Of a DNA stretch of 64,000 nucleotides, positions 1 to 64,000 are shown piece by piece. Every line of letters begins with the position of its first letter. Positions within the stretch are counted from its first letter, which is position 1. The stretch is taken from contig MU006105.1 in assembly GCA_010093705.1 (NCBI GenBank), positions 411,960-475,959 on the forward strand. Reading direction: 5' to 3'. Origin of the DNA: Patellaria atrata CBS 101060. Its lineage: Eukaryota. Under the pieces are notes generated by a model. The model did no database searches and was not told the DNA's origin. It saw only the letters and a list, made by a program, of their open reading frames with translations. Both the position numbers and the translations under genes were made by a program.

Positions 1-676
1 TCGTGACTTGATCCATAATTATATGAAAGATAGTCCTAAGTTTTCGCAAGTAAATATGACACTCGAGGGAGAGTTCTAAAGGGCGACATCATAGCAAGGT
101 ACAAAACCCGCAGTTTTCCTCCGATGAGGTAGAATGACATGCTCGGCAAAGTCTAAACCACATCCAGCCACCGAGTGCTAGTTTCCTAAATGAAGTTTCT
201 TAGTAATAGTTCTAACGGGAAGGAGCGGGCGCTCGTTAACGAGCAGACCCAGGAAAAAAAAGTTACCATATCAAAACAACTGACTTCAAGAAAATCAACT
301 TGACCAAGTGGAAATAATGAAGCGCGGAAATAACGAATCTGAAATCTGTGGTCCCACTTCTGATGTAAACGGATAGAATTATCATTGCAAGGAGTTAAAA
401 CTGGAAGCCCCTGAATTTGTTTGGCGTGGCTATGACACTTTCCTACAGCTTCAATCGTTTCTGAGTTATGGGACGATAATCCTCAATACTTCAGGATCTC
501 TCATTTTGTAAAATGTTTCGAGCGTATCGCATATACCATTCTACCGTGACTAACATATACAGTGTCAAATCTTAAGTCTATGGGAGTCAAAATAAGCTCT
601 TTATGTGAAGAACTACCAATGGATCTTATCTAATCTTTCCTTGTTTGATCTAGCTAGTTAGGCCAGTTGTGGCCAA

Positions 677-755
677 CAATACGTATCGATAAGGTATTAG
701 TATTCTCGGTATTTCATCAGTATTGTATCGAATACTGTAATACCTTAAAAATACT
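677..755. repeat. Left subterminal cluster of GTATT/AATAC pentamers of the hAT element
   Basis: About 8 copies in both orientations just inside the left TIR. hAT elements are known to carry short subterminal transposase-binding repeats. Confidence 0.7.
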
Positions 756-1063
756 CTTGGCATTCAAGGCTTTTCGATATTTTTTAGAACTTATCTAAAT
801 TATTCATACTTTTTTGAAGAATTTCATTGAGATAAAGATGCCTTCGTACGAAGCCATTACATGGCTATGAGTAATATGTACAGCTGTTCTAATGTGGAAG
901 GCACGAGGGCGTGCCTGCCTTCCCACCTGCCTACCTACCCACCTGCTAGTTTACATAAATATCTCTTCTTCTCTTTTGTTCTCCTCCTCGACCTCTGATT
1001 TAGCAACTCGAAGTGTAAGTGCTCAGCTCAAATCTATCGTACGAAGGCTAATCAGACTACAGC

Positions 1064-2052
1064 ATGGCAGATATGTAAGTACTTAATCATGGAAAAGTAG
1101 CTAAAGTCAAGAATAACATTAAAAAAACTCTTTTGTACAGAGAAGGGGAAAGAAGTACTCTTCCAATACTTACATAGTACACAAATTTCAACAGCTAACT
1201 GGCTGCTACATAAAAGAGAAATCAATGAAGAAGAACAAGAAATATTCTAAAAATGATAGCATACAGGGGAAAAACTAGATCGACATATAATGCAGGGAAT
1301 TGAAGAGCAAAGGATATAGTGGAGTTGGTTCAGTTTTTCTAATGCTTGGATTAGACTGCAAAGTTTGAACAACTGGGGAGCTTCAATCCTCAGACACTCT
1401 CACTAGACATATTATTACCCTAGAATAGGGATTTATGTAGATAGAAGAGTAGCGACATAGCCCAAGAGGCTGCATGCGCAGTATTGTAGATAATGCAATA
1501 CAATGGATTAAAAAAAAAAAAAAAAAGCAAGTAGTTCTCTACAACCCAGCGATCGCGCTTGCCGCTCAGGCAAACCGCAACCCAGTGCTACTCATAGCAC
1601 AGCAGCAACTGGCTCCGTGGTACCATAGCCCGCAGAGTAGAGCACTTCTGGCTGTCGGCGGGGGTGTTGATGTTGAGTTCGTACGGGGCTCCATCACGCC
1701 TCAGCAGATTGGATCTCATAGGCAGTCATATGTCAATGGGATCCTCATCCAGTCTCGTGGAGGTGATATTGATCCTTGTACGGCTTGTCGTACGAGAGGT
1801 TTTCGTCCCTTCCTTAGTTGTCGCCGCGCTGAGGTGCACTTTGGCGGAGCATGCGCCAACTGTAAATGGTGTGACCATGCAGCGCGCCGTTCCGTACGAG
1901 CTGGTGGACTAGATAAGCCTGCTTATGGAGACAGGCTGCTTGGACCTAGTCCAAGGGATGACAGAGCTGACGGTAGCGCCCCTGAGAATGCTATCACGCT
2001 GGGAGATGATGAGGAAGGGGCTACTCCCCAAAATGTTATAATCATTGTCTGA
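1064..2052 (+). pseudogene. DUF3716-like Cys-rich protein gene carried inside the hAT element, interrupted by a LINE fragment
   Basis: Removing 1082-1526 and one TSD copy restores ATG GCA GAT ATG CAA GTA GTT CTC TAC (MADMQVVLYNPAIAL...). The motif QSRG..DPCTAC..RPFLSC...FGGACANCKW resembles DUF3716. A probable 5'UTR intron (1015-1062, GTAAGT...GCTAAT...TACAG) ends 1 nt before the ATG. Confidence 0.7.
1082..1526 (+). mobile_element. 5'-truncated non-LTR retrotransposon (LINE-like) 3' end
   Basis: Ends in an A17 tail (1510-1526). Flanked by near-identical 7-bp repeats GTAAGTA (1075-1081) and GCAAGTA (1527-1533). Removing it restores the host reading frame. Confidence 0.7.
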
Positions 2053-2480
2053 GCAAAGCTTCGTACAAAGTTTTCTTTGGCGTTCTGATGTTCTGGCGTT
2101 CTGGTGTTCTGCTTTGCATAGCTATACAGGGCTGCTGGTAGCACTCAGACGTGATCTGTACCTTTATGTGGTGTCTAAGATCAGTAGCCATTAGGCGAAA
2201 CTAAGTAGATCATACGAATCTTTTAGTAAAACATCTGGTCTTGCCCAATGTTTGAGACATTCGGTATGTTCTAGCTCTCTTGAACTTAAGCGTGATCTTT
2301 CCCATGATACCGTACGACGAGCTGCTGAAAATACTCGTTCTGGTTCATCACTCATAGCTGGAATTGGGAGGATCTCAACTGCAAGTATAGATAGCCGTGG
2401 AAACCGAGCTCTTTGAGTATCAGTTAACCACCATTTAATAGGTGAAACGTCCCCAATATCGTACGGTTCTTGGTTAATAT

Positions 2481-2643
2481 TGTGAGCGGCCTCTAGTAAT
2501 TGTGTTCCAACTATCTAGTCCAGATGCTATCTACAATCAAGATGAAGGAGAAGTGAAGAGTCTGAGGGCAGGTTTGAGGGAAATATTACTGGCTGATCTT
2601 CGGATGTAGGGCATCCCATACCACTAGGCTCTAGCCTGGTACA
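2481..2643 (-). mobile_element. Solo LTR, family A (163 bp), nested in the hAT transposase
   Basis: TG...CA termini with 5-bp TSD AATAT (2476-2480, 2644-2648). Excision rejoins DEFEDYI/NQEPYD. An inverted copy lies at 15329-15492. The strand is given relative to that copy. Confidence 0.9.
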
Positions 2644-3361
2644 AATATAGTCTTCAAACTCATCACCACTCAAGGAAGTCTTATTAGACCACTCAATTTG
2701 ATTAAGAACACGTTCAAAATCAGTCATATTCTCAGATAGAGTCCTCTTTTCTTCGTACGACGCTGGTAATGGTACTAAATAGGTTTTATTCCAATCTTCC
2801 CAGTATAATTTAGCAAGCTTAATCATCTGCTCGGCTTTCCCTCTTTCTTTCTTCCAACCTTCCTTAATAATCTTCGTACGATAGTAAGGAGTAAAGATTG
2901 TCGCAAGAATATGGTAAGGTGAGGAAAGAAGTATAGAATAATACTTCTCGAAAAGCTGTAAAGCTTTATAAAGTTGAGGTCAAAAATCCTTCTTATAGGT
3001 ACGTTCATACTTTCCCCAAAGAATATTAAAGCCAAGCATCGTACGAAGTATCATATTAAATGATAGAGAATGGCCTTGATTTAGAAGCGTTGCCTCATGA
3101 AAGGGGCGAAGAATTAAATGGATCGTACGAAGCTTTTCCCAATCTTTATATGAAAGACAATCTTCTTTAAGATCACTATACTATCTCTTAATATATGAAT
3201 CGATTTCTTCTTCTTTACTTAGTGCAACATCTATCATAATATACCAGCTATTCCATCTCGTACGATTATTAAGTGGAATCATTCTCTCTGCTCTTGTAGT
3301 AAAGTCTTTTAAGTGACGTGTAGAGCTTCGAATATGAACCACAATATTATGAAGCTTTCCA

Positions 3362-3534
3362 TGTCACGGGTTAGACACGATAGGTATAAGTGCCTTGGAT
3401 GATCCAGCGGCTTAGTCATACTGTACTTTAGTAGAACAGTATATGCTGTCTCAACACTTTCTTTCCTTAAGTTTAAGCTTCATGCATATGTAGCAATATA
3501 CCTTTCAGCTTCCATCTAAGGTTGAGCCTTGACA
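3362..3534. mobile_element. Solo LTR, family B (173 bp), nested in the hAT transposase
   Basis: TGTCA...TGACA termini with 5-bp TSD TTCCA (3357-3361) / TTCTA (3535-3539). Excision restores RTVGSLGKLHNIVVHIR. Confidence 0.85.
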
Positions 3535-4712
3535 TTCTAAGTGACCCTACCGTACGAAAGGTTGACTGTCTCTGTTTTCTTAAGTCGGCTTGTCTTATCT
3601 CATAGTCCTCTGTTGATACTTCATGTGTAAGACTATTTAGCCCTTGAGATTCAGTTTATTCTTCAGCGTCGTACATCTCAATCAAGTCTAAATCTATCGT
3701 CCCAGCAAAGAGAAAGGTTTGTACAATCAAGTTGATAATATGGCCTATACATCGGATTCTTTGAGATGAATGGTTCCATACTAGATCTTACTCACTTGAA
3801 GATATTGACTAAGCAGCTGGCAAAGCTTATCATTCGTGGAAGCATTATCACCAATAATAGTACCAAGCCTTCGTACGATACCATAGTCTTGAAGAACTGG
3901 AAGGAGTACTTCAAGTTGTTCACTAGATGAATAGTTTCCTACTTCTTTAAGACCAAGTAATACTCTTTGAGGTACCTCTTCCGTACGATCAATATAATGC
4001 GCGACAATACTAAGGAGAAGTATCCGATTTGGGGAAGTCTAGATATCAAGTGAGATATGGATATTTGCAGGCGCAGATTGAAGTTACTTTCGTACGAGAT
4101 CTTTTTGGGAAGAGAAAAAAGCCGTTATTCTTTTTGAAATTGTTGAGTGTGAAGGTGGAATAAAGCTCGTTGACTGCGGGTTAAGAACTAGGCAAAATGC
4201 ACGAAACTCAGGCCATTCGACTATACGGAAGGGGAGTCTTCGTACGGTAATTAATTGAGATATTGCTTTATCAATAATATCTTGATTAAGAATCTTTTGT
4301 AACACGAGCTGATCTGGCTCATTCAATCCAGTATGCTCGCTTGACCGGTAAAAATCTAATAGTCTTTGGAAAGTGTCTTCCCCTATCTTCGTACGAGGCT
4401 CGTCTAGAGATATATTATGTATGTTAAGAAGATGCTTCTTGAAGTTTGTACTAATTATTGTACTATACGAACACTCGTATTTACACTCACAGATAGGCTT
4501 ATTTTGATTGTTTCGTGGGGGGTCTCCGGGGGTTTGTATACGCGTATGTTTCCAAAGAAGGGATCTTATTGGTCGTACGGCGGAAGATGATGGTTCTGAG
4601 GTAAAACTTATTATTGAATCAATTTCAAAAGCCATTATTGAGGAGTAGAGACCACTTTATCGTATATACGAAGAGTAAAATTTTGAATTGTGGGTTTAAT
4701 AATATTAAGCGA

Positions 4713-4793
4713 AGTATTATTAGGGTATTATTAAGGTATTTATCGATATCGATCCAATACAATACTAATCGGTATTTGATACTATTTAATACT
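4713..4793. repeat. Right subterminal cluster of GTATT/AATAC pentamers of the hAT element
   Basis: About 7 copies in both orientations just inside the right TIR, mirroring the left cluster. Confidence 0.7.
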
Positions 4794-4956
4794 GGAATTT
4801 TATTGGCCACACTGAGTTAGGCGCTACTGTTGATGCACAGACCATCTAAGTTGTCACCTTGAACCTTCACATCTCGACATTCACGAAACGCGCACTTTTT
4901 GCAGACTTGTGCTATTTGTTTACCCCACCAAATCTCGTATATTATAGCTTTTCGTC

Positions 4957-6590
4957 ATGGCCGCTGCAGTTTCTCCCTCAAACTCACCACGCCTTCCTAG
5001 CCCTCCACCAATGGCTGAAGATCAACTAGGCCCTAAGTCTCCAATGGCTGTGTCTACCGAAGAACATAATAAGCTACTGGGCGGTCCTCTCAATATCGAT
5101 GCTGGAGCTTCAAGAAGAATACGACCAGGCACAAAATCAGCGGACATATGCGAAGGCCCACCTCTGGTTGATATGGTAGAGGTAAGAAGAAACATCATCC
5201 CCTTCTCAACCAGAAAACGCTAATCCATCACTCATAGATCGAATCAGCATTTCAACTCTCCGAACATATTAAAGCCGTGCATGAGACTATTACACACCCC
5301 TCTTCCTCAGATAACACCGTTCCTGTCGATCGCGCAAGCGCGATACGCCTAGCCCACGCGCCAGATGGAGTAAACAAGAGCTTGTGGTTATATGAATTGT
5401 GTAGGTTTCTGACACAGAAAGCGAATATCATGGTGACTGCTCTATTTTCGGATGATCCACCATGTTCTGCACAGACCTGCTCTGAGATGCGCGCTTCGGA
5501 ATGGCAATACCTCTGCGCTGTCCACGATCCTCCAAAATCATGCTGTGCTATTGATTACTGCTGTCACACTCTCGATTGGGCCGCTCAAATCCTCACATCT
5601 GCGAAATCTTTTCCCAGTAGATTAGCGTTAGGTGGAGATTACAATACGGTAAATATGCAAGTTCGACACATCACGAATATCTTCAGGCGCGTATATCGCA
5701 TATTCGCACATGCATGGTTCCAGCATCGTGAGGTTTTCTGGAAAGTAGAGAATAGAACTGGACTCTATGTCTTATTCAAGAGCGTATGTGATGCTTACCA
5801 GCTCATTCCTGAGGATAACTACACGATCCCTCCTGAAGCTGAGGGAATCGAGGTTCCATCTGAGGAAGACCAGGTTCCAGTGATCCCGAAGAGCGAGCAA
5901 GAACCACAAATTGAACATGGAAAACCTGAACTGACACCTGCTGGCAATGACATTGTTGTCTCTGGACATACAACTAAGAGGCATAGGCACACTCCCTCCA
6001 GTAGTAACGTTGTTGCAACAGTTATCGAGGAAAACGAGGAAGAAGAACATGAAGAGAAGCGACCAGCAGCACAAACAGTGCAGACATCGGTACATGTTTC
6101 AGAATCCACGCTTCCCGATTCAGAGGTATTATCAGACACACAAGAAGCCAGTGAGCGTTCACAGTCTTATCCGAAGGAAGAATCAAAATCTCCAGAAATT
6201 GAGCTTGAAACTAGTGAAGTACCCACTGAGAACATAGAAGATAGGTCTACTGCAATTGAGGAAAGTACTCAAATTGAACCACTCAAGGAAGAAGCGCCTG
6301 AGGTCAAAGCTGATTCTGGCGAAGACTCTGCGGTCAATCTCGAGTTAGAACCCAATGCAGAAAAAGAATCGACCTCTACCGTTTCCCTAGAAGCTGCTTC
6401 CGAGTCTACGGTCAAAGAGAATACTGGAGACTCAGAGCCGAAGGTAGACGATTCGACCGTAGAGCAAAAGACCTCAGAGGAACCAAAGGAGACATCTGTA
6501 AAGGAAACAGCTGAAAAGAAAGAACATATTATGACTCCTGACGCTAGCGCCACAAGTACTGAAGAAGCTAGCAAGACAGTAACTGACTGA
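4957..6590 (+). CDS. MOB3: Mob1/phocein family protein (STRIPAK subunit MOB3)
   Basis: Exons 4957-5181 and 5238-6590, intron GTAAGA...CTAAT...CATAG. Phocein motifs WLYELCRF, YLCAVH, CCAIDYCCHTLD, FPSR, IFRRVYRIFAHAWFQHR, then a long acidic tail. Confidence 0.92.
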
Positions 6591-6944
6591 GGACTTAACG
6601 GATGAGGAACCTCAAGCGGAAACATACTTCACTCCTTACCTTGTTCACTCGTCATCAAACGACAATACCCACCTTGTTCACATTGTATAATATAAACTGA
6701 TTGGCAGATGTTAGAAAGAACGGCGTAGCGTAGCATTGGGGTAAAGGGTACCATGATTGTACTGTACTTTTATTGGAATGCGATGAATTGTGTAGCGAAT
6801 GAAGATTCATTGTCGCGATTTGCATTCTTCTGTCGCTGCATTTTTGCTGTACATATAGTGCTATTAACAAAAATGTCTTTTTAATCCTTCAGACATTTGT
6901 ACAGGCCAACCGAATTTTCGTTAATGATGTCGTAAAGTACACGA

Positions 6945-8398
6945 CCACCAGGGGGTCGCAGAATTCGTGGGACACCGAAGATAAGCCGTAACGGCCAAAA
7001 CAATCAACAAAACAGATAATATTACTATCTATTTCACCATTTCGCACCTCTAATGGGTCCTCCACCTGATTTTACTAGTATTCTACATCTCCAGGGCATC
7101 TGTGTAATACGTTCACGAATTTCCTCTATTGTTATCTTGCTCCACTCCTCCTGGATCACCCTTTTAAGCTCCATTGTATTATTCCAGTCTCTCTTTCCAA
7201 CCCTCTCTTGAAGAATAAGCCAAACACCTTCAATTGGATTGAGATCTGGAGACTGAGCAGGGTGGGTGAGGTTTTTGATGTTGTTCTCGTCTCTAACGCG
7301 TTGAGCAAGGCCGTGCTTGCGGAGGCCGTGCGATGGGTCTCCATCTTCAACTAAGAAGTAGTTTCCAGGAGATCTCTGGCACCTATAATTAATAGCCTCT
7401 ATGAAAGTAGGTAGAATATGCTTCACGTAGTACTCCTGTGTCATTGAGTTGCCTTTTGGAATGAATTCCACGTCCCTAGGCTTTGATGCCTCCCACTCCT
7501 CAACACGCTTGGAATACCGATCTTGAGACTCGTATTTTGACTTCCGTGGCTTTGGTGGAGGCTTAGGCTTATCGACTTTAGGTGGTAGCTCTTTATAGAA
7601 CGTTAACTTAGGGCATTTCTCATACCAATTGATCCAGCCAGAGATATGGATTGTAACGCCTTTAAGTTCCTTCCTCTCTTCTATATTCTCCGGATCTAAA
7701 CGTGTGCCTTGCTCACGGAGTATATTCCCTCGCTTCTGATAGTCCGGATCAAAGTGTATTTCGTCCGTAAAGTAGATATATTGCCAAAAAGACACAACTG
7801 TTTCGTCTTGATATTTTTTCCCGTATTTTTCTCGATCCTTACGGTTTTTATCAGAGATTTCCTTCTTAATATACGCCTGCTTATAGCGCCGAGCGTGATT
7901 TGTATCCTAGCTAAGGCACGTTGAGCTGTAGAAACGGACGCGTTGATTTTATGGTACTCGAGCTGATAATCTAACTTCCTCTTTCGTACGGAATTTTCCC
8001 GCGGATTTACTAGCATTTTACACTGTTCTTCAGCGATAATTTCCTTCCGGCCTAGCCGTGTTGATAATTTACGAGTCCGTCTAAAGCTTGGAGAGCCCAT
8101 TATATCACGTTGTTGTAGCCAGCGAGAGGCTGTAGATTTGGAGACTTCAGTACGGCTGGCAACAGAGCGAAGAGATTCGTTGACATCTTTAGTGTCAAAT
8201 GCATTGAAGAAACGAGATTTTTGAGGGGTACCATACTCAGAATGACTCTTCCGCCCATCAAGCAGCAAATCGTGCCTTTTAGAGCGTGTTAATGGCGCCA
8301 TATTCACTTGTCTTATGATGTTTACAGAGCACGAGATTCTTTGTTTACACGATCCGGCTTATCTTCGGTGTCCCACGAATTCTGCGACCCCCTTGTGG
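6945..8398 (-). mobile_element. Tc1/mariner-superfamily DNA transposon
   Basis: 44-bp TIRs at 6945-6988 and 8355-8398 with 1 mismatch. TA follows the right end, but the left flank reads GA. Encloses a DDE transposase. Confidence 0.93.
7034..8301 (-). pseudogene. Tc1-like DDE transposase (D-D37-E) with one frameshift near 7900-7915
   Basis: N-terminal HTH (SLRSVASRTEVSKSTASRW). Catalytic motifs YFTDE, VEDGDPSH and SPDLNPIE. Two overlapping ORFs are joined by a frame change. Confidence 0.88.
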
Positions 8399-8815
8399 TA
8401 GATATTTCTTCATCTCTTTCTCCCCACAACTCACAACACCAGAGGGTAATTATTAAGCATCTTGCATCTACTGTACTGCCACATCTGATTGTACAACTTC
8501 CGCAGTCGTCTACTAGCGAATAGCTTCACATTATTCATTATTCATGCAATTTTAGTCCAATGTTTCAGACCGTGCACCGCCACCATCTAATTATACTGTA
8601 AATAACCCGAACGACGGGATAGCTTGAATTCTTTCATCATCCTACTATGGCCCCCATCGAGTAAAGACGTTGCTAGCCAAGATGTTGGAGAGGCTCGTAC
8701 CCTGACGGATTAATCTTTAATCGTTTCATAAAAGTAGAACCTTTCCCCCGGTTTTCGAAATGTGACCTTTACGACGTACTGCGCTACGGCGCGAATACGT
8801 ATAGTACAATACGAT

Positions 8816-10692
8816 ATGGACATAGGACCAAGTCAAGTCACGGATCTTATTGTGATAAAGGTATGGGTCATGCTGAATTCGTCTTTGCAGAAATTAGAGT
8901 AAAACTGATTGTGTCCAGGGCGCGAAGTTCTTTTATGAAACAAATGGAACGCAATTGTTCGTCCCCGTCCCTTAGAAGCTTGAATAGCCTTTACTAACGC
9001 GTCCTCAAAAGCTTCATCAAGGGCACAGCTTATCAACCTGATAGCAGCACTTCTTACGTTGACCCCCTCTCCGATCCCGCTGGATGTACACGCGACATAC
9101 CTTACTTCCAAGAACTTGGGCTAAACACCATTCGAGTCTATGCTGTCAAATCAGAAGAGAACCACGATGACTGTATGACTGCTTTGCAAGAGGCTGGCAT
9201 ATACGTGCTGGTTGACCTTACCAATCCTACTAGTTCAATCAATCGTGTAGACCCCGAATGGGACGATAATCTCTATACTACTTACACGGATGTTATTGAT
9301 GCTTTTGCTCTTTATAACAATCTCCTTGGTTTTATTGTTGCCAATGAAGTGGTTACAGACTACACCACAACACCCGCAGCAGCGTACATTCGGGCTGCTA
9401 TTAGAGATATGAAGGCGTATATTTCAGCAAAGAATTACCGGCCTATCCCCATCGGTGTTACCAACAATGACGATCTCCAGATAAAGGAAAGGTACGCTAA
9501 CTACCTGGCTTGCGATATCACCAGCGAAGCAAATTCTGCCATCGATTTCTTGGGGACCAACCTTTACAGCTGGTGTGGAGACTCTGATTTCATCAGCTCA
9601 GGATATAGTCAACAAAGGACGCAGTTTGAGAATTATCCATTCCCTTGGTTCTTGTCCGAATACGGCTGTAACGCGGTTCGTCCCCGTTCATTTTCAGAGG
9701 TGCAGGCCATCTATGATGAGATGAGTGATGTGCTCAATGGTGGCATTGTATATCAGTACTTTCAGTCCAATGATTACGGTCGGAAGCCAGTTTGAATTCC
9801 ATAGATATTCACCTGCTAATTCATATATGCAGGTCTAATCGAACTCAACGACGGTGATACTCACAGCGTCGAGACCTTGGACGATTTCGACGCCTTCTCT
9901 AGTCAAATAGCAAGAGCAACATCTCCGAGTAGCGTCAATTCAGAAGAATACACCCCCGGCGTACGAACCATAGGGTGCCCAACAACAGACGCGAACTGGA
10001 GCGCCGGAACTCGTCTCCCCACACCCCCACCCATCGCTCTTCGCGCATTATCTTCAGCTTCCAAATCAAATATAACACGAACGACACGAACAAGATCAGA
10101 AGTAACAGCATCAAGCACGTCCACAATTGCCAACGCAAGAGCAACACCCGCGAACGGCCTTGGAATTTCTGACGATTCAGGGAAGATAGGCACTGAGGAG
10201 CTCTCTCTAGCCGCCAAAATTGCAATCGGAATCGTTGTTCCCCTCGTCGTCGTCGGACTACTATTCTTCCTCTACCGCCAACTCAAACGGCGCAAAATCC
10301 GTATCAAAGCTGGCAAACAAGCAATGATGCCGCCCACCACCGACCAGTTTCCAACGACAATGGCGCATATGCCCCCTACTTCCTCCATGCAAGCCCAGTA
10401 TCAATACCCACCAGGTTGCCAGCCGGTTCCTGAGGCCAATTCACAGCCATTAAGTGAAGCACCTGCAATGAGAGATCCGGTGGAGGCACATTCGACGCCG
10501 CTGCATGAGGCTTCTGCGGTGAGAAGTCCTGTGATGGCGCCTTCGACACCAGTAGTTCCGCCAGCTTCGGCCCAGAATCGTGAGACGCAAACTGGAATGG
10601 AAGATATAAGAAGCGAAATGGTAAGGATAAAGAACGAGAGGACGAGGTTAGAACGTCTAGTAGAGTTAAATGCACCGATTGCGAGAGAATAG
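8816..10692 (+). CDS. GH72 (Gas/Gel) beta-1,3-glucanosyltransferase-like protein with a C-terminal transmembrane helix and long tail
   Basis: Exons 8816-8860, 8919-8956, 9012-9778, 9833-10692. Motifs FIKGTAYQ, LGLNTIRVY, AGIYVLVDL, ANEV (acid/base Glu), LSEYGC (nucleophile Glu), GGIVYQYF. TM IAIGIVVPLVVVGLLFFLY followed by RQLKRRK. Start codon uncertain; no signal peptide visible. Confidence 0.85.
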
Positions 10693-11434
10693 TGTCGAGG
10701 TTCAATCTAGGCCTGGACCATTCTACTCCGAATATGAAATTTATCAATAAAGCGAAGGATTGTCCCCTCAGCCCGTCCTTGTAGGCCATTTTTCTATTTG
10801 AATACTCTGGTCGCACTCTAAAATTACTTTGCACACTCTGTAGCCGACAATTTTCAACCTACTACGTACTAAATCTTCTTTATCCTTAGTCAGCTCCGTG
10901 ATGTTACCTCAGCAAATTCCCGGAAAAGCGTGTGTCAATACAGTCAATTCCCTATTAATTAAGGAAGCCGAATCGGCTTAGTCACCAATTGGTCTAGTGA
11001 AATCTAAATTTATCTTCTGAGGTATTCTGTTCTACAATGCCTGAATTTTCATCTTTGAAGGCATTGAGCGATATCGTATTCGACTCACTGTATACTCGCT
11101 TGAGGCGCTACAATGAAGGTTGTCTACTATTCTTGTCGCCGATCTAACAATGTGTGCATGGGAAATAGGCCGCAACTTAGGTACTCATCAGCACTGAGCA
11201 GTTCAAAGAAAATCAATGAACAATGTCCTCAACTTTACTAGTACTTGCGAGTTGTGGAGTGTGGATCTTCTCGGAGGCAAGTCTGACGACAACTATACGG
11301 ATTGTGTCCGCTACCCCGTATTTGATACTGTTTCTTAGGGTCACAAATTATCATTGGTTCAAAATCGCTCACTGGCAGTTGGGCAGAGGTATTAAAAAAA
11401 CAACGCAAGGTCGGGTTGAGCAAACTTATTATAT

Positions 11435-14026
11435 GTGTTCGGACAAGGACCACAGCGAAGTACAGTACAATCGCTTCGCTATGTATTTCTATTGGTCCTA
11501 ATAGTATCTCAGCGAATCCAACACAAACATGGCTTGCAGAGACTTCCATGCACACCGCTGCCAATCTGGAACTGTCAGGCGAAGGTCAGTCTCGTTCGGT
11601 TTGACAATATTAGCATTATTGCTACCTCCAGTATTCACTCGAAATCTTCGCATGACATCCAAGTCGAAGTCGAAAGATTTGGAGTTCTGGTGCACGAGAA
11701 GCCTCAAGCACAAATAGACGATACTAAAGAAGACATGCCGTGGCATCCCGCTTGTAAATCGAATGCCCCTCTCTCCTTTCCTAGTTTAGACGACTATCAT
11801 TCAGGTTTAAGAGACAGCGAGACTCTTCGGAATAGTGCTTGGTCCAGCAGTCAAATTTACTCACCAGATGAAATCTCCCGAATGATTGAAGAATTATCTC
11901 GCCGTTCTGAGCATCATCAGCAGCATGATCTTTGTAATAGGTGCAACAAGATTCCTTTCTATAACATACCTTCAAGGCACTTTGGTCGAACTTCCGGAAA
12001 AATACTCATAACACTTGGAATCATCTCTCCAAAGGATCTAATGTCACCCTGTGCATTTTGTGCTTTCATTGCGGCGGTACGATTTTCGGCTCGCCCGCAA
12101 CAACCTGTTCCAGAAGACCGAATTTTTGTTCTCTACGGGTTTGAAACGCAAACCTCCTCCAAGTCATTTCTTCCCTCACTTGCTATTATACCTTGCCCAG
12201 AGCAGCCAGTTGGGTATATTGCAGAACAAATTGAATTACATCCTTTTGTGAACCCCTTTTTGGTTCAGGATAATCGCCCCTATATCCAGGAAATGATAGA
12301 CATATTTGGCTACGTAGACGTTATAAATGCATCAAATGAAGACGTTCGAAATATTTCGGAATGCATTATTCAACGTGATACTGTCAACACCGGATGGATT
12401 GAAATATGGTTGGAACAATGTCGTCTTAAACACAAAGGAACATGTGCTAAAAAAGAAACAATTTGTCTCCCCTTTCTTCGGCTTATTGATTGCGAAACAC
12501 GAGTGATAAAAGGGCCATCTAGTGACGAGACCCCCAAGTATTTGGCTCTAAGTTATGTTTGGGGCGCAATGACAACTTCTCAGTCCTCTGGGGGTTCGAG
12601 ATCAATCATCAATGGTGCAAAACTGGGTAAGTTGCCACCGGTTGGCTCATTACCAAAAGTAATTGAAGATGCTATCAGCATTACAAAAACGCTGGGGCAT
12701 AGATATTTATGGATCGACCAATACTGCATAGACCAGGAGGATGGGGATGACATTAAAGTAAACCTTTCATCTATGCATCTTATCTACGGCACCGCCTCTA
12801 TTACCTTGATTGCAGCTGCTGGTAAAGATCAAACTTTTGGATTACCGGGAGTTGGACAAAGACTCAGAAGTTTCCAACCCGTGACTCGAATTGGGAAACT
12901 CGGGTTTATCTCCTTAGGCCCAGCACCCAAACGCTGGATTGACACGTCAAAGTACATGACAAGAGGCTGGACATATCAGGAAGGATTATTCTCTCGTCGA
13001 AAGATATTTTTTACGGAGTATCAAGTCTACGTTGAGTGTCGATCTGCGCATTGTAGTGAAGCACTTGTGTATTTGAGAAGTTGCTGGAACACGAACTCGA
13101 TCGAAAGCATATTTCCCGATCCATGCAGTGACCCATTGCGTCTGATCGAGGAGTATACACAAAGGTCTCTCTCGTATGACTCTGATGCGCTCAATGGGTT
13201 ACTGGGCGTTCTAGGCATGCTGAAATCATTGGAACTACCCATTCTGCATCACTGGGGAATTCCAGCAGTCTTGAACTCACTCTGGCCTAGATTAGATCCA
13301 TCTAAAACTCGGCGCGAATGCAACCCCGTCGCAGGGTTTATCAAAGGGCTCTCGTGGTTTCACACTCAGACTGCAATGCGGAGAGAAGCATTCCCGAGCT
13401 GGTCATGGGCTGGCTGGAGGGGAGGTATTAGATATTATAGTTGGAATCCAACGCTGCAAAATTTATCTGACCTACCAATCTTCATAGAGACTGAAAGCGG
13501 ATCCTTGGTCGATTGGAATCAGTATTACAATGATTATGATAAAACGCGGGTGGAGTATAACGATAGTGATCTGTCTCCAGTGTTAACTATAGATGTGGAC
13601 ACAATCGATCTATATTTCATACCCAAAGGAGAATCAAATCATACTTCGATACATTGGTACGTGAATTTACCATGTCTCTCCGGGGATCTTCAATCGGCCC
13701 CGAAGCATAAGTTTTACCCTTCAATACAGCTTCAAGAGGACCGCCCCTTCCATTCCGGGGAAAAGAACTGGACCGGCATCTTACTTGATAATGATCAACT
13801 GCTGAGCGGGAATCGAGTCGTACCCCCAATCCTAGTCGTAGACCTAAGCGAAGAGGTTGCGATTAGGGTCGGGATCGTTCTTTACTATCATAGCCTTCCG
13901 GAGCTTACGACCAGAGTAAATGATTACCATATTGCTCTTAGCAGTTCAGGGGGGAAAGACCTAGTACTCTCTTCGGAGAAGAACTCCCATAAGTATGTAA
14001 CCCGGAGAAGAATCCGTCTTGGTTAG
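11435..14026 (+). CDS. HET-domain (heterokaryon incompatibility) protein
   Basis: RLIDC, YLALSYVWG, LPKVIEDAI, LGHRYLWIDQYCIDQ, MHLIYG, TRGWTYQE and FPSWSWAGW. The true start is probably a downstream ATG. Confidence 0.92.
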   Translation: MFGQGPQRSTVQSLRYVFLLVLIVSQRIQHKHGLQRLPCTPLPIWNCQAKVSLVRFDNISIIATSSIHSKSSHDIQVEVERFGVLVHEKPQAQIDDTKEDMPWHPACKSNAPLSFPSLDDYHSGLRDSETLRNSAWSSSQIYSPDEISRMIEELSRRSEHHQQHDLCNRCNKIPFYNIPSRHFGRTSGKILITLGIISPKDLMSPCAFCAFIAAVRFSARPQQPVPEDRIFVLYGFETQTSSKSFLPSLAIIPCPEQPVGYIAEQIELHPFVNPFLVQDNRPYIQEMIDIFGYVDVINASNEDVRNISECIIQRDTVNTGWIEIWLEQCRLKHKGTCAKKETICLPFLRLIDCETRVIKGPSSDETPKYLALSYVWGAMTTSQSSGGSRSIINGAKLGKLPPVGSLPKVIEDAISITKTLGHRYLWIDQYCIDQEDGDDIKVNLSSMHLIYGTASITLIAAAGKDQTFGLPGVGQRLRSFQPVTRIGKLGFISLGPAPKRWIDTSKYMTRGWTYQEGLFSRRKIFFTEYQVYVECRSAHCSEALVYLRSCWNTNSIESIFPDPCSDPLRLIEEYTQRSLSYDSDALNGLLGVLGMLKSLELPILHHWGIPAVLNSLWPRLDPSKTRRECNPVAGFIKGLSWFHTQTAMRREAFPSWSWAGWRGGIRYYSWNPTLQNLSDLPIFIETESGSLVDWNQYYNDYDKTRVEYNDSDLSPVLTIDVDTIDLYFIPKGESNHTSIHWYVNLPCLSGDLQSAPKHKFYPSIQLQEDRPFHSGEKNWTGILLDNDQLLSGNRVVPPILVVDLSEEVAIRVGIVLYYHSLPELTTRVNDYHIALSSSGGKDLVLSSEKNSHKYVTRRRIRLG

Positions 14027-14350
14027 GGGTATTTCTCCGGAGTTTACGACTTCTAAGGGCGTAGAGACTGTTTAGAAATCTCTATTCACATTGAGGGCTA
14101 ATTCTCCCTGATGTGTAGATGGGGCTTCAAGGGATTCTTTCTTTACAGTCTTGCTGTTACCATCTTGTCCAAATTTCCTGATAGGTTTTTGTGTTTCTTT
14201 TCTTAATTTTATATTACTACATTTCATTGGAGAAGCTTCGTTTTTTCTTTCTTTAAACACTCTCTTTTCAACTTCACTCCTTCTTTCTATGTGATAACCA
14301 ACAATATTATCATTCTTCATATTTATATACAAGTCAATGCTATGCGTTCT

Positions 14351-15137
14351 TTAAGACATCATGTCGTAATCTGAGATGCGGAGCTCCTGATCGGGATCGA
14401 CGTTCTCCACATTCTGGGGCGTTTTTAGACTCTCGGTCTCTAGGCATGGTATATCTAAAGTGTCCCAATGGACACAAATCGAGGGCTTCGAATGTGACGA
14501 AACAACATGAGTTTCTGCTATTTGTGGATAAAGATATTGTAAAACACACTTTTTCCCAATTTCCTGACGGACAAAAATTGCTCCATCATACATTTTCCCA
14601 TACACTCCTATGACGATGTTAGTCCATAAAATCTTTCCACTCATTGTTATCCTCATCGAGAATGCAACTTCGCCAGTACAGACTAATAGAACTTAAATCA
14701 CCACATAATTGAGCGCTTTTCATACACCGCCGAGATAAAGCGACAACATACTGATGTTCTCTGAAACCCCCTATCCGACCAGGTTCCATATGGTAGTGGT
14801 GAGTCTCCCTTGTTAGTAATCATACGGTAACCGTGTCTTCGATTAGGGATGTCTTCTAGCTGGTAGGACACAACTTCCATTTTGGGTCTATATAGTACTC
14901 GGGAACGTGCAAAAGGAAATCGAGGCGCTCAATGAAAGTAAGCCTTCTCACAGCGGATATGCAGTCGATGTGGAGATGGGAGCGCAGATCCCTGAATGTC
15001 TGAGAGAGGAGCATCTTACAATACAAGGAGAGTGAGTTTAGGATAAGTGAGAAGACTTCCAAGGGTAGGTTGAGCAGTCCTGAATTCTGTTTGGGCAATT
15101 CCAAATTCTGTTCTGAAACCCGTTTGAGTGATTTCAT
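14351..15137 (-). pseudogene. Degenerate F-box protein gene
   Basis: F-box-like LLNLPLEVFSLILNSL...LSQTFRDLR. The downstream part is broken into three short ORFs with no clear introns. Confidence 0.55.
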
Positions 15138-15328
15138 GCCCTATTGTTAGATGGTGGAGCTATCGGGGTGTTGATTCTTGTGGTAACCAGGGGTAGTGAG
15201 CTAGTCGCTTATACCACCACAATTACGGTATCGTCGTAACCTAGGGTTTCTAAACTAACATAACACTATCTTTAGTTCTTGTGTTGGTGCTATTTTCGTT
15301 ATTTTCTGAGACATAGATTTCATACTGT

Positions 15329-15492
15329 TGTAACAGGCTAGAGCCTAGTGGTATGAGCGCGCCCTGCATCCGAAGATCAGCCAGTAATATTTTCCTCAAA
15401 CCTGCCTTTAGACTCTTCTCTTCTTCTTTATCTTGATTGTAGATAGCATCTGGACTAGATAGTTGGAACACAATTACTAGAGGCCGCTCACA
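15329..15492 (+). mobile_element. Solo LTR, family A, second copy (164 bp)
   Basis: TGTAAC...CTCACA with 5-bp TSD ACTGT (15324-15328, 15493-15497). Roughly 90% identical by eye to the reverse complement of 2481-2643. Confidence 0.92.
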
Positions 15493-17534
15493 ACTGTTCC
15501 GTCCGTTTTAGTACACACCTGCAGTATATAACAGCTAGATAGAACCTCTCTTTTGAGAATCGAGCGACATATTCCATGCACCTGCAGATCCAGTTTATCT
15601 AATACCTATTCAAACGATTCTGAGCCTCGATCAAGTAATCTGAGTAATTTCGTGTCCCTTACAAGTAGGATTGTGTCCTGATTTAAAGGACGTCTCGAAC
15701 CGCTCATATATATCCAAATCCGAGCCCTCCATAAGGAAGATTGATTTGTCTAGAAGGAATTTCCAGGTCTGCGTAGTTCCATCAAATGCTAAGGTCCGTC
15801 CACGTAGTCTCGAACTTGACTAAAGTATCCTTCCTCTTAATAAGATAAACAATTTGACTATTAGTTGGGGTAAGGACATATTTGAGCGTTGTGAAAGACA
15901 TTATTAAAGATATAACTACGTACGTCCTATAAATACTTTTACAGTGCAGGATAGATGCTGCAGAGTAGTACTTTTTTTCAGTACGCTCTTTGATTTTGAG
16001 AATGTTATTGAAAATATATCTTTTGGGTTTTCAGATTAGTGGGAAGATAAATTTTTTTAAAGTAATTTATATGATAACACCAGAGCCTTACCGTGGTTCA
16101 AGTCACTTTGTCAATTCATAATGGAGCCGTGGTTGGAACATTGTTATATCTATACCTTCTTAACACAATGGTCAAATACACGAGACTTTCGATTAAAAAG
16201 TGCGATCACGTAACCATTATGAAGATTTCAAATTGTATTAACGTTAAACATTCTACGAATAGTATACCTAAATTTATACTGTTTTCACCTATCTGCTCCT
16301 CTAGCTTTTCTTTTATCATGCGTTTCTATCATCAATACAAGGTCCTGTTTCTCGCTGTCCTTGAGTTTGAATTGTTCCATTTCCTAACAGCTCTCTTCTT
16401 CTCCCAAAAGATTATTTACCCTTCTCAGTGGCAGCAAATATCCAACCCCTGATTACGGCATTAGGATTTCCCACTTTCAAATCACCCTATACTAGAGTTA
16501 ACATGTAAATTCTCGTGCTTATATGAACTCTACTAAATCAATCCCCATTCTCCATTCTCTACCCTCGTACTATAACCCTCAACTCTGCATAGTTGAAAAG
16601 CTCTACCAGTCTCGGCCGCAATCTTAACTATGCCCTACATCTCTGCTTTATCCTCCCTTACTTTCCACTCTGTAATAACTCGTTTTCCCGTCTACATATT
16701 CTCCTACAGATCTTCTTCTCCTATCAGGCCCTCTCTCTATGAACTCCCTACCCAACACCTCCTCTCCGACCAAAATCCCCTGGCCTCCTCACCTCACCCA
16801 CCTCATCTTCCCCAACCTCTCTACAGTTCCCATAACTCAGCAGACACTTACCAAATATCCCCCCAAAACACCTGCACCTCTCTGCGACACTATACCAACC
16901 CTCCAACCCTCGCGTCCCTTCATCGTCCCTCTCCAGACCCAAAACCAAACCCCCTTTCCCACCCCGCCAACACCTCCAATCCCCACCCCAATCAGCGCCA
17001 CCATTCACCCCGGGTGCGGTGGTCTCCTACAACCGCTTCATATTCCATGATCATCTCTATTGACACATAGATTCTGACCCTCGTCTCCCGTATCCCGCCA
17101 AAACACCACTACAACCCTAACTATCCCCAACTCTCAAAATTATAAACCAAACACCTAACACTACCATCACCTCGCCCAACGAAGCGACAGCGGACCTGCA
17201 AATTAGAAATTCCACAATCAAATGGATCACTATTCCTTGCATTCCCTATAATAGACTTAAGTTTAAAGAGGATTCGTCGGGATAGCAAGATTCACGATCA
17301 AGGACAGGGTATCAGAAGATGATGAAGTAGAGAGGTCCCTGTTCCTGTTCCGCCTGTTCCTGTTCCGGGGAGAGATATATACAAAACACATAATAGCATG
17401 AGAAAAGCCGCTTTCGCATCCCAAGTATCCCAAACAAGCGCAAAGACAATTCCACCCGTCCCTCCCAACCCAACCCAGTATTCCGAACAAAAGACCCATC
17501 CGAATCCCATCTCCGCCACTGCCCTCACCATCCC

Positions 17535-20471
17535 TCAACCACCCACAACCATTAACTCCGCGCCCACACCGGCAACATAACACACAACCCCGGCGCCAAG
17601 CACCAACCTAACAATCCTCCACGCCCTCCTTCTCCCCGCCTCTCCCTCCCCTCTGACCCCCGAAGACACCTCCTCAGTCCTCTTAACCCCCTCCCTATAA
17701 GGCGGCGGCGGCGGCAGAAAAGAATCATAATTCACGAACCCAGTCGGGGACGCGAAATTTCCAATTGGCGGGAGATGGAGAGGATATGCCGTCGTGCCGT
17801 CGATCGGGTTGAGGTATTTCTTCCTGTGCTGCACTTCACGGGCTACGTCCTGGACCTCGTCCGCCGCCTTCTCCGCTTCTCGTGCTTGCTTCTCCTTGTC
17901 GGTTTGGTTTTCGAGGTTGGGAGTTGGCTCAACAGGGGGAACCCATGATTCGGGTATGCGGAGCACGAGTTGGTGTTTCCCGGCCCAGATGATCTCGAAC
18001 GGGACGTCGGGGAGGCGTTTGATGAATACCTCCGGCTTGGCGAATTGCTGGAGCGCTTTTACTAGGTCGGTTGGTGTGGTTGGGTGGTGGGCCCTTGAGA
18101 ACTTGCGGGTGTTGCTCGTGCTGATGGCGCCGCTTTCGGGGTCGACGGTGATGCGGTAGACGTTGTAAGGATGGGATTTGGGCCTCGTGGGTTTATCTTC
18201 TATTTGAGTTGGAGCGGTAGTTGTTGGCGTGGTTGCTGATTGTACGAAAGTTTGCGTGGGTTCTGTAGGGTTGGTTGTGGAGGTTACTCCTTTCGGTTGT
18301 GGTTCAATTAATGCTCGATTCGTAGGTTCGGGCTCAGGGGCTTTGCTTGTAAATGTTGAAGCCTCCTTAATGTTTTGGTCCCGCAAATGAAGTGCCTTTA
18401 TTTTAACGAGAAACTCGTCAACCTTTTCTCTTGAGAGCGGTTCATTATCCACCTGTTCTACCATTTTACTCACGTTCTTCGTCAAATTTTCACTCATCTT
18501 CCCCAAGGAGTCTGCTTCGGTAGAGATATGCGGTGATTTCTCTCTAGATGCTAGATTCCGACTTTCAGCTCGCATCCGTTCCTCGTCCTCTCGGGTTCCT
18601 GAAAACCATTGCATATTTGGAAGTGCATAGGCCTGCGTATCAAATCGCTTCCAATTAGGATTAATGTCAGGTCTGTTCGTAACTGGACTATCATTTGAAA
18701 TTTCAGTATCTGCCGCTTTCTGCGGTTCGATCACAACGGTCTCAAGTTCCACATCCTCAGGCGGTTCCTGATGTGCCTTCTCAGATACCCTTTCAAGGGC
18801 TCCTCTTCTCTCGATCTTCTCTGATTCCGTCTCCTTCATATCTCTGGAAGTCTTCATCGATGCTCTAACATCACTGGGACGTAATAGATCGATATCATCC
18901 TCCCGTAGCTGTAGTTTTGGTCTTATATTGGTCTCTGCTTTACTACTAGCTGTAGAGTTCGTTCTGTCGAGACTAGTTTCAAGTACTGTATTCGAGTTCT
19001 CCCTGTTAATAGGAATGTTCAATCTTTGATGAACGAATTTGACAAGTGGACTCGGTTCTTTGCGGGTGGGAGGTTTGGATATCTCCTTTTCTTCGAGGGG
19101 AGCCTCGGATTTCTCCTTCTGTCTTTGCTCGTAGTCTTTATAAGCAAGCTCTTCTAACTCCTTAAACATAGACCATATAGACTGGTTACCATCGTCTTTG
19201 ACCGTGGGTACCTCAGTAGTTTCGGTCTTTGTAGAAGTTGTATAGCTTTCGTGATCTTCCATACCAGAGGAGACAGGTTCATAGTACCGCTCATTCATTT
19301 CATGAACATCCTTTATCTCGAAAGATTTATCGGAATTGGATTTTGTGTCCTTCTTTTGAGCTTGGACATCTGCCAGAGCTTCCGCTATTCCAGGAGTAAT
19401 GGAATTCGTCTGCCCTGAAGCTTGTGACGCATTGACTTTATCCGAATTCGGCTCCTCGACAAGCTGACTTGATTGTGTTTCGGATCTTTTGAGCTCATAA
19501 TAGTGATCCCTTATTTTGAAGTACCATGGTTCCAACTCTTTCTCGCACTGCCAAGTTCCTCTTTGAGTACGCTCAGCTGCTAATAACCATTTCTTCATTG
19601 CGGGTAAATCTTCAGATTCTATTATCTTTGGTGCATCTTCCATCAGGGACCTTGTGAGAGGATCTATGGTGTGTTTCGGTCTCAAAGGTTTGACGGGGAT
19701 GTCGATGGCTTCATTAGAGGTTTTCATTTCTGGTGCAGAGTCTATTTCAGGAGTGTCGGTACTCTTAATCACCATTCGGTTACTGACGGGATCGTATTCA
19801 AAACCATCAAGTCCAGATGATGAATCTTGGGTGGCACTTTGTGCCTGTCCAGTAGCCTTAACTCGAGGGTCCTCTTTTTCATTGTCACTATTCCTTCTCT
19901 CCACAGAGTCTTGATCAATCTTCTTATCCACTTCCACAGCTTTCCTCTTTCCCTCATTGAAGCTTGCCATCTGACTAATCCAACTTCCCAGTCCAAACGC
20001 CCCTAAGCCCTTCGTCTCCAACCGCTTTTCCCACTCCTCGCATTTCTTATTTAAATCATACGCCCGTTGTCTCCACAACTTTTCTCTCTTACTCAACTCA
20101 AAAGGAAAGTCCTTATCCCCATCTTCCCCTTTCGTACCCGGGACATAGGTTCCCGGCTTTATCCACCACTGGCTGGTCCTCCCACCTGGGCCGCACGCAT
20201 ACCAACCCCATCCTCGAGGTCCTCGCGGTTCTCGACGCTGTTCAAGTGCTTCTCGTAATTTAGTTTCGTCTCTACGGACGGATTTCTCGATGCGGGAGGT
20301 GAGGCGACTGAGGGGATCAATGTGACGGTTCCACCAAGAGAAGGAGCGAGCCTGGCGCCGAGGCAAGATGACAGTGAGAGAAGATCTGGGATGTAAGGTG
20401 GAAGTTCGGGAGATGCGGATGAGAGATGAGGAGACTTTGGTTCTAGCGCGAGGGAGATGGGAGACCGTCAT
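17535..20471 (-). CDS. Fungal hypothetical protein (978 aa) with a C-terminal membrane anchor, possibly mitochondrial
   Basis: Long intronless ORF. The R/S-rich, acid-free N-terminus resembles a presequence. Motifs YDPVSNRM, DDIDLLRPSDVRA and NPIDGT...GNFASPTGFVNY. Terminal hydrophobic segment. Confidence 0.8.
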   Translation of the reverse strand: MTVSHLPRARTKVSSSLIRISRTSTLHPRSSLTVILPRRQARSFSWWNRHIDPLSRLTSRIEKSVRRDETKLREALEQRREPRGPRGWGWYACGPGGRTSQWWIKPGTYVPGTKGEDGDKDFPFELSKREKLWRQRAYDLNKKCEEWEKRLETKGLGAFGLGSWISQMASFNEGKRKAVEVDKKIDQDSVERRNSDNEKEDPRVKATGQAQSATQDSSSGLDGFEYDPVSNRMVIKSTDTPEIDSAPEMKTSNEAIDIPVKPLRPKHTIDPLTRSLMEDAPKIIESEDLPAMKKWLLAAERTQRGTWQCEKELEPWYFKIRDHYYELKRSETQSSQLVEEPNSDKVNASQASGQTNSITPGIAEALADVQAQKKDTKSNSDKSFEIKDVHEMNERYYEPVSSGMEDHESYTTSTKTETTEVPTVKDDGNQSIWSMFKELEELAYKDYEQRQKEKSEAPLEEKEISKPPTRKEPSPLVKFVHQRLNIPINRENSNTVLETSLDRTNSTASSKAETNIRPKLQLREDDIDLLRPSDVRASMKTSRDMKETESEKIERRGALERVSEKAHQEPPEDVELETVVIEPQKAADTEISNDSPVTNRPDINPNWKRFDTQAYALPNMQWFSGTREDEERMRAESRNLASREKSPHISTEADSLGKMSENLTKNVSKMVEQVDNEPLSREKVDEFLVKIKALHLRDQNIKEASTFTSKAPEPEPTNRALIEPQPKGVTSTTNPTEPTQTFVQSATTPTTTAPTQIEDKPTRPKSHPYNVYRITVDPESGAISTSNTRKFSRAHHPTTPTDLVKALQQFAKPEVFIKRLPDVPFEIIWAGKHQLVLRIPESWVPPVEPTPNLENQTDKEKQAREAEKAADEVQDVAREVQHRKKYLNPIDGTTAYPLHLPPIGNFASPTGFVNYDSFLPPPPPYREGVKRTEEVSSGVRGEGEAGRRRAWRIVRLVLGAGVVCYVAGVGAELMVVGG

Positions 20472-21301
20472 GTTACTGCAAGGTTTGGATGACTGGGTAG
20501 CTGCGATGAGATACTCAGATGGTAGATTGTCAGTCTAGCACATCTAAGACAATAATCCAGATGGTTTAAATGGTCATGCTAGATGTTGAATTGAGTGTTA
20601 GTTCTGAAGCTCTCGAAGGCGGCTGACGTGGGGCTGCTCTCATAAGTATGACACGCCTCAGATCTAGTGTGACGCAAGTGGGGGCGAGATGTGTACTTGT
20701 AGAAGCTCAGTTCGCCGTGTAGGTATGGTTATAAAGCCAGGAAGATGACTAGATGAGTGATAATACGATGTTTTAATTAAAGGAGAATATTTGAAAACGC
20801 GAAGGAGTTGAGGAGGGTAGAAAGAAGATGTTGTTGTATCACGAGAGGGGTCTGTGGGGCATACAAATGATACAACTAGAGCTACGTTTATGATCTTGTT
20901 ATCGGTCTGGCTAACCCAATCTAGCGCTTACCATACCACCAACTTTAAACTCTTACAGTAGTTTAGGTTGAACCCCGCCTTGAGTAGTATATGCACCCCA
21001 CGTACCCCGGTACTTGGCACAATAACAATGATCAAGTCACATACTCCGTACTTGTTCCACAATAATGCTCATGTTCAATAAATGTTGTCATCATTCTTCA
21101 AAACACTATTCCGCGAGTAAAATACATTTTCTTGGTCCGTTGTGGCCCTCCGTCACATCAGAAGGAACTCCTTACGCCCCTAGATAAGGGTGAAATTAGA
21201 AAGCAAGATGCGTCATTCCATCAGACGCTGGTAGTTCACAGTACAAATCGACAAGATCCCCAGGAGTTTTCTCTCGAATCGCCATTAAAAAAAATACCTT
21301 A

Positions 21302-24300
21302 TTAGAAACTGTTGAGACCGTTTTGTAGATCGCCCTGGATCCCGAAGAAATTGAACCTGCAAGAGAACGGTTAGTTATCAAACTTAGCAAACCGAACTGA
21401 GCACGAGAACATACCAATCCTCAACATTCAGCGTGATAGGCACAACGCCACCGTCTTTACTGCTATTGCTCCACGTATCCTCACTGCTCTGGCCGGTCCC
21501 GGGCTGCTGCATTCCCCAGGATCCGGAGTTTGGATCGCCTTGTTGCATCGGATGCATGGGCATCTGCATGCTCTGCCCCTGTCCCTGCATTTGCATGTTT
21601 GGTATTTGCATCTGGACTTGTTGTTGTTGAGGTGTAACCGCCCCGATATTCTGTAGTTGTGGATCTACGAGGCTATGTTGCTGTACAGGTGAAATATGTG
21701 GGATAGATACGTTAGTGTCCGCCGGGAAAAGATCATTGGGCTGGAAATTCTGCCACAGATCCTGAGAGATATTTGGAGAGTTGCGGGTGACGAGGAATAG
21801 GTCCGGTGGAGTGCCCGGATAGGAGTATGAGGGGTTGAATGGAGTCGTTGGCCGGGTGCCAGAGCGAGAAGGTCCCATGAAGGCATCATTGTTTTGACGT
21901 GGGGCGTTAGGGGAGTTAGGGTTAAGGGTAGGCATTTGCTGCTGCTGTGCTTGTTGCTGCGCCGCGTCGCGAGATGGTGGTTGATTCGGGCTTTGAGGGC
22001 GAGAGCGCTCGTAAGATACAGTTGCTGCAGGCGGACCAGTCGCGAAGCCGCCGATATCCATATCGTCAAACTTCCTTTTGAGTTGAGTATCGTCCTTGAC
22101 TTTTGGAGCGGTAGACATCGACATGAGCTTCTTATGACGCCTGCCATGGGCTTTCTGAAGTCTCTCTTCGAGAGTTTTATTGCCGAGGATGGATTCGAAG
22201 AGGGTATGTACCATCTTAGCAACAAGCCATACCTTCGACACCTCTTTAAGAGCGTTCATACAAACCTGTAACCGTTGCTCCGTTGCAGACACTACAGATT
22301 TGTTCGAGGAACGCATCTGGTAGACGTGCATGATCAATGCCGAAAACAAGCTATAAACAATGAAGGCTGGAGTATATCGTAATTCGTCATGTGCGGAAAG
22401 GTTTTCGATGATAGAAGTAATCATCCCAGCTGCCTGATAAGCAATTGTGCGGGATGGATATGCATTCTCCTCGTTCTGACCACCCTGAGTGGCGCCAGCG
22501 GGAGGCATATGAGCCCGATGAAGCAAACATAAGGTGGTACTAATTAAGTTAGCTAGTTTTATCTAGGAAAAGAATTGGTTAGACTTACTAGTAATTGGCA
22601 TGCAGTAAAGCAGCCCAGAAATGATGATTAGGTCGCTCCCAATAGACTTCCTTCGGACAATGTTGAAGCCAGTCAGCTAGAGCCATATCTGAATGAGTGA
22701 GATCGATTGCGTTCGTACGCCTAAATTTGGATGCAACGGAGTACTGCTGCGATAAGACGAGACCCATGATCTCACAGAGCTTGACGTAGTTGATGAAGAA
22801 TTGAACGTGAACTGGGTCTTGTGGAATCTCTGCTGGACGATCAGGTTCATCTTCAACGAAATCATCTTCTGATATCATCTCGACGTCCGAGTCTTCCGGG
22901 TTGATAGCAACTGGTCGACCGAGGGCAACAGCTACGGAACGATCTCTTGAGAACAGAGTCCACCAAATTCGTTTCCACAAGCGCTTATCAGCCCGAGTTA
23001 ACTGAGAGCCCTCGACACTATTTTCTCATTAGTAGGGTCCCTTAACGCATCCTATGCAAAAGTTACCTTCTATGCATGCCGGATCCTTGAGCTACAACGA
23101 TTGCTACCCTGCTCCAGTAGAAGACATTCTTCGTTACGTCTATATATCTTCAGTAAACATGCTTTTGTCAGAATATCACGATACCATACCTTCAGGGCCT
23201 TCCCAGTACCAACCCAGCAGTATGACGGCTTGAACTATGGTCACGCGGTCATCCTCATAATTTGCATCGTAGAGAGCTTTCGCGCGCTTATAGAACGTCA
23301 TAGCTGCTGGTGTCGTTGAGCCCGTAGAATCCATAAGCTGGGGGTGTGTGCAGACACGCGATCCTGCTAATAACATGGCCTGCAACAACAACAGAGAGGG
23401 TGGGTTCTTGGGGTCTCGATATTGCCGCATGAACCTATTTCGATTGATCACCGGAACCACTGGTGCGACCCATTTGAAATATGCTTCGATCAAGTCGTCA
23501 CACAACGCTCGGGGTGGTAGCAGGAACGCCCCTCGCTGGTGCAGGATCTCAATCTCCATCTTATCCATGTCATCAACCCTAGCTTTTGCCCCTCTGATAT
23601 TATCTGGTAATGGGTAATGGACAACATCTGTATTACCATATCGATCGTAGACGAGTAGAGAAAGATTTGAAGACTCTCCTAGATAGGCGACTCGTCCTGC
23701 ATCCTTGATTGGGGCTCTCGCAAACTTTGGCTTCATAAACTGTAAATACGTTCCGTTGTGAGTGGCTTGTTGTTTGGCATAGGCTTCGGAAACACTGGTA
23801 CTAGGTGTCCCATCGGGTGAATTGTATACTGTAGTCTTCCCCTCTGTTGATAATTCTGCCCTCGTCTTCACCGCGGCGTCTGTTGTTGGCGGTGTTCGGT
23901 CATCTTGCTGGCTTTCTCCGCGTTCGCTATGATCACATCCTTCATCAGTACCCTTGCTGTTTTCCAATCTGTTTAGTATCACTCACCTATCCGTATCCTT
24001 TGATTTGGCTTGTTGCGCGGTCTTCTTCCGTTTCGGCGTAGGGATTCTACATTCGATGGAAAATGCGGAGCAATTCGTGCATGGCACACCAAGACTGGCA
24101 GCGTCGCATCGTACCTGAACACAATGTGAGCTCTAGACAATTTGGAGGTGATAGTATGCATATACGACGTACTTTTCGTGCATGACAGGTCTGTAGATGA
24201 TTGTAATAATATGGTTAGCTATGAAGGATCCATTACATCGCCGAATCTGACTTCGTTGAACCTCGGTGCCGAGGCAGGAATGGGATGTGGGAACGTTCAT

Positions 24301-24525
24301 ATCGATTAGATAGTTCTAACATACCTCGCAAGCTCTGGATGCCCGTTGTCTTATTGCAGCAAAAGAATCATTAGTACCATTTCAGCACAAAGTGCATACT
24401 GGAGATATCGCTTCATACCTTCTGAAACTGGGACCAGCAGCTTGCAATTTGCCCCCGGCAGTGGATTGCGGTGCTGAGACCTGCGGGCTTGTCGCCATGG
24501 ACATGAAGCTATTTTCTGCGGCCAT
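21302..24525 (-). CDS. ctf1A: Zn(II)2Cys6 transcription factor, cutinase transcription factor 1-alpha / FarA type (multi-exon)
   Basis: Spliced micro-exons (24349-24325, 24190-24173, 24114-23987) give RQRASRACETCHARKVRCDAASLGVPCTNCSAFSIECRIP. Fungal TF middle domain (YLGESSNL, WKRIWWTLFSRDRS) and C-terminus TLNVEDWFNFFGI. Confidence 0.9.
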
Positions 24526-24834
24526 GCTATCGAGGGCGAGAGGACTTGCTGGTAGTATTGGCCTATAATACCTTTTCCCACCTCTTGATTCCTCAAGAGT
24601 TACTGTTGTTTGGTGTTTGTTGGTTTGCGGTAGACTTAGTTCTAGCTCAAATGTATGGCCAAAGCTGCTTAACCCCCTCGAAAACTCCTGACTCGATATC
24701 TTCATGTTGTCCCCTCCCACATCTAGTACATTCAACATCGTCAGACTTTTCAAATTTTACAGTATAACAAGGACAAGTAAATATTGTATATAAGGGCGAG
24801 TATCTGAATTAGTAAATGAACTTTCCTTTAGAAG

Positions 24835-25457
24835 TCAGTTCTTTCGAGACTCGAATTCTTGAGCCTCGAGTTCTTGTTCCTCTAGCAGCGACTCTAGGAT
24901 TGTCTCTAGGTCAAGAAGCTCCAGGTCTGAAGACGGTCGTCCCTGGGACTCTTGATACTCGTCTTGAGGGCTTTCCGGTTGAGACGATTGCGGTTGGAAT
25001 CCTTGCGGTTGAGGGTTCTGCTCGGAAGACTCCTCTTGAGAGTAAATTGATAAGGTATACAAGGATCGAGAGTCGTACTGAAGGGCCTCTTGCTCCGTAG
25101 ACTTGATCTTTGGAGATTCTCGAGTTTCGGGTCCTTTCTCTTCAGAGCCTTTCTCTTGGGAGTCTTTCTTTTGGGGGTGTTTCTCTTGGGAGTCTTCCTC
25201 TAGAGAGTCTTTCTCTTGATTCTCTTTCTGTTGAGACTCTTTCTCTTCGTCCTCTAGTTCCTAGTTACAAGTGTCAGGAATCGGATCAGAAAATTGCGTA
25301 CTTTTCTTACTATGAGAATTTCCAGCAACGAATTAAGGTGCTTTATTTCACAAGTTGCGGCGTATACGACTTCTAAAAACCGTACTTGCTCTTTTGCAAT
25401 CTTGATCTCCAATTGAAGGATCTTTTTCTTGATCCTCTGTTCTGTGCTGATGGGCAT
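24835..25457 (-). CDS. Small two-exon acidic E/Q/S-rich hypothetical protein (~190 aa) with 5-aa repeats
   Basis: Exon 25457-25311, 50-nt intron 25310-25261 (GTAAGA...CTGAC...CTAG), exon 25260-24835. The spliced frame is open throughout. Confidence 0.6.
25136..25255. repeat. 15-bp imperfect tandem repeat, 8 units (consensus TTCTCTTGGGAGTCT)
   Basis: Read directly. Encodes QEKDS-like pentapeptides on the minus strand. Confidence 0.85.
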
Positions 25458-26038
25458 CTCTCTTTCAAGAAAAAGACTTGATCCCAGGATCGTCCCAGAT
25501 CGTTTCTTTCTATTGCTGGAAAGTGGATAGATATTCTTTCATCAGTTAGATAGCATCGATGTTCTAATGTGTGATCTTTCTCAATCGGACTTCAGTTGCT
25601 TGGCTCGAGATTTGCTGAAGACGAATATCTCTCGTTAACCCGCTTCCATCGATTGCACCTCGAGACAAGAGGGTAATTATGTGCTTGTAGTGGCATTAGA
25701 CATCTCAGTAAAAGCCGGACTTGTGAGTGAAGGTGAAGGATAATTGACGTTTGATTGAGCCATCAGGTGTGTAAATGTGCGCAGATGAGTTGAATTTCTC
25801 GAGTGTGGGAGCTCGTGAACCTCCTGATTCCCAAATTAGGAAGGAAGAGGACATATAGAAGCAGCAGACCCTCCCCGTTACAATACGGTAATCTTAGATA
25901 CCTTACCAAGTCTACCGTAGATAAGTCATCTCTATCAATTCTGTCTAGTGACTCGCCGTCCATCACTTGATCACTTTTGATCACCCATCTGTTCTTCTTC
26001 ACCCCTTTCTGTTCAATTGAATTTGAACCACCTCTCCA

Positions 26039-26698
26039 TCACTTCTGCTCAATCATAACCCCTGCGGATGCTTCACCCTCTTCTTCCTCTCCCTTCCTTA
26101 CTCTGAAAGCAAGCAACATAACCAACTTCTGCTCCTCCGTGGCAAATTGCAACTCTCTACCACCCACGCAACCGGCTTTCAACTCCTCTTCCGAAATCCA
26201 CAGATAATCTTGGTGCTCCCTCGGATCCAACTGCACAAACGGCGGTTCCTCGTGCATTACTATCGGCGTTGCAACCTGACCCTGCTCCACCTCGAGCTCC
26301 TCACTCGCATCAACGTCAACTGCTTCTCTCCCGGCAACCTCAACCTCAAAACTCAACTTAATCCACCTCACCTTCACCAAATCACCCGTCTCAAACTCGA
26401 CATGGGCTCCGATCTGCCTTACCACCTTGCTTCCCCTCAGCCCTGTTTCTTCCCTCAACTCCCGCATCAAAGCATGGAAGATCGTAGGGTCATCCATCTC
26501 GGCGGAGCCACCGGGATACTCCCAACGATTCCCAGCAAAGTTTTCGGCCGCCGCACGCTGGACGATGAGGAGACGATCGGCATGAAAGACCAATGCCCCG
26601 GTTACGACGCGGTGGTATTGGGCGTTTCGAGCAAGGAAGAGGGAAGGGGAAATGGAGAGATGGTCGAGTGGGCACGGGAATCGCTTCATATTCTTCAT
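26039..26698 (-). CDS. NUDIX hydrolase
   Basis: Nudix box WEYPGGSAEMDDPTIFHALMRELREETGL, plus LLIVQRA and LDPREHQDYLW. Confidence 0.88.
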   Translation of the reverse strand: MKNMKRFPCPLDHLSISPSLFLARNAQYHRVVTGALVFHADRLLIVQRAAAENFAGNRWEYPGGSAEMDDPTIFHALMRELREETGLRGSKVVRQIGAHVEFETGDLVKVRWIKLSFEVEVAGREAVDVDASEELEVEQGQVATPIVMHEEPPFVQLDPREHQDYLWISEEELKAGCVGGRELQFATEEQKLVMLLAFRVRKGEEEEGEASAGVMIEQK

Positions 26699-27766
26699 GA
26701 GGAATTCGCTTGGACTGGCTTGTTATTTGCTTTGGTCTTAGGTTATGACGGTTTCTGTATATATCTGGTGATCCGTATTCTTGGCTAGGTACTTGATAAT
26801 ATGAAGAGGTAAAGGGGAGGAGATTTCTCAGAGACCAGTGAATATGTAGCTCAGAGACGATTTTGAGAGTTAGATTTTGTGGTTCTTCGTTCTCCTACCT
26901 CAGTTAAAGGGAAAGCTGTATTATATGTGTGTGATAGTTGCTGCCTAGTGAGGAAAAGCTATATTTGAGGCAACAACATACGGATGCCCACCTTAATAGT
27001 ATCGAATAAAGACTAAAAGTTTGACGTGCTTATACGAGAAACACATTCAATACTCTGTTTACCTGTGTACGTCGATCCATAGAAGTGAAAAGACATGAAG
27101 AGCCTACAAACTACTTAAACTAGTGAGACAACGTATTAATAACGACAATCTTATCATTCACAGTGGCTTCATTAGTCGAGCCGAGTCTTGTAAGACTACA
27201 ATGGTCTCTTTATAATCACTCAGAATACTGTAGTAGAAGAGGACGCGGGTATAGTGTAGCAGTGGAGTTGAAGTTGCTGAAGGGCCTTTACCTTCTACTC
27301 TTAATCCTCACAATCCTCTATGTGAGTAATGTGATTCATAATGGTAAGTAACACAATCATGAGCGTGCAAGGGTGGAATATTCTCAGTAGTTTTTGTGGA
27401 GAGTTTCCTTGGGTTCTTTGGACGAAAGCCCCTTGCTCCCCAGCCACACACATTTTAGCTGGATATACTCCGTAGGTACCTCCTCTTACTACCTTCCAGA
27501 TATCTTAGATATATCCGAGTATCTGCAGAAAAGATATGAACTTAGGTTAGATTGTACTGTACGACGTGTAAGATACTGATAGGTAACAAATGACTGTCGG
27601 GTAACACGTTCTGTAACAAGAAACTAAGCGACCCCACGCACTACGTTCTACCGTACTGACGGCACTACACTTTCATGCAGACGTAGGGCCTCGTTTCCCC
27701 TCTTATGAAATCATTCGCCATCTCTTCGATCTACTATAAAACTTCTACTCTCCCTATGCTAGCACA

Positions 27767-28069
27767 ATGTCTTCCTCAAGCCCCCAACCGTCCAAAAAGC
27801 GCATCCAAATCACTACCAACACTGCAGTCGACTCCTCGACCTTCTACGAACGCGTCCACAACCAATCCACCGGCGAAGTCAAGGTTGTCGACCAAAAGAG
27901 CCCCTCCTTCAACACAAAATCCGTTACCCTAAGCACAAATCCATATACACTCGAGACTAAAGGGACACCCGAAAGCACAAAGACTAAAAAAGGAGCCGCT
28001 ACCTCCATCTCTGCTTCCGAAGTCTCTATACACAAGGACCCTACCGAATACGACGTAAGCCAGCTGTAG
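27767..28069 (+). CDS. Possible small hypothetical protein (100 aa) directly upstream of rpiB
   Basis: ATG in a good context (CACAATGTC) and an open frame; no recognisable domain. Confidence 0.3.
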
Positions 28070-28113
28070 AGCCCCTTACTCGAGGAGAAAGAAAGAAGAT
28101 ATTTATCTATCCC

Positions 28114-28635
28114 ATGTCGGAACCTAAGCCCCTAAGAGTAGCTATCGGTTGCGACGATGCCGGCTACTCCTATAAGAGCGCTATTATAAAAGACCTGAAG
28201 GAATCTGCCCTCGTCTCAGATGTAATGGATATCGGCGTTGCCTCCAACTCGGACAAAACCGCCTATCCGCACATCGCCGTGGACACCGCACAGCTCGTCG
28301 CATCCGGCAAAGCAGACCGCGCCATTCTTATCTGCGGAACTGGATTAGGCGTCGCAATATCCGCAAATAAGGTGCCGGGGATCAGGGCAGTGACCGCACA
28401 TGATAGTTTCAGTGTCGAGAGAGCGGTGCTAAGTAATGATGCGCAGGTGCTGTGCATGGGGGAGAGGGTCATAGGTATTGAGTTGGCTAGGAGGTTGGCT
28501 AAGGAGTATTTGGGGTATCGGTTTGATGAGGGTAGTGCGAGTAAGAAGAAGGTGGATGCTATTATGGAGCATGAAAGGACGCTAGCAAGTAAGGCAAATG
28601 AGAACGGAGAGAATGGAACGAATGGGAAAGCATAA
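28114..28635 (+). CDS. rpiB: Ribose-5-phosphate isomerase B (RpiB/LacAB family)
   Basis: [35 protein letters not shown] and [14 protein letters not shown]. Confidence 0.93.
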
Positions 28636-28974
28636 AGAGGGGGTGACGGGGTTCTTCTGTTCTCTTGAGGTTTTTTGGGAAGGGGTCAAGATCTTTATCT
28701 ACACGAGATGTCACGCTTATCGTTCGACTAACGATAGGTTCTATTTGTTCCAATCTTTTACAGAGTCCTTGTTTGTACGCTATTCGCAAGTGGGTTGACT
28801 GGCGGTTCGAACATATGTTGACGATAGCAGAATTATCCATAGCCTTGTCATAACGAATAATGGGCACCAAATCTGTTTCACCACACCTTGACCTCTCTAC
28901 CCCTAATGCCCCCAACTCCACGCCATTGGTAGAGTTACAGTCCATAGATCTGCCTTAAACAGCCCGGATTATTC

Positions 28975-30027
28975 TTACTTCTTATGCCTTTTCGATCTCC
29001 TTGGTGGTATCTCTGAAGACTGTTCCTTTCCTTGGCCCCTTTTCGATTGCCTGGAACTATTCTTCCGTTGTAGTTTCTCTGAGGCTGGTGATGCTCCGGT
29101 TTTGTCTCCTTGCTCATTTGTAGATATCCTAGAGCTATTCTTTTGCTCTCCTTTTACCACGGTTGGTGATGAGCCGCTCTTCATTCCTTCCTTTCGACTC
29201 TAGATGTCATGGAGACTTTCCTTGGTGTCATATACGATTTCACTTTCAAGGATAGTCTCTACGTCTGTATCCCATTCGAGATTTTGTTCACGAAACCTGG
29301 TGGGATCGCACAACCACTCTGCAGCAAGCTGTCCAGTTCGCTCTCCCATCGCTTGTGTAGCCTTTTTCGGAACAACGTTCATCCCATGATCGGCCGACTC
29401 CACACATATTACCCAGATACGACATTGCATCTTCTCATCTCATTCAAAATAATAAGATCGCACATTTTATCACGGGACCCGACGATAAATAGCACAATCG
29501 ACTCCGGTTGCAGTTCTAACAGAATCTGATCCCTAAGTTCTCCCTTAGGCGACTGTAACGGATAGCTCACAAGTACCAGTGGTGGAATGTTCGCCAATTC
29601 TAGCTCCAGAAATGCCATAACCGCAGCTCTAGCACCCATACTCCTTCCGCCCAAGGCAATAGGGAAATTACGTTCAGACGAACGTCTATGTGCGATGGTT
29701 TTCCTAAACCCAACGACTCTAGACTTCAGGTTCATGTTCCCCTGAAACAGAAGTATACGCATGGACGTGCAGAAACCATTGCGGAAATTAATCACTGCAG
29801 AAGCGGAGAGTGTTCCTCCTGCGCCATGGGTGAAGATCAGTAAGAACCCGACTTTGGAAGAACCGTGTCGTTCGCATGGAGGAGGGTCTTGAGATGATAC
29901 TGAGTTAGTAGAGGATTGGAGATTTTTCTCCAGAGGATGAGTCGTCTTTTAAATCACGCCCTCCTTTGGGTGGTAGAATTGAGACTTCGTCTTCCTTTCC
30001 GGGAATTTGACGACGTTTACGCGGCAT
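28975..30027 (-). pseudogene. Alpha/beta hydrolase (KANL3/Tex30-like), frameshifted
   Basis: IFTHGAGG, nucleophile elbow GGRSMGARAA, LVSYPL and GSRDKMC. The His motif ADHGM lies in another frame after ~29430. An in-frame TAG at 29200-29202 precedes a basic tail. The 5' end is either a 121-nt intron (30020-29900, GTAAAC...TACTAAC.TCAG) or a second frameshift. Confidence 0.7.
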
Positions 30028-30579
30028 TCTTGCGAAAATCCGTGGTGTTGATGAATTTGTTTCGCTTTGGGGACTGTGGTATTCGTATCTTGTTCTTTAT
30101 GGTCAACAAATCTGCCCTACTATATACTTGCTTCTAGTACTACTAATGTATTCGTTAACTCGAAGTTGTATTACCCAAATAGCAATCAAAAAAGGTTTCC
30201 TCTATCAGTAGATTCAGATTTATCAACGAGTGTTATGATAGTAGGATAGACATTACGGCAGGCGGATTGAAAGAGATTTCGATCCCTACGGAGCAGCGGA
30301 AGCTATCATTCTAGTAAAATATTTTACAATACTGATATTTCACCTTCAGAGAATCAGAGATTTGTTGATATACAATACGTTAGGGGCTAGGAGGTGCAGG
30401 AGCTCAAGCGAAACGCGCAGAACGCGACCACGTCCAGTTGCGGCTAGCATGCGAAATGCCATCATCTGTTTCTACCACAAGCTAGAGTGCGTTTTACTCA
30501 AACACATTCACATCTTCTTATAACATTTTCCATGTGACCATTCACTTCATCCATTGACTTTCGATAAACATCTTCCACC

Positions 30580-33500
30580 ATGAGCACAAACACCCCTGGT
30601 CTACCTGCCCCAAGGGTGCCGCTGGTGTCAACAAACCAAGACTCTACATTGACGGCCAACTCGTCGAAAAGACTATCTTTGAACACAGCTTCTAAAACGC
30701 CTCTCCCAGTATCGCCTGGGTATAGATCCCCGTCGCGAAACCCTTACGATCGAAGTCAGGCCTCAAACTCTCCAACTACGTCGGCTCCCCCGAGTCCCTT
30801 GCGTCGCAGTTCCAGCAGCGCAAGCTTGAATCGGGCGCCTCGTTCCCCAGGATTGCTCAAAAAAGCTTCGACTTCCTCACTACGTGGTAGGGACATGCCC
30901 TCAACACCTCGGGCGGGTCTCGCACGTCGGTCTTCATCGAATCTATTAGCCTCGCCCGGTGGCCCTCTGAAATCCCCACTTGCTACATCCATGGAAGCTC
31001 CACCTTTAACAGCGGCGGAGGTTGCGTCAACATATTTCCAGAAAGAGCTTAGTATCCACCAAGATGAGAATTCTACCGCGAAAACTGTGGTTATACTGCA
31101 CGATGCCTGTTATGGTCATAGATACTCCAGACCTAAAACGACTAAATCCACACTCAGCTTGATTGTTGAGCGCCCCGAACGTATTCATGCAGGAGTCCTA
31201 GGTATCGCAGCAGCATATGTTCGTCTAGGGGAGAAACATGCGGAAGGCCACAGTCCACCTCATCCTTCAAGATCTCCGGACCATCAACTCCCATTTAAGA
31301 TTATTAGGACCTCTAGAAACGTTAGCATCACTTCTTCTGCTGTCACAAACGTCCACGGCACGAAGTGGATGCAAGAACTCAAAACTATGTGCGACACCGC
31401 TGGACAGAAACTGGCTACTACTGGAAAGGAACTTGTCAGGACCGAGGAACCTTACCAGCAACCAAAGGAGAAGTTTCACGAGGGAGACCTCTATCTTTCT
31501 CCCGAGTCTCTGGGTGCTTTCGAAGGCGCACTTGGAGGCGTGTGCGATGGAGTGGATGCTGTATTCGAGGGGTCCAAAACCCCATCTGGACCTACTCATG
31601 CTTTCGTATGTGTTCGTCCTCCTGGCCATCACTGCTCAGCAGATTTCCCTTCAGGATTTTGTTGGATCAACAATGTCCATATTGGAATCCAGCATGCCGC
31701 GCAAGCTCACGGTTTAACGCATGCAGCGATTATTGACTTTGATCTTCACCATGGAGACGGATCCCAAGAGATCACCTGGGACCATAATGCTAAGCTTGGA
31801 AAGCTTCCAAAGAATACACCCAACTCCAAGAAAGCATCGATTGGGTACTTCAGCTTGCACGATATCAACTCTTATCCCTGCGAAAGCGGCGATGAAGAAA
31901 AGGTGCAGAATGCTAGCCTTTGCATCGAAAATGCGCACGGTCAATCGATCTGGAATGTCCATCTACAACCTTGGAAAACCGAGGACGATTTCTGGACACT
32001 CTATGAAACTAGGTACAAAGTTTTAATAAACAAAGCACGAGCCTTTCTTCGTAACAATACAGAACGGTTGAAAGGTCTCGGAAATCATCCTCCAGGCAGG
32101 GCTGCGATCTTCTTATCAGCAGGCTTTGACGCAAGTGAGTGGGAAAGTCAAGGCATGCAGAGGCACAAGGTTTTCGTTCCTACGGAATTCTACGCGAGGC
32201 TCACCCAAGATGTTGTAAAGATGTCTGAAGAGGAGGGCCTCGGTGTCGATGGTCGTATCATCAGTGTACTTGAAGGAGGCTATAGCGACAGAGCTCTTAT
32301 GACTGGCGTTCTAAGCCATTTGAGTGGACTCTGCGATGGCCAAACATTACCGTCTTCGTCATCTCAGCCTGATTCAGTTGATGAGAGTGGGTTAGGATGG
32401 GAGATGGTCCAGAAGTTAACCAATATGAAACTGGACGACAAACCTAAGGTAGAAATTCGTGATCGGGAACTCCACTACGATACCAATTGGTGGGAGCCAT
32501 CCTCTCTTTCTACTTTGGAATCGCTTGTCTACCCAGCACCACTACCATCGGCAACTATCAAAAGCAAACGCACAGCACCTACCCACAACTACTCTTCTCC
32601 GACTCAGGCTTCTGTCGCCAAAGTAGCCGAAATTAGCAAGATCCATCGTTCTAGCTCGGGGTCTTACCGCAATGGATCGTTAACTCCCTCGAGAGCGGCG
32701 ACACCTCCACCACCAGATGTCGATTGGATAACTGCTACATATGAACTGAGCAAGTTATTGATACCGACAGATCGTACTACTAAGAGCTGCAAACCAGAGG
32801 AACTTACAGCTACAGCTATGAAGAAGGATCGCCGTTCATCTGTTGCCAGTGTCGCAAGCGTTTCTACCGCTGCATTTCCACCAACAACTACAGTCGCACA
32901 ACCTAGTGGTAGACAACTAAGGGGCAGAAAACCAAAAGTGCCCTATGGCGAAACAGTCATAGATGATGATAAGGACCCCTTAAAATCGCGCGGCGATCGG
33001 AGAAAGACAATGGGTGCTCTACCTCCACGAGTGGAATCCGCTCCTAAGCCCACCCAACCCCGTCGCCGACTCAGTGTCGCGTCAAGTGTGAGTTCTATTG
33101 GTGACAGAACAGGTGTGCTTCCCTCAGGTATCCCGATTTCAAGACTAAACAGCGCAACCTCTACGTCCGCAAGCGCTATGCAAGGTGCCGTCAGGAAACC
33201 AAGAGCGAGCTCGAAACCTCCTGTACCCGTACGGCCTTCAGTAACGGCAAGGATCAAATCTGTCGAACAGAAATCTTCAAAGGTCAAATCGGAGACGAAG
33301 GATGAAGATCCCATGGATCAACTCTCGCGCGGACTAAAGAGAATCACGCTCAAGGTCCCTTCCAAAGAGGAGCACGAGGCGAAGTTGCAGAAGAAGGTTG
33401 ATGGCGGGATGGAAAAGAACGACGTGGATGAGACAGGAAAGAAGAAACCTCAAGCGCCAAAGACGGCATCGAAGAAAGGAGCAGTCGGTAGACCTCCTAA

Positions 33501-33957
33501 AATTACTACCACGACTAGCAAGCAGAGAGTTCTTCCTTCTGCTGATAGCAATTCCTTCCCCATTCCACAAGTCCCTCAACCTGCACAGTCCCAAATTACT
33601 TCACCGCATGACGCACTTCAGAGGGTCGTTTCTCCAAGCGCACCTCTTTCACCCTCCGAGGAATTACCCATTTCACAATTCGAGGCTGTGACGGAACTTC
33701 TCCCACAAACCGCATCTCCGCCTCGCCCAGACACTCCACCGCCCCCACCACCGGCTGTAATCCCGCAATTTATCCAGTACGATCCTTATCCGGCTGGATC
33801 TCACCCGATAGCAGCCAGTATGGGACAGCACTTCGCTACACCACCTCTCCAGTGGCTTCCACCTAATACAGACACTGCTGCTACTGGAACATTCTCACCT
33901 CCTCCTGCAACTTCCCCGGAAACGAATCCCCTTACGGGAACAAATCAGAGAGAATAA
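30580..33957 (+). CDS. HOS3: Histone deacetylase, fungal Hos3/HosB type
   Basis: IVERPERI, RPPGHH, SGFCWINNV, DFDLHHGDG, FLSAGFDASE and VLEGGYSD, with long S/P-rich termini. Confidence 0.92.
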   Translation: MSTNTPGLPAPRVPLVSTNQDSTLTANSSKRLSLNTASKTPLPVSPGYRSPSRNPYDRSQASNSPTTSAPPSPLRRSSSSASLNRAPRSPGLLKKASTSSLRGRDMPSTPRAGLARRSSSNLLASPGGPLKSPLATSMEAPPLTAAEVASTYFQKELSIHQDENSTAKTVVILHDACYGHRYSRPKTTKSTLSLIVERPERIHAGVLGIAAAYVRLGEKHAEGHSPPHPSRSPDHQLPFKIIRTSRNVSITSSAVTNVHGTKWMQELKTMCDTAGQKLATTGKELVRTEEPYQQPKEKFHEGDLYLSPESLGAFEGALGGVCDGVDAVFEGSKTPSGPTHAFVCVRPPGHHCSADFPSGFCWINNVHIGIQHAAQAHGLTHAAIIDFDLHHGDGSQEITWDHNAKLGKLPKNTPNSKKASIGYFSLHDINSYPCESGDEEKVQNASLCIENAHGQSIWNVHLQPWKTEDDFWTLYETRYKVLINKARAFLRNNTERLKGLGNHPPGRAAIFLSAGFDASEWESQGMQRHKVFVPTEFYARLTQDVVKMSEEEGLGVDGRIISVLEGGYSDRALMTGVLSHLSGLCDGQTLPSSSSQPDSVDESGLGWEMVQKLTNMKLDDKPKVEIRDRELHYDTNWWEPSSLSTLESLVYPAPLPSATIKSKRTAPTHNYSSPTQASVAKVAEISKIHRSSSGSYRNGSLTPSRAATPPPPDVDWITATYELSKLLIPTDRTTKSCKPEELTATAMKKDRRSSVASVASVSTAAFPPTTTVAQPSGRQLRGRKPKVPYGETVIDDDKDPLKSRGDRRKTMGALPPRVESAPKPTQPRRRLSVASSVSSIGDRTGVLPSGIPISRLNSATSTSASAMQGAVRKPRASSKPPVPVRPSVTARIKSVEQKSSKVKSETKDEDPMDQLSRGLKRITLKVPSKEEHEAKLQKKVDGGMEKNDVDETGKKKPQAPKTASKKGAVGRPPKITTTTSKQRVLPSADSNSFPIPQVPQPAQSQITSPHDALQRVVSPSAPLSPSEELPISQFEAVTELLPQTASPPRPDTPPPPPPAVIPQFIQYDPYPAGSHPIAASMGQHFATPPLQWLPPNTDTAATGTFSPPPATSPETNPLTGTNQRE

Positions 33958-34779
33958 AACTTTACTATAAATCTAGAAGTCTCTCTTGACCACACCAGAG
34001 CTAAGGAACGGGACACTCTGTTTAATGGCTTTGGCGAGCATATCTTGGATAATAAGGATATCAGGAGAGATTGATGTGGCTGTCTTTCATATCGTGCTAT
34101 ACGAGAGATTTCTTTCCCTCCTCCGAATCTATCTTTCCTTTACCGTCCAATCGTGCCGCTTTCTCGTTTGCAATACCCCTCTTGTCATTCAGCAATGTCT
34201 TATTTTCATTGGCTAGGTTTCAGTGCGTTGTATAGATACCCCCAATACCCCTTGTTTGTTTGACTCGTTATTTTAGCTTCTTCACTTCAACTTCCTATAT
34301 TGTTCTATACAGGTAACATCTTCCAACTAAAACGTGTGTTTCATTCGGATGTTCTGAAATGCATTTGCTGCAGATCACTACTATATCAGGTCTTGACCTT
34401 TCCGTTATTCTGGTTTCTCGATCAGTATTTGGAAAGTCCTAGCGTTGAACTAGATAGAAGTAGGAAATAAAATGACTATAATCTGACGTCTAGTTCCCGA
34501 GGCTCTCAACTACATAACATGCAATGCAACATGTCAACTTGAAAGAGGATGGCATATTATGCCAACAACGATTGTCACATTATGAGTTCACGATATTTCT
34601 GTAAGTTATGCCCAAGGCAAGTGACCGGGAGTACGGCTCGCAGGCAAACAACATTGATGTCATCGATGCTAGATGGAACTAATTCCATACTTCTTCCACA
34701 CTCCAACTTCAAAACTATAACTTCAAAATACCTGAGATTTATTGTCAGCAGAATACACACAACGCGTAAGAAGTCAGCA

Positions 34780-35913
34780 ATGACTGAAGCAACTACCAAT
34801 CCACTCTCTGGTTTATGGAAGCCGATTCACCTAGAGAAACTGTATTATGGACCAGACTCGGTCCGAAAACATCTGATAGACAGTCTACCGACTACCCAAT
34901 CCAAAGCATTCATCATCACCGGCTCATCACTAGCCATAAAAACCCCCTTGATACAACAAGTCGAGCAGCTCCTCACTTCAGCCCACCATGCCGGCACCTT
35001 TTCCAACATCAAGCAGCACGCCCCCGTAGCCCAACTAGACGAAGCAACGCAAGCCGTTCAGCAAGACGCCAGCATCGACACCATCATCAGCATCGGCGGC
35101 GGCAGCCCCATCGACTCCGCCAAAGCAATATCCCACCGGCTATCCTCGAAACACCAAAAACCCCTCTACCACATTGCAATCCCCACGACCCTCAGCGCCG
35201 CCGAATGCACCTTCACAGCCGGCTACACCAACTCAACCGGCACCAAAATCGGCATCTCCCACCCCTCCCTCGCTCCCCGCGCCATCCTCTACGACGCCAT
35301 CTTCGCCCTCCATACCCCGCCCCACCTCTGGACCTCCACCGGCATCCGCGCCCTCGACCACGCAATCGAGCAACTCTACCACCCCACCGCGACGGAAATA
35401 AGCAAACAGATGTGTCTCTCCGCCATAGCGTCCCTCTTCACCTACCTCCCACGGTACGCCGCCGATCCCAAGAACGAAGACACAATCACGCACCTCCAAC
35501 TCGCAGCCTTCGCCTCCCTCGGTCTCCTAGGCTGTAATCTCAAAGGCGGCCTCGGGCTCTCTCACGCCCTGGGCTATGCGATCGGAAGCCCCTACGACGT
35601 ACCGCATGGTGTGACGTCGTGTCTGACGCTCGGCCACGTTGTCAAGCTTAAGGCGGAGGCGGAGGCGGAGGCGGCGCAGATTGCCCGCGTGCTGCCGGTT
35701 CTCGGACGCGAGCGGAGCGGTCACGATGCTGTGGATGCGCGCAGAGTTGGGGATGAGGTTTTGGGCCTCGTGCGGGAGTTGGGGTTGGGGACTTCGTTGG
35801 GGGAGTTGGGGGTTGGGAGGGGGGAGGCGGAGGTTATTGCGAAACGGGTGGCGGGGGGGAGGGAGGGGGACGAGTTTGAGAGGGTTTTGGGGCTTGTGAA
35901 GGGGTTGTATTAG
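34780..35913 (+). CDS. Iron-containing alcohol dehydrogenase family (maleylacetate reductase/HOT-like)
   Basis: IGGGSPIDSAK, IPTTLSAAE, RALDHAIE and LSHALG...VPHG. Likely ATG at 34780. Confidence 0.9.
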   Translation: MTEATTNPLSGLWKPIHLEKLYYGPDSVRKHLIDSLPTTQSKAFIITGSSLAIKTPLIQQVEQLLTSAHHAGTFSNIKQHAPVAQLDEATQAVQQDASIDTIISIGGGSPIDSAKAISHRLSSKHQKPLYHIAIPTTLSAAECTFTAGYTNSTGTKIGISHPSLAPRAILYDAIFALHTPPHLWTSTGIRALDHAIEQLYHPTATEISKQMCLSAIASLFTYLPRYAADPKNEDTITHLQLAAFASLGLLGCNLKGGLGLSHALGYAIGSPYDVPHGVTSCLTLGHVVKLKAEAEAEAAQIARVLPVLGRERSGHDAVDARRVGDEVLGLVRELGLGTSLGELGVGRGEAEVIAKRVAGGREGDEFERVLGLVKGLY

Positions 35914-37460
35914 GGGGTTGTGGAGGGCTGCTGGATGGGGGATTTCAGCCCTATCTAGAACTCTAGCCATGAGATTTGCCAGCACTGAAACTGGGAGGCC
36001 AATCTTTCGTCGCCCTCTGTAGGAGTGCGGTAACCCCTTCTTTTGCGTAGTTTCTGCGTGTGATGTGGCACTCTTGGTACTGCGCAAAGTACAGTGGTAA
36101 GGGGCCAATAGAAACCCCCCTTTCGATCAGTCTTCACTCGCAGAAGTACAAGCTATCTTATCGAATACACCCTCAAACGCAGATTCGTATACAACCAAGC
36201 AGTCCTGGTCCTAATTCCAGCAAGTTTTCCCGTACCTACTCATCGACATCTCTACAAAGTAACTTTTCCCTCAAGCAAGAATATCAACACCTACGGATCG
36301 ATATTAAGCCCACTTCTGGCTTAAGGTGGGGTGAAAGCGGGGTAGTATTGATAGGGCTGAACAGTCAGGGAGAAGGAGCGAGAATCCTTCAGCCTTGCAA
36401 GTCTTGGGGGAGGGGGGGGAGGGATGGGAGGGGTTGGGGGTGGGGGGGGTTTCATGGGGCGGCTCGAGGATGGGTTGACGCTCCCTAAATCTGAACGCGG
36501 TAACTTTCCACAGGATGGTTAAGTGGCAATATGGGTATGTGGATTTAAGGTATGTGTTGTGTCGTTCACCGGCACGATGGCAGCGAGCGAGGGGGCCGTA
36601 GAGTGAGAGATGGGCGGTGAAGGAATTGTATGTATGTATGCTGTGTACTGTGCTGTACACGGTATATGGATCGGCAAAGTTGTTTATGGGTGGAGCTGGG
36701 TAAGGTGGTGTCTGGTAAGACTCTACGTATGCACTCCCGAACCTACCGCTTTGGGAGAAAGATAAATATGCGGGCTATAGCAGACTATATGGATCGATGC
36801 GAGGCTGGAACTAATTTTTTATACTGTACTATTTTTCACTTTTTCCTATTTTTTGGCGGAGGGGGAAGAAGTAGACTGAATGTGTGACTCCCAAAAACAA
36901 GTAGATGCCGCGTAGTTCTAAAACTAGCCCCCCAGCTTATCAGTTCGATAGTTGGTGCAGCTAGACCTTATGTTTGATTTGTTGCTCGGTGTTGCATTGT
37001 TCCTGCGACTTGAGTAATACAGTTGTATCATATGACTTCAAGAGAACTCTTTTGAGGCTGTGAGCTTGGTAGTAAGGAGTTCCGAACTCATTTTTGCTCT
37101 TGCTGGATGAGGGAAGTTATCCCCTTTGCAGCCAGAATGCAATAATCTACCAATAGACTTTTCAGACATTCTGTTATCGTCTGCTTCAAATGGGTTTGTC
37201 GTTATGCCAACCGCATATCCTCCATCCACCATGCATACTGCTGCCTAGTGAAACAAGCGGAAGACTTGAGAGCCCAAAGAAGGGGTCAAAAGTCAAGACC
37301 TTTTGCTACTCCCTCGGTAGCTGCATGACACCACCTATAACTGGTATGATAACATATTAGCCGGCTGGTACTCTGCATCTTGTATCATGTCTCCAAAGCA
37401 TTTCGAAGATGAAGCAGGCTCTGGTAGGGAGATGGTTAGAATGTCTAGATGCTGGATACC

Positions 37461-37501
37461 AGATGCTAGATGCTAGATGCTAGATGCTAGATGCTAGATG
37501 C
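37461..37501. repeat. 7-bp microsatellite (AGATGCT)x~6
   Basis: Read directly; degenerate copies extend upstream to ~37445. Confidence 0.9.
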
Positions 37502-37746
37502 CATTCCTGCAGCCAGCGCATTGCATCTCGTATCTTTCAGGTATCGCAACGGTCCAACGGTTCACATCCGTAGCATCACGGACCATAACCGTATGGAGAA
37601 TTGATGGATGGAGATAGTAGAGATGGAGCCGAGGAGTTGATCACTTTACATGCTCCCGGACGAGCTGGTTCTTATTAAGTAGCCTCTTCTCGACCACGAC
37701 ATCGGGCGAACACCTGCTCACACGTGGGTGTCCAATGTCTCATCGA

Positions 37747-37798
37747 ATGGCGGTGATGGCGGTGATGGCGGTGATGGCAGTGATGGCGGTGATGGCGG
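37747..37798. repeat. 9-bp minisatellite (ATGGCGGTG)x~5.8
   Basis: Read directly; one mismatch. Confidence 0.9.
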
Positions 37799-39332
37799 AA
37801 ATCATTTCTGACCAGTGACGACACTTATCAACGCCCTTTTGACCATGTTTGCGAGGTTCAAAATGGCGCATGTTTTTATCTCCGCGTTAGAGTCACCAAC
37901 GTAAAGTTCTCAGGCAGGTTTGGGATCTGGGATTCTTCGGCTCGACAATTCAAAGCGATGACCGATAACACCCAAGTCCTCTCCAAACATTCGGTGAGCG
38001 CTCCTCCACTCACCGCGTTCAAGTCTTTAGGGGACCATGAAGTGGCGATGGAACAGAAGGGTCCCGCCCATGTCGCTCCAGGTATCAAGTGGTATCCAAA
38101 TGGCCTCTCCGAATAGATGATTGATGGATTAAGTCATCGACTAGAAATCAACTACATGAAGAAGATACGAGGTACATGACGTCTATCTGCACCATTACTG
38201 GCACTGCACACGCCAAAGACTGGCCTCATCCCCCTTCCCTAATCGGGACCTAAGGTGTTTGTAGGAGTCTCTGCGCTTGCAGACGGGGTGATAGAACTAT
38301 CGAACGACTTTCAGCCCTACCACTCGAAGGGATTGAATGCAACTCACAGGAAGTCACCGCCTTCGCCTGAAATGCTTCTCGAAGGGTCACTACGCCAGGT
38401 ACAACAGCTTAGTCATGGAGAAGAGGTCTTTAGTAAAGCTAAAGACGCAGGTAAGAAGTTAGATGGCATGGCTTGGATGTGATGCCATGTGCCCATGCAC
38501 AGTACCGGTACAGTACGAGCGTGTACGCCTTCATGCCGCCCTCCATTTCCTCGACTTACAGAATTAACAATGCCCCAAAGAGGAAAGGCGGGACGCATCT
38601 CAGTTCCTTTTCGACTCTTTCGACGACCGTTATGCACAATTGCTCGAGCTTCGCGGAAATCAAAGAGCTCGAAATACCCCTCTACGCCTCCACGCCCTCC
38701 CTTCAACCATGTCCAAAATGCCATACTGGCACCGTGGCTTTGGGCCAAAAGAAAAAAAAAACAAAAACAAAAAAACAGAAAAACAGAAAAAAACAAATCT
38801 CGTCAAACCAAAGAGACTGGAAATAAGATTAGAACCCTACCATGCAACTTTCCACGAATCCTGGTAAGGCGGAAAACTGGCTATCAAATCGCTCTTCGTT
38901 TCCGCGTCGACGAAGCTTCAGAGTAGCAGAAGGTAGCGTTCGCTTGCTCATTCCTACCGTCTTGCCGTCCTGCTCGGAGATCCGCGTAATAATGTATCTT
39001 TTGAAAAGATACCCTTAGCTGCCCTGCCGTATGCAGTTTCCCGCCAAGGGGAGTGTTCAGTGCTATAGATATAAGGCCCTGATGACCCCCATCGAGATCT
39101 TTAGCACACCAGCTTTACAACAAAATTAACTCGAGCTCTCCAGGGCACCTTGAAATAGTACTTGTTACATTAACAGACAAGCAATTCAGAAACATACCAA
39201 AACTTGGCACATCAGCCCTATTTTCTTATATATCTTAATCTCCTCTGCTATATTTCCCCACTGTCGACATCTCCACCGTCTGTAAAGACATACCCCATTC
39301 TTTCCCCTCAACCTCACTCACATCAATCCACA

Positions 39333-40101
39333 ATGGAACCCCAACACTTCGACTATTGGCTAAACCAAAACAACGTCCCCTACCAACCCGAATTCTTCGA
39401 AGTCTCCTCAGAATCAAGTCTAAGCGCCTCTCCCGTACGTTTCCATTCCCAAATATGTACCATACAAAGTCCAAACGCTAACCTTACCAGGTCTCCTCAA
39501 ACTACGAAATGCCCCTCCCATACCAAACCGGCCCCTACCACCACATCGCCCAAGAAATGCCCTACGCCTACCCTATCCCCATGACACCTTCCGACTTCTC
39601 CTCCGCAGACGAATCACCCTACCACAGCCCCCAACCACGTGTAACCGAACTCTCCTACCCAGCCCCCGAACGCACCCACACGACCTCAGGCGTAAGTACT
39701 TCCCCCCTTTTGGAAAGGAGAAAAAAAGAAAAGAAAAAAAAGAAAAAAAAAGAAAAATAAAAATAAAAAACCCTCCATCCCCCTCAACCCATCCCCCCTC
39801 GAGAGAGAAACCCATACTAATATTCTCCCAGCGCCGAAGAGCCCAAAACCGCGCAGCCCAACGCGCCTTCCGCGAGCGCAAAGAGAAACACGCCAAAGAC
39901 CTCGAATCCCAACTCGCGTCCCTGACGGACAAGTTCAGAAGTCTGGAGACTAGCCATGCCGAGCTTAATGCGGCGTACGATAAGTTGCGCAAGACTATCG
40001 AGCTGTTGACGAAGGATGAGGGGCCGAGTAATTCGGATACTTTGAGGAAGCTTTTGGAGATTTTGCATGGAGAGGTGAGGGTTAAGGTGGAGGGGAGTTA
40101 G
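39333..40101 (+). CDS. Small bZIP transcription factor (AP-1/Yap-like basic region)
   Basis: Exons 39333-39434, 39491-39691, 39832-40101. Basic region RRRAQNRAAQRAFRERKE followed by a leucine zipper. Absent as a unit from the ORF track. Confidence 0.9.
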
Positions 40102-40305
40102 GGGGGTTCGGAGAGGGGATTTGAGGGGAAGGTTTATGAGTTACGAATGCATCCTTTGGCGTTTTTTATCGTCGTCTTTTCTTCGTAGTATAGCGGTGGC
40201 ATCGAGGGGCAAACCCGTCAGAGAAAGGAGCGTTTCGTCTCGATAGGGCTGAAGCGGTTAATGGAGAAGCCACATAGATAGAGGCTGAATAAGGGGATCG
40301 AATAG

Positions 40306-40343
<38 letters not shown>
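40306..40343. repeat. Poly-C homopolymer (38 nt)
   Basis: Read directly. Confidence 0.95.
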
Positions 40344-41165
40344 TTTTGAGATAGGAGTAGATTAATAATAAGTTGCATCAACTAGATCACGCTCATAACG
40401 CTTCCAAGCCGCGGCTTTCTTGTTGGATATAGAAGATGTCCATATATCTGTCTGTCTGTCTGGACCCCAAACATCCATGCCTAATACACAGGCACCTGAA
40501 CTGGACCGGTGGTTTCTTGGTAAGCTACGGTAGTGATGGTAGCTTGAATGCATTTTGGATGGGATACGGCGGAGAGGGAGTCGTATGGCGCCGTCAGCGT
40601 GGTTCACTTCTACGGAAGACTCGAACTGCAGAGTTATTAGTGGTGAACTGGTGATACGGTAGGTACAGTGCTTAGAAACTAGCCCTTCCTTTACAGATTT
40701 GTCATTCAAATCACTAGCTTCTGCTGTAGAAGAAGTTTAATAGTTACTTTTTTTTTTTGTTTCTGGGCATAAACATGCTTCCTTCGGTATGATAATGAGG
40801 TAGATATTTGTTTTCATATTTGTTGTAGTTATACACTGCTGAACTAGGTATCAATCGACTTGTTTTTAGAAGACTCCGGTGAGCCGAAAACGGGGTCTCG
40901 TGTCCTTTTGTATGATGTTTCTGTTTCTGTTTCTGTTTCACATATTTTTGTTTTGGTGCAGAGGTCTTAAGACTCGTGCTTTGCTTTTGGCGATGATTTA
41001 TCCGCTTTAAAAAGTTAGGGAGATAGCTGGATGGCCATTCTCCTTCGAACAGACGTACATTTCCGATCGTAGAACCCCCCCGATCCTCCCAACAAACACT
41101 CCAATCTTCCCCGTCCAACCCCATACCTTCCATCGCATCCTCATTCCATCCCCTCCTCTCTCTCT

Positions 41166-41705
41166 CTACAATTTCCCCCCTTGCCCCTCCCCTTCCCTCC
41201 CCGCACCTCTAACCCCCCTCTCCCCATCCACAAGCACACACCACCCCTCATGCCCCTCACTCCCCTCCAACCCCGCAAGCACGATCTCAAACGCCCCCCT
41301 CGCGAACTCCTCGACCTCGGCGTCAAAACTTCCCGGCTGCAACCACACCGCTCTGACGCCCGCCCTCTTCGCCTCCCTCAACACGCGCATCGTCACGGCC
41401 GGCGGGGTAATGACGCTGAGGGCCGTCTCGGCGGGGGAGGGGAGGGCGGCGGGCCCCGGGAGCGTGGGGACGGGAGCGAGGGTGGTGGAGGGGGCGAAGG
41501 ATATGCGGGGCGCGTTGGGGTTGAGGGCGTGCACGGGGAGGGAGTGTTGGAGGTACCATAGCAGGACTGCGATGGCTATTAGTGGTTGGTGTGCGGAGGT
41601 TTGAGAGGGAGTGAGACCTTTGTGGCCGAATTTGGTGGGGTCGGAGGATGCGCCTGCCACGGCGAAAACGGGGGTTTTGAAGAAGGACGTCAGTGTCGTT
41701 TCCAT
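41166..41705 (-). CDS. CoA-binding domain protein (YccU-like Rossmann fold)
   Basis: FAVAGASSDPTKFGHK, LSVITPP, AVWLQPG and CVLV. Probable in-frame 51-nt intron 41617-41567. An alternative upstream ATG is possible. Confidence 0.85.
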   Translation of the reverse strand: METTLTSFFKTPVFAVAGASSDPTKFGHKGLTPSQTSAHQPLIAIAVLLWYLQHSLPVHALNPNAPRISFAPSTTLAPVPTLPGPAALPSPAETALSVITPPAVTMRVLREAKRAGVRAVWLQPGSFDAEVEEFARGAFEIVLAGLEGSEGHEGWCVLVDGERGVRGAGREGEGQGGKL

Positions 41706-42121
41706 GCCGTGCGTGGTGTAGTTGCGGGGGAGATGGAGGGAAAGCAGAGCTCTCATGGTGTGGGTGGCGATGAGGGACAAGGGAGGGGGGAAGAAAGGGG
41801 GGGGGAGGGGAGGGGAGCTCGGACGGTGGTTTGGGATCCGAGGTTCGTCGAGGGGAGGGGCTACGGTACTCTATGGAGCATATTGTTGTGCGCAAAGAGT
41901 CATATGTTAGTATTCTATTACATATAGTTTCAATATTTTTTGTTATTCAAGTAAGCCGAAGAGTTTCAATGGGTGAGCCCTATAATACTATAATCTGAAC
42001 TACCTAAAAGGGAGTACGCTTTCGCCATGCGGTCTCCAAACTATCAAATACTCTCAAAGTTTATACTATGCAGCATATCTTCCAACATCTATCTAGTATG
42101 TAATTCTTTCATAGCGCCGGA

Positions 42122-43654
42122 TCATTTCGAAAATAAATGTCCTGTCCCTCCCCTTACCGCAGCCAAAATCCCCCTGATTCCACTCACCACGTTGACCTTC
42201 CCTTTAAACTCTTTTGCCTTCACTTTATCGTAAACGGAGGGTAGCTTAGCTGCTCCATATTTCTCACGGAGCTCTTCGTACCACTCACGGTTGTATATCG
42301 ACCAGAATTCTTGCTCGGTATAATACGCATTTGCATATAACCACTTGAACCCGCCTAATTCCCGTACCTTGGCCTCTAAAGCTCGATTGACTGCAGCGAA
42401 ACGATCCTGTACCCGGGGGCCTGGACCCCAAACACCTACATTCAGTAAGAATTTGGGAGTCGCAACACTCGATGTCGAAGCTCCAGTGCCTTCCGTTGGG
42501 GTATCGTGGTGTGATTGTATGCCAATTTTTGCGCGAAGAGGTACGCTCTCTGCAGAATCCATCTTTAGAGGACACAGCCATAGGGGATAGATCCCCAGAT
42601 CTTCGTCTACGTACTCTATGAAACGCTGTACAGTCCCAAATGGCATTGCTAAGTCCTGGATAATGTACTGTTGTGAGTACCCGCTTACATTTAGGGCCTG
42701 GTACATCTTGCGCGTATGGAGGAGTGGATCTAGGAGAAAGCGGGTGGCCGAATTGAATGGGGCGTGGAAGCGCTTGAACGCGTATCTCCCGGTCCAGAAA
42801 GCCCCTCTATCGTACCGGAAGAGGTAGTCGACAAGGGGAATGTACTCTGTGACGGGTTCTTGGTGTTGTTTCCCTAACTTCTGGACGTGGAGGTAGAACC
42901 ATGGATCCCATTTTCGAGAGAACTGCCGTACTTTGGGCGACTTAGTCTCGAATTCATCGGTCAGTGTACCAAGCATTATCATTCCCGAATCCCGTGAGTA
43001 CAGAATGCCATCAATGTAGTCAATGTGCATAGACTTTTCCTCCATAGCGCTGTCGATCTCTTGAATCGCTTGTTCAAGACTCTCTACGTGCGTGTATTGC
43101 AGTTGTACAAATCGCTTTGCAGAGATGAGTTGGACCTCCAGAAGTGTTATCACTCCTAATGTACCAAAGCTACCTGCAGCTCCAAAGAATAAATCAGGAA
43201 GTTGAGTAGGAGAGGCCTTCACGCGCTCACCAGTGGCTAGTATGATTTCGATCCAGTTTACAATTTTGTTGAAAAACCCGTACCGAAATGAAGAACTTTC
43301 TCCGCCAGTGCCAGCGAAGCCACCTCCGACTGTGATTCCGGGAAATTCCATCACAACAGGCGGGACTAGCGAGTACTCCAAGGTTGCTTTGACTAACTCA
43401 TCCATAGGTACATTGGGCTCGACAAGGGCTATCTTCTTTTCGACATCGATCTCAATTATCCGGGTGAAGGACGTAAGGTCGAGCATTTTTTCTCGTTCGA
43501 AGTGTGTAATCCTGGTAGAGTTTGTGGATCCATGAAAGACTCTGAACTTTTCACTCTTCTGGGAGAATTCTGCTATCTTGTCTCCGAGTACTCCAACAGC
43601 GTTATCATGCTCATGCCGCAGAGCATCGTCTATGGTACGTCGTGATGAGCTCAT
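42122..43654 (-). CDS. FAD-binding oxidoreductase, Delta24-sterol reductase (DHCR24/DWF1)-like
   Basis: HGSTNSTR, VEPNVPMD, VMEFPGITVGGGFAGTGGESSSFRYG, YLFRYDRGAFW, YPLWLCP and KWLYA. Confidence 0.9.
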   Translation of the reverse strand: MSSSRRTIDDALRHEHDNAVGVLGDKIAEFSQKSEKFRVFHGSTNSTRITHFEREKMLDLTSFTRIIEIDVEKKIALVEPNVPMDELVKATLEYSLVPPVVMEFPGITVGGGFAGTGGESSSFRYGFFNKIVNWIEIILATGERVKASPTQLPDLFFGAAGSFGTLGVITLLEVQLISAKRFVQLQYTHVESLEQAIQEIDSAMEEKSMHIDYIDGILYSRDSGMIMLGTLTDEFETKSPKVRQFSRKWDPWFYLHVQKLGKQHQEPVTEYIPLVDYLFRYDRGAFWTGRYAFKRFHAPFNSATRFLLDPLLHTRKMYQALNVSGYSQQYIIQDLAMPFGTVQRFIEYVDEDLGIYPLWLCPLKMDSAESVPLRAKIGIQSHHDTPTEGTGASTSSVATPKFLLNVGVWGPGPRVQDRFAAVNRALEAKVRELGGFKWLYANAYYTEQEFWSIYNREWYEELREKYGAAKLPSVYDKVKAKEFKGKVNVVSGIRGILAAVRGGTGHLFSK

Positions 43655-44642
43655 TCTGTACGGTATAAAAATAGTTGGGAAAATAAAGTAAAGAGTTCGA
43701 ATAAATATTTCAGTATTTTCTCCGTGCGTTCTTGAATCGATTTAAGCCTACAATCTACTTGAGTATAACCGACCTGAAGTTATGGCCCAATGAAATTTTG
43801 TACAGAGAGAAGTTTGGATATTCTGTCGTTCGAGGTGAAGCGAACGTACTGTACAGTGACAGAAGAAATATAAGTGTGATAGCTAAGGACATACGTTCTA
43901 TACGATTAAAAGGAAAGACGTACCCTTACGGTCTGAACGAAGTAGTGAAGTGAATACATATCACTACGGTATCCATGTAACGGAACACTGCGGCCTTGGC
44001 AAGTGGACTGAAGTTCAGTAAGAGCGAAAAATACACCCTAATCCTTCTATACGAAAAAGTGTAAGGAATGTATGCACTAGGTTTAAGTAGACTGATACTT
44101 AGATAAATGGACAGAGTTGCGATGGAATTTGTACGGCTGTAATTCTCTATTATAGTACGTGGTTAAGGGAGAAGGTTTCAGGGGTAAATTTTTTGGACAC
44201 ACTTTGTGATATCATATCTGCTCCGAATGATATTATTATACCTTTTTGAATAATAAAATACGAAAGAAATGAAGGATAATAAAAGATAACAAAAGCATGA
44301 TGTTCCTTGCTCTCAAATTAACTGCGGATCCTCATCGGGGAGACTCGTCACCTCCGCGACTACCAACGAAAAACTCCCTACGTAAGATCAAGTGAACGAC
44401 GCGTTAGGCACACTCAAGGCATACTAGATCACTTACATTCGTTTGTTTACCTTCTGTCTACTTCGTATATTTTCTATAGGACCTATTTGTGTTGTTTATA
44501 TATCTTCTCTCGCACCAGTATGATACTCTGCGATCGGTCCATCGCTCTTACGACTTGACGACTTGGTCGAACGGCTGGGCAATTTATCAAGCCCGAGAGC
44601 CTACAAAAGCTTATATCGACAATATATGCATTCCCTTCCATA

Positions 44643-46328
44643 ATGGTCTCTCTATATAACAAACCGGTGTTTCGATTTCAAGTCTTCTGCGCATTTGTCA
44701 TAATCGTCCTCTATATCATAATCACCTCGAATCTCGAACTCCATCCCATCGGTCTACAACAAGTGCAATTTCGGGGTCCTAGCATACAGTTCGAAAACTT
44801 TACGGATGGCAGGGGCGCTGCAGACGTTGAAAAAGCGAAAAAGATCAAAGATGCCATGAAATACACTTTTTGGAAATACAAGGAACAGGCATGGGGTTAC
44901 GACGATATCAAACCTGTCACAGGGGGAAATGCTTCAAGTCGCAACGGATGGGGGGCATTCATTGTGGATACTTCAACAACTATGGCTTTGATGGGCTTAT
45001 GGGATGAATTGTCTCATGAAGTAAACCATATCATCACCGCTATCGATTTTGACACCGCCGACGGTCTGGTTGATCCATTCGAGACTACCATCAGATACTT
45101 GGGAGCTCTTGTATCGCTAACAGATTTATACGAAGCTGGAGTGATCAACTCGACGAAGATAATTGAAAGACATCGGGATGGTATACTCACGCAGGCAGTT
45201 AAACTGGCTCAGAAACTTGCTCCAGCGTACAACGCTAACACTGGGATGATGTGGACTCGTGTAAATTTCACTACAAATGAAGGAGAAGGTGATCCACCCA
45301 CAGTATACCGATGGGATCCTGAAAAGATACAATACAAGAATCCTACAATTGGTCCCGCCCGTGCTGGCTCAAGTATTTTGGAGAATAGGGTCCTCACTCG
45401 TCTTACCGGTGACATTTCTTACTTGGCTAATTCCACAAGAGCATGGGCACCACTCGTCTGGAATAAATACAAGGAGGATTGGCCTGGAATCATTGACGGG
45501 CCTATTGATACATTTACGAAAAGCCCGGTCGGCCACCAACGACATTGGGACGCAGGGCACGACAGTTACTACGAATACCTGATTAAAGCAGCTCTCTTGG
45601 CACCTCACGACAAATACACCCCGGTGTATGAAAATCGCTGGATTGCAGCCGCCGAATCCCTCCGTAAGCGCCTAGTAAGCCAATCCTCTCCGACCGCAAA
45701 CCATACCAAACAACACCTCTACATGTCGAAATGGGATAGTGGTTACTCCCTGAACGAAATGAGCCACCTGGCCTGCTTTGCTCCAGGAAACCTTATACTC
45801 GGCGGTAAATACCTTAAGATGCCACATCTGGTCACTCTCGGTAAGGCCCTGCTGGAAGGCTGCCGCAACACCTACGCCTCTACCCCTTCGGGCATTGGGC
45901 CTGAGAAGTTCTCCTGGATACCGCACACAGGCTACCCCAAACCAACGTTCGAGCCGCAGAACGCCCTACAAAAGTACGAAGTTGACACTTACGGCTTCTG
46001 GCTAGCCGACAGCCGCTACCTCCTACGACCCGAGTACGTCGAGTCTCTCTTCTACGGCTGGCGCATCACAGGCGAGCAGCGGTACCGAGACTGGGCCTGG
46101 GAAGCATTTCAAGCCATAGAAAAGCACTGTAAGACACCGTACGGGTATGCCACACTGAAGGACGTCACGGAAATTGGAGAGAACAAGAGACATATCGATC
46201 AGAGTGAGAGCTTCTGGGGCGCGGAGACATTGAAGTATTTGTACTTGACGTTTGCGGATACGGAGGTGGGGAGTTTGGATGAATGGGTGTATAGTACGGA
46301 AGGGCATCCGTTTAGGATGACCATGTAG
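44643..46328 (+). CDS. Glycoside hydrolase family 47, class I alpha-1,2-mannosidase (type II membrane)
   Basis: N-terminal TM. AWGYDDIKP, FETTIRYLG, DSYYEYLIK, HLACF, LRPEYVES, ESFWGAETLKYLYL and TEGHP. Confidence 0.94.
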   Translation: MVSLYNKPVFRFQVFCAFVIIVLYIIITSNLELHPIGLQQVQFRGPSIQFENFTDGRGAADVEKAKKIKDAMKYTFWKYKEQAWGYDDIKPVTGGNASSRNGWGAFIVDTSTTMALMGLWDELSHEVNHIITAIDFDTADGLVDPFETTIRYLGALVSLTDLYEAGVINSTKIIERHRDGILTQAVKLAQKLAPAYNANTGMMWTRVNFTTNEGEGDPPTVYRWDPEKIQYKNPTIGPARAGSSILENRVLTRLTGDISYLANSTRAWAPLVWNKYKEDWPGIIDGPIDTFTKSPVGHQRHWDAGHDSYYEYLIKAALLAPHDKYTPVYENRWIAAAESLRKRLVSQSSPTANHTKQHLYMSKWDSGYSLNEMSHLACFAPGNLILGGKYLKMPHLVTLGKALLEGCRNTYASTPSGIGPEKFSWIPHTGYPKPTFEPQNALQKYEVDTYGFWLADSRYLLRPEYVESLFYGWRITGEQRYRDWAWEAFQAIEKHCKTPYGYATLKDVTEIGENKRHIDQSESFWGAETLKYLYLTFADTEVGSLDEWVYSTEGHPFRMTM

Positions 46329-46951
46329 GAGGATGAAGAGAGGCTGTATATTGGATCGCATTATACCCGGTCGGGTGGCGTTTTGTTTTGGGAAAAAGGG
46401 ATAGGGTTTTGTGTAGAATGATGGCGTTTTATAGTATCAATCATCTTATATGTTTAACGGTCTTGTGAGAGAGGCTTACAACGAGATGACTGCTAGTCTG
46501 AAAAGTACTACAAAATATGTCACTGTGGAAGCTTAAGATGGAGAATAAAGACGTGATCTTAACAATCTTGGTGCTGGCACGTTGCGCAAAGACCTGGTAT
46601 AGAAGTAAATGATATAGTGTTGTTCCCGGGCTTCTTTTCTGTTTCGCCGGGCAGTCAAGCAAGGAGTAAACTGATATCCCTGCCAAGTCCACCACTGCGG
46701 AGGACCTCCGGTAAGGTAAGTAATTTGTGAGTAAACCGATGGAGTCCTGTCCCTGCTGTGGTGGTCGTCGCCGCGTCGGACATCGGCACCAAGGCCTTAC
46801 GTGAGCTCACCACTCGCCAAGAGATATGTTCCAGCTGTTTCCTCCGCTTTCATCGCCGCCGAAGTTCACGATACCTTTACGCGTAGGCCTAAAGTGCCTG
46901 AAGTATTACTAACCCGCTGCTGGCTATATCTTCCTCTCGCGGTTGCCCGTC

Positions 46952-48000
46952 ATGGCGCCCTTAAACATTCCTCCAGAAAGGTCTGAAGCGCAAAGTTATA
47001 CCAGCATGTCTGTCGGAGATGTTGAAGCTATCGGCGCACATTGTCAGATGGCTTTCTGCCATCAACTAGATTTCTTACCTTTTAGATGCGAGAGTTGTAA
47101 AGGGTATGTTGCTTTTCCTTGCCCCTGGTATTTCGAGATTTCCCACTTCACTCTTGCTTTCTCCGTTGAATTCCTGCACAAACGACTTAGACTAACTCTC
47201 ATACCACCAGCAAGTTCTGTCTAGACCATCGCACTGAATCTGCCCACAATTGCTCGAATGCGGGCGCTTGGGCCCGCGCCCGAAGACAAGATTCCATAGG
47301 AACATATAGACCAACCCAGAAGCCCTCTCTTCTTAACCACGAACAACAATGCTCCTCTCCCGTCTGCAAAACCCTCGTCAATACAGCCCTGACGCCTGGC
47401 GTCCACTGTTCGAATTGCAACCGGCAGTACTGCCTCAAACACCGCATGCAAGAAGACCACGACTGCTCAAACCTAAAACCACTTGGCGCACGTCCATCAC
47501 AGGGTTCCACGCAGAAAGAGAAGGGCCTTGCAGCATTGGGGAAGTTGAAGGCGTGGAGTTTGGCGAAAAAGAACAATTTCCCGAAAGCGCCGGTGCTGAA
47601 GAAGCCTTCGGCAGCAGCAACGAGTAGAGCGACCCAGCTCGCGGAACTAAACAAGTTGAAGAGCACGGCGCGGGGAGATGATAAGGTGCCCGTAGAGAAA
47701 CGAGTGTACCTTTACGTGGAAGCATCGGCAGATACGACAACTGCGAAGTTTCCGACGGGGAAGTTCTTCTATAGTAGAGATTGGAGTATCGGGAGAGTGT
47801 TAGATGCGGCAGCGAAAGCGTTGCAGGTGGAGAATGTGAATAATAGGGGGGACGACGAGGCTGTGAGACTAAGAGTCTTTCATGTGGAACAAGGACGGCT
47901 GTTGGACTTTGGGGAGAAGGTTGGGGAGGTGTTACAAAGTGGGAATACTATTGTGTTGTTAAGGGGGGTTGGACCCCCTATACCGGATCTGATTGGATAG
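46952..48000 (+). CDS. AN1-type zinc finger protein (Cuz1/ZFAND1-like) with C-terminal ubiquitin-like domain
   Basis: Exons 46952-47103 and 47211-48000. IGAHCQMAFCHQLDFLPFRCESCKGKFCLDHR, second finger YCLKHRMQEDHDC, and WSIGRVLD. Confidence 0.9.
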
Positions 48001-48515
48001 AGGTATGAGGAATAAGAGACGAGGCTATTTTAGGCATAAAAGGAATGAGTCTATACGCGGCGGATATAGCATGGAAAGGTCTCTGGATGTTGGGTGAAAT
48101 GATTGGAGAGTTATGCATGCGTTGGCTGGCGTTGGATACCATCATATGAGCATTTGAGCGTTCAGGAGTCATCTATATATGTGAAAGAAAACTAAATCTT
48201 AAATATATTATTAAATGTATTAGATATGATTAATCTTACAAAATTACACATATAATAAGACATTTGAACTGCACCATCATTTCCATTTGACTGAGTTACG
48301 TCAAGTAGTCCTATACTGGGGCACTACTCAATTCGGACAAAGTCTTGGCGCGACGCGCTTTGTTTACTTCCCGCTCCTCCTCATCCCACGCCAACTTTTT
48401 TCCAGCGCAACTTCCCGCACCATCTCAATTGCGCACATCTAACGCGCAATAGTTATCCTAAATTCCGGCGCACGAATTTACTATAAGGCAGAAATAATAA
48501 AAATATAATAAAAAC

Positions 48516-50212
48516 ATGCCGGCACGCAATACCAAACTCTCGCATATGCTCGACGACCCCGAGTCCGCCGAGGACGAAATCCTCGCCTCGCAAATCTTAA
48601 CACCAGACTCCGGGATCGAAAACGCACAGCAGCGCAAAGCTACTGCGGGAAGACGTAAGGGTAGCGCGGTCAAGAAGCTAACAGCAGCAATGCCGCGAAC
48701 ACGCCGAGTAAGCGCTGGCACGGGTGCTATTACGAAAACTACTGCGGCAAAGAGTAGGAAGACCGCGGCGAAGACGACCAAAGCGAGACAGGCGCTGAAG
48801 GAGAGAGCGATTAATGTGGAGGCGGAAGAGACGGAGGAGGTGGATGAGTCTGGGGAAGAGGTGGAGGAGGATCCACCTACGGCGGCGAAGAAGAGGGGAC
48901 GACCGAAACAGGCGCAACAGGATGAAAGTGTTGTTGTGGAGGTTCCGGCTAAGGGGAAGAGAGCGAGAGGATCTGCGAAAGAGAAGCCCGTCAAGGTTAA
49001 AGCTGAAAAGATCGAGGCCCCGTCTGTGGTTAAGAAGTCGAGGACTAAGAAAGAGCCAGTCGTTGAGGAGTCGATAGTAGATGACCCAGATCTAATGGAC
49101 TTAAATGATGGAGACGAAGAGGATAATTTAACTATCCGGCCCGTTGTAAGACGTGCCCCGAATGCGAGACCCGCGGCTCCAGCATCTGTTCAGCGCCCAG
49201 GTTCCGCGTCTGTTCAGAGGCCTAGCTCAGCAACTGGCTACCATCAGAGATCTGCTTCGGTCCAGAGACAGACGGGTCCATCATATAGACGTACTGGAAG
49301 TGTCTCAGACGCAGAATCCCGCGATCCCGTACTGAGACGGAAACTAGGCGACATGACCAAAAAATTCGAAGCGCTCGAAGTTAAGTACCTCAACCTAAAA
49401 GAAGTCGCAATGGGCGATACCGAGTCAAATTTCGAAAGACTCAAGAATTCTACAGACGAGCGAGAAAAAGACCAAGCCACCATAATTGCCTCCCTCAGAA
49501 AAGAACTCTTGGCTCAAAAATCACTCTCTGCCGACTCTAATACTATGCGCTCTCGCTTGCAAGCCCTAGAGTCAGAAAATGCGCGCCTCACATCCGAAAC
49601 CAAGACCCTCAACTCATCTCTCGCAGCCGCCCAGAATGAGATCAAAACCCTAACCACCAAGCTCGCCGCTACACGCTCTGCTTCAGCGGCTGTCCAAAGC
49701 GCTGACACGGTGAGCGGGCAGAAAGCGCCAGGTAGTGCGTTGAAGGGGCAACGTACGATTATGGTCGGGAGCGCGGAAGCAGCAAAGGAAGCGCAAATAA
49801 AGCAGCTGAAAGAAGATTTGTATTCCGATTTGACCGGGTTGATTGTTAGGGGGGTTAAGAGGGGAGAGGAAGAAGATGTATACGACTGCATCCAAACCGG
49901 CCGTAACGGCAGTATGTTTCCTTTTCCTTCTCATTTTACTGTCCCATTTTTTTTTGTTAAGGTCGGATTGGCTAACTAGATGAAATAGCGCTCCATTTCC
50001 ACCTGGCCGTCGCCGATTCAGAAGGCGCGAGTAGCTACGATGAGGTCGAGTTCACCTACATCCCACTCCTTGACGAAAATCGAGATAGGGATTTACTGGA
50101 TCTTCTGCCTGATTATTTGACCGAGGAAATTTTCTTCCCGAGGTCCAGTGCTGCGAGGTTCTATGCGAAGATTCAGGATTGCATGACCAAGAAGATTGAG
50201 TTGGAGGATTAG
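48516..50212 (+). CDS. CSM1: Monopolin complex subunit Csm1/Pcs1-like
   Basis: Exons 48516-49911 and 49989-50212. Coiled coil followed by KEDLYSDLTGL, YDCIQTGRNGTLHFHL and LPDYLTEEIFFP...FY. Confidence 0.85.
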
Positions 50213-50702
50213 AAGGTTCTACCGAAGGGTCTTGGTTAGGAGTTCTTGAGGGAGGAGTATAGGTTGGGAATGGGTTAGCGAGAAGCTAGAATCAAATGGG
50301 ATGCAACGGTATGGGCGGATGGCGTGTCCGGTTTGTCATGATCTCTATGTGCTTTTTCCACTTTCTTCATCTTGAGTTGTATCTCCAGGGTGCTGTCTGA
50401 TCTGAGTACGAGGGCTTGATATGGAGGTGGGCTTTCGGGAGTTTTGGGACCTTTCTAGTGATATATCCCTTGTCTTTGTAGAGATACGATTCGTAATTGA
50501 GAGATATCAATTCAGCTTGACGACTTATCTATTCTAGAAACTGACATCGATAGGGTCGATGGACACGATAATGTAGTGGATGCTGCCGGAATGCCTGTCT
50601 GCTTTGTACTGTACAAATACACCTCTCCCCGTTGATTCATCAACTCGTCATCCTAACCGCGCTTCGCTGAACGTCGATGATATGTTTAAATGGGGTGGAT
50701 CA

Positions 50703-51332
50703 TCAGTGTTTGAGCTTCTTCTCCTCCGCTTCGGCTTGTTTCAAGAAGTCCCTATAAGTGAGTGATGTTAACCATTTGCAAACCCTTTCCATGCACTGAA
50801 AACAGCTTTGAGATGGATGAAAGCTCGTTAAACCCTCTTGACCTGCGTAGATGCAAGGAGAAATGAGTTTCAACGGCTGAAATTTCGATTTTCGTATGGT
50901 CCGCCGTCCGAGCCCGTGTTGCGTAGCGCATCAACGGTTCCTAACTCGCTACTTGCATTCTTTTCCAGGAAGAGAGGGGAATGGCGGGGGTGAATTCATG
51001 AGGGGAAAGCGGAAATCTCTTACTGGATGAAGTTCTCCTCGTCTTTGCTCGATGCGTTGATCGGGGGAGTCTGCTGTGCGGTTTTCTTGCCGTCGCCGCG
51101 GAGAGCGAGCCAGGAGCCAGCGAAGGTTGTGCCGAGGGTGGCCATTGAGAGCTATGGAATGGTTAGCCTATTGTTAAAAGAACTCTGTTGCCAGGTATAG
51201 TTCGAGTAGGGGACAGGGTGTTTTGATGATGCACATATCGGGCCATTGGTAGTTGGAGGTGTTGGGAGGTTTTGGGAAACATACGACGTGAGAGCCGACC
51301 TTGCGGCCGAAGATCTCGTAGTAGACGACCAT
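50703..51332 (-). CDS. ATP19: Mitochondrial ATP synthase subunit k
   Basis: Exons 51332-51285, 51151-51024 and 50751-50703 give MVVYYEIFGRKVGSHVLSMATLG...PPINASSKDEENFIQDFLKQAE. Absent from the ORF track. Confidence 0.9.
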
Positions 51333-51766
51333 CTTAACGCTGCGGAGCTCGAGGTAGTTTAGCTGTCCGAGAAAAGGTGAGGGAGTTGGCCGGAGACGTG
51401 TGGTAGAAGCAATTGATGGTATTGATGTGCTTGGAGCTGGTGGTGAGGTCGGAAAACAGCTTCGGATGTAGGTGGTTTGTTATTTACGGTGACAACTGGG
51501 CGTCGAGGGGGTGAGATACCCGTATTGAATTACAGTAGGGGTAAAAATTAGCTGTGGCGGTATGGGCGGATTCAAAATAAGCCAATCAACAATCACTGAC
51601 GATGTCCGCTCGTCCATCGTCACTCGATAGAAGCGAGACGAGTAATGATACCTTCTACCTATCCCATTTCCCCTCTTGCAAGCTTTTCTTCATTTGTCTG
51701 CGGCTCATCGTGCACACTCTCGTGTATTAACACTGCCTTGAAAATCAAGAGTGTTAAGGGTGTATC
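51333..51766. promoter_or_regulatory. Divergent promoter between ATP19 and the MTP18-like gene, with a CCAAT box
   Basis: 434 bp between head-to-head ATGs; AGCCAATCA at ~51580-51588. Confidence 0.5.
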
Positions 51767-52995
51767 ATGGTGAAGAAAGATGAAAAGCCAGACCCGTTGG
51801 CTGACATGTGAGTTACATCATCCCTCTGCGTGCCTCGAGTATTTCTAGAAATATTTGAACCACTTATCACAACTAACACAAATCGCATAGACCTCACGAG
51901 CGAAAAGAACCTAGACCAGACTTTTCCACTCCACCGCCACGCAAAGCGCTCCCTAAAACTCTCCAAGAAACCCTCGATAGCGACGAAAAGCTCTGGGAAC
52001 TGATCACAGATGGACAGTATGTCTTCCTCGTAGCCCCCCCTTCATCCTGTTATCACTTTCCCCCTTTATTGTGGAATCCTCTTCATTCCCTCCCTGAACT
52101 CCTTAATACTCTCCTTATACTTACTCACCTCTCCCGCAGCGCCCCCGAAACAACAGACACATCAATCCGCTACGCCGCCTATGCCTCCCGCATTCGTACA
52201 ATTCTACTCTCTGCACACCGCTATGTCGCATACACCTCTGACATAGGGGAATCATTTCGCCCTATAGCGCACCCTTGGCTTGTTCGTGGCGCGTATGGAA
52301 TCAGTTGGCTCTACCTTGCTGGTGACGTCGGACACGAAGGCTACAAAGCATGGTTGCAAAATCAACAAGTGCTCAACCCCCAACCTCTAGCAGCTGCGAA
52401 AGAAGGAGATGCGACAAGCGCGACGACAGGGCTGCTGGATGGGCTAAAGAAAAAGGCGTCTCAGGCTATAGGATCAGGGGCGAAGGAGGAGAGTCAGGGG
52501 CATCTGACACTACCCGGCAAAGTGCCCGCAATTGATGATTATAGGGCCGTCATGGTTCAACGGGCTGTATTTCAGAGTATCGCCTCCATGGGCCTCCCCG
52601 CCTTCACGATCCATAGCATAGTACGGTACTCGGGACGTGCGCTGAAAGACGCAAAAAACAAAAACATTCGCACATGGGGCCCTATAGGAGTAAGTTCCCC
52701 GTCGCCCCGATTTGCCTTGCCTTCATCATACTTCTATCACTTCCCTATTCCACTATTGCTATGGATTGCTGGGAGTATAGATTGCTAACCAATATGATAG
52801 CTGGGGCTCGCCGCAATCCCCTTCCTCCCATACGCCTTCGACGAGCCAGTCGAGCGCGCCGTAGAATGGACCTTTCACAAAGCTTTCGAGACGTTCGGTG
52901 GACCGGAGGCTGTGGGTCATTCGCCGACTACAGGACGGGAGAGGCAGTTGCAGAAGGATTTGAAAGCGTTCACTAAAGGGGAGAAGGAACTATAA
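51767..52995 (+). CDS. Mitochondrial fission process protein 1 (MTP18/MTFP1 family)
   Basis: Exons 51767-51807, 51891-52016, 52140-52689, 52801-52995. RYVAYTSDIGESFRP, AYGISWLY, FQSIASMGLPAFTIH and LGLAAIPFLPYAFDEPVE. Confidence 0.88.
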
Positions 52996-53746
52996 CGGCG
53001 ATGAATGATAATAAATGATAGTAGAACGGCCGCAATAGCGACATCATTTGATCGTACTTGTACATATTAAATCCGCATATGGGAGGACATGGAAGAGGTG
53101 TTTAGCTCCACTTTACATTTGTATATAGTAACTCACAGCTCGGAGAAATTCAACCTTTGATCGACGTTATTATAACCATACTTTCCCCCCAACCCTGAAC
53201 GTCCGTTACCCCTTATTCCCCAAGTAGATTCCCAATGATACATCTATTCAACTCCTGCAAAATCATTCCATCATATGAACCAACTGGATCATTGGTCTTC
53301 CGCATTTTCAACTATATCATTTTAAGACTTCCTCGTCCACGAAAAGCTCCACAGCTCTCACATTCTTCATTTTCACTGCGATCAACCTAGTCAAAAATAA
53401 AAAGTCTAAGCATTCAGTTTCAAAAAGGATTTAATACTTGTATCTATCTATACATCTATTTTAATGACTAACTGTGGAATGGTAGAACATAGTCGAACCA
53501 GACAAAGATGATATTCAGAAAGTTGAGCTAAAACCACCTCCTGAAACATCACTCAGTACAACAAGAAGAACTCTTCCACCGCACAATGGCCACAGAGTTT
53601 GAAATACAAAGCTAAACCGCATCCTAATGCTATCACGACCAGAAGAAGAGGGTGAAATCCTCATTTCCGCACATTCCTATGTCACAACGTGTGGTGGAGA
53701 ACAATTACAAGAAAAATACAAAGTTTGATGCGACGTTACACAACAT

Positions 53747-54000
53747 ATCCAATATGAAATGATCCAATTTCGTGATCTTTGCTCAAACGAGTACCTTCAA
53801 CGGCCGAGTGTGTTGCTGCGGCTGAAGTTTTCATGCTCTTTCTTTGGCGCGAACGAACTGTTCCTTGGATTCCACAACACATCTAATATGAAACGAACCA
53901 ATTTCGTGATCAAATCTCATTCGAATACCTTCAACGGTCGAGTGTGTTGCTGCGGCTGAAATTTCCATGCTCTTTTGGCGCAAACGAACTGTCCCTTGGC
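53747..54000. repeat. Tandem duplication, two diverged copies with ~134-bp period
   Basis: ATCCAATATGAAA at 53747 versus ATCTAATATGAAA at 53881. Shared core TACCTTCAACGGyCGAGTGTGTTGCTGCGGCTGAA. Confidence 0.85.
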
Positions 54001-57000
54001 CTCTTGCCCAGAATAACATGACCCTTCTTTTTGATCTTTAAAAAAAGACTGGAATACATGTTCGTATACGAGACTCGATATTTCGAGAGGGCAGTATAGA
54101 GGAAGGCAATGGTAACCTTCTCTAACGCTGCTCAATTTCGCCGTGTATATCGTCAAGGGTACACTCTTATCCTCGAGATGAGGAAGACGATTTTTTTCTG
54201 AAGTTGTATAGGGAAACCCAAAGGAATAACACGACTGCGCTAAAATATGTTCGGTGTATATTACCAGAAGTGTGGCACGGCGGAGAGTGATAACGATTCT
54301 CTCGCAACTGCTACATTTGCAAGAGTAAGAGTGTGCTAAACTATGTCTGGTGTACTATATCCTGGATTTCTTGAAATCGGAAAATGAACACGTCTATGTA
54401 TGCTCTTGATTCTCCAAGCACTTTATTAAACTTGCTCGGTTTTACCCTCCTGGTTTTCGGTGGGTTTAGATAGTCGCTGTCTTCGGCAGAGCTAACAGGG
54501 CCGCCGACAGAACTGGCGGCACACATTTGATTTGAATCTATTAGCACAGTCCAGGATGCATTCACTCAGAAGAGTGCCTAGTCGTCGTTGTTGTGCAGAA
54601 AGTCTTGCGAGTTTCTCCTAACTATCTCCCTTCTAGTGGACGATGTCCGGGCAAGTCATTCCTAGAATTGGACTCCATGATCTCCGCGATAATGAAATCG
54701 CATCTGCGGCACTTATTGATATTTGAATGTCGACACCAGTTTGCGTCGTTCGATACATGTTAGTTTTTGACTACGAGTGAACGATTTTGGGTGGTCAAAC
54801 CGTCCTTCTCAGTCAAGTCTAGGTCAACGTGCGGAGGCCATAGACAGAGTATGGTTGACGTGACGACAAATCTGGGCCTTCTACTGCTGTCTGTAGAGAC
54901 GGTTGAGACATACTTCTACTTGCCGTATGTGAATGGAAGTGCTTTGAATGTATTCCGTGGGGATATTGATCCCAGGGAAGGTTTCTTCTTGAAAGAGGTC
55001 TTGACTTCATTTTCGATGCTATGATTCTTTTACTTTCTTCGCCATCTTTTGTCAACACTCGGGTTCCGATCAAACAGTTATTTTCTGTAGTGCAGGAGTT
55101 CGAATGTTGCTTCTTCTTTTTTCTTTCTCTAATCTCTCCAGCGAGTTGCTTGTGGTGCTCAACATTTCGAAGAATCGGGTGGGTGAGAAGACGCGTGGAA
55201 GACGAGAGGAATGAAAGAAGCTGAAGCAATTGGCTTGCTGTAGACTCGAAGAAGGACTTGAAAGGGTTTCGGTACGGAGAGCTTATTGTCGCATGCTGTT
55301 CATTGTAGCGTAGGAAGAGAATTGCGTTGAATTGCCCGGGATCGTATGAGACACATCGATCCACGTTATATTGTGAAACGAAATTGACAGAGAAAGCCAG
55401 TAGGGGATAGTAGCAGCATCGGAAAACATTAGCCAATCAAATTCTGGAGCCATTGGTGAAATACGCTCGTGGATGGAAGTTTGTATAGAACATCAGGTTC
55501 GCCGGTCTGTGGAAACAAGACGACATTCCTCAGATGATTGAGTTCGGGTTTATTGGTTAGCCGAACAAAGGGATCTTATGTTAGCTTCACATCGACCAAA
55601 ATTGACCTTGGGATTAAGTTTCTTCCGGTTCTGGGACCGCTGGATGATTGGGAGACTCCACAGCAATGAGAGGCCTTAAAGGATCAAGAAAATTAGGCAT
55701 AATGAACATGTCCTGGAAGAATCTGAGCGTCATTCTCGACGGATATGTCGCCGACTTCTTTAGTGACTTGGCCCTGAATATGGAAGGCCTCCCTTCGGAT
55801 TGGTTGAGCACTGAGCTCAAGTAAAAGGAGTTAGTCGAGAAAGATTTAGAAAGACTGAAGGCTGTCGTTAATCCCCAACTTGAGAAAAAAGAATGAGAGT
55901 CAAGAATATGCTCCAAGTTGGAAATGACGATGAGGTTACATCGAAGATAATCTCGCAAGAAAGAGGCCCTGAGACTCCATATGTTTGTATGGTCCATTTG
56001 TTAAATAAATAGTTCGATAAATCGGTTCGGTGCATGCTTCCTTAATTTTCTAGGTGACTGGCTTGACAAAAAGCCAGTTGACGCCGGAATCTCAAACAAG
56101 GTCGCGGCTGTAGCCTAGACGCAATGTAAGGATATGTCTGAAGTTTGAAGATGATCACATGCAGAGCGATGGAGTGGAGCTTCGTAAGTTTTAAAGCCTT
56201 TGTGTGGTCTGATGCAACGTCTTGACTGGCTCTTCTTCGATTCTTACTGCCTAATTTGAGTTAACTACCATGAGAAGTGATAGGTTAGTGGGACGTCTTA
56301 AATGTGTACCACTCTGGAGATGCCTGGCTAATATTGTCCTGATTTGATGAAGTACAGGAGTGAGGATGACTCCTGGCTTTTGGGATTCTGCTAGTTATGA
56401 GAGGCCTTTAAGTGGAAGAGTACCATCTGTAGACTCGACGTCGAGAATCCGCTTCTCGGTGGAAAAGGGGAAACAAATGAATCATATATTAGACACAACG
56501 AGGCGGATTGATGAATGACCTAAGGTGACCATCGTCCAAAGGAAGTGCGGAGTGAGCTGAAGGGATCTATTTGTGTCTGAGCATCATATTTGCTGTTTCT
56601 GCAATAGCTAAAGGACGTCTGTATTGTATGACGTGGTGAACAACCGGTCGACAGCGAAGTCGCCTTCCAGGAGCGTTTTTGAGCCACTTGATCATCCTCA
56701 GTGTCTCGCAAGTTTGAGTAACAATGGTCTTTTTGTTCGTGGCAGAAGCTGCATGATTGAATGAATGTCTGATGGAAATATGAATGATAACTCAATAGCC
56801 CCTGATGAAGTAATTTTAGTAAATAAAAGCATAAAAAATAGAAAATACTTACAGTTTGTTCTTATTGGAAGAAAGAAGAAGTGTTGAGGTGAAAAATATT
56901 GTTTTTGGAGAAGACACGGTCATGACGGGTGCCTAATAATTGTACCAATGCGTCCAGTGGATTCCCTGTTTGAGTGTTTATTTGGGTCACTTCAGGCGGA

Positions 57001-57865
57001 AGGAGGCGTATTACGCGTCCAGAATCGTCAGTTGCAGTAGATGTCCCCTCGAAAGTAGAAAGGAGAGGTTGGGTGCTGCAACAGGAGAGGCTATCAAGGA
57101 GGCAGTGCCAGCTCTGTGAAGTATTGCTTTTGCCTTGGAGAAGGCATACAAGGTCGAAAACACTAGTCTAAAGGTGACATCAACGTGTTTGTGTGGAAAT
57201 AGGCTGTGGAAAACCTAGATGAGCGCGAAACGATCTGGTGAAAGGAGGTCAACCCCTGAGAGAGAGAGAACGAGACACGCTGCTAGAATGGGTAAGGTAG
57301 CAGAGATGATGTTCTTTTCCGAAAAGAATAACAGAGAAGCTGAAGATGTTGCGACGCCAGTGTTTAGATGAATCTTGGAGAGAAAATGGAAGAGCGGTCT
57401 GTTGTGCGAAAGGTTTCTTGGCAATAACGGGGTGACGGATACGGTAATCAGCTAAGTGAAGGGCTACAAACAGGAAGGAGTAAGAAAATACAGACAAGGA
57501 TCGCCCCGTAAGTGGGCAGTATACTTGAAAGTGTGAATACAGCTTAGTGATTCAATGACCTTCATATGATATCTCCTTGATGGCCATCGCGGCGGTCCTT
57601 GCTCTTGCTATACACCTACCAGCTCACCGTTCAGCTTAGAGAATAGATAGTTCCCTTGGATTAATACAGTTTGTACATCTTGATAGCTTTGTAGGCCAGT
57701 AGTCCAGTCCTTACGTATAACGGAGGCGGAGGCCGTTTCTTTGGCCACGGGCACAGGACGCCGTAAACCAACAGTGCTATCGACAACACGCAGGATAATC
57801 TACTACGGCGGTGAGGTATAGAAGAACAGTACGCTCAGTACCTCGATATTGCTACTCAAACCCCT

Positions 57866-59338
57866 CTAAACCCTCAACACCACCCTAAACGCCTTCCACA
57901 CCCACCGGAACGGCCACACCGCCTTCAATACCGCACCTACGACAGCATCGATTATATGCCACACGAAAATGATCACATACAGCGCCACACCGAGTTTCAG
58001 AACCAACAACACCACCTCCCACAAATCCTCTGTACCCGTGCCTAGCTCTACAGCTGTAGACGTACATACCGGTCTCGGGCCCGCCAACGTTGTCTGAGGA
58101 TGGATTACCACGTTAGCAGCATCTTTCCTCGACTTCCTAGACCCTCTAAGCCTCAATCGCCGCGAGCTAAGGGACCGTGGCAATATCGGAGAAGAAGGCG
58201 GTGTATTATTACAAGGAGAAGTGGTCCGATCATAATTTGACGAAGAGCTGGCGACCACAACTGGTGCACCAGTCGTAGGAGCTTGCGTGTAAAAGAGTCT
58301 CTTGGCTGAAAAACTGGATGGTGTTACCTTCTGCCAAGTAGTAATTCTTTCGCTGTTTAGTTGAGACCTGTGATTCAGCTGACTTGAACCGTGTGCAAAT
58401 ATAGGTGACAATTCATCTCCCTTCCTCCCATCCTTAGCGGTCTTGATTGGCGCAGGCGAACTCACAATTCTTCGAGGACTCGGCGGTGAACCAACAGGCT
58501 TACGAGAGATTTCTTTTATAGAAGTTGAAGTAGAAGAGGGTAAAGGGAAAACGGGCCTCAGACACATTGGGGGTGCCTGAGATGTCGCGTCTAGCTCTAT
58601 ACACTCGAAGGTATCGGTCAAAAGATCAGGACTGAAGGCTCCTGGGGTTGGGCGGTGAGGAGAAGAATTGCGAATGACAGGCCTTGGGTTTTCTTTGTGA
58701 CGGATACATCGAGTTTCGCCCTTATATTGGTCGTGGGCTCTGGTCCTAGTGCTTTCGTGTCGCTCAGGATCCAAACAAGGGGTTTCAATAGCAAAACGGT
58801 CTGAAACAAAATTATTATGCTCCCCGTCTGAGGCGGAACTGTTTGAATGAGAAGATGTTGTAGATATACTAGTCGGTGGAGTAGAGTCCACTTTCCACCA
58901 ACCTCTCTTATCACAACGCCAGCGTGTATGAGGTGCCTTCCTAGAATCGTGGCCGCGCCGCCGGGAAGCCGGGATATTGACGTTTAGTGATCCTGAATAC
59001 CAAGGCGAATAGAGCTCCAGGGCCTCTCCAGGGGAGACGGGAGTACGTCCAGACATCAGGGAAGTTGTGCTAGGGGTGACCAGGCCAGTCCGGGGATTTG
59101 CAGCGCGCACTGTAAGATAGTCCCCGGTCTGTCGCATTCGCAAACTCGACTGTTCGTGCAATGGGTGAACGTAAGGCTCCAATTTGATGGGGGATAAAGA
59201 GCGATTCGACGACGGGGATTGTATGCTACTGTAACGATGTATCCTCTTTCGAACCCATCCACGAAGCGAGTTGTTTCTTACAATATTACGAGGTCGACGA
59301 CCCAGGGAATGAGAGGGAGAATTAGAGCCAGTGGCCAT
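57866..59338 (-). CDS. Hypothetical S/P/R-rich protein (490 aa) with a C-terminal transmembrane segment
   Basis: Long ORF with a short motif DYLTVRAANPRTGLVTPS and a hydrophobic C-terminus. Confidence 0.7.
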   Translation of the reverse strand: MATGSNSPSHSLGRRPRNIVRNNSLRGWVRKRIHRYSSIQSPSSNRSLSPIKLEPYVHPLHEQSSLRMRQTGDYLTVRAANPRTGLVTPSTTSLMSGRTPVSPGEALELYSPWYSGSLNVNIPASRRRGHDSRKAPHTRWRCDKRGWWKVDSTPPTSISTTSSHSNSSASDGEHNNFVSDRFAIETPCLDPERHESTRTRAHDQYKGETRCIRHKENPRPVIRNSSPHRPTPGAFSPDLLTDTFECIELDATSQAPPMCLRPVFPLPSSTSTSIKEISRKPVGSPPSPRRIVSSPAPIKTAKDGRKGDELSPIFAHGSSQLNHRSQLNSERITTWQKVTPSSFSAKRLFYTQAPTTGAPVVVASSSSNYDRTTSPCNNTPPSSPILPRSLSSRRLRLRGSRKSRKDAANVVIHPQTTLAGPRPVCTSTAVELGTGTEDLWEVVLLVLKLGVALYVIIFVWHIIDAVVGAVLKAVWPFRWVWKAFRVVLRV

Positions 59339-59672
59339 TCTTACAAAAAGAATGTATGGAAGAAATTTACGATGAGACTAATATTGATAACTTGGGTATC
59401 AAATAAACAAATACCTCTTCCTGGAGAAGTTCGTTGCTGGTTCACGCCTGGAATGCTCCTGTTCCCACTCGCGCCTCCCTTGCTTTAATGCCCAATAAAA
59501 ATACTAAAACTCTTGAATACCCAGAAACTTTATGTCCTTAATGATTAGGTTCATCCACATTGTTAGCCTCGTCATGAAATTGAGCAAATCCGTTGTGCAA
59601 CCATATATCCGTTTTCGGAAGCAGAATGATCAAAATCCAGAACCGTTTTCAAACACCACCTGTATTGAACTT

Positions 59673-61041
59673 TCAACGTCCACTGGGTATACCATCCCTA
59701 GTCCAACCTTTATTTCTCATGCTCTCCTCAACTGCACTCCAGATTAGTTCCACAACTTCCCTGTCTCTCCACCGGCCATTAGGACCCTGATGCGGATTCC
59801 ACTTATCAACCTGCTGGCTGACTACTCCCCTGCCCCATCCTCTAACCGTGCTCGGTACATCTTCTCCACGCCATCCTAGATAGATGCCTAAAGCGTGACT
59901 GAAAAGTTCCGGAGCTTGGGTCCATTTGTAAGACTTAAATTGCCATGTCTGACCGGTAGTAAACACAGCAACGACTCGTTGCCAATAATCGGGCTTGAAC
60001 TGATCTGAAGAATCGACTAAAACAAAACGCATAGGACGTGAAGGATCTATAGATGGTAAGATTCGGGATATATGGAGAATATTAGCGGTATTGCTGCTTC
60101 CTGCCAATGCTGAATCCGGAGGGATGTAGACACCGTTGTCTAGAAAGGATTTGATGTTACTCATACGGAGGAGAGAAGATGCTGAAGGCGAGAGAAGGAT
60201 AATAGGTTCTGGTCGACGGCCTGGTTTCTTTAGATTCGAGACCAAGGCCGGATTACTTGAGAGCGGAGCTGAAGGAGCAGGACCAGCTCGCGCACGAGTA
60301 TGGCCTAAGAAGGCTGCAGCATTCTTTCGAATGTGAGAAAAATCCTATTAGAGTGATTAGTAGCTCTAACAAGGATAGACAATACATTGACCAGTGGAGC
60401 AGAAAGGGACGTACCGTAGGTTTAATTCCCCTAAGGATGCTGTTTCTGTCGCCCACCTTTCTCTCACCATTGTAGATCTCTTGTAATCTGGGATCTATGG
60501 ATTTGCCGACTTTCGATCCTGCTGCTCCACTCGGTATGGTGGATATACCACCGGCAGAACCGGAAGCCACATCAGCTGCGCCTGACGCCTGCGCCGACGC
60601 TTCTTCAGAAGCCAGAGCGGTTATATACTCGCTTTCGTCTGATGCACCTTCTAGCCAGGTTATCAAGTCTAACTTTTCAACAAAGACAATATTCTGGACT
60701 TTCCCGCCTGCATTTCCTGGCGCTGCCAGCTCTTCATTCAGTCTTTGTGTCGACGCGATGTAATCTGGAATCGCGACATCTTTCTTCTGCCAGGCTAGAT
60801 ATATGCTGCGAAAATCAACTGGATTTCCGGATGATATGAAGCGAGTAGGCAAATTGAGAGGAAACGATCTGTGAGTGCCATTGAGGTTGAAATGGAGATG
60901 GGTCGCTTTTGCAAGGTTCGGTTCAAGGTCATTTACCGAACTAGGGTCTTCAGAAGATGTAGTTATCGGGTGACTGTTGATAGATATGGCCTGCCGGAGG
61001 TTACAGAGGGGATCTGTTTGTGCGGTTTCGTTTGATGACAT
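59673..61041 (-). CDS. CDC73: Paf1 complex subunit Cdc73 (parafibromin)
   Basis: Exons 61041-60415 and 60344-59673. DPLCNLRQAI, DLITWLEG, PIILLSPSASSLL, NIKSFL and WQRVVAVFTTGQTWQFKSYKW. Confidence 0.95.
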
Positions 61042-61275
61042 CGTTACGGGATGTATGGAGGATTAACTGTCATTCGACGTACAAAGATTTCAGTCGAAGT
61101 CTCAGCAAGCTCCAATGCCAAGACTGATTGTGCGGAAACATTCCGCTAGCCTAATATCAGTTTCAGGCACCGTGCTCTGTAGGTAGGGTATTGATAACAA
61201 TCGAGGTTAAAGAAAGAAGAAAGAATTAATAGGACCATTTAATCAATCTATATACAGGTCGCCATACCCGTTCTC

Positions 61276-63090
61276 TCAGATGATCTCTTTTCCGTATAAC
61301 TTCTCCCAGCCACTGGCAATCTCAGCGTTAGAATCAAGTTCCAGAATTTTCCGCCTGCCATGATACACACAAATACCTTTACCTCGAGAGGGATGCTTAG
61401 GATTTAGAGGGCATAACGGACTGTTGGGAAGATGATCCGGAGTATCCCACTCAAATTGCTGGATCACATCTTCATCGATATGATCCTCGTCATCCCCATC
61501 CCCCTCATCAACCCGCATCCTAAACCAATCCTTCGCTGGTAGGGGTTTTGGCATTGATAAAGTTGCTTTGTATTCTGTCATATCTTCAAGTTCTATCGCC
61601 GGAGCTTTTTCGACGTAGCGATCTCGTGGAGGTCCTTGTGGAGTTTGTGGGCGGTCGTCAAAGAAGTACCCGCCTATCTTCCCAGTCTTACGATTGCGTA
61701 CTAGGGGTGGAGTGTTGACTCTCGTCATTTCTGGTGGACGGAAGTTAGGACCCACCTTGTTGGTTCTGTTGACGTCTGTTTTAGTACCCCTTTGTTTCTG
61801 AGTAAACTGTTCCGGTTTGTGCGTTGTACGACGAGACTTCTCGAAAATAGTAGATGGAGGCTCTCTAGAATGAGACAGCGGTGGAGTCATCGGATCCAAA
61901 AAGGTAGGTGTGACAGATCGTTTTGTTTGGGGGGTCAGTTCATCAGTTATATCTGCTGAACCAAACTGAGAGTCATTCGGAGTACTGCTAGATTCCGCTT
62001 CACTTGAGTGTGAACCCTGAAAGAACCAACGTCTGAAAGATCGCTTCGGTCTTAATTGTCCCAACTCATCATATTCCAACTCACGCCGGGGGCTTTCAGC
62101 TCTAACTGAGTGCAAAGATGTCTGACTGTGGCGGGATGAGCCCCGAGACCTATGCACTAGCTCTCTACTCGCATTTCGAAAGAAGCTCGGTCTTCCTGGG
62201 CCTGAGGAGTGAAGAGAACTCACAGAACCTCTCTTGCGGGAACACCTATGACGATTTGTTGGTTCTCGTTCCACTGGCTCTGACTTCGCGCAAGATGATA
62301 TACTAGGGCTTGGCGGTGAAGTAGAGTTCTGATCGGAATCTGGAGCATGATCAAGAGCGAACCTTGTCTGAGGACGGTTTGGCAATGATATGGAAGGTGA
62401 AGGCAATGGAGGCGGTTCCCATAGAGCGTGTTGGGCACTAGTTGAGACTCGTCTCTCCTCGAAGTCATTCACAGGGGTCAAAGGGGTTGTAGGAAAAAGT
62501 TCCGTTGTTGCGGTCTCTACCATAGGTGTTGGTGGAGGTGGAGATATGGGCAATACAGGTTCAACGGACGTGGTTGTCTCCCTTTCAATTTGCATCCTAA
62601 GGTTGCGAGAAGGTTGCTGCTCCTTTTCTAACATGTGAAATAATCGCAAATCTGGAACACCTCTCACGAGCCGTCGGGCCACAGTACTTATCGATGACGC
62701 TCCAGAAGTTCTGTGACTAGCAGCTGAGGAGCTATCCGAAGTTTGGGTATGGGTCCTTTTGACAGTGCTCCTTTTGAACGATAATGACCTGGAGAAATTT
62801 GAGGAGATTGAGCTACTTCGACGATTCAATAACTTAGAGGGGAACAATGTAGGGCGTGACAAATTATCATGCGCTTCATTTGACAATGCACTGGAATCCC
62901 CATCGTGGTTCGCATCCTGTAGTGCGACTTGATTCGTGGTTTGACGTCCTGGTGACAATGGTATAGGTGAGATGACCCTATCGTTATGAGTTATCCCTTC
63001 ACGGGTACTGCGTCCAGAGAGTCCTTGCGAGGTTCTATGTTGGATTTCGGCTGCGTTTTCGTAGCTTGGTGCTAATGTATCGTACGACAT
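61276..63090 (-). CDS. Hypothetical S/P-rich protein (604 aa) with a C-terminal Cys/His motif
   Basis: Long intronless ORF ending in PDHLPNSPLCPLNPKH...GICVYHGR. Confidence 0.75.
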   Translation of the reverse strand: MSYDTLAPSYENAAEIQHRTSQGLSGRSTREGITHNDRVISPIPLSPGRQTTNQVALQDANHDGDSSALSNEAHDNLSRPTLFPSKLLNRRSSSISSNFSRSLSFKRSTVKRTHTQTSDSSSAASHRTSGASSISTVARRLVRGVPDLRLFHMLEKEQQPSRNLRMQIERETTTSVEPVLPISPPPPTPMVETATTELFPTTPLTPVNDFEERRVSTSAQHALWEPPPLPSPSISLPNRPQTRFALDHAPDSDQNSTSPPSPSISSCAKSEPVEREPTNRHRCSRKRGSVSSLHSSGPGRPSFFRNASRELVHRSRGSSRHSQTSLHSVRAESPRRELEYDELGQLRPKRSFRRWFFQGSHSSEAESSSTPNDSQFGSADITDELTPQTKRSVTPTFLDPMTPPLSHSREPPSTIFEKSRRTTHKPEQFTQKQRGTKTDVNRTNKVGPNFRPPEMTRVNTPPLVRNRKTGKIGGYFFDDRPQTPQGPPRDRYVEKAPAIELEDMTEYKATLSMPKPLPAKDWFRMRVDEGDGDDEDHIDEDVIQQFEWDTPDHLPNSPLCPLNPKHPSRGKGICVYHGRRKILELDSNAEIASGWEKLYGKEII

Positions 63091-64000
63091 TCGGGAGCAA
63101 ACAGGTTTCCTTCAGTGAGGTGTATATGTGCGGATAGAGTGCGAAAAGGGGCGGAGGGGCTTGAGTCATACTCGGAATAAGGATATTGTCAAAGGGAGCA
63201 ATGTAAACAAAAGGAATTGTGGATTTAAGTTATAAGGATGCTTGTAACAAGGTATCCGACACTGGACGGCTCCATGTGGAGGGAAGTTACAGAAGCAAGA
63301 GGCAACCCGAATATCGGTTTAAGAAGGCGCCAAACGGCGTAAGGAAGAGCATACGCCTGATAAAAAAAAATCACGGCTACTTTGTAAAAAAGCGTTCTGA
63401 GGTATCCCTTAGGTCCTTGCGCAGCAACACACTTAGATATTATTTCCTAAAATCTCTACTCCCTTCGTAGATAATGACTCAGACTAGACAGATACCCGCA
63501 AGTCGTACCAAGGCCTTTTTTGGTACAGGCCTTAAGGAGATACAGATAGATTTGATCTAACGTTGCGTGCGTAAGTGTACAGCAAGTGTGTAGCAAATGA
63601 GTAGGGTCAATCAAGAAGAGGAATGAGGAAGAGGGCTTGAAAAGGGATTGTGTTGGTCAAGTAATATAAGCGTTTAATTTTCGAAAATTTCCGGAGCTGC
63701 GTTTTAGGAAAAGGAGCCCGCAGGAAACTTCGACGTTAGGTACTATGTATCAAGAGAGCCATCCAGTCGTACCCCATGCAATCATAAATCAACTCGAACT
63801 CCAGTGCACAATCCGGCTGTCCAGCATTCTCCCTAATGTATAGTAAGGAAAAAGTGAATATTATCTCAGTTCTCTAAGACAACACGCACGAGATCTAAGA
63901 GATAATATTAGCATATCTCATGAAATTCTCAATGATACTGAATCGGCTCACCATTATAATTGATCTCCCCGCTACTTGTATCGACGGCTTTTAAAAGCTC

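Follow-up and report, generated by a model that had tools for sequence, protein, structure and literature searches.

The 64-kb stretch of Patellaria atrata DNA analysed here, hereafter the window, contains a dead member of an old, widespread two-gene fungal hAT lineage, in which a gene encoding a zinc-finger-like DUF3716 protein is convergent to the transposase gene. In this lineage, the palindrome YCGTACGR is conserved, evenly spaced and maintained through codon choice, and selection acts on the DNA itself. Together, the spaced palindromes and the DUF3716 gene suggest that a DNA reader, either encoded by the transposon or hijacked, keeps the element active. An earlier note had proposed that the second gene encodes a reader of the element's own motif with an anti-silencing role; the underlying observation is confirmed, and the interpretation as a whole is partly supported.

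The two-gene element and its decay in the window

The element occupies positions 664-4814 (4151 bp) and is bounded by an 8-bp target site duplication (TSD) and CAG-type terminal inverted repeats (TIRs). The transposase gene, of the BED/hAT type, lies on the minus strand and the DUF3716 gene, convergent to it, on the plus strand; the two-gene layout within TIRs and TSD that had been described from the letters was confirmed. The features are as follows.

656..663: left TSD AGTTAGGC; the same 8-mer recurs at 4815-4822
664..676, plus strand: left TIR CAGTTGTGGCCAA; matches the right end read in reverse complement, except for one indel
664..863: GGTATT/AATACC and TATCGA repeats in the left subterminal zone; CGTACG-free before 845
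845..4579: the 19 YCGTACGR sites, of which sites 1-6 are at 845, 1038, 1680, 1789, 1893 and 2311
YCGTACGR sites 7-13: 2460, 2754, 2875, 3040, 3124, 3259 and 3551
YCGTACGR sites 14-19: 3872, 3982, 4091, 4241, 4390 and 4574
1016..1062, plus strand: probable 5'UTR intron of the DUF3716 gene (GTAAGT...CTAAT...CAG), read from the sequence
1066..2052, plus strand: DUF3716 gene; start ATGGCAGATATG at 1066, insertion, resumption at 1528 (QVVLYN...), stop at 2050-2052
about 1082..1534, plus strand: SINE-like or retroposed insertion of 453 bp with A17 at its end and flanks GTAAGTA / GCAAGTA
2062, 2211 and 3670: decayed in-context sites, one transition each
2191..4635, minus strand: hAT transposase pseudogene, 698 codons with the insertions removed, 5 premature stops
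2477..2644: 168-bp MITE-like repeat in the transposase gene; skipped in contigs of X1, X2 and X3, which run from 2475/2476 into 2644/2645
3361..3538: 178-bp repeat in the transposase gene; 3360 is joined to 3539 in X1, X2 and X3
3789, minus strand: 1-bp deletion (frameshift); an extra G follows 3789 in all aligned contigs of other copies
4615..4814: right subterminal zone and TIR (4803-4814)
4803..4814: right TIR, whose reverse complement is CAGTGTGGCCAA; one indel relative to the left TIR
4815..4822: right TSD AGTTAGGC, the same 8-mer as 656-663

The open reading frame at 1474-2052 matches PF12511 (DUF3716) in Pfam with E=6.4e-10 and 39.2 bits (match cut-off, 22 bits), in agreement with the domain suggested for the second gene by the earlier note. 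The gene itself, placed there at 1064-2052, is present, but it is split after codon 4 by the 453-bp insertion, which other copies do not contain: a contig of another copy passes from 1081 directly into GTTCTCTATAACCC (1535 onward). Similarly, the paralog P0001, to which the window protein is 95% identical, starts with MADMQVVLYN and is uninterrupted at this point. The insertion gave no match in Rfam, and its word depth in run X1 is 12,700-18,700 versus 322 in the flank. In the same run, bin depth over the 178-bp repeat reaches 86,210 against the same flank value, and a second copy of the 168-bp repeat, 92.8% identical, lies at 15328-15493 of the window. The transposase reading frame shifts at 3789. 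The window copy is considered dead because of its three nested insertions (453, 168 and 178 bp), the 1-bp deletion and the five premature stops in the transposase. When these stops are read through, the transposase still matches Dimer_Tnp_hAT (E=1.3e-13), and the blocks DIWTSPN, RIRCIGHIINL and NRTRWNSW are visible in its translation.

The DUF3716 gene is not restricted to this copy. In reads of the source organism, a 453-bp contig spans 1769-2223 and links it to the transposase, as does a 1321-bp contig of a second organism (1747-3237); other copies of the family carry the gene. In addition, summed word depth in the DUF3716 bins is 3575-4004 versus 322 in the flank (source organism DNA, X1), and P. 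atrata has four paralogous DUF3716 gene models on four scaffolds.

Related elements and the palindrome field

Eight metagenome loci (L001-L008) were retrieved with an alignment of DUF3716 proteins. In six of them (L002-L007, where L002 and L004 are one locus), a hAT transposase lies behind the DUF3716 gene and is convergent to it. The evidence on co-occurrence consists of two deep lineages and fragments; no hAT transposase was found in the available sequence of the other two loci (L001 and L008), which have the DUF3716 gene and the sites. L002:9597-12932 is an intact member of 3.3 kb with perfect 17-bp TIRs (17/17), a DUF3716 match of E=1.7e-15 and a transposase that matches zf-BED (20.8 bits; cut-off, 20.6) and Dimer_Tnp_hAT (E=9e-16). 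The L002 and L003 copies are 99.3% identical, lie in different flanks, are unmutated with a full set of sites and are apparently active.

Between the window and the second lineage, the transposases share 34-46% identity in tblastn segments; with the intact transposase of L002, the segments are 35-46% identical and the alignment as a whole 42%. The DUF3716 core is 66% identical between lineages, versus 34% for the N-terminal 100 amino acids of the transposase, and by these alignments is the best-conserved protein part of the element. Introns in a position matching that of the probable 5'UTR intron, with CGTACGAAGCTAA or TATACGAAGCTAAT, are present in L002, L005 and L008, which supports the intron proposed for the window gene; there, a CGTACG adjoins the branch point. 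Gene order, orientation and the 5' intron all recur in the second lineage, and the DUF3716 gene is a long-standing component of the family rather than a recent capture, as had been argued. Comparison with related elements strengthens the original observation.

CGTACG occurs 29 times in the 64-kb window versus 6.15 +/- 2.48 expected (0/100 shuffles reach 29); of these, the 4151-bp element holds 19 and the remaining 59,849 bp hold 10. It is the top enriched 6-mer of the element (26x; 106x for TCGTACGA), and 19/19 sites conform to YCGTACGR (T or C before, A or G after). Three sites lie in 522 bp of the DUF3716 gene and, with the insertions removed, 14 in the ~2.1 kb of the transposase gene. In the element without its insertions, gaps average 162.8 bp (CV 0.51, p=0.0012), and none of 50,000 random placements attains the smallest, 84 bp, as a minimum; when the three decayed sites are included, the mean is 139.5 bp (sd 34.2). 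The unmutated relatives have 17-20 CGTACG each, ~147-168 bp apart: 17 in the 3336-bp element of L002, against 2 in the remaining 13,603 bp of that locus, and 20 in 3281 bp of L005. Spacing in L005 (mean 146.9 bp, sd 33.5, CV 0.23) was matched in evenness by 0/20,000 random placements; in L002 the CV is 0.48 (p=0.001). Overall, there is about one YCGTACGR per 150 bp across promoter, intron, both coding regions and spacer. The palindrome is missing from the terminal 146-288 bp, and a 499-bp left gap in L002 holds decayed sites.

Individual sites turn over, with non-homologous sites moved between lineages and the spacing retained. When the transposase sites of the window (14) and L002 (12) are compared, six fall at the same codon and the others are displaced; shared contexts are ITVRRL, D[LI]VRK, NRTRWNS, LRT, [YR]RT and ARRT. 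Two sites of the DUF3716 gene are likewise homologous in position between the lineages. Within this gene, the CSVR site is intact in 5/5 lineages and the EFVRG site in 4/5.

It could be supposed that the motif is a functionless by-product of mutation bias, codon usage, constraint on VR/RT/SYE protein sequence or leftovers of repeat-induced point mutation (RIP). Several sites do encode conserved VR or RT dipeptides, and CGTACG survives CpA-directed RIP because the hexamer contains neither CpA nor TpG. However, the unmutated L002 and L003 carry the full set, and the L002 transposase ORF has 9 sites against 0.51 +/- 0.68 in synonymous-codon shuffles (0/5000 reach 9). Sites are also present in the intron, promoter and 3' spacer, and they are spaced far more evenly than random placement would give. 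Unrelated transposases on the same contigs lack the motif or nearly so (0 sites in a second hAT in L002; 1 in 1881 bp of a pogo transposase in L001), and the three nested insertions of the window (799 bp together) contain 0 CGTACG. Contradicted by shuffles and spacing, this explanation is scarcely credible. RIP itself has removed all sites in L006 and 13/17 in L007, which indicates that the system gives no protection against it.

Candidate readers of YCGTACGR

In the hAT elements Ac and Hermes, the transposase uses N-terminal BED-type domains to bind short motifs that occur as repeats. The transposase of the present lineage might likewise bind the internal palindromes, through a BED or other domain, as landing pads or regulators of transposition, with DUF3716 as a passenger; the zf-BED match in L002 would fit. 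Against this, each lineage has its own end-confined subterminal repeats, GGTATT in the window (6 in the two terminal 200-bp zones, 0 internal) and GCCAAT/CCAATA in L002 (GCCAAT: 11 at the ends, 1 internal), whereas the two lineages carry one and the same internal motif. These repeats are presumably the transposase's own binding sites, and their divergence parallels that of the weakly conserved N-terminus (34% identity). In addition, palindromes are missing at the termini, where the transposase must act; in the window the first CGTACG is 181 bp from the left end and the last 235 bp from the right end. Subterminal repeats that differ between lineages, beside a constant palindrome, suggest a reader distinct from the transposase, and binding of the palindromes by the transposase, with DUF3716 as a passenger, is very improbable.

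Among the candidates, the DUF3716 protein ranks best on sequence evidence, with a likelihood that we place slightly below one half. In the intact members it has a basic, Cys/His-rich core of ~110 residues, predicted to form a single compact domain, and an acidic tail that is disordered. The AlphaFold model is confident over the core (pLDDT 86-96, about residues 20-130). Net charge is +7 for the core and -6 for the tail in the window, and +8 and -6 in the comparison between lineages. The window protein retains the Cys/His cluster and acidic tail, with its last conserved Cys substituted (KWCDHAARRSVR versus the consensus KWRDHAARCSVR). Structure prediction yielded a compact core, but this core matched no solved structure in Foldseek (best E-value 6), no chain at Z>=2 in VIA (0/48,161) and no PDB sequence in a profile search (0); for this reason, a DNA-binding fold is not established. 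In four gene models, the DUF3716 module sits after Crypton-type NDC10_II and GCR1_C domains, and its occurrence in transposons of different chemistries indicates a host-facing rather than a catalytic role. Direct binding to double-stranded TTAGGG has been reported for a recombinant protein (PMC4650311) that is described as the ortholog of Neurospora crassa NCU05718, a putative DUF3716 protein (PMC10776026).

The DUF3716 protein may be a sequence-specific reader of YCGTACGR and, by analogy with VANC of the Arabidopsis VANDAL elements, may serve the element that encodes it as an activator or anti-silencing factor, a proposal to which we give not quite an even chance. It would bind the palindrome along the entire element, its acidic tail would serve activation or anti-silencing, and the resulting coat would keep the chromatin of the element open and its genes expressed. 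About one site per nucleosome is the spacing that such a coat would need.

Alternatively, a host transcription factor may read YCGTACGR, the element having gathered its sites for expression or protection, since TCGTACGA is documented as an enhancer core of cyp51. The factor would be the activator acting on that core, possibly an Upc2/SRE-type sterol-regulatory factor, and DUF3716 would have another task, for instance to modulate either this factor or a chromatin partner. At -122 of cyp51 in Pseudocercospora fijiensis lies a 19-bp promoter element whose core is TCGTACGA, and up to 6 tandem copies raise expression at least 3-fold, as reported from promoter swaps (PMC6637983). The palindromic core has been termed "most likely a transcriptional enhancer", the factor being unknown to those authors (PMC8252799). 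At -124 of CYP51 in Cercospora beticola, a GWAS SNP turns the sensitive-type CCGTACGA into the resistant-type TCGTACGA, and UPC2/ECM22-type sites are predicted there by JASPAR (bioRxiv 10.1101/2020.11.12.379818). A conserved host factor would also fit the element lineages being found in different fungal classes with the motif unchanged between them. However, a promoter requires upstream sites rather than one every ~150 bp across two coding regions, where they are retained at a cost in codon and amino-acid choice. Furthermore, the element has its own conserved basic zinc-cluster protein, and CGTACG is not enriched in the surrounding 59.8 kb (10 versus about 6 per 64 kb shuffled). A host reader is a strong rival, though less likely than not and rated behind DUF3716; the two readings are compatible, and the activator of cyp51 might itself belong to the DUF3716 proteins.

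Comparison with known systems

A parallel in logic is VANDAL21 of Arabidopsis, also a DNA transposon in which an additional gene accompanies a short motif that recurs along the body; its accessory anti-silencing protein, VANC21, recognises the element's own motif and keeps the element active, as is proposed here for DUF3716. VANDAL21 is a plant MULE and the window element a fungal hAT, and VANC is not known to be related in sequence to DUF3716. The motifs of VANC lie clustered in non-coding regions and tandem repeats, unlike the palindromes described here, which run at even intervals of ~150 bp through the two coding regions. For VANC, both binding and demethylation have been demonstrated, whereas the role of DUF3716 is proposed from sequence and analogy. 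In PIF/Harbinger (a Myb-like protein) and En/Spm (TnpA), a second element protein also binds short repeated motifs of the element; those motifs are subterminal and recruit the transposase, whereas here the termini are palindrome-free.

DUF3716 genes also occur as cargo, REP9-1 and REP9-2, of the active IS3EU transposon ZtREP9 of Zymoseptoria tritici, in which altered REP9-1 expression is reported to change a host trait (PMC8232023). Like the window family, ZtREP9 is a multi-copy ascomycete DNA transposon with DUF3716 beside the transposase, and RIPed copies are described in sister species (PMC8232023). It differs in its integrase-type IS3EU transposase, its length of 7.9 kb, its four genes, its 43-bp TIRs and its 6-bp TSD; the portions of that report cited here mention no dispersed motif, and its authors describe similarity to other fungi at the level of the DUF3716 domain only (PMC8232023).

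The cyp51 core of P. fijiensis and C. beticola, both Dothideomycetes, is the identical 8-bp palindrome, and more or better copies of TCGTACGA accompany higher transcription (PMC6637983, PMC8252799, bioRxiv 10.1101/2020.11.12.379818). There, 1-6 copies lie in a host promoter, in contrast to a field across a transposon, and the cited parts of these accounts draw no link to DUF3716 or hAT elements.

The lineage resembles canonical hATs in its 8-bp TSD, in short TIRs of the CAG/TAG type, in having subterminal repeats at both ends and in a transposase with BED and hAT-dimerisation domains. Canonical hATs (Ac, hobo, Hermes and the fungal Restless) are one-gene elements; the lineage described here extends this plan by a second conserved gene and by palindromes spaced across the interior.

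The window copy and its damage

A two-gene hAT element with a CGTACG-rich body had been proposed at window 664-4814, and this is confirmed by its target-site duplication, its terminal inverted repeats (TIRs), the domains of both encoded proteins and the concentration of CGTACG within it (19 of the 29 window sites). Its features, including three nested insertions, are as follows.

656-663 and 4815-4822: 8-bp direct repeat AGTTAGGC flanking the element, a target-site duplication of hAT type
Ends of 664-4814: TIRs CAGTTGTGGCCAA and CAGTGTGGCCAA, 12/13 nt long and different by one indel, with the CAG/TAG start of hAT elements
Within 664-4814, minus strand: hAT transposase, with the Dimer_Tnp_hAT domain and the blocks DIWTSPN, RIRCIGHIINL and NRTRWNSW
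1474-2052, plus strand: DUF3716 ORF, convergent with the transposase (PF12511, E = 6.4e-10, 39.2 bits, cut-off 22)
About 1082-1534: nested insertion of 453 bp ending in A17, flanked by GTAAGTA and GCAAGTA, absent from other copies
2477-2644: nested MITE-like repeat of 168 bp inside the transposase, absent from other copies
3361-3538: nested repeat of 178 bp, absent from other copies

Read through its stops, the transposase matches the hAT dimerisation domain PF05699 (50.9 bits, E = 1.3e-13, cut-off 21.4), and the sole N-terminal finger match in this copy is to zf-H2C2_5, at 16.6 bits and below its cut-off of 27. The assignment of the second gene to PF12511, which the earlier note had left to be checked by profile search, is borne out by a score well above the cut-off.

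Damage was mapped over 300-5300 from contigs of three sequencing runs, two from the source organism (X1 and X2, probably DNA) and the third from a second organism. A contig of another copy joins 1081 directly to the sequence after 1534. The 453-bp insertion sits behind codon 4 of the DUF3716 gene, which is uninterrupted (MADMQVVLYN) in P0001, a Patellaria atrata paralog 95% identical to the window protein. One of the two copies of its 7-bp flanking repeat is altered by C>T, and its depth is 12,700-18,700 versus 322. The insertion looks retroposed or SINE-like; an Rfam scan of 600-4900 gave no match at E<=0.1, so its A17 end is not accompanied by a recognised RNA-gene head. The 168-bp repeat has a 92.8% identical copy 11 kb away (window 15328-15493), and the summed word depth of its bin in X1 is 44,717, versus 322 in the flank. 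The 178-bp repeat is the deepest part of the stretch (86,210 versus 322 in the flank, X1).

In addition to lacking the insertions, other copies carry one extra base behind 3789. Once the nested stretches are removed, the transposase reads in a single frame of 698 codons with five premature stops, and the window copy is dead. The raw count of about 25 in-frame stops had suggested heavy repeat-induced point mutation (RIP); this reading was rejected, since most of the stops fall within two of the nested repeats or come after the 1-bp deletion, the high count being an artefact of the insertions. Likewise, the stop-free DUF3716 ORF was discarded as a mark of selection on this copy (P = 0.22, not significant).

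Summed word depth over the element exceeds that of the flanks several-fold to tens-fold (DUF3716 bins 3575-4004 versus 322 in X1), these sums being distinct from copy numbers. Contigs span the DUF3716 gene and the end of the transposase both in X1 (1769-2223) and in the second organism (1747-3237, the 168-bp repeat being absent). This is clearly a multi-copy family, and the other copies bridged by these contigs hold the second gene next to the transposase; the earlier note would have abandoned its proposal had they lacked it. In Patellaria atrata CBS 101060 itself, four paralogous gene models lie on four scaffolds, two of them intact (95% and 80% identical) and two frameshifted.

A second lineage in metagenome contigs

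Searching metagenome contigs with the DUF3716 alignment gave eight loci (L001-L008), six of which (L002-L007) have a DUF3716 gene followed by a convergent hAT transposase. Transposase segments in L002-L005 are 34-46% identical to that of the window, and those in L006 and L007 29-44% (tblastn). L002 and L004 are one locus, and L003, which is flanked differently, is a copy with 99.3% identity. The hAT-bearing loci have in common the TIR CAGCGTGGTTTTCAATA, which is perfect (17/17) in the element at L002:9597-12932; two contigs start exactly at this TIR. The first transposase exon of L002 has 485 codons, its zf-BED match is barely over the cut-off (20.8 versus 20.6 bits), and Dimer_Tnp_hAT (E = 9e-16, 57.9 bits, cut-off 21.4) and DUF3716 (176 residues, E = 1.7e-15, 57.1 bits, cut-off 22) are both well supported; L002 looks intact. 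Over the whole transposase it is 42% identical to the window copy.

This member bears on the age of the association. The jump in GC between the DUF3716 ORF (0.55) and the transposase (0.39) of the window copy had been considered a sign of recent capture, a reading that was dropped because intact L002 has the same contrast (0.62 versus 0.43). The evidence supports the view that the second gene and the motif have long belonged to the element, and widens it to a large clade. The transposase has matches at E<=1e-10 in at least 368 protein clusters, and the DUF3716 subfamily profile finds 1275 representatives at E<=1e-3, 110 of them at E<=1e-30. Given the size of this lineage, any mechanism would apply widely.

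Two of the hAT-bearing loci are degraded. L006 is flanked on both sides by the target-site duplication GGACACAG, with an additional base at the left. It is an 87% identical copy, and 357 of its 419 differences are C>T or G>A changes at CpA and CpG. It contains no CGTACG and was considered as a counter-example to the motif; this was rejected, as L006 is a RIPed copy in which all 17 sites are altered by C>T or G>A only. In L007, which has a 5.6-kb insertion between its two genes, 13 of the 17 sites are changed by transitions, three are intact and one is changed otherwise. RIP overrides the motif system.

In the remaining two loci, tblastn with either transposase, that of the window copy or that of L002, detected no trace of a hAT at E<=1. 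L001, a 3-kb contig, has a DUF3716 gene with sites and, immediately downstream, a pogo/Tc5-type transposase ORF (DDE_1, HTH_Tnp_Tc5) at 978-2861, which is either a nested insertion or another carrier of DUF3716. L008 (9800-11000 and 13142-16571) has a DUF3716 pseudogene that keeps its CGTACG sites beside a NACHT-WD40 (NLR-like) gene; a motif-bearing spacer of about 500 bp follows, with no transposase. Just left of the L005 element, a unit at L005:157-1653 with long inverted ends (157-307 and 1466-1653) encloses tandem arrays of GCGTTCGT[GA][CT]AG-like units, with three CGTACG and many one-step variants; this may be a motif-array element.

Density, selection and spacing of the palindrome

CGTACG occurs 29 times in the window, compared with 6.15 +/- 2.48 in 100 dinucleotide shuffles, none of which reaches 29. 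Nineteen of these sites fall in the 4151-bp element and ten in the other 59,849 bp. No other 6-mer is as enriched in the element as CGTACG (26x), all 19 element sites have Y...R flanks, and the full TCGTACGA is enriched 106x. The same holds in the second lineage, with 17 sites in the 3336 bp of the L002 element versus two in the other 13,603 bp of its contig, and 20 in the 3281 bp of L005; exact TCGTACGA accounts for 11 of 19 sites in the window, 12 of 17 in L002 and 14 of 20 in L005. Several sequences serve as controls. The three nested insertions (799 bp in total) have no CGTACG, nor do the two ORFs of a second hAT transposase at L002:15391-16938, 2.5 kb from the first and 36-50% identical to it (tblastn segments); the pogo ORF of L001 has one.

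Synonymous codons were shuffled within each ORF, which keeps both the protein and its codon usage. The L002 transposase ORF has nine sites versus 0.51 +/- 0.68 after shuffling (0 of 5000 reach nine), the C-terminal part of the same transposase three versus 0.38 (p = 0.002), and the window DUF3716 ORF three versus 0.42 (p = 0.002). The sites are selected as DNA.

Their positions are partly fixed. Six transposase sites occupy the same codons in the window copy and L002 (ITVRRL, D[LI]VRK, NRTRWNS, LRT, [YR]RT and ARRT, of 14 and 12 sites, respectively), and the others are shifted by tens of codons. Within the DUF3716 gene, all five lineages keep the CSVR site, four keep the EFVRG site with the fifth one transition away, and three of five keep the site directly behind the stop codon. 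A site beside the putative branch point of the probable 5' intron is present in the window, L005 and L008 and decayed in L002. NR precedes TRWNS in 98 of the 120 best transposase relatives, a hint, at the protein level only, that the habit of carrying such sites might be clade-wide.

The spacing of the motif is even. In L005 the gaps average 146.9 bp (sd 33.5, CV 0.23), an evenness that none of 20,000 random placements reaches; in L002 the CV is 0.48 (p = 0.001). The motif-free insertions explain three of the five long between-site gaps in the window, and the remaining two hold sites decayed by one transition (2062, 2211 and 3670). With the insertions removed, the window gaps average 162.8 bp (CV 0.51, p = 0.0012), and the smallest, 84 bp, is reached in none of 50,000 random placements; with the three decayed sites added, the mean is 139.5 bp (sd 34.2, CV 0.24), both the removal and the addition being post hoc steps. 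The minimum-gap result is also obtained on raw window positions (p ~1e-4). L005 has five sites beyond those of L002, at three of which L002 has one- or two-transition variants, which points to an ancestor of the L002/L005 group with about 22 sites. The motif is missing from the ends, over 181 and 235 bp in the window copy, over 195 and 288 bp in L005 and over 146 bp at the right of L002.

This even distribution through coding DNA is direct evidence of selection on the reading of the whole element body, not of its ends only. To our knowledge, no hAT described so far carries a palindrome through its coding DNA at nucleosome-scale intervals. Among the matches listed in literature searches on DUF3716, on CGTACG in transposons and on fungal hAT accessory genes, no such element is described.

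The DUF3716 protein and candidate readers of the motif

The ends carry repeats of their own. GGTATT occurs six times in the terminal 2 x 200 bp of the window element and never internally; in L002, the ends hold 11 copies of GCCAAT and nine of CCAATA, compared with one and none internally. These subterminal repeats are lineage-specific, and the transposase N-terminus (first 100 residues, 34% identical) has diverged alongside them. Both lineages share an identical internal palindrome, and the best-conserved protein part of the element is the DUF3716 core, at 66% identity.

That core (residues 20-130) has a charge of +8, five His and eight conserved Cys/His. AlphaFold2 predicts from 29 sequences one compact domain, with pLDDT 86-96 over residues ~20-130, followed by a disordered tail. 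The tail is acidic, as the earlier note had described, with a net charge of -6, and ends in a conserved hydrophobic motif. In alignment A2, most relatives end in G-[ST]-A-x-x-[NP]-x-[IL]-[VL]-[VL] after the acidic run, a motif reminiscent of acidic activation motifs or SUMO-interaction motifs. A fold search of the predicted domain against the PDB gave no match (best Foldseek E-value 6; in VIA, none of 48,161 chains at Z>=2), and a profile search of PDB sequences gave none at E<=10. Across Pfam, PDB sequences, PDB folds and the ESM Atlas, scans returned DUF3716 or nothing, the ESM Atlas DUF3716 clusters only.

The Cys/His set (C-x2-C ... C ... H ... C-x2-C ... H ... C) is complete in L002, in the relative P0002 and in most other relatives, and incomplete in the window copy and P0001, where Arg replaces the final conserved Cys and a Cys lies six residues ahead of it. 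At window 1870-1900 the protein reads KWCDHAARRSVR, versus KWRDHAARCSVR in P0002 and other relatives, with the conserved Arg and the last Cys swapped. The swap could be a loss of a zinc ligand or a compensated shift; the window protein may be impaired, and the family member is intact elsewhere.

Neurospora crassa NCU05718 is a reported ortholog of PSC58, a DUF3716 protein of Fusarium graminearum (PMC10776026). Recombinant NCU05718, a protein without an annotated DNA-binding domain, directly binds double-stranded TTAGGG repeats (PMC4650311). In Zymoseptoria tritici, the active IS3EU transposon REP9 carries DUF3716 genes as cargo (PMC8232023). A search for longer relatives gave three Histoplasma gene models (P0150-P0152) with a 67%-identical piece of the DUF3716 protein after the Crypton-type domains NDC10_II and GCR1_C, and a Blastomyces model (P0015) joins GCR1_C to a full DUF3716, with identities of 62-67% to the subfamily in these two genera. 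Crypton-type elements are a possible third superfamily carrying the module; these joined models may also be fused neighbouring gene models.

A module common to transposons of differing chemistry argues for a host-facing role, which makes the DUF3716 protein a candidate reader of YCGTACGR, a reading that we hold tentatively, at a little under even chances. A specific anti-silencing or activator role, proposed by analogy, would be somewhat less probable still.

Alternatively, a conserved host activator may read the element's sites, given the enhancer role of TCGTACGA at cyp51; we consider this a serious rival, though less probable than the DUF3716 reading. The octamer forms the palindromic core of a 19-bp element that lies at -122 in the Pseudocercospora fijiensis cyp51 promoter (PMC6637983, PMC8252799), where up to six tandem copies raised expression at least three-fold in promoter swaps (PMC6637983). 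Similarly, a resistance-associated SNP at -124 of CYP51 in Cercospora beticola changes CCGTACGA to TCGTACGA, and UPC2/ECM22-type sites are predicted there by JASPAR (bioRxiv 10.1101/2020.11.12.379818). However, sites placed about every 150 bp through coding DNA are not explained by simple promoter use. The factor acting on the cyp51 palindrome is not named by the authors (PMC8252799), nor by a later paper among the matches listed. The two readings can merge if that factor is a DUF3716 protein.

In the most far-reaching reading, DUF3716 proteins would be transposon-borne, sequence-specific zinc-cluster activators or anti-silencers, a module in hAT, IS3EU (REP9) and Crypton-like elements that reads YCGTACGR about once per nucleosome in the hAT lineage, with a protein of the same family acting on the TCGTACGA cyp51 enhancer of Dothideomycetes. 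As a whole this scheme is improbable; if true, transposon-encoded regulators have been wired into host gene control. The element itself provides a concrete hypothesis of what DUF3716, a domain found repeatedly as cargo of transposons, might do, and a candidate explanation for an enhancer palindrome in the cyp51 promoters of crop-pathogenic fungi.

The earlier note had likened the element to a VANC-like anti-silencing system, in which the DUF3716 protein reads CGTACG. We infer both the motif reader and its anti-silencing function; the short motif dispersed within the element itself, as in a VANC-like system, is seen here, with 19 sites in the window copy, 17 in L002 and 20 in L005.

Follow-up and report, generated by a model that had tools for sequence, protein, structure and literature searches.

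CGTACG palindromes form a candidate protein-binding lattice throughout a fungal hAT transposon lineage that carries a DUF3716 gene

The window analysed here, 64,000 nucleotides of contig MU006105.1 from Patellaria atrata CBS 101060, contains a hAT transposon (Table 1). It has the 8-bp target-site duplication and the short terminal inverted repeats of hAT elements, the latter opening with CAGTTGTGGCC and CAGTGTGGCC (from 664 and 4814). Its transposase has the C-terminal dimerisation domain of the superfamily: the read-through translation matches PF05699 with 51.1 bits, where the cut-off is 21.4 (E = 1.2e-13). There are 124 transposase homologues with E ≤ 1e-3, and terminal inverted repeats starting with CAG are also found in the relatives L060, L008, and L022. 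The window element itself is a dead hAT copy, a relic that still bears the array of CGTACG sites described below.

Table 1. Features of the hAT transposon and its flanks (positions in the window)
Feature	Position	Strand	Remarks
Left 8-bp target-site duplication, AGTTAGGC	656..663	.	read directly; same as 4815-4822
hAT transposon, 4151 bp	664..4814	.	~3353 bp minus the three nested inserts
Lattice of 19 exact CGTACG	845..4579	.	11 of 19 are the full octamer TCGTACGA
DUF3716 accessory gene	1064..2052	+	codons 1-4 at 1064-1075, remainder at 1528-2052; insert 1 between
Nested insert 1, ~452 bp	1076..1527	+	A-run at its end; CGTACG absent; boundary ambiguous by 1 base
Motif sites inside the DUF3716 gene	1680, 1789, 1893		encode VR, RT, and VR, respectively
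Decayed motif copies	2062, 2211, 3670		CGTACA, CATACG, and CGTACA, respectively; read directly
hAT transposase pseudogene	2191..4635	-	frameshifts near 3785 and 3400; in-frame stops
Nested insert 2, 168 bp	2477..2644	.	small repeat; CGTACG absent; skipped by related contig
Nested insert 3, 178 bp	3361..3538	.	CGTACG absent; skipped by related contig
Right 8-bp target-site duplication, AGTTAGGC	4815..4822	.	read directly

Three nested inserts interrupt the element. Insert 1 splits the accessory gene after codon 4, as judged against an uninterrupted Patellaria atrata protein that is 95% identical to the window protein. Related contigs about 90% identical to the window run straight past inserts 2 and 3; these contigs come from one sequencing run (word share 0.06; 262 differences). 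A second copy of insert 2 lies at 15328-15493 with 92.8% identity (blastn). The inserts had been described as motif-free, and CGTACG is indeed absent from all 798 bases of the three.

The accessory gene encodes a DUF3716 protein. Its match to Pfam PF12511 (window 1546-2049) scores 39.6 bits against a gathering cut-off of 22, and the same family is matched by all 100 aligned homologues. Named homologues come from Dothideomycetes, Lecanoromycetes, and Eurotiomycetes, and accessory proteins of different lineages share 35-60% identity. Six cysteines are near-invariant in the spacing C-x2-C-x10-C-x10-C-x2-C-x8-C; in the window copy arginine replaces the otherwise near-invariant cysteine 125. The protein is probably a zinc domain. 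The cysteine spacing resembles the Zn2Cys6 binuclear-cluster signature. Assignment to that domain was rejected, as DUF3716 is the sole Pfam family to which any of the 100 members gives a useful E-value; a Pfam search at E ≤ 10 returned nothing but DUF3716. By sequence, the PDB gave one chance match (E = 1.9). A first AlphaFold model built from 16 sequences was poor (pLDDT 50). The second reached pLDDT 76, with which Foldseek found no match at E ≤ 0.001 and none of 48,161 chains reached Z ≥ 2. The ESM Atlas offered one lead at 0.80, under the useful range, and a homodimer prediction scored 0.00, which counts neither for nor against a dimer. An analogy with the SBP domain, which in plants binds a GTAC core, was abandoned, since neither H108 nor H121 is invariant and a fold match was absent. 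DUF3716 genes also occur in other transposon superfamilies, such as REP9 of Zymoseptoria (PMC8232023).

The sequence-only reading of this locus had listed 19 exact CGTACG hexamers across the element, and all of them are present; CGTACG is the commonest hexamer within the element. Sites were also said to be few in the rest of the window, which is correct, although their number is 10 and not about eight as had been guessed. The window total is 29. One hundred shuffles that preserve dinucleotides average 6.15 (sd 2.48, max 13), and none of them reaches 29. For the 19 element sites, Markov models of order 1, 2, and 3 predict 0.31, 1.0, and 2.8, respectively. The excess also survives when the proteins are held constant. 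In the four coding pieces there are 17 sites against 1.5 expected from synonymous-codon shuffles (2000 per piece), in which the highest count in any piece was 4. Fourteen of the 19 sites lie in the transposase pseudogene, on RT, VR, and S/P-Y-E/D codons. In the window RT is encoded as CGTACG in 9 of 11 dipeptides and VR as GTACGR in 6 of 6.

After removal of the inserts, spacings are mostly 84-193 bp as had been proposed, and the two larger gaps contain the decayed variants, which differ from the motif by single transitions (Table 1). An extended palindrome, CTTCGTACGAAG, is read directly at 842-853. The sites nearest to the element ends are 181 and 235 bp away. The subterminal 180-240 bp contain instead AATACT/AGTATT and TCGATA repeats and zero CGTACG.

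How widely the trait is distributed was examined in 80 related hAT loci from metagenomes, with rich loci defined as those having at least 3 CGTACG per kb. Thirty of the 80 are motif-rich. They are scattered over the entire transposase tree, and relatives that share the trait are only 35-60% identical in their transposases. The consensus of 539 sites is TCGTACGA, with T at position -1 in 82% and A at +1 in 79%. Such a symmetric logo fits a dimer on double-stranded DNA. Some positions are conserved and others turn over: in 20 rich loci, the 13 conserved columns account for 177 sites and the remaining columns for 57, and L057 has four conserved-column sites and eight of its own. The 13 conserved codon columns encode RT, VR, and S/P-Y-E. 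Because the coding sites mostly lie on these conserved residues by codon choice, the motif is interwoven with the protein. The earlier view, which took the motif for a DNA tag instead of a protein repeat, is right as to selection at the DNA level, but not as to independence from the protein.

Codon choice also shows in intact reading frames. In 21 intact motif-rich ORFs there are 188 sites where 17.8 are expected, and the motif is written at 194 of 251 places where synonymous codons allow it (77%); in 14 intact motif-poor ORFs there are 18 sites where 5.9 are expected, and 24 of 103 such places are taken. Within one element, site density is similar in coding and non-coding parts. The DNA outside the terminal repeats of three elements has only 2 sites in 11.2 kb. 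Sites occur about once per 100-170 bp, with 19-35 dispersed copies per transposon. The even spacing that had been noticed in the window element is a real over-dispersion: only 5 of 355 gaps are shorter than 45 bp where 90.7 would be, with a summed CV of 8.5 against 18.3. In the motif-poor intact loci ATCGAT and TTGCAA were considered as a substitute lattice and rejected, since both are subterminal repeats. Many copies are heavily mutated (17-35 stops), so the lattice gives these elements no immunity to inactivation.

Motif richness goes together with the accessory gene. In the window element and in 14 other loci a DUF3716 gene follows downstream of the transposase, and all of these are motif-rich. 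In the comparison of scored loci, 15 of 15 DUF3716-positive loci are motif-rich and 15 of 16 DUF3716-negative loci are motif-poor; the phylogenetically independent contrasts number only four (sign test, p = 0.125). The short intact elements L039, L049, and L066, which have no space for a DUF3716 gene, contain 0 sites, and in the intact L029, L031, and L050, which are without the gene, the sites are decaying. Most motif-poor intact loci have flanks too short for scoring the gene. Many of the loci without DUF3716 are degenerate, and gene and motif could decay together there. In L077 an upstream DUF3716 fragment is too degenerate for any motif to show.

With the enrichment surviving Markov and codon-preserving shuffles, the trait kept in diverged relatives, and an origin by repeat-induced point mutation (RIP) failing its test (see below), the core proposal of the sequence-only reading, a selected element-wide DNA tag, is supported. 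The CGTACG array is very probably a selected cis-acting site array. We propose that the sites, with the consensus TCGTACGA, would form a lattice bound by a dimeric, sequence-specific DNA-binding protein, and that purifying selection would uphold it across the full interior of an old fungal hAT clade bearing DUF3716. Coding sites would arise by codon choice on RT, VR, and S/P-Y-E/D, and also by the choice of such residues at unconstrained positions, and spacer sites would be written freely. The outcome would be the spacing observed, with sites almost never closer than 45 bp. The likeliest binder would be the element's own DUF3716 protein with its six invariant cysteines, a candidacy to which we give a little less than even confidence; it matches neither a solved fold nor, by sequence, a DNA-binding family, which speaks against it. 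The likeliest purpose of the sites would be a distributed activator or anti-silencing array that keeps chromatin open and the element transcribed; such a role for the sites is suggested more tentatively still. Taken as a whole, a selected binding-site lattice with DUF3716 as candidate binder that keeps the element open and transcribed is the reading we favour on balance.

A conserved host transcription factor could bind the sites instead. The transposon would then have gathered the sites of a host activator, and DUF3716 would do something else. The constancy of the octamer across elements whose proteins are only 35-60% identical fits a host factor at least as well. Further support comes from Pseudocercospora fijiensis, which belongs to the same class, Dothideomycetes, as the likely host of the elements. 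The Pfcyp51 promoter of this fungus contains repeats with the palindromic core TCGTACGA; expression is higher where there are more copies, and it was also raised by swapping the promoter (PMC6637983, PMC8252799). The core reported in the latter is identical to the consensus of our 539 sites. These repeats are 1-6 tandem copies in a host promoter, whereas the transposon copies are many more and dispersed. Paired CGAA repeats are also the reported target of a fungal zinc-finger protein that regulates sterol genes as a homodimer (PMC6420630), and TTCG-TA-CGAA holds inverted CGAA; however, that study reports the regulator from Sordariomycetes and Leotiomycetes only, with an element of 16 bp. Against a host factor stands the distribution of the sites. 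Loci that have the accessory gene are motif-rich in 15 of 15 cases and loci that lack it in 1 of 16, intact elements without DUF3716 have lost or are losing their sites, and host-factor sites are normally local to promoters and not strewn through coding DNA. We regard a host factor as unlikely, though it deserves to be taken seriously.

The transposase itself could be the binder. Through its N-terminal zinc finger it would bind internal sites, compacting the element or assembling the transposition complex. The confinement of the sites to the element agrees with this, and hAT transposases such as those of Ac and Hermes recognise short motifs that recur within the element encoding them. Those repeats are subterminal and lie no more than a few hundred bp from the ends. 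They resemble the CGTACG sites in being short repeated motifs within a hAT element that serve its own machinery, but CGTACG avoids the end regions and fills the interior. The subterminal 50-300 bp contain AATACT and TCGATA in the window and ATCGAT in L039 and L066 instead of CGTACG, and intact transposase-only elements have 0 sites. Binding by the transposase is thus quite improbable.

Still less probable is a mechanism without a site-specific protein, either an RNA-level signal (a self-complementary tag in both transcripts) or intrinsic DNA mechanics. The palindrome is identical in sense and antisense transcripts and the spacing is near nucleosome length, as either would have it. Yet density is equal in the spacers close to the ends of the element, for which transcription is not known; the symmetric flanks are those of a site for a dimer on duplex DNA; and one 8-mer per ~140 bp would be unlikely to position nucleosomes alone. 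That the motif is a by-product of RIP, another context-biased mutational process, or composition can be dismissed almost entirely: the octamer has no CpA or TpG, so that classic RIP cannot hit it, and heavily mutated copies retain the motif (L076 with 17 stops and 15 exact sites, L001 with 18 stops and 13), but the Markov and codon-preserving shuffles leave the enrichment standing, the RIP indices of the window element are weak (TA/AT 1.02, (CA+TG)/(AC+GT) 1.08), unrelated inserts and flanks are without the motif, and, refuting an origin by RIP, intact relatives of normal GC content carry CGTACG and not CGCACG or CGTGCG, the pooled hexamers at the 13 conserved columns being CGTACG (356) and CGCACG (5), and decay leads away from the motif by CpG transitions, to CGTACA (69) and TGTACG (43).

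A selected lattice read by the DUF3716 protein would have its closest parallel in plants. VANC anti-silencing proteins target YAGTATTAY motifs in VANDAL21, a Mutator-like transposon of Arabidopsis (PMC5735166). There too a DNA transposon carries a non-transposase accessory gene, and a short motif is dense in and specific to the accessory-encoding family, its density marking the element, as is found here. The VANC motifs are non-coding, in the same orientation, and often tandem, and they diverge fast between related families. CGTACG, in contrast, is palindromic, lies in coding DNA at 17 of 19 sites, is over-dispersed, and stays the same in elements that diverged deeply. For VANC, both binding and loss of silencing have been demonstrated (PMC5735166), whereas for the CGTACG array both would be predictions. 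Bacterial genomes offer a parallel of another kind. Chi, DUS/USS, and KOPS are short words dense through coding DNA by synonymous choice and are read by proteins. They belong to bacterial host genomes and have known readers, while CGTACG is private to a eukaryotic transposon. A SELEX table for Candida Zcf32 that contains CGTACG is unrelated, and a description of a CGTACG lattice was not found in the literature among the matches listed.

With a probable regulatory lattice inside their own protein-coding sequence, these elements exhibit selection at the DNA level strong enough to fix codon choice. Over a deep span of evolution it has exploited 77% of the synonymous opportunities and has reached as far as the residue content. 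A testable role is gained for DUF3716, a large fungal family without assigned function, and the elements may be a fungal counterpart of plant transposon anti-silencing systems. The motif also provides a simple sequence signature for locating such elements, and it suggests a possible link to a palindrome associated with the over-expression of a gene in a crop pathogen. With its even, near-nucleosome spacing, the lattice is a natural system for asking how site density governs chromatin state. A bolder version, doubtful at present, is that DUF3716 proteins make up a new class of DNA binders that are transposon-borne, zinc-dependent, and sequence-specific, and that the hAT clade has co-evolved with one of them over a very long period across fungal classes, writing about one TCGTACGA per nucleosome length through its genes so that the protein can hold the entire element open and transcribed. 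If this is true, a DUF3716 protein and its site could be the activator pair behind the TCGTACGA promoter repeats of the banana pathogen, and the DUF3716 genes in other transposon superfamilies, such as REP9, may each own a lattice.

CGTACG is the commonest hexamer of the dead hAT transposon copy in the window, where 19 copies are seen and 0.31, 1.0 or 2.8 are expected under Markov models of order 1, 2 or 3. The 19 coordinates listed in the sequence-only reading are all exact; its variants (2062, 2211 and 3670) and its extended 12-mer palindrome (842-853) likewise match the sequence. Ten further copies are found in the other 59.8 kb, and the 29 in the window compare with a mean of 6.15 and a maximum of 13 in 100 dinucleotide-preserving shuffles. 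Nested inserts were also said to be motif-free, and all 798 insert bases hold 0 CGTACG.

Features of the window element, and CGTACG placement in three related metagenomic elements with defined ends
Feature	Position	Strand	Description
hAT element	664-4814		terminal inverted repeats; perfect 8-bp target duplication AGTTAGGC
hAT transposase	4635 to 2191	minus	two frameshifts and in-frame stops
DUF3716-domain (PF12511) accessory gene		plus	convergent to transposase
Nested insert	1076-1527		~452 bp; cuts DUF3716 gene after codon 4
Nested insert	2477-2644		skipped by related contigs ~90% identical
Nested insert	3361-3538		skipped by related contigs ~90% identical
L060			transposase part 17 sites in 2.1 kb; non-coding part 13 in 1.1 kb
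L008			transposase part 15 sites in 2.1 kb; non-coding part 7 in 1.0 kb
L022			transposase part 11 sites in 2.0 kb; non-coding part 7 in 1.2 kb

Stripped of its inserts, the element measures about 3.35 kb, similar to the 3.4-3.7 kb of relatives. The transposase has a hAT dimerisation domain and 124 homologues, and the accessory product shares 95% identity with a protein assigned to Patellaria atrata, which makes this Dothideomycete or a near relative the probable host. The insert within the accessory gene ends in an 18-base A-run and so looks like a retroposon. A second copy of the insert at 2477-2644 (~166-168 bp) lies at 15328-15493 in opposite orientation (92.8% identical); this repeat is probably a miniature mobile element. 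Subterminal AATACT/AGTATT and TCGATA repeats cluster at 683-757 and 4722-4782, and ATCGAT clusters are found in two related loci, L039 (72-118 and 2278-2330) and L066 (19-70 and 2766-2859). The adjoining plus-strand gene (~4957-6000) reads by eye like a Mob1/phocein-family protein. Strand asymmetry is strong at 16001-20000 (GC skew -0.365 at 16-18 kb, AT skew -0.284 at 18-20 kb).

As had been proposed, CGTACG in the two genes is not a protein repeat, yet it is tied to the proteins through codon choice. RT is written CGT-ACG in 9 of 11 cases, VR is written GTA-CGR in 6 of 6, and x-Y-x triplets are written xCG-TAC-Gxx in 2 of 5 possible. The residues are mostly common to aligned relatives, e.g., threonine at site 3259 in 119/119, and R in 55/61 and T in 59/61 at site 2311. 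Relatives differ at variable places (e.g., 3040, 3982, 4390 and 4574), where RT or VR is encoded in the window. When synonymous codons are shuffled with protein and codon usage preserved, 1.5 coding sites are expected in the window and 17 are observed; 17 of the 22 places where synonymous choice could write the motif are used. In 21 intact motif-rich ORFs, 188 sites are found versus 17.8 expected, with 194/251 opportunities used, and in 14 intact motif-poor ORFs 18 versus 5.9, with 24/103 used. Opportunities per codon are about twice as frequent in the motif-rich ORFs, whose residue content is therefore also shaped.

Relatives are the best 80 of 403 confirmed loci from one metagenome scan with the transposase alignment, and 30 of these 80 are motif-rich (at least 3 CGTACG per kb); counts reach 26 sites in 2.8 kb, and 35 in a single element of 3.6 kb. 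Across 539 sites the consensus reads TCGTACGA; this octamer has T at -1 in 82% of them and A at +1 in 79%, and the outer flanks are symmetric. In the transposase alignment, 13 conserved codon columns hold sites; 20 motif-rich loci have 177 sites there and 57 elsewhere, and in one locus, L057, just 4 sites are conserved and 8 are private. Rich lineages occur all over the transposase tree, and poor ones are nested within them (18 state changes in 77 rows). Intact transposase ORFs without the lattice are found in L002, L007, L015, L019, L026, L036, L038, L039, L046, L049 and L074, where GC is higher (0.46-0.51); these may be domesticated copies, or lineages that dispense with the accessory system. 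Simple repeats are dense beside some transposases (GCTCTA 74 times in L052, GCTGCT 30 times in L012).

Sites occupy the whole interior of L060, L008 and L022, whose ends are defined, and stop 50-300 bp short of each end; outside these elements just 2 sites occur in 11.2 kb. The claimed even spacing holds in 20 loci, where sites are over-dispersed: 5 of 355 gaps are below 45 bp versus 90.7 expected under uniform placement (lowest of 2000 simulations, 67), and the summed CV is 8.5 versus 18.3 expected. Because loci share homologous sites, their gaps are not independent; over-dispersion also holds inside single loci. Gaps have a median of 142 bp, with 216 of 509 lying in the range 118-153 bp.

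By profile, 14 loci and the window have a DUF3716 gene downstream of their transposase, and all of these are motif-rich. Loci were scored if 1.1 kb or more of downstream sequence was available, and three short elements were added; flanks of motif-poor intact loci are mostly too short for this scoring. All 15 DUF3716-positive loci are rich and 15 of 16 negatives are poor, many negatives being dead copies, and the association comprises only 4 independent contrasts (p = 0.125). L039, L049 and L066 are intact with 0 sites and have subterminal repeats just beyond the ORF; L029, L031 and L050, intact and without the gene, have decaying sites.

The DUF3716 profile matches ~989 cluster representatives at E <= 1e-3, with named homologues in Patellaria, Usnea and Coccidioides. 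Six cysteines are 97-100% conserved (C-x2-C-x10-C-x10-C-x2-C-x8-C). The sixth, residue 125 (window ~1915-1917; 98% conserved elsewhere), is arginine in the window copy and likewise in the 95% identical Patellaria protein, and copies with this arginine may be inactive. Residues 20-120 are modelled with confidence in a structure prediction built on 100 sequences. Solved structures gave no match to the model by fold or to the protein by sequence, and a Pfam search of DUF3716 proteins matched no other family; the protein is a candidate DNA binder on contextual grounds only. In Zymoseptoria, an unrelated transposon of the IS3EU type is also reported to carry DUF3716 genes as accessory genes (PMC8232023).

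The lattice is best explained as putative binding sites of a factor that acts as a dimer, for which the element's own DUF3716 protein is the likeliest candidate. The main rival is a host activator as binder. According to PMC6637983 and PMC8252799, exactly TCGTACGA is also the palindromic core of cyp51 promoter repeats in Pseudocercospora fijiensis; there, higher expression goes with more copies (1-6), a promoter swap raised expression, and possible transposon involvement was raised by the authors. The transposase is a less likely binder, and the subterminal repeat clusters, distinct from the CGTACG lattice, are likely its binding sites.

A mutational origin is rejected, since intact relatives carry CGTACG and decay runs away from it, by CpG transitions. 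Pooled hexamers at conserved columns are CGTACG 356, CGTACA 69, TGTACG 43, TGTACA 20 and CGCACG 5; intact relatives of normal GC thus carry the motif itself, and it is not the RIP by-product of CGCACG or CGTGCG that the sequence-only reading had considered. Intact motif-poor relatives encode the residues of these columns with a mixture of synonymous codons, the pattern expected without DNA-level constraint. RIP indices of the window element are weak (TA/AT 1.02; (CA+TG)/(AC+GT) 1.08). Because the octamer has no CpA or TpG, some heavily mutated copies retain the motif. Stop-riddled L076 (17 stops, 15 sites) and L001 retain nearly all exact sites, and L053, L054 and L020 lose sites by CpG transitions, which suggests that copies were inactivated under two distinct mutation regimes, depending on the host. 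The excess over codon shuffles, the family-wide occurrence and the refuted RIP origin support the proposal that CGTACG is a DNA tag under selection throughout the element.

A literature search found no description of this CGTACG lattice. Among documented systems, VANC of Arabidopsis VANDAL21 comes closest; this protein, encoded by the transposon, binds a motif in which the transposon's own family is enriched, and it strips methylation (PMC5735166). A factor bound along the lattice, most likely the DUF3716 protein, would keep the element open and expressed.
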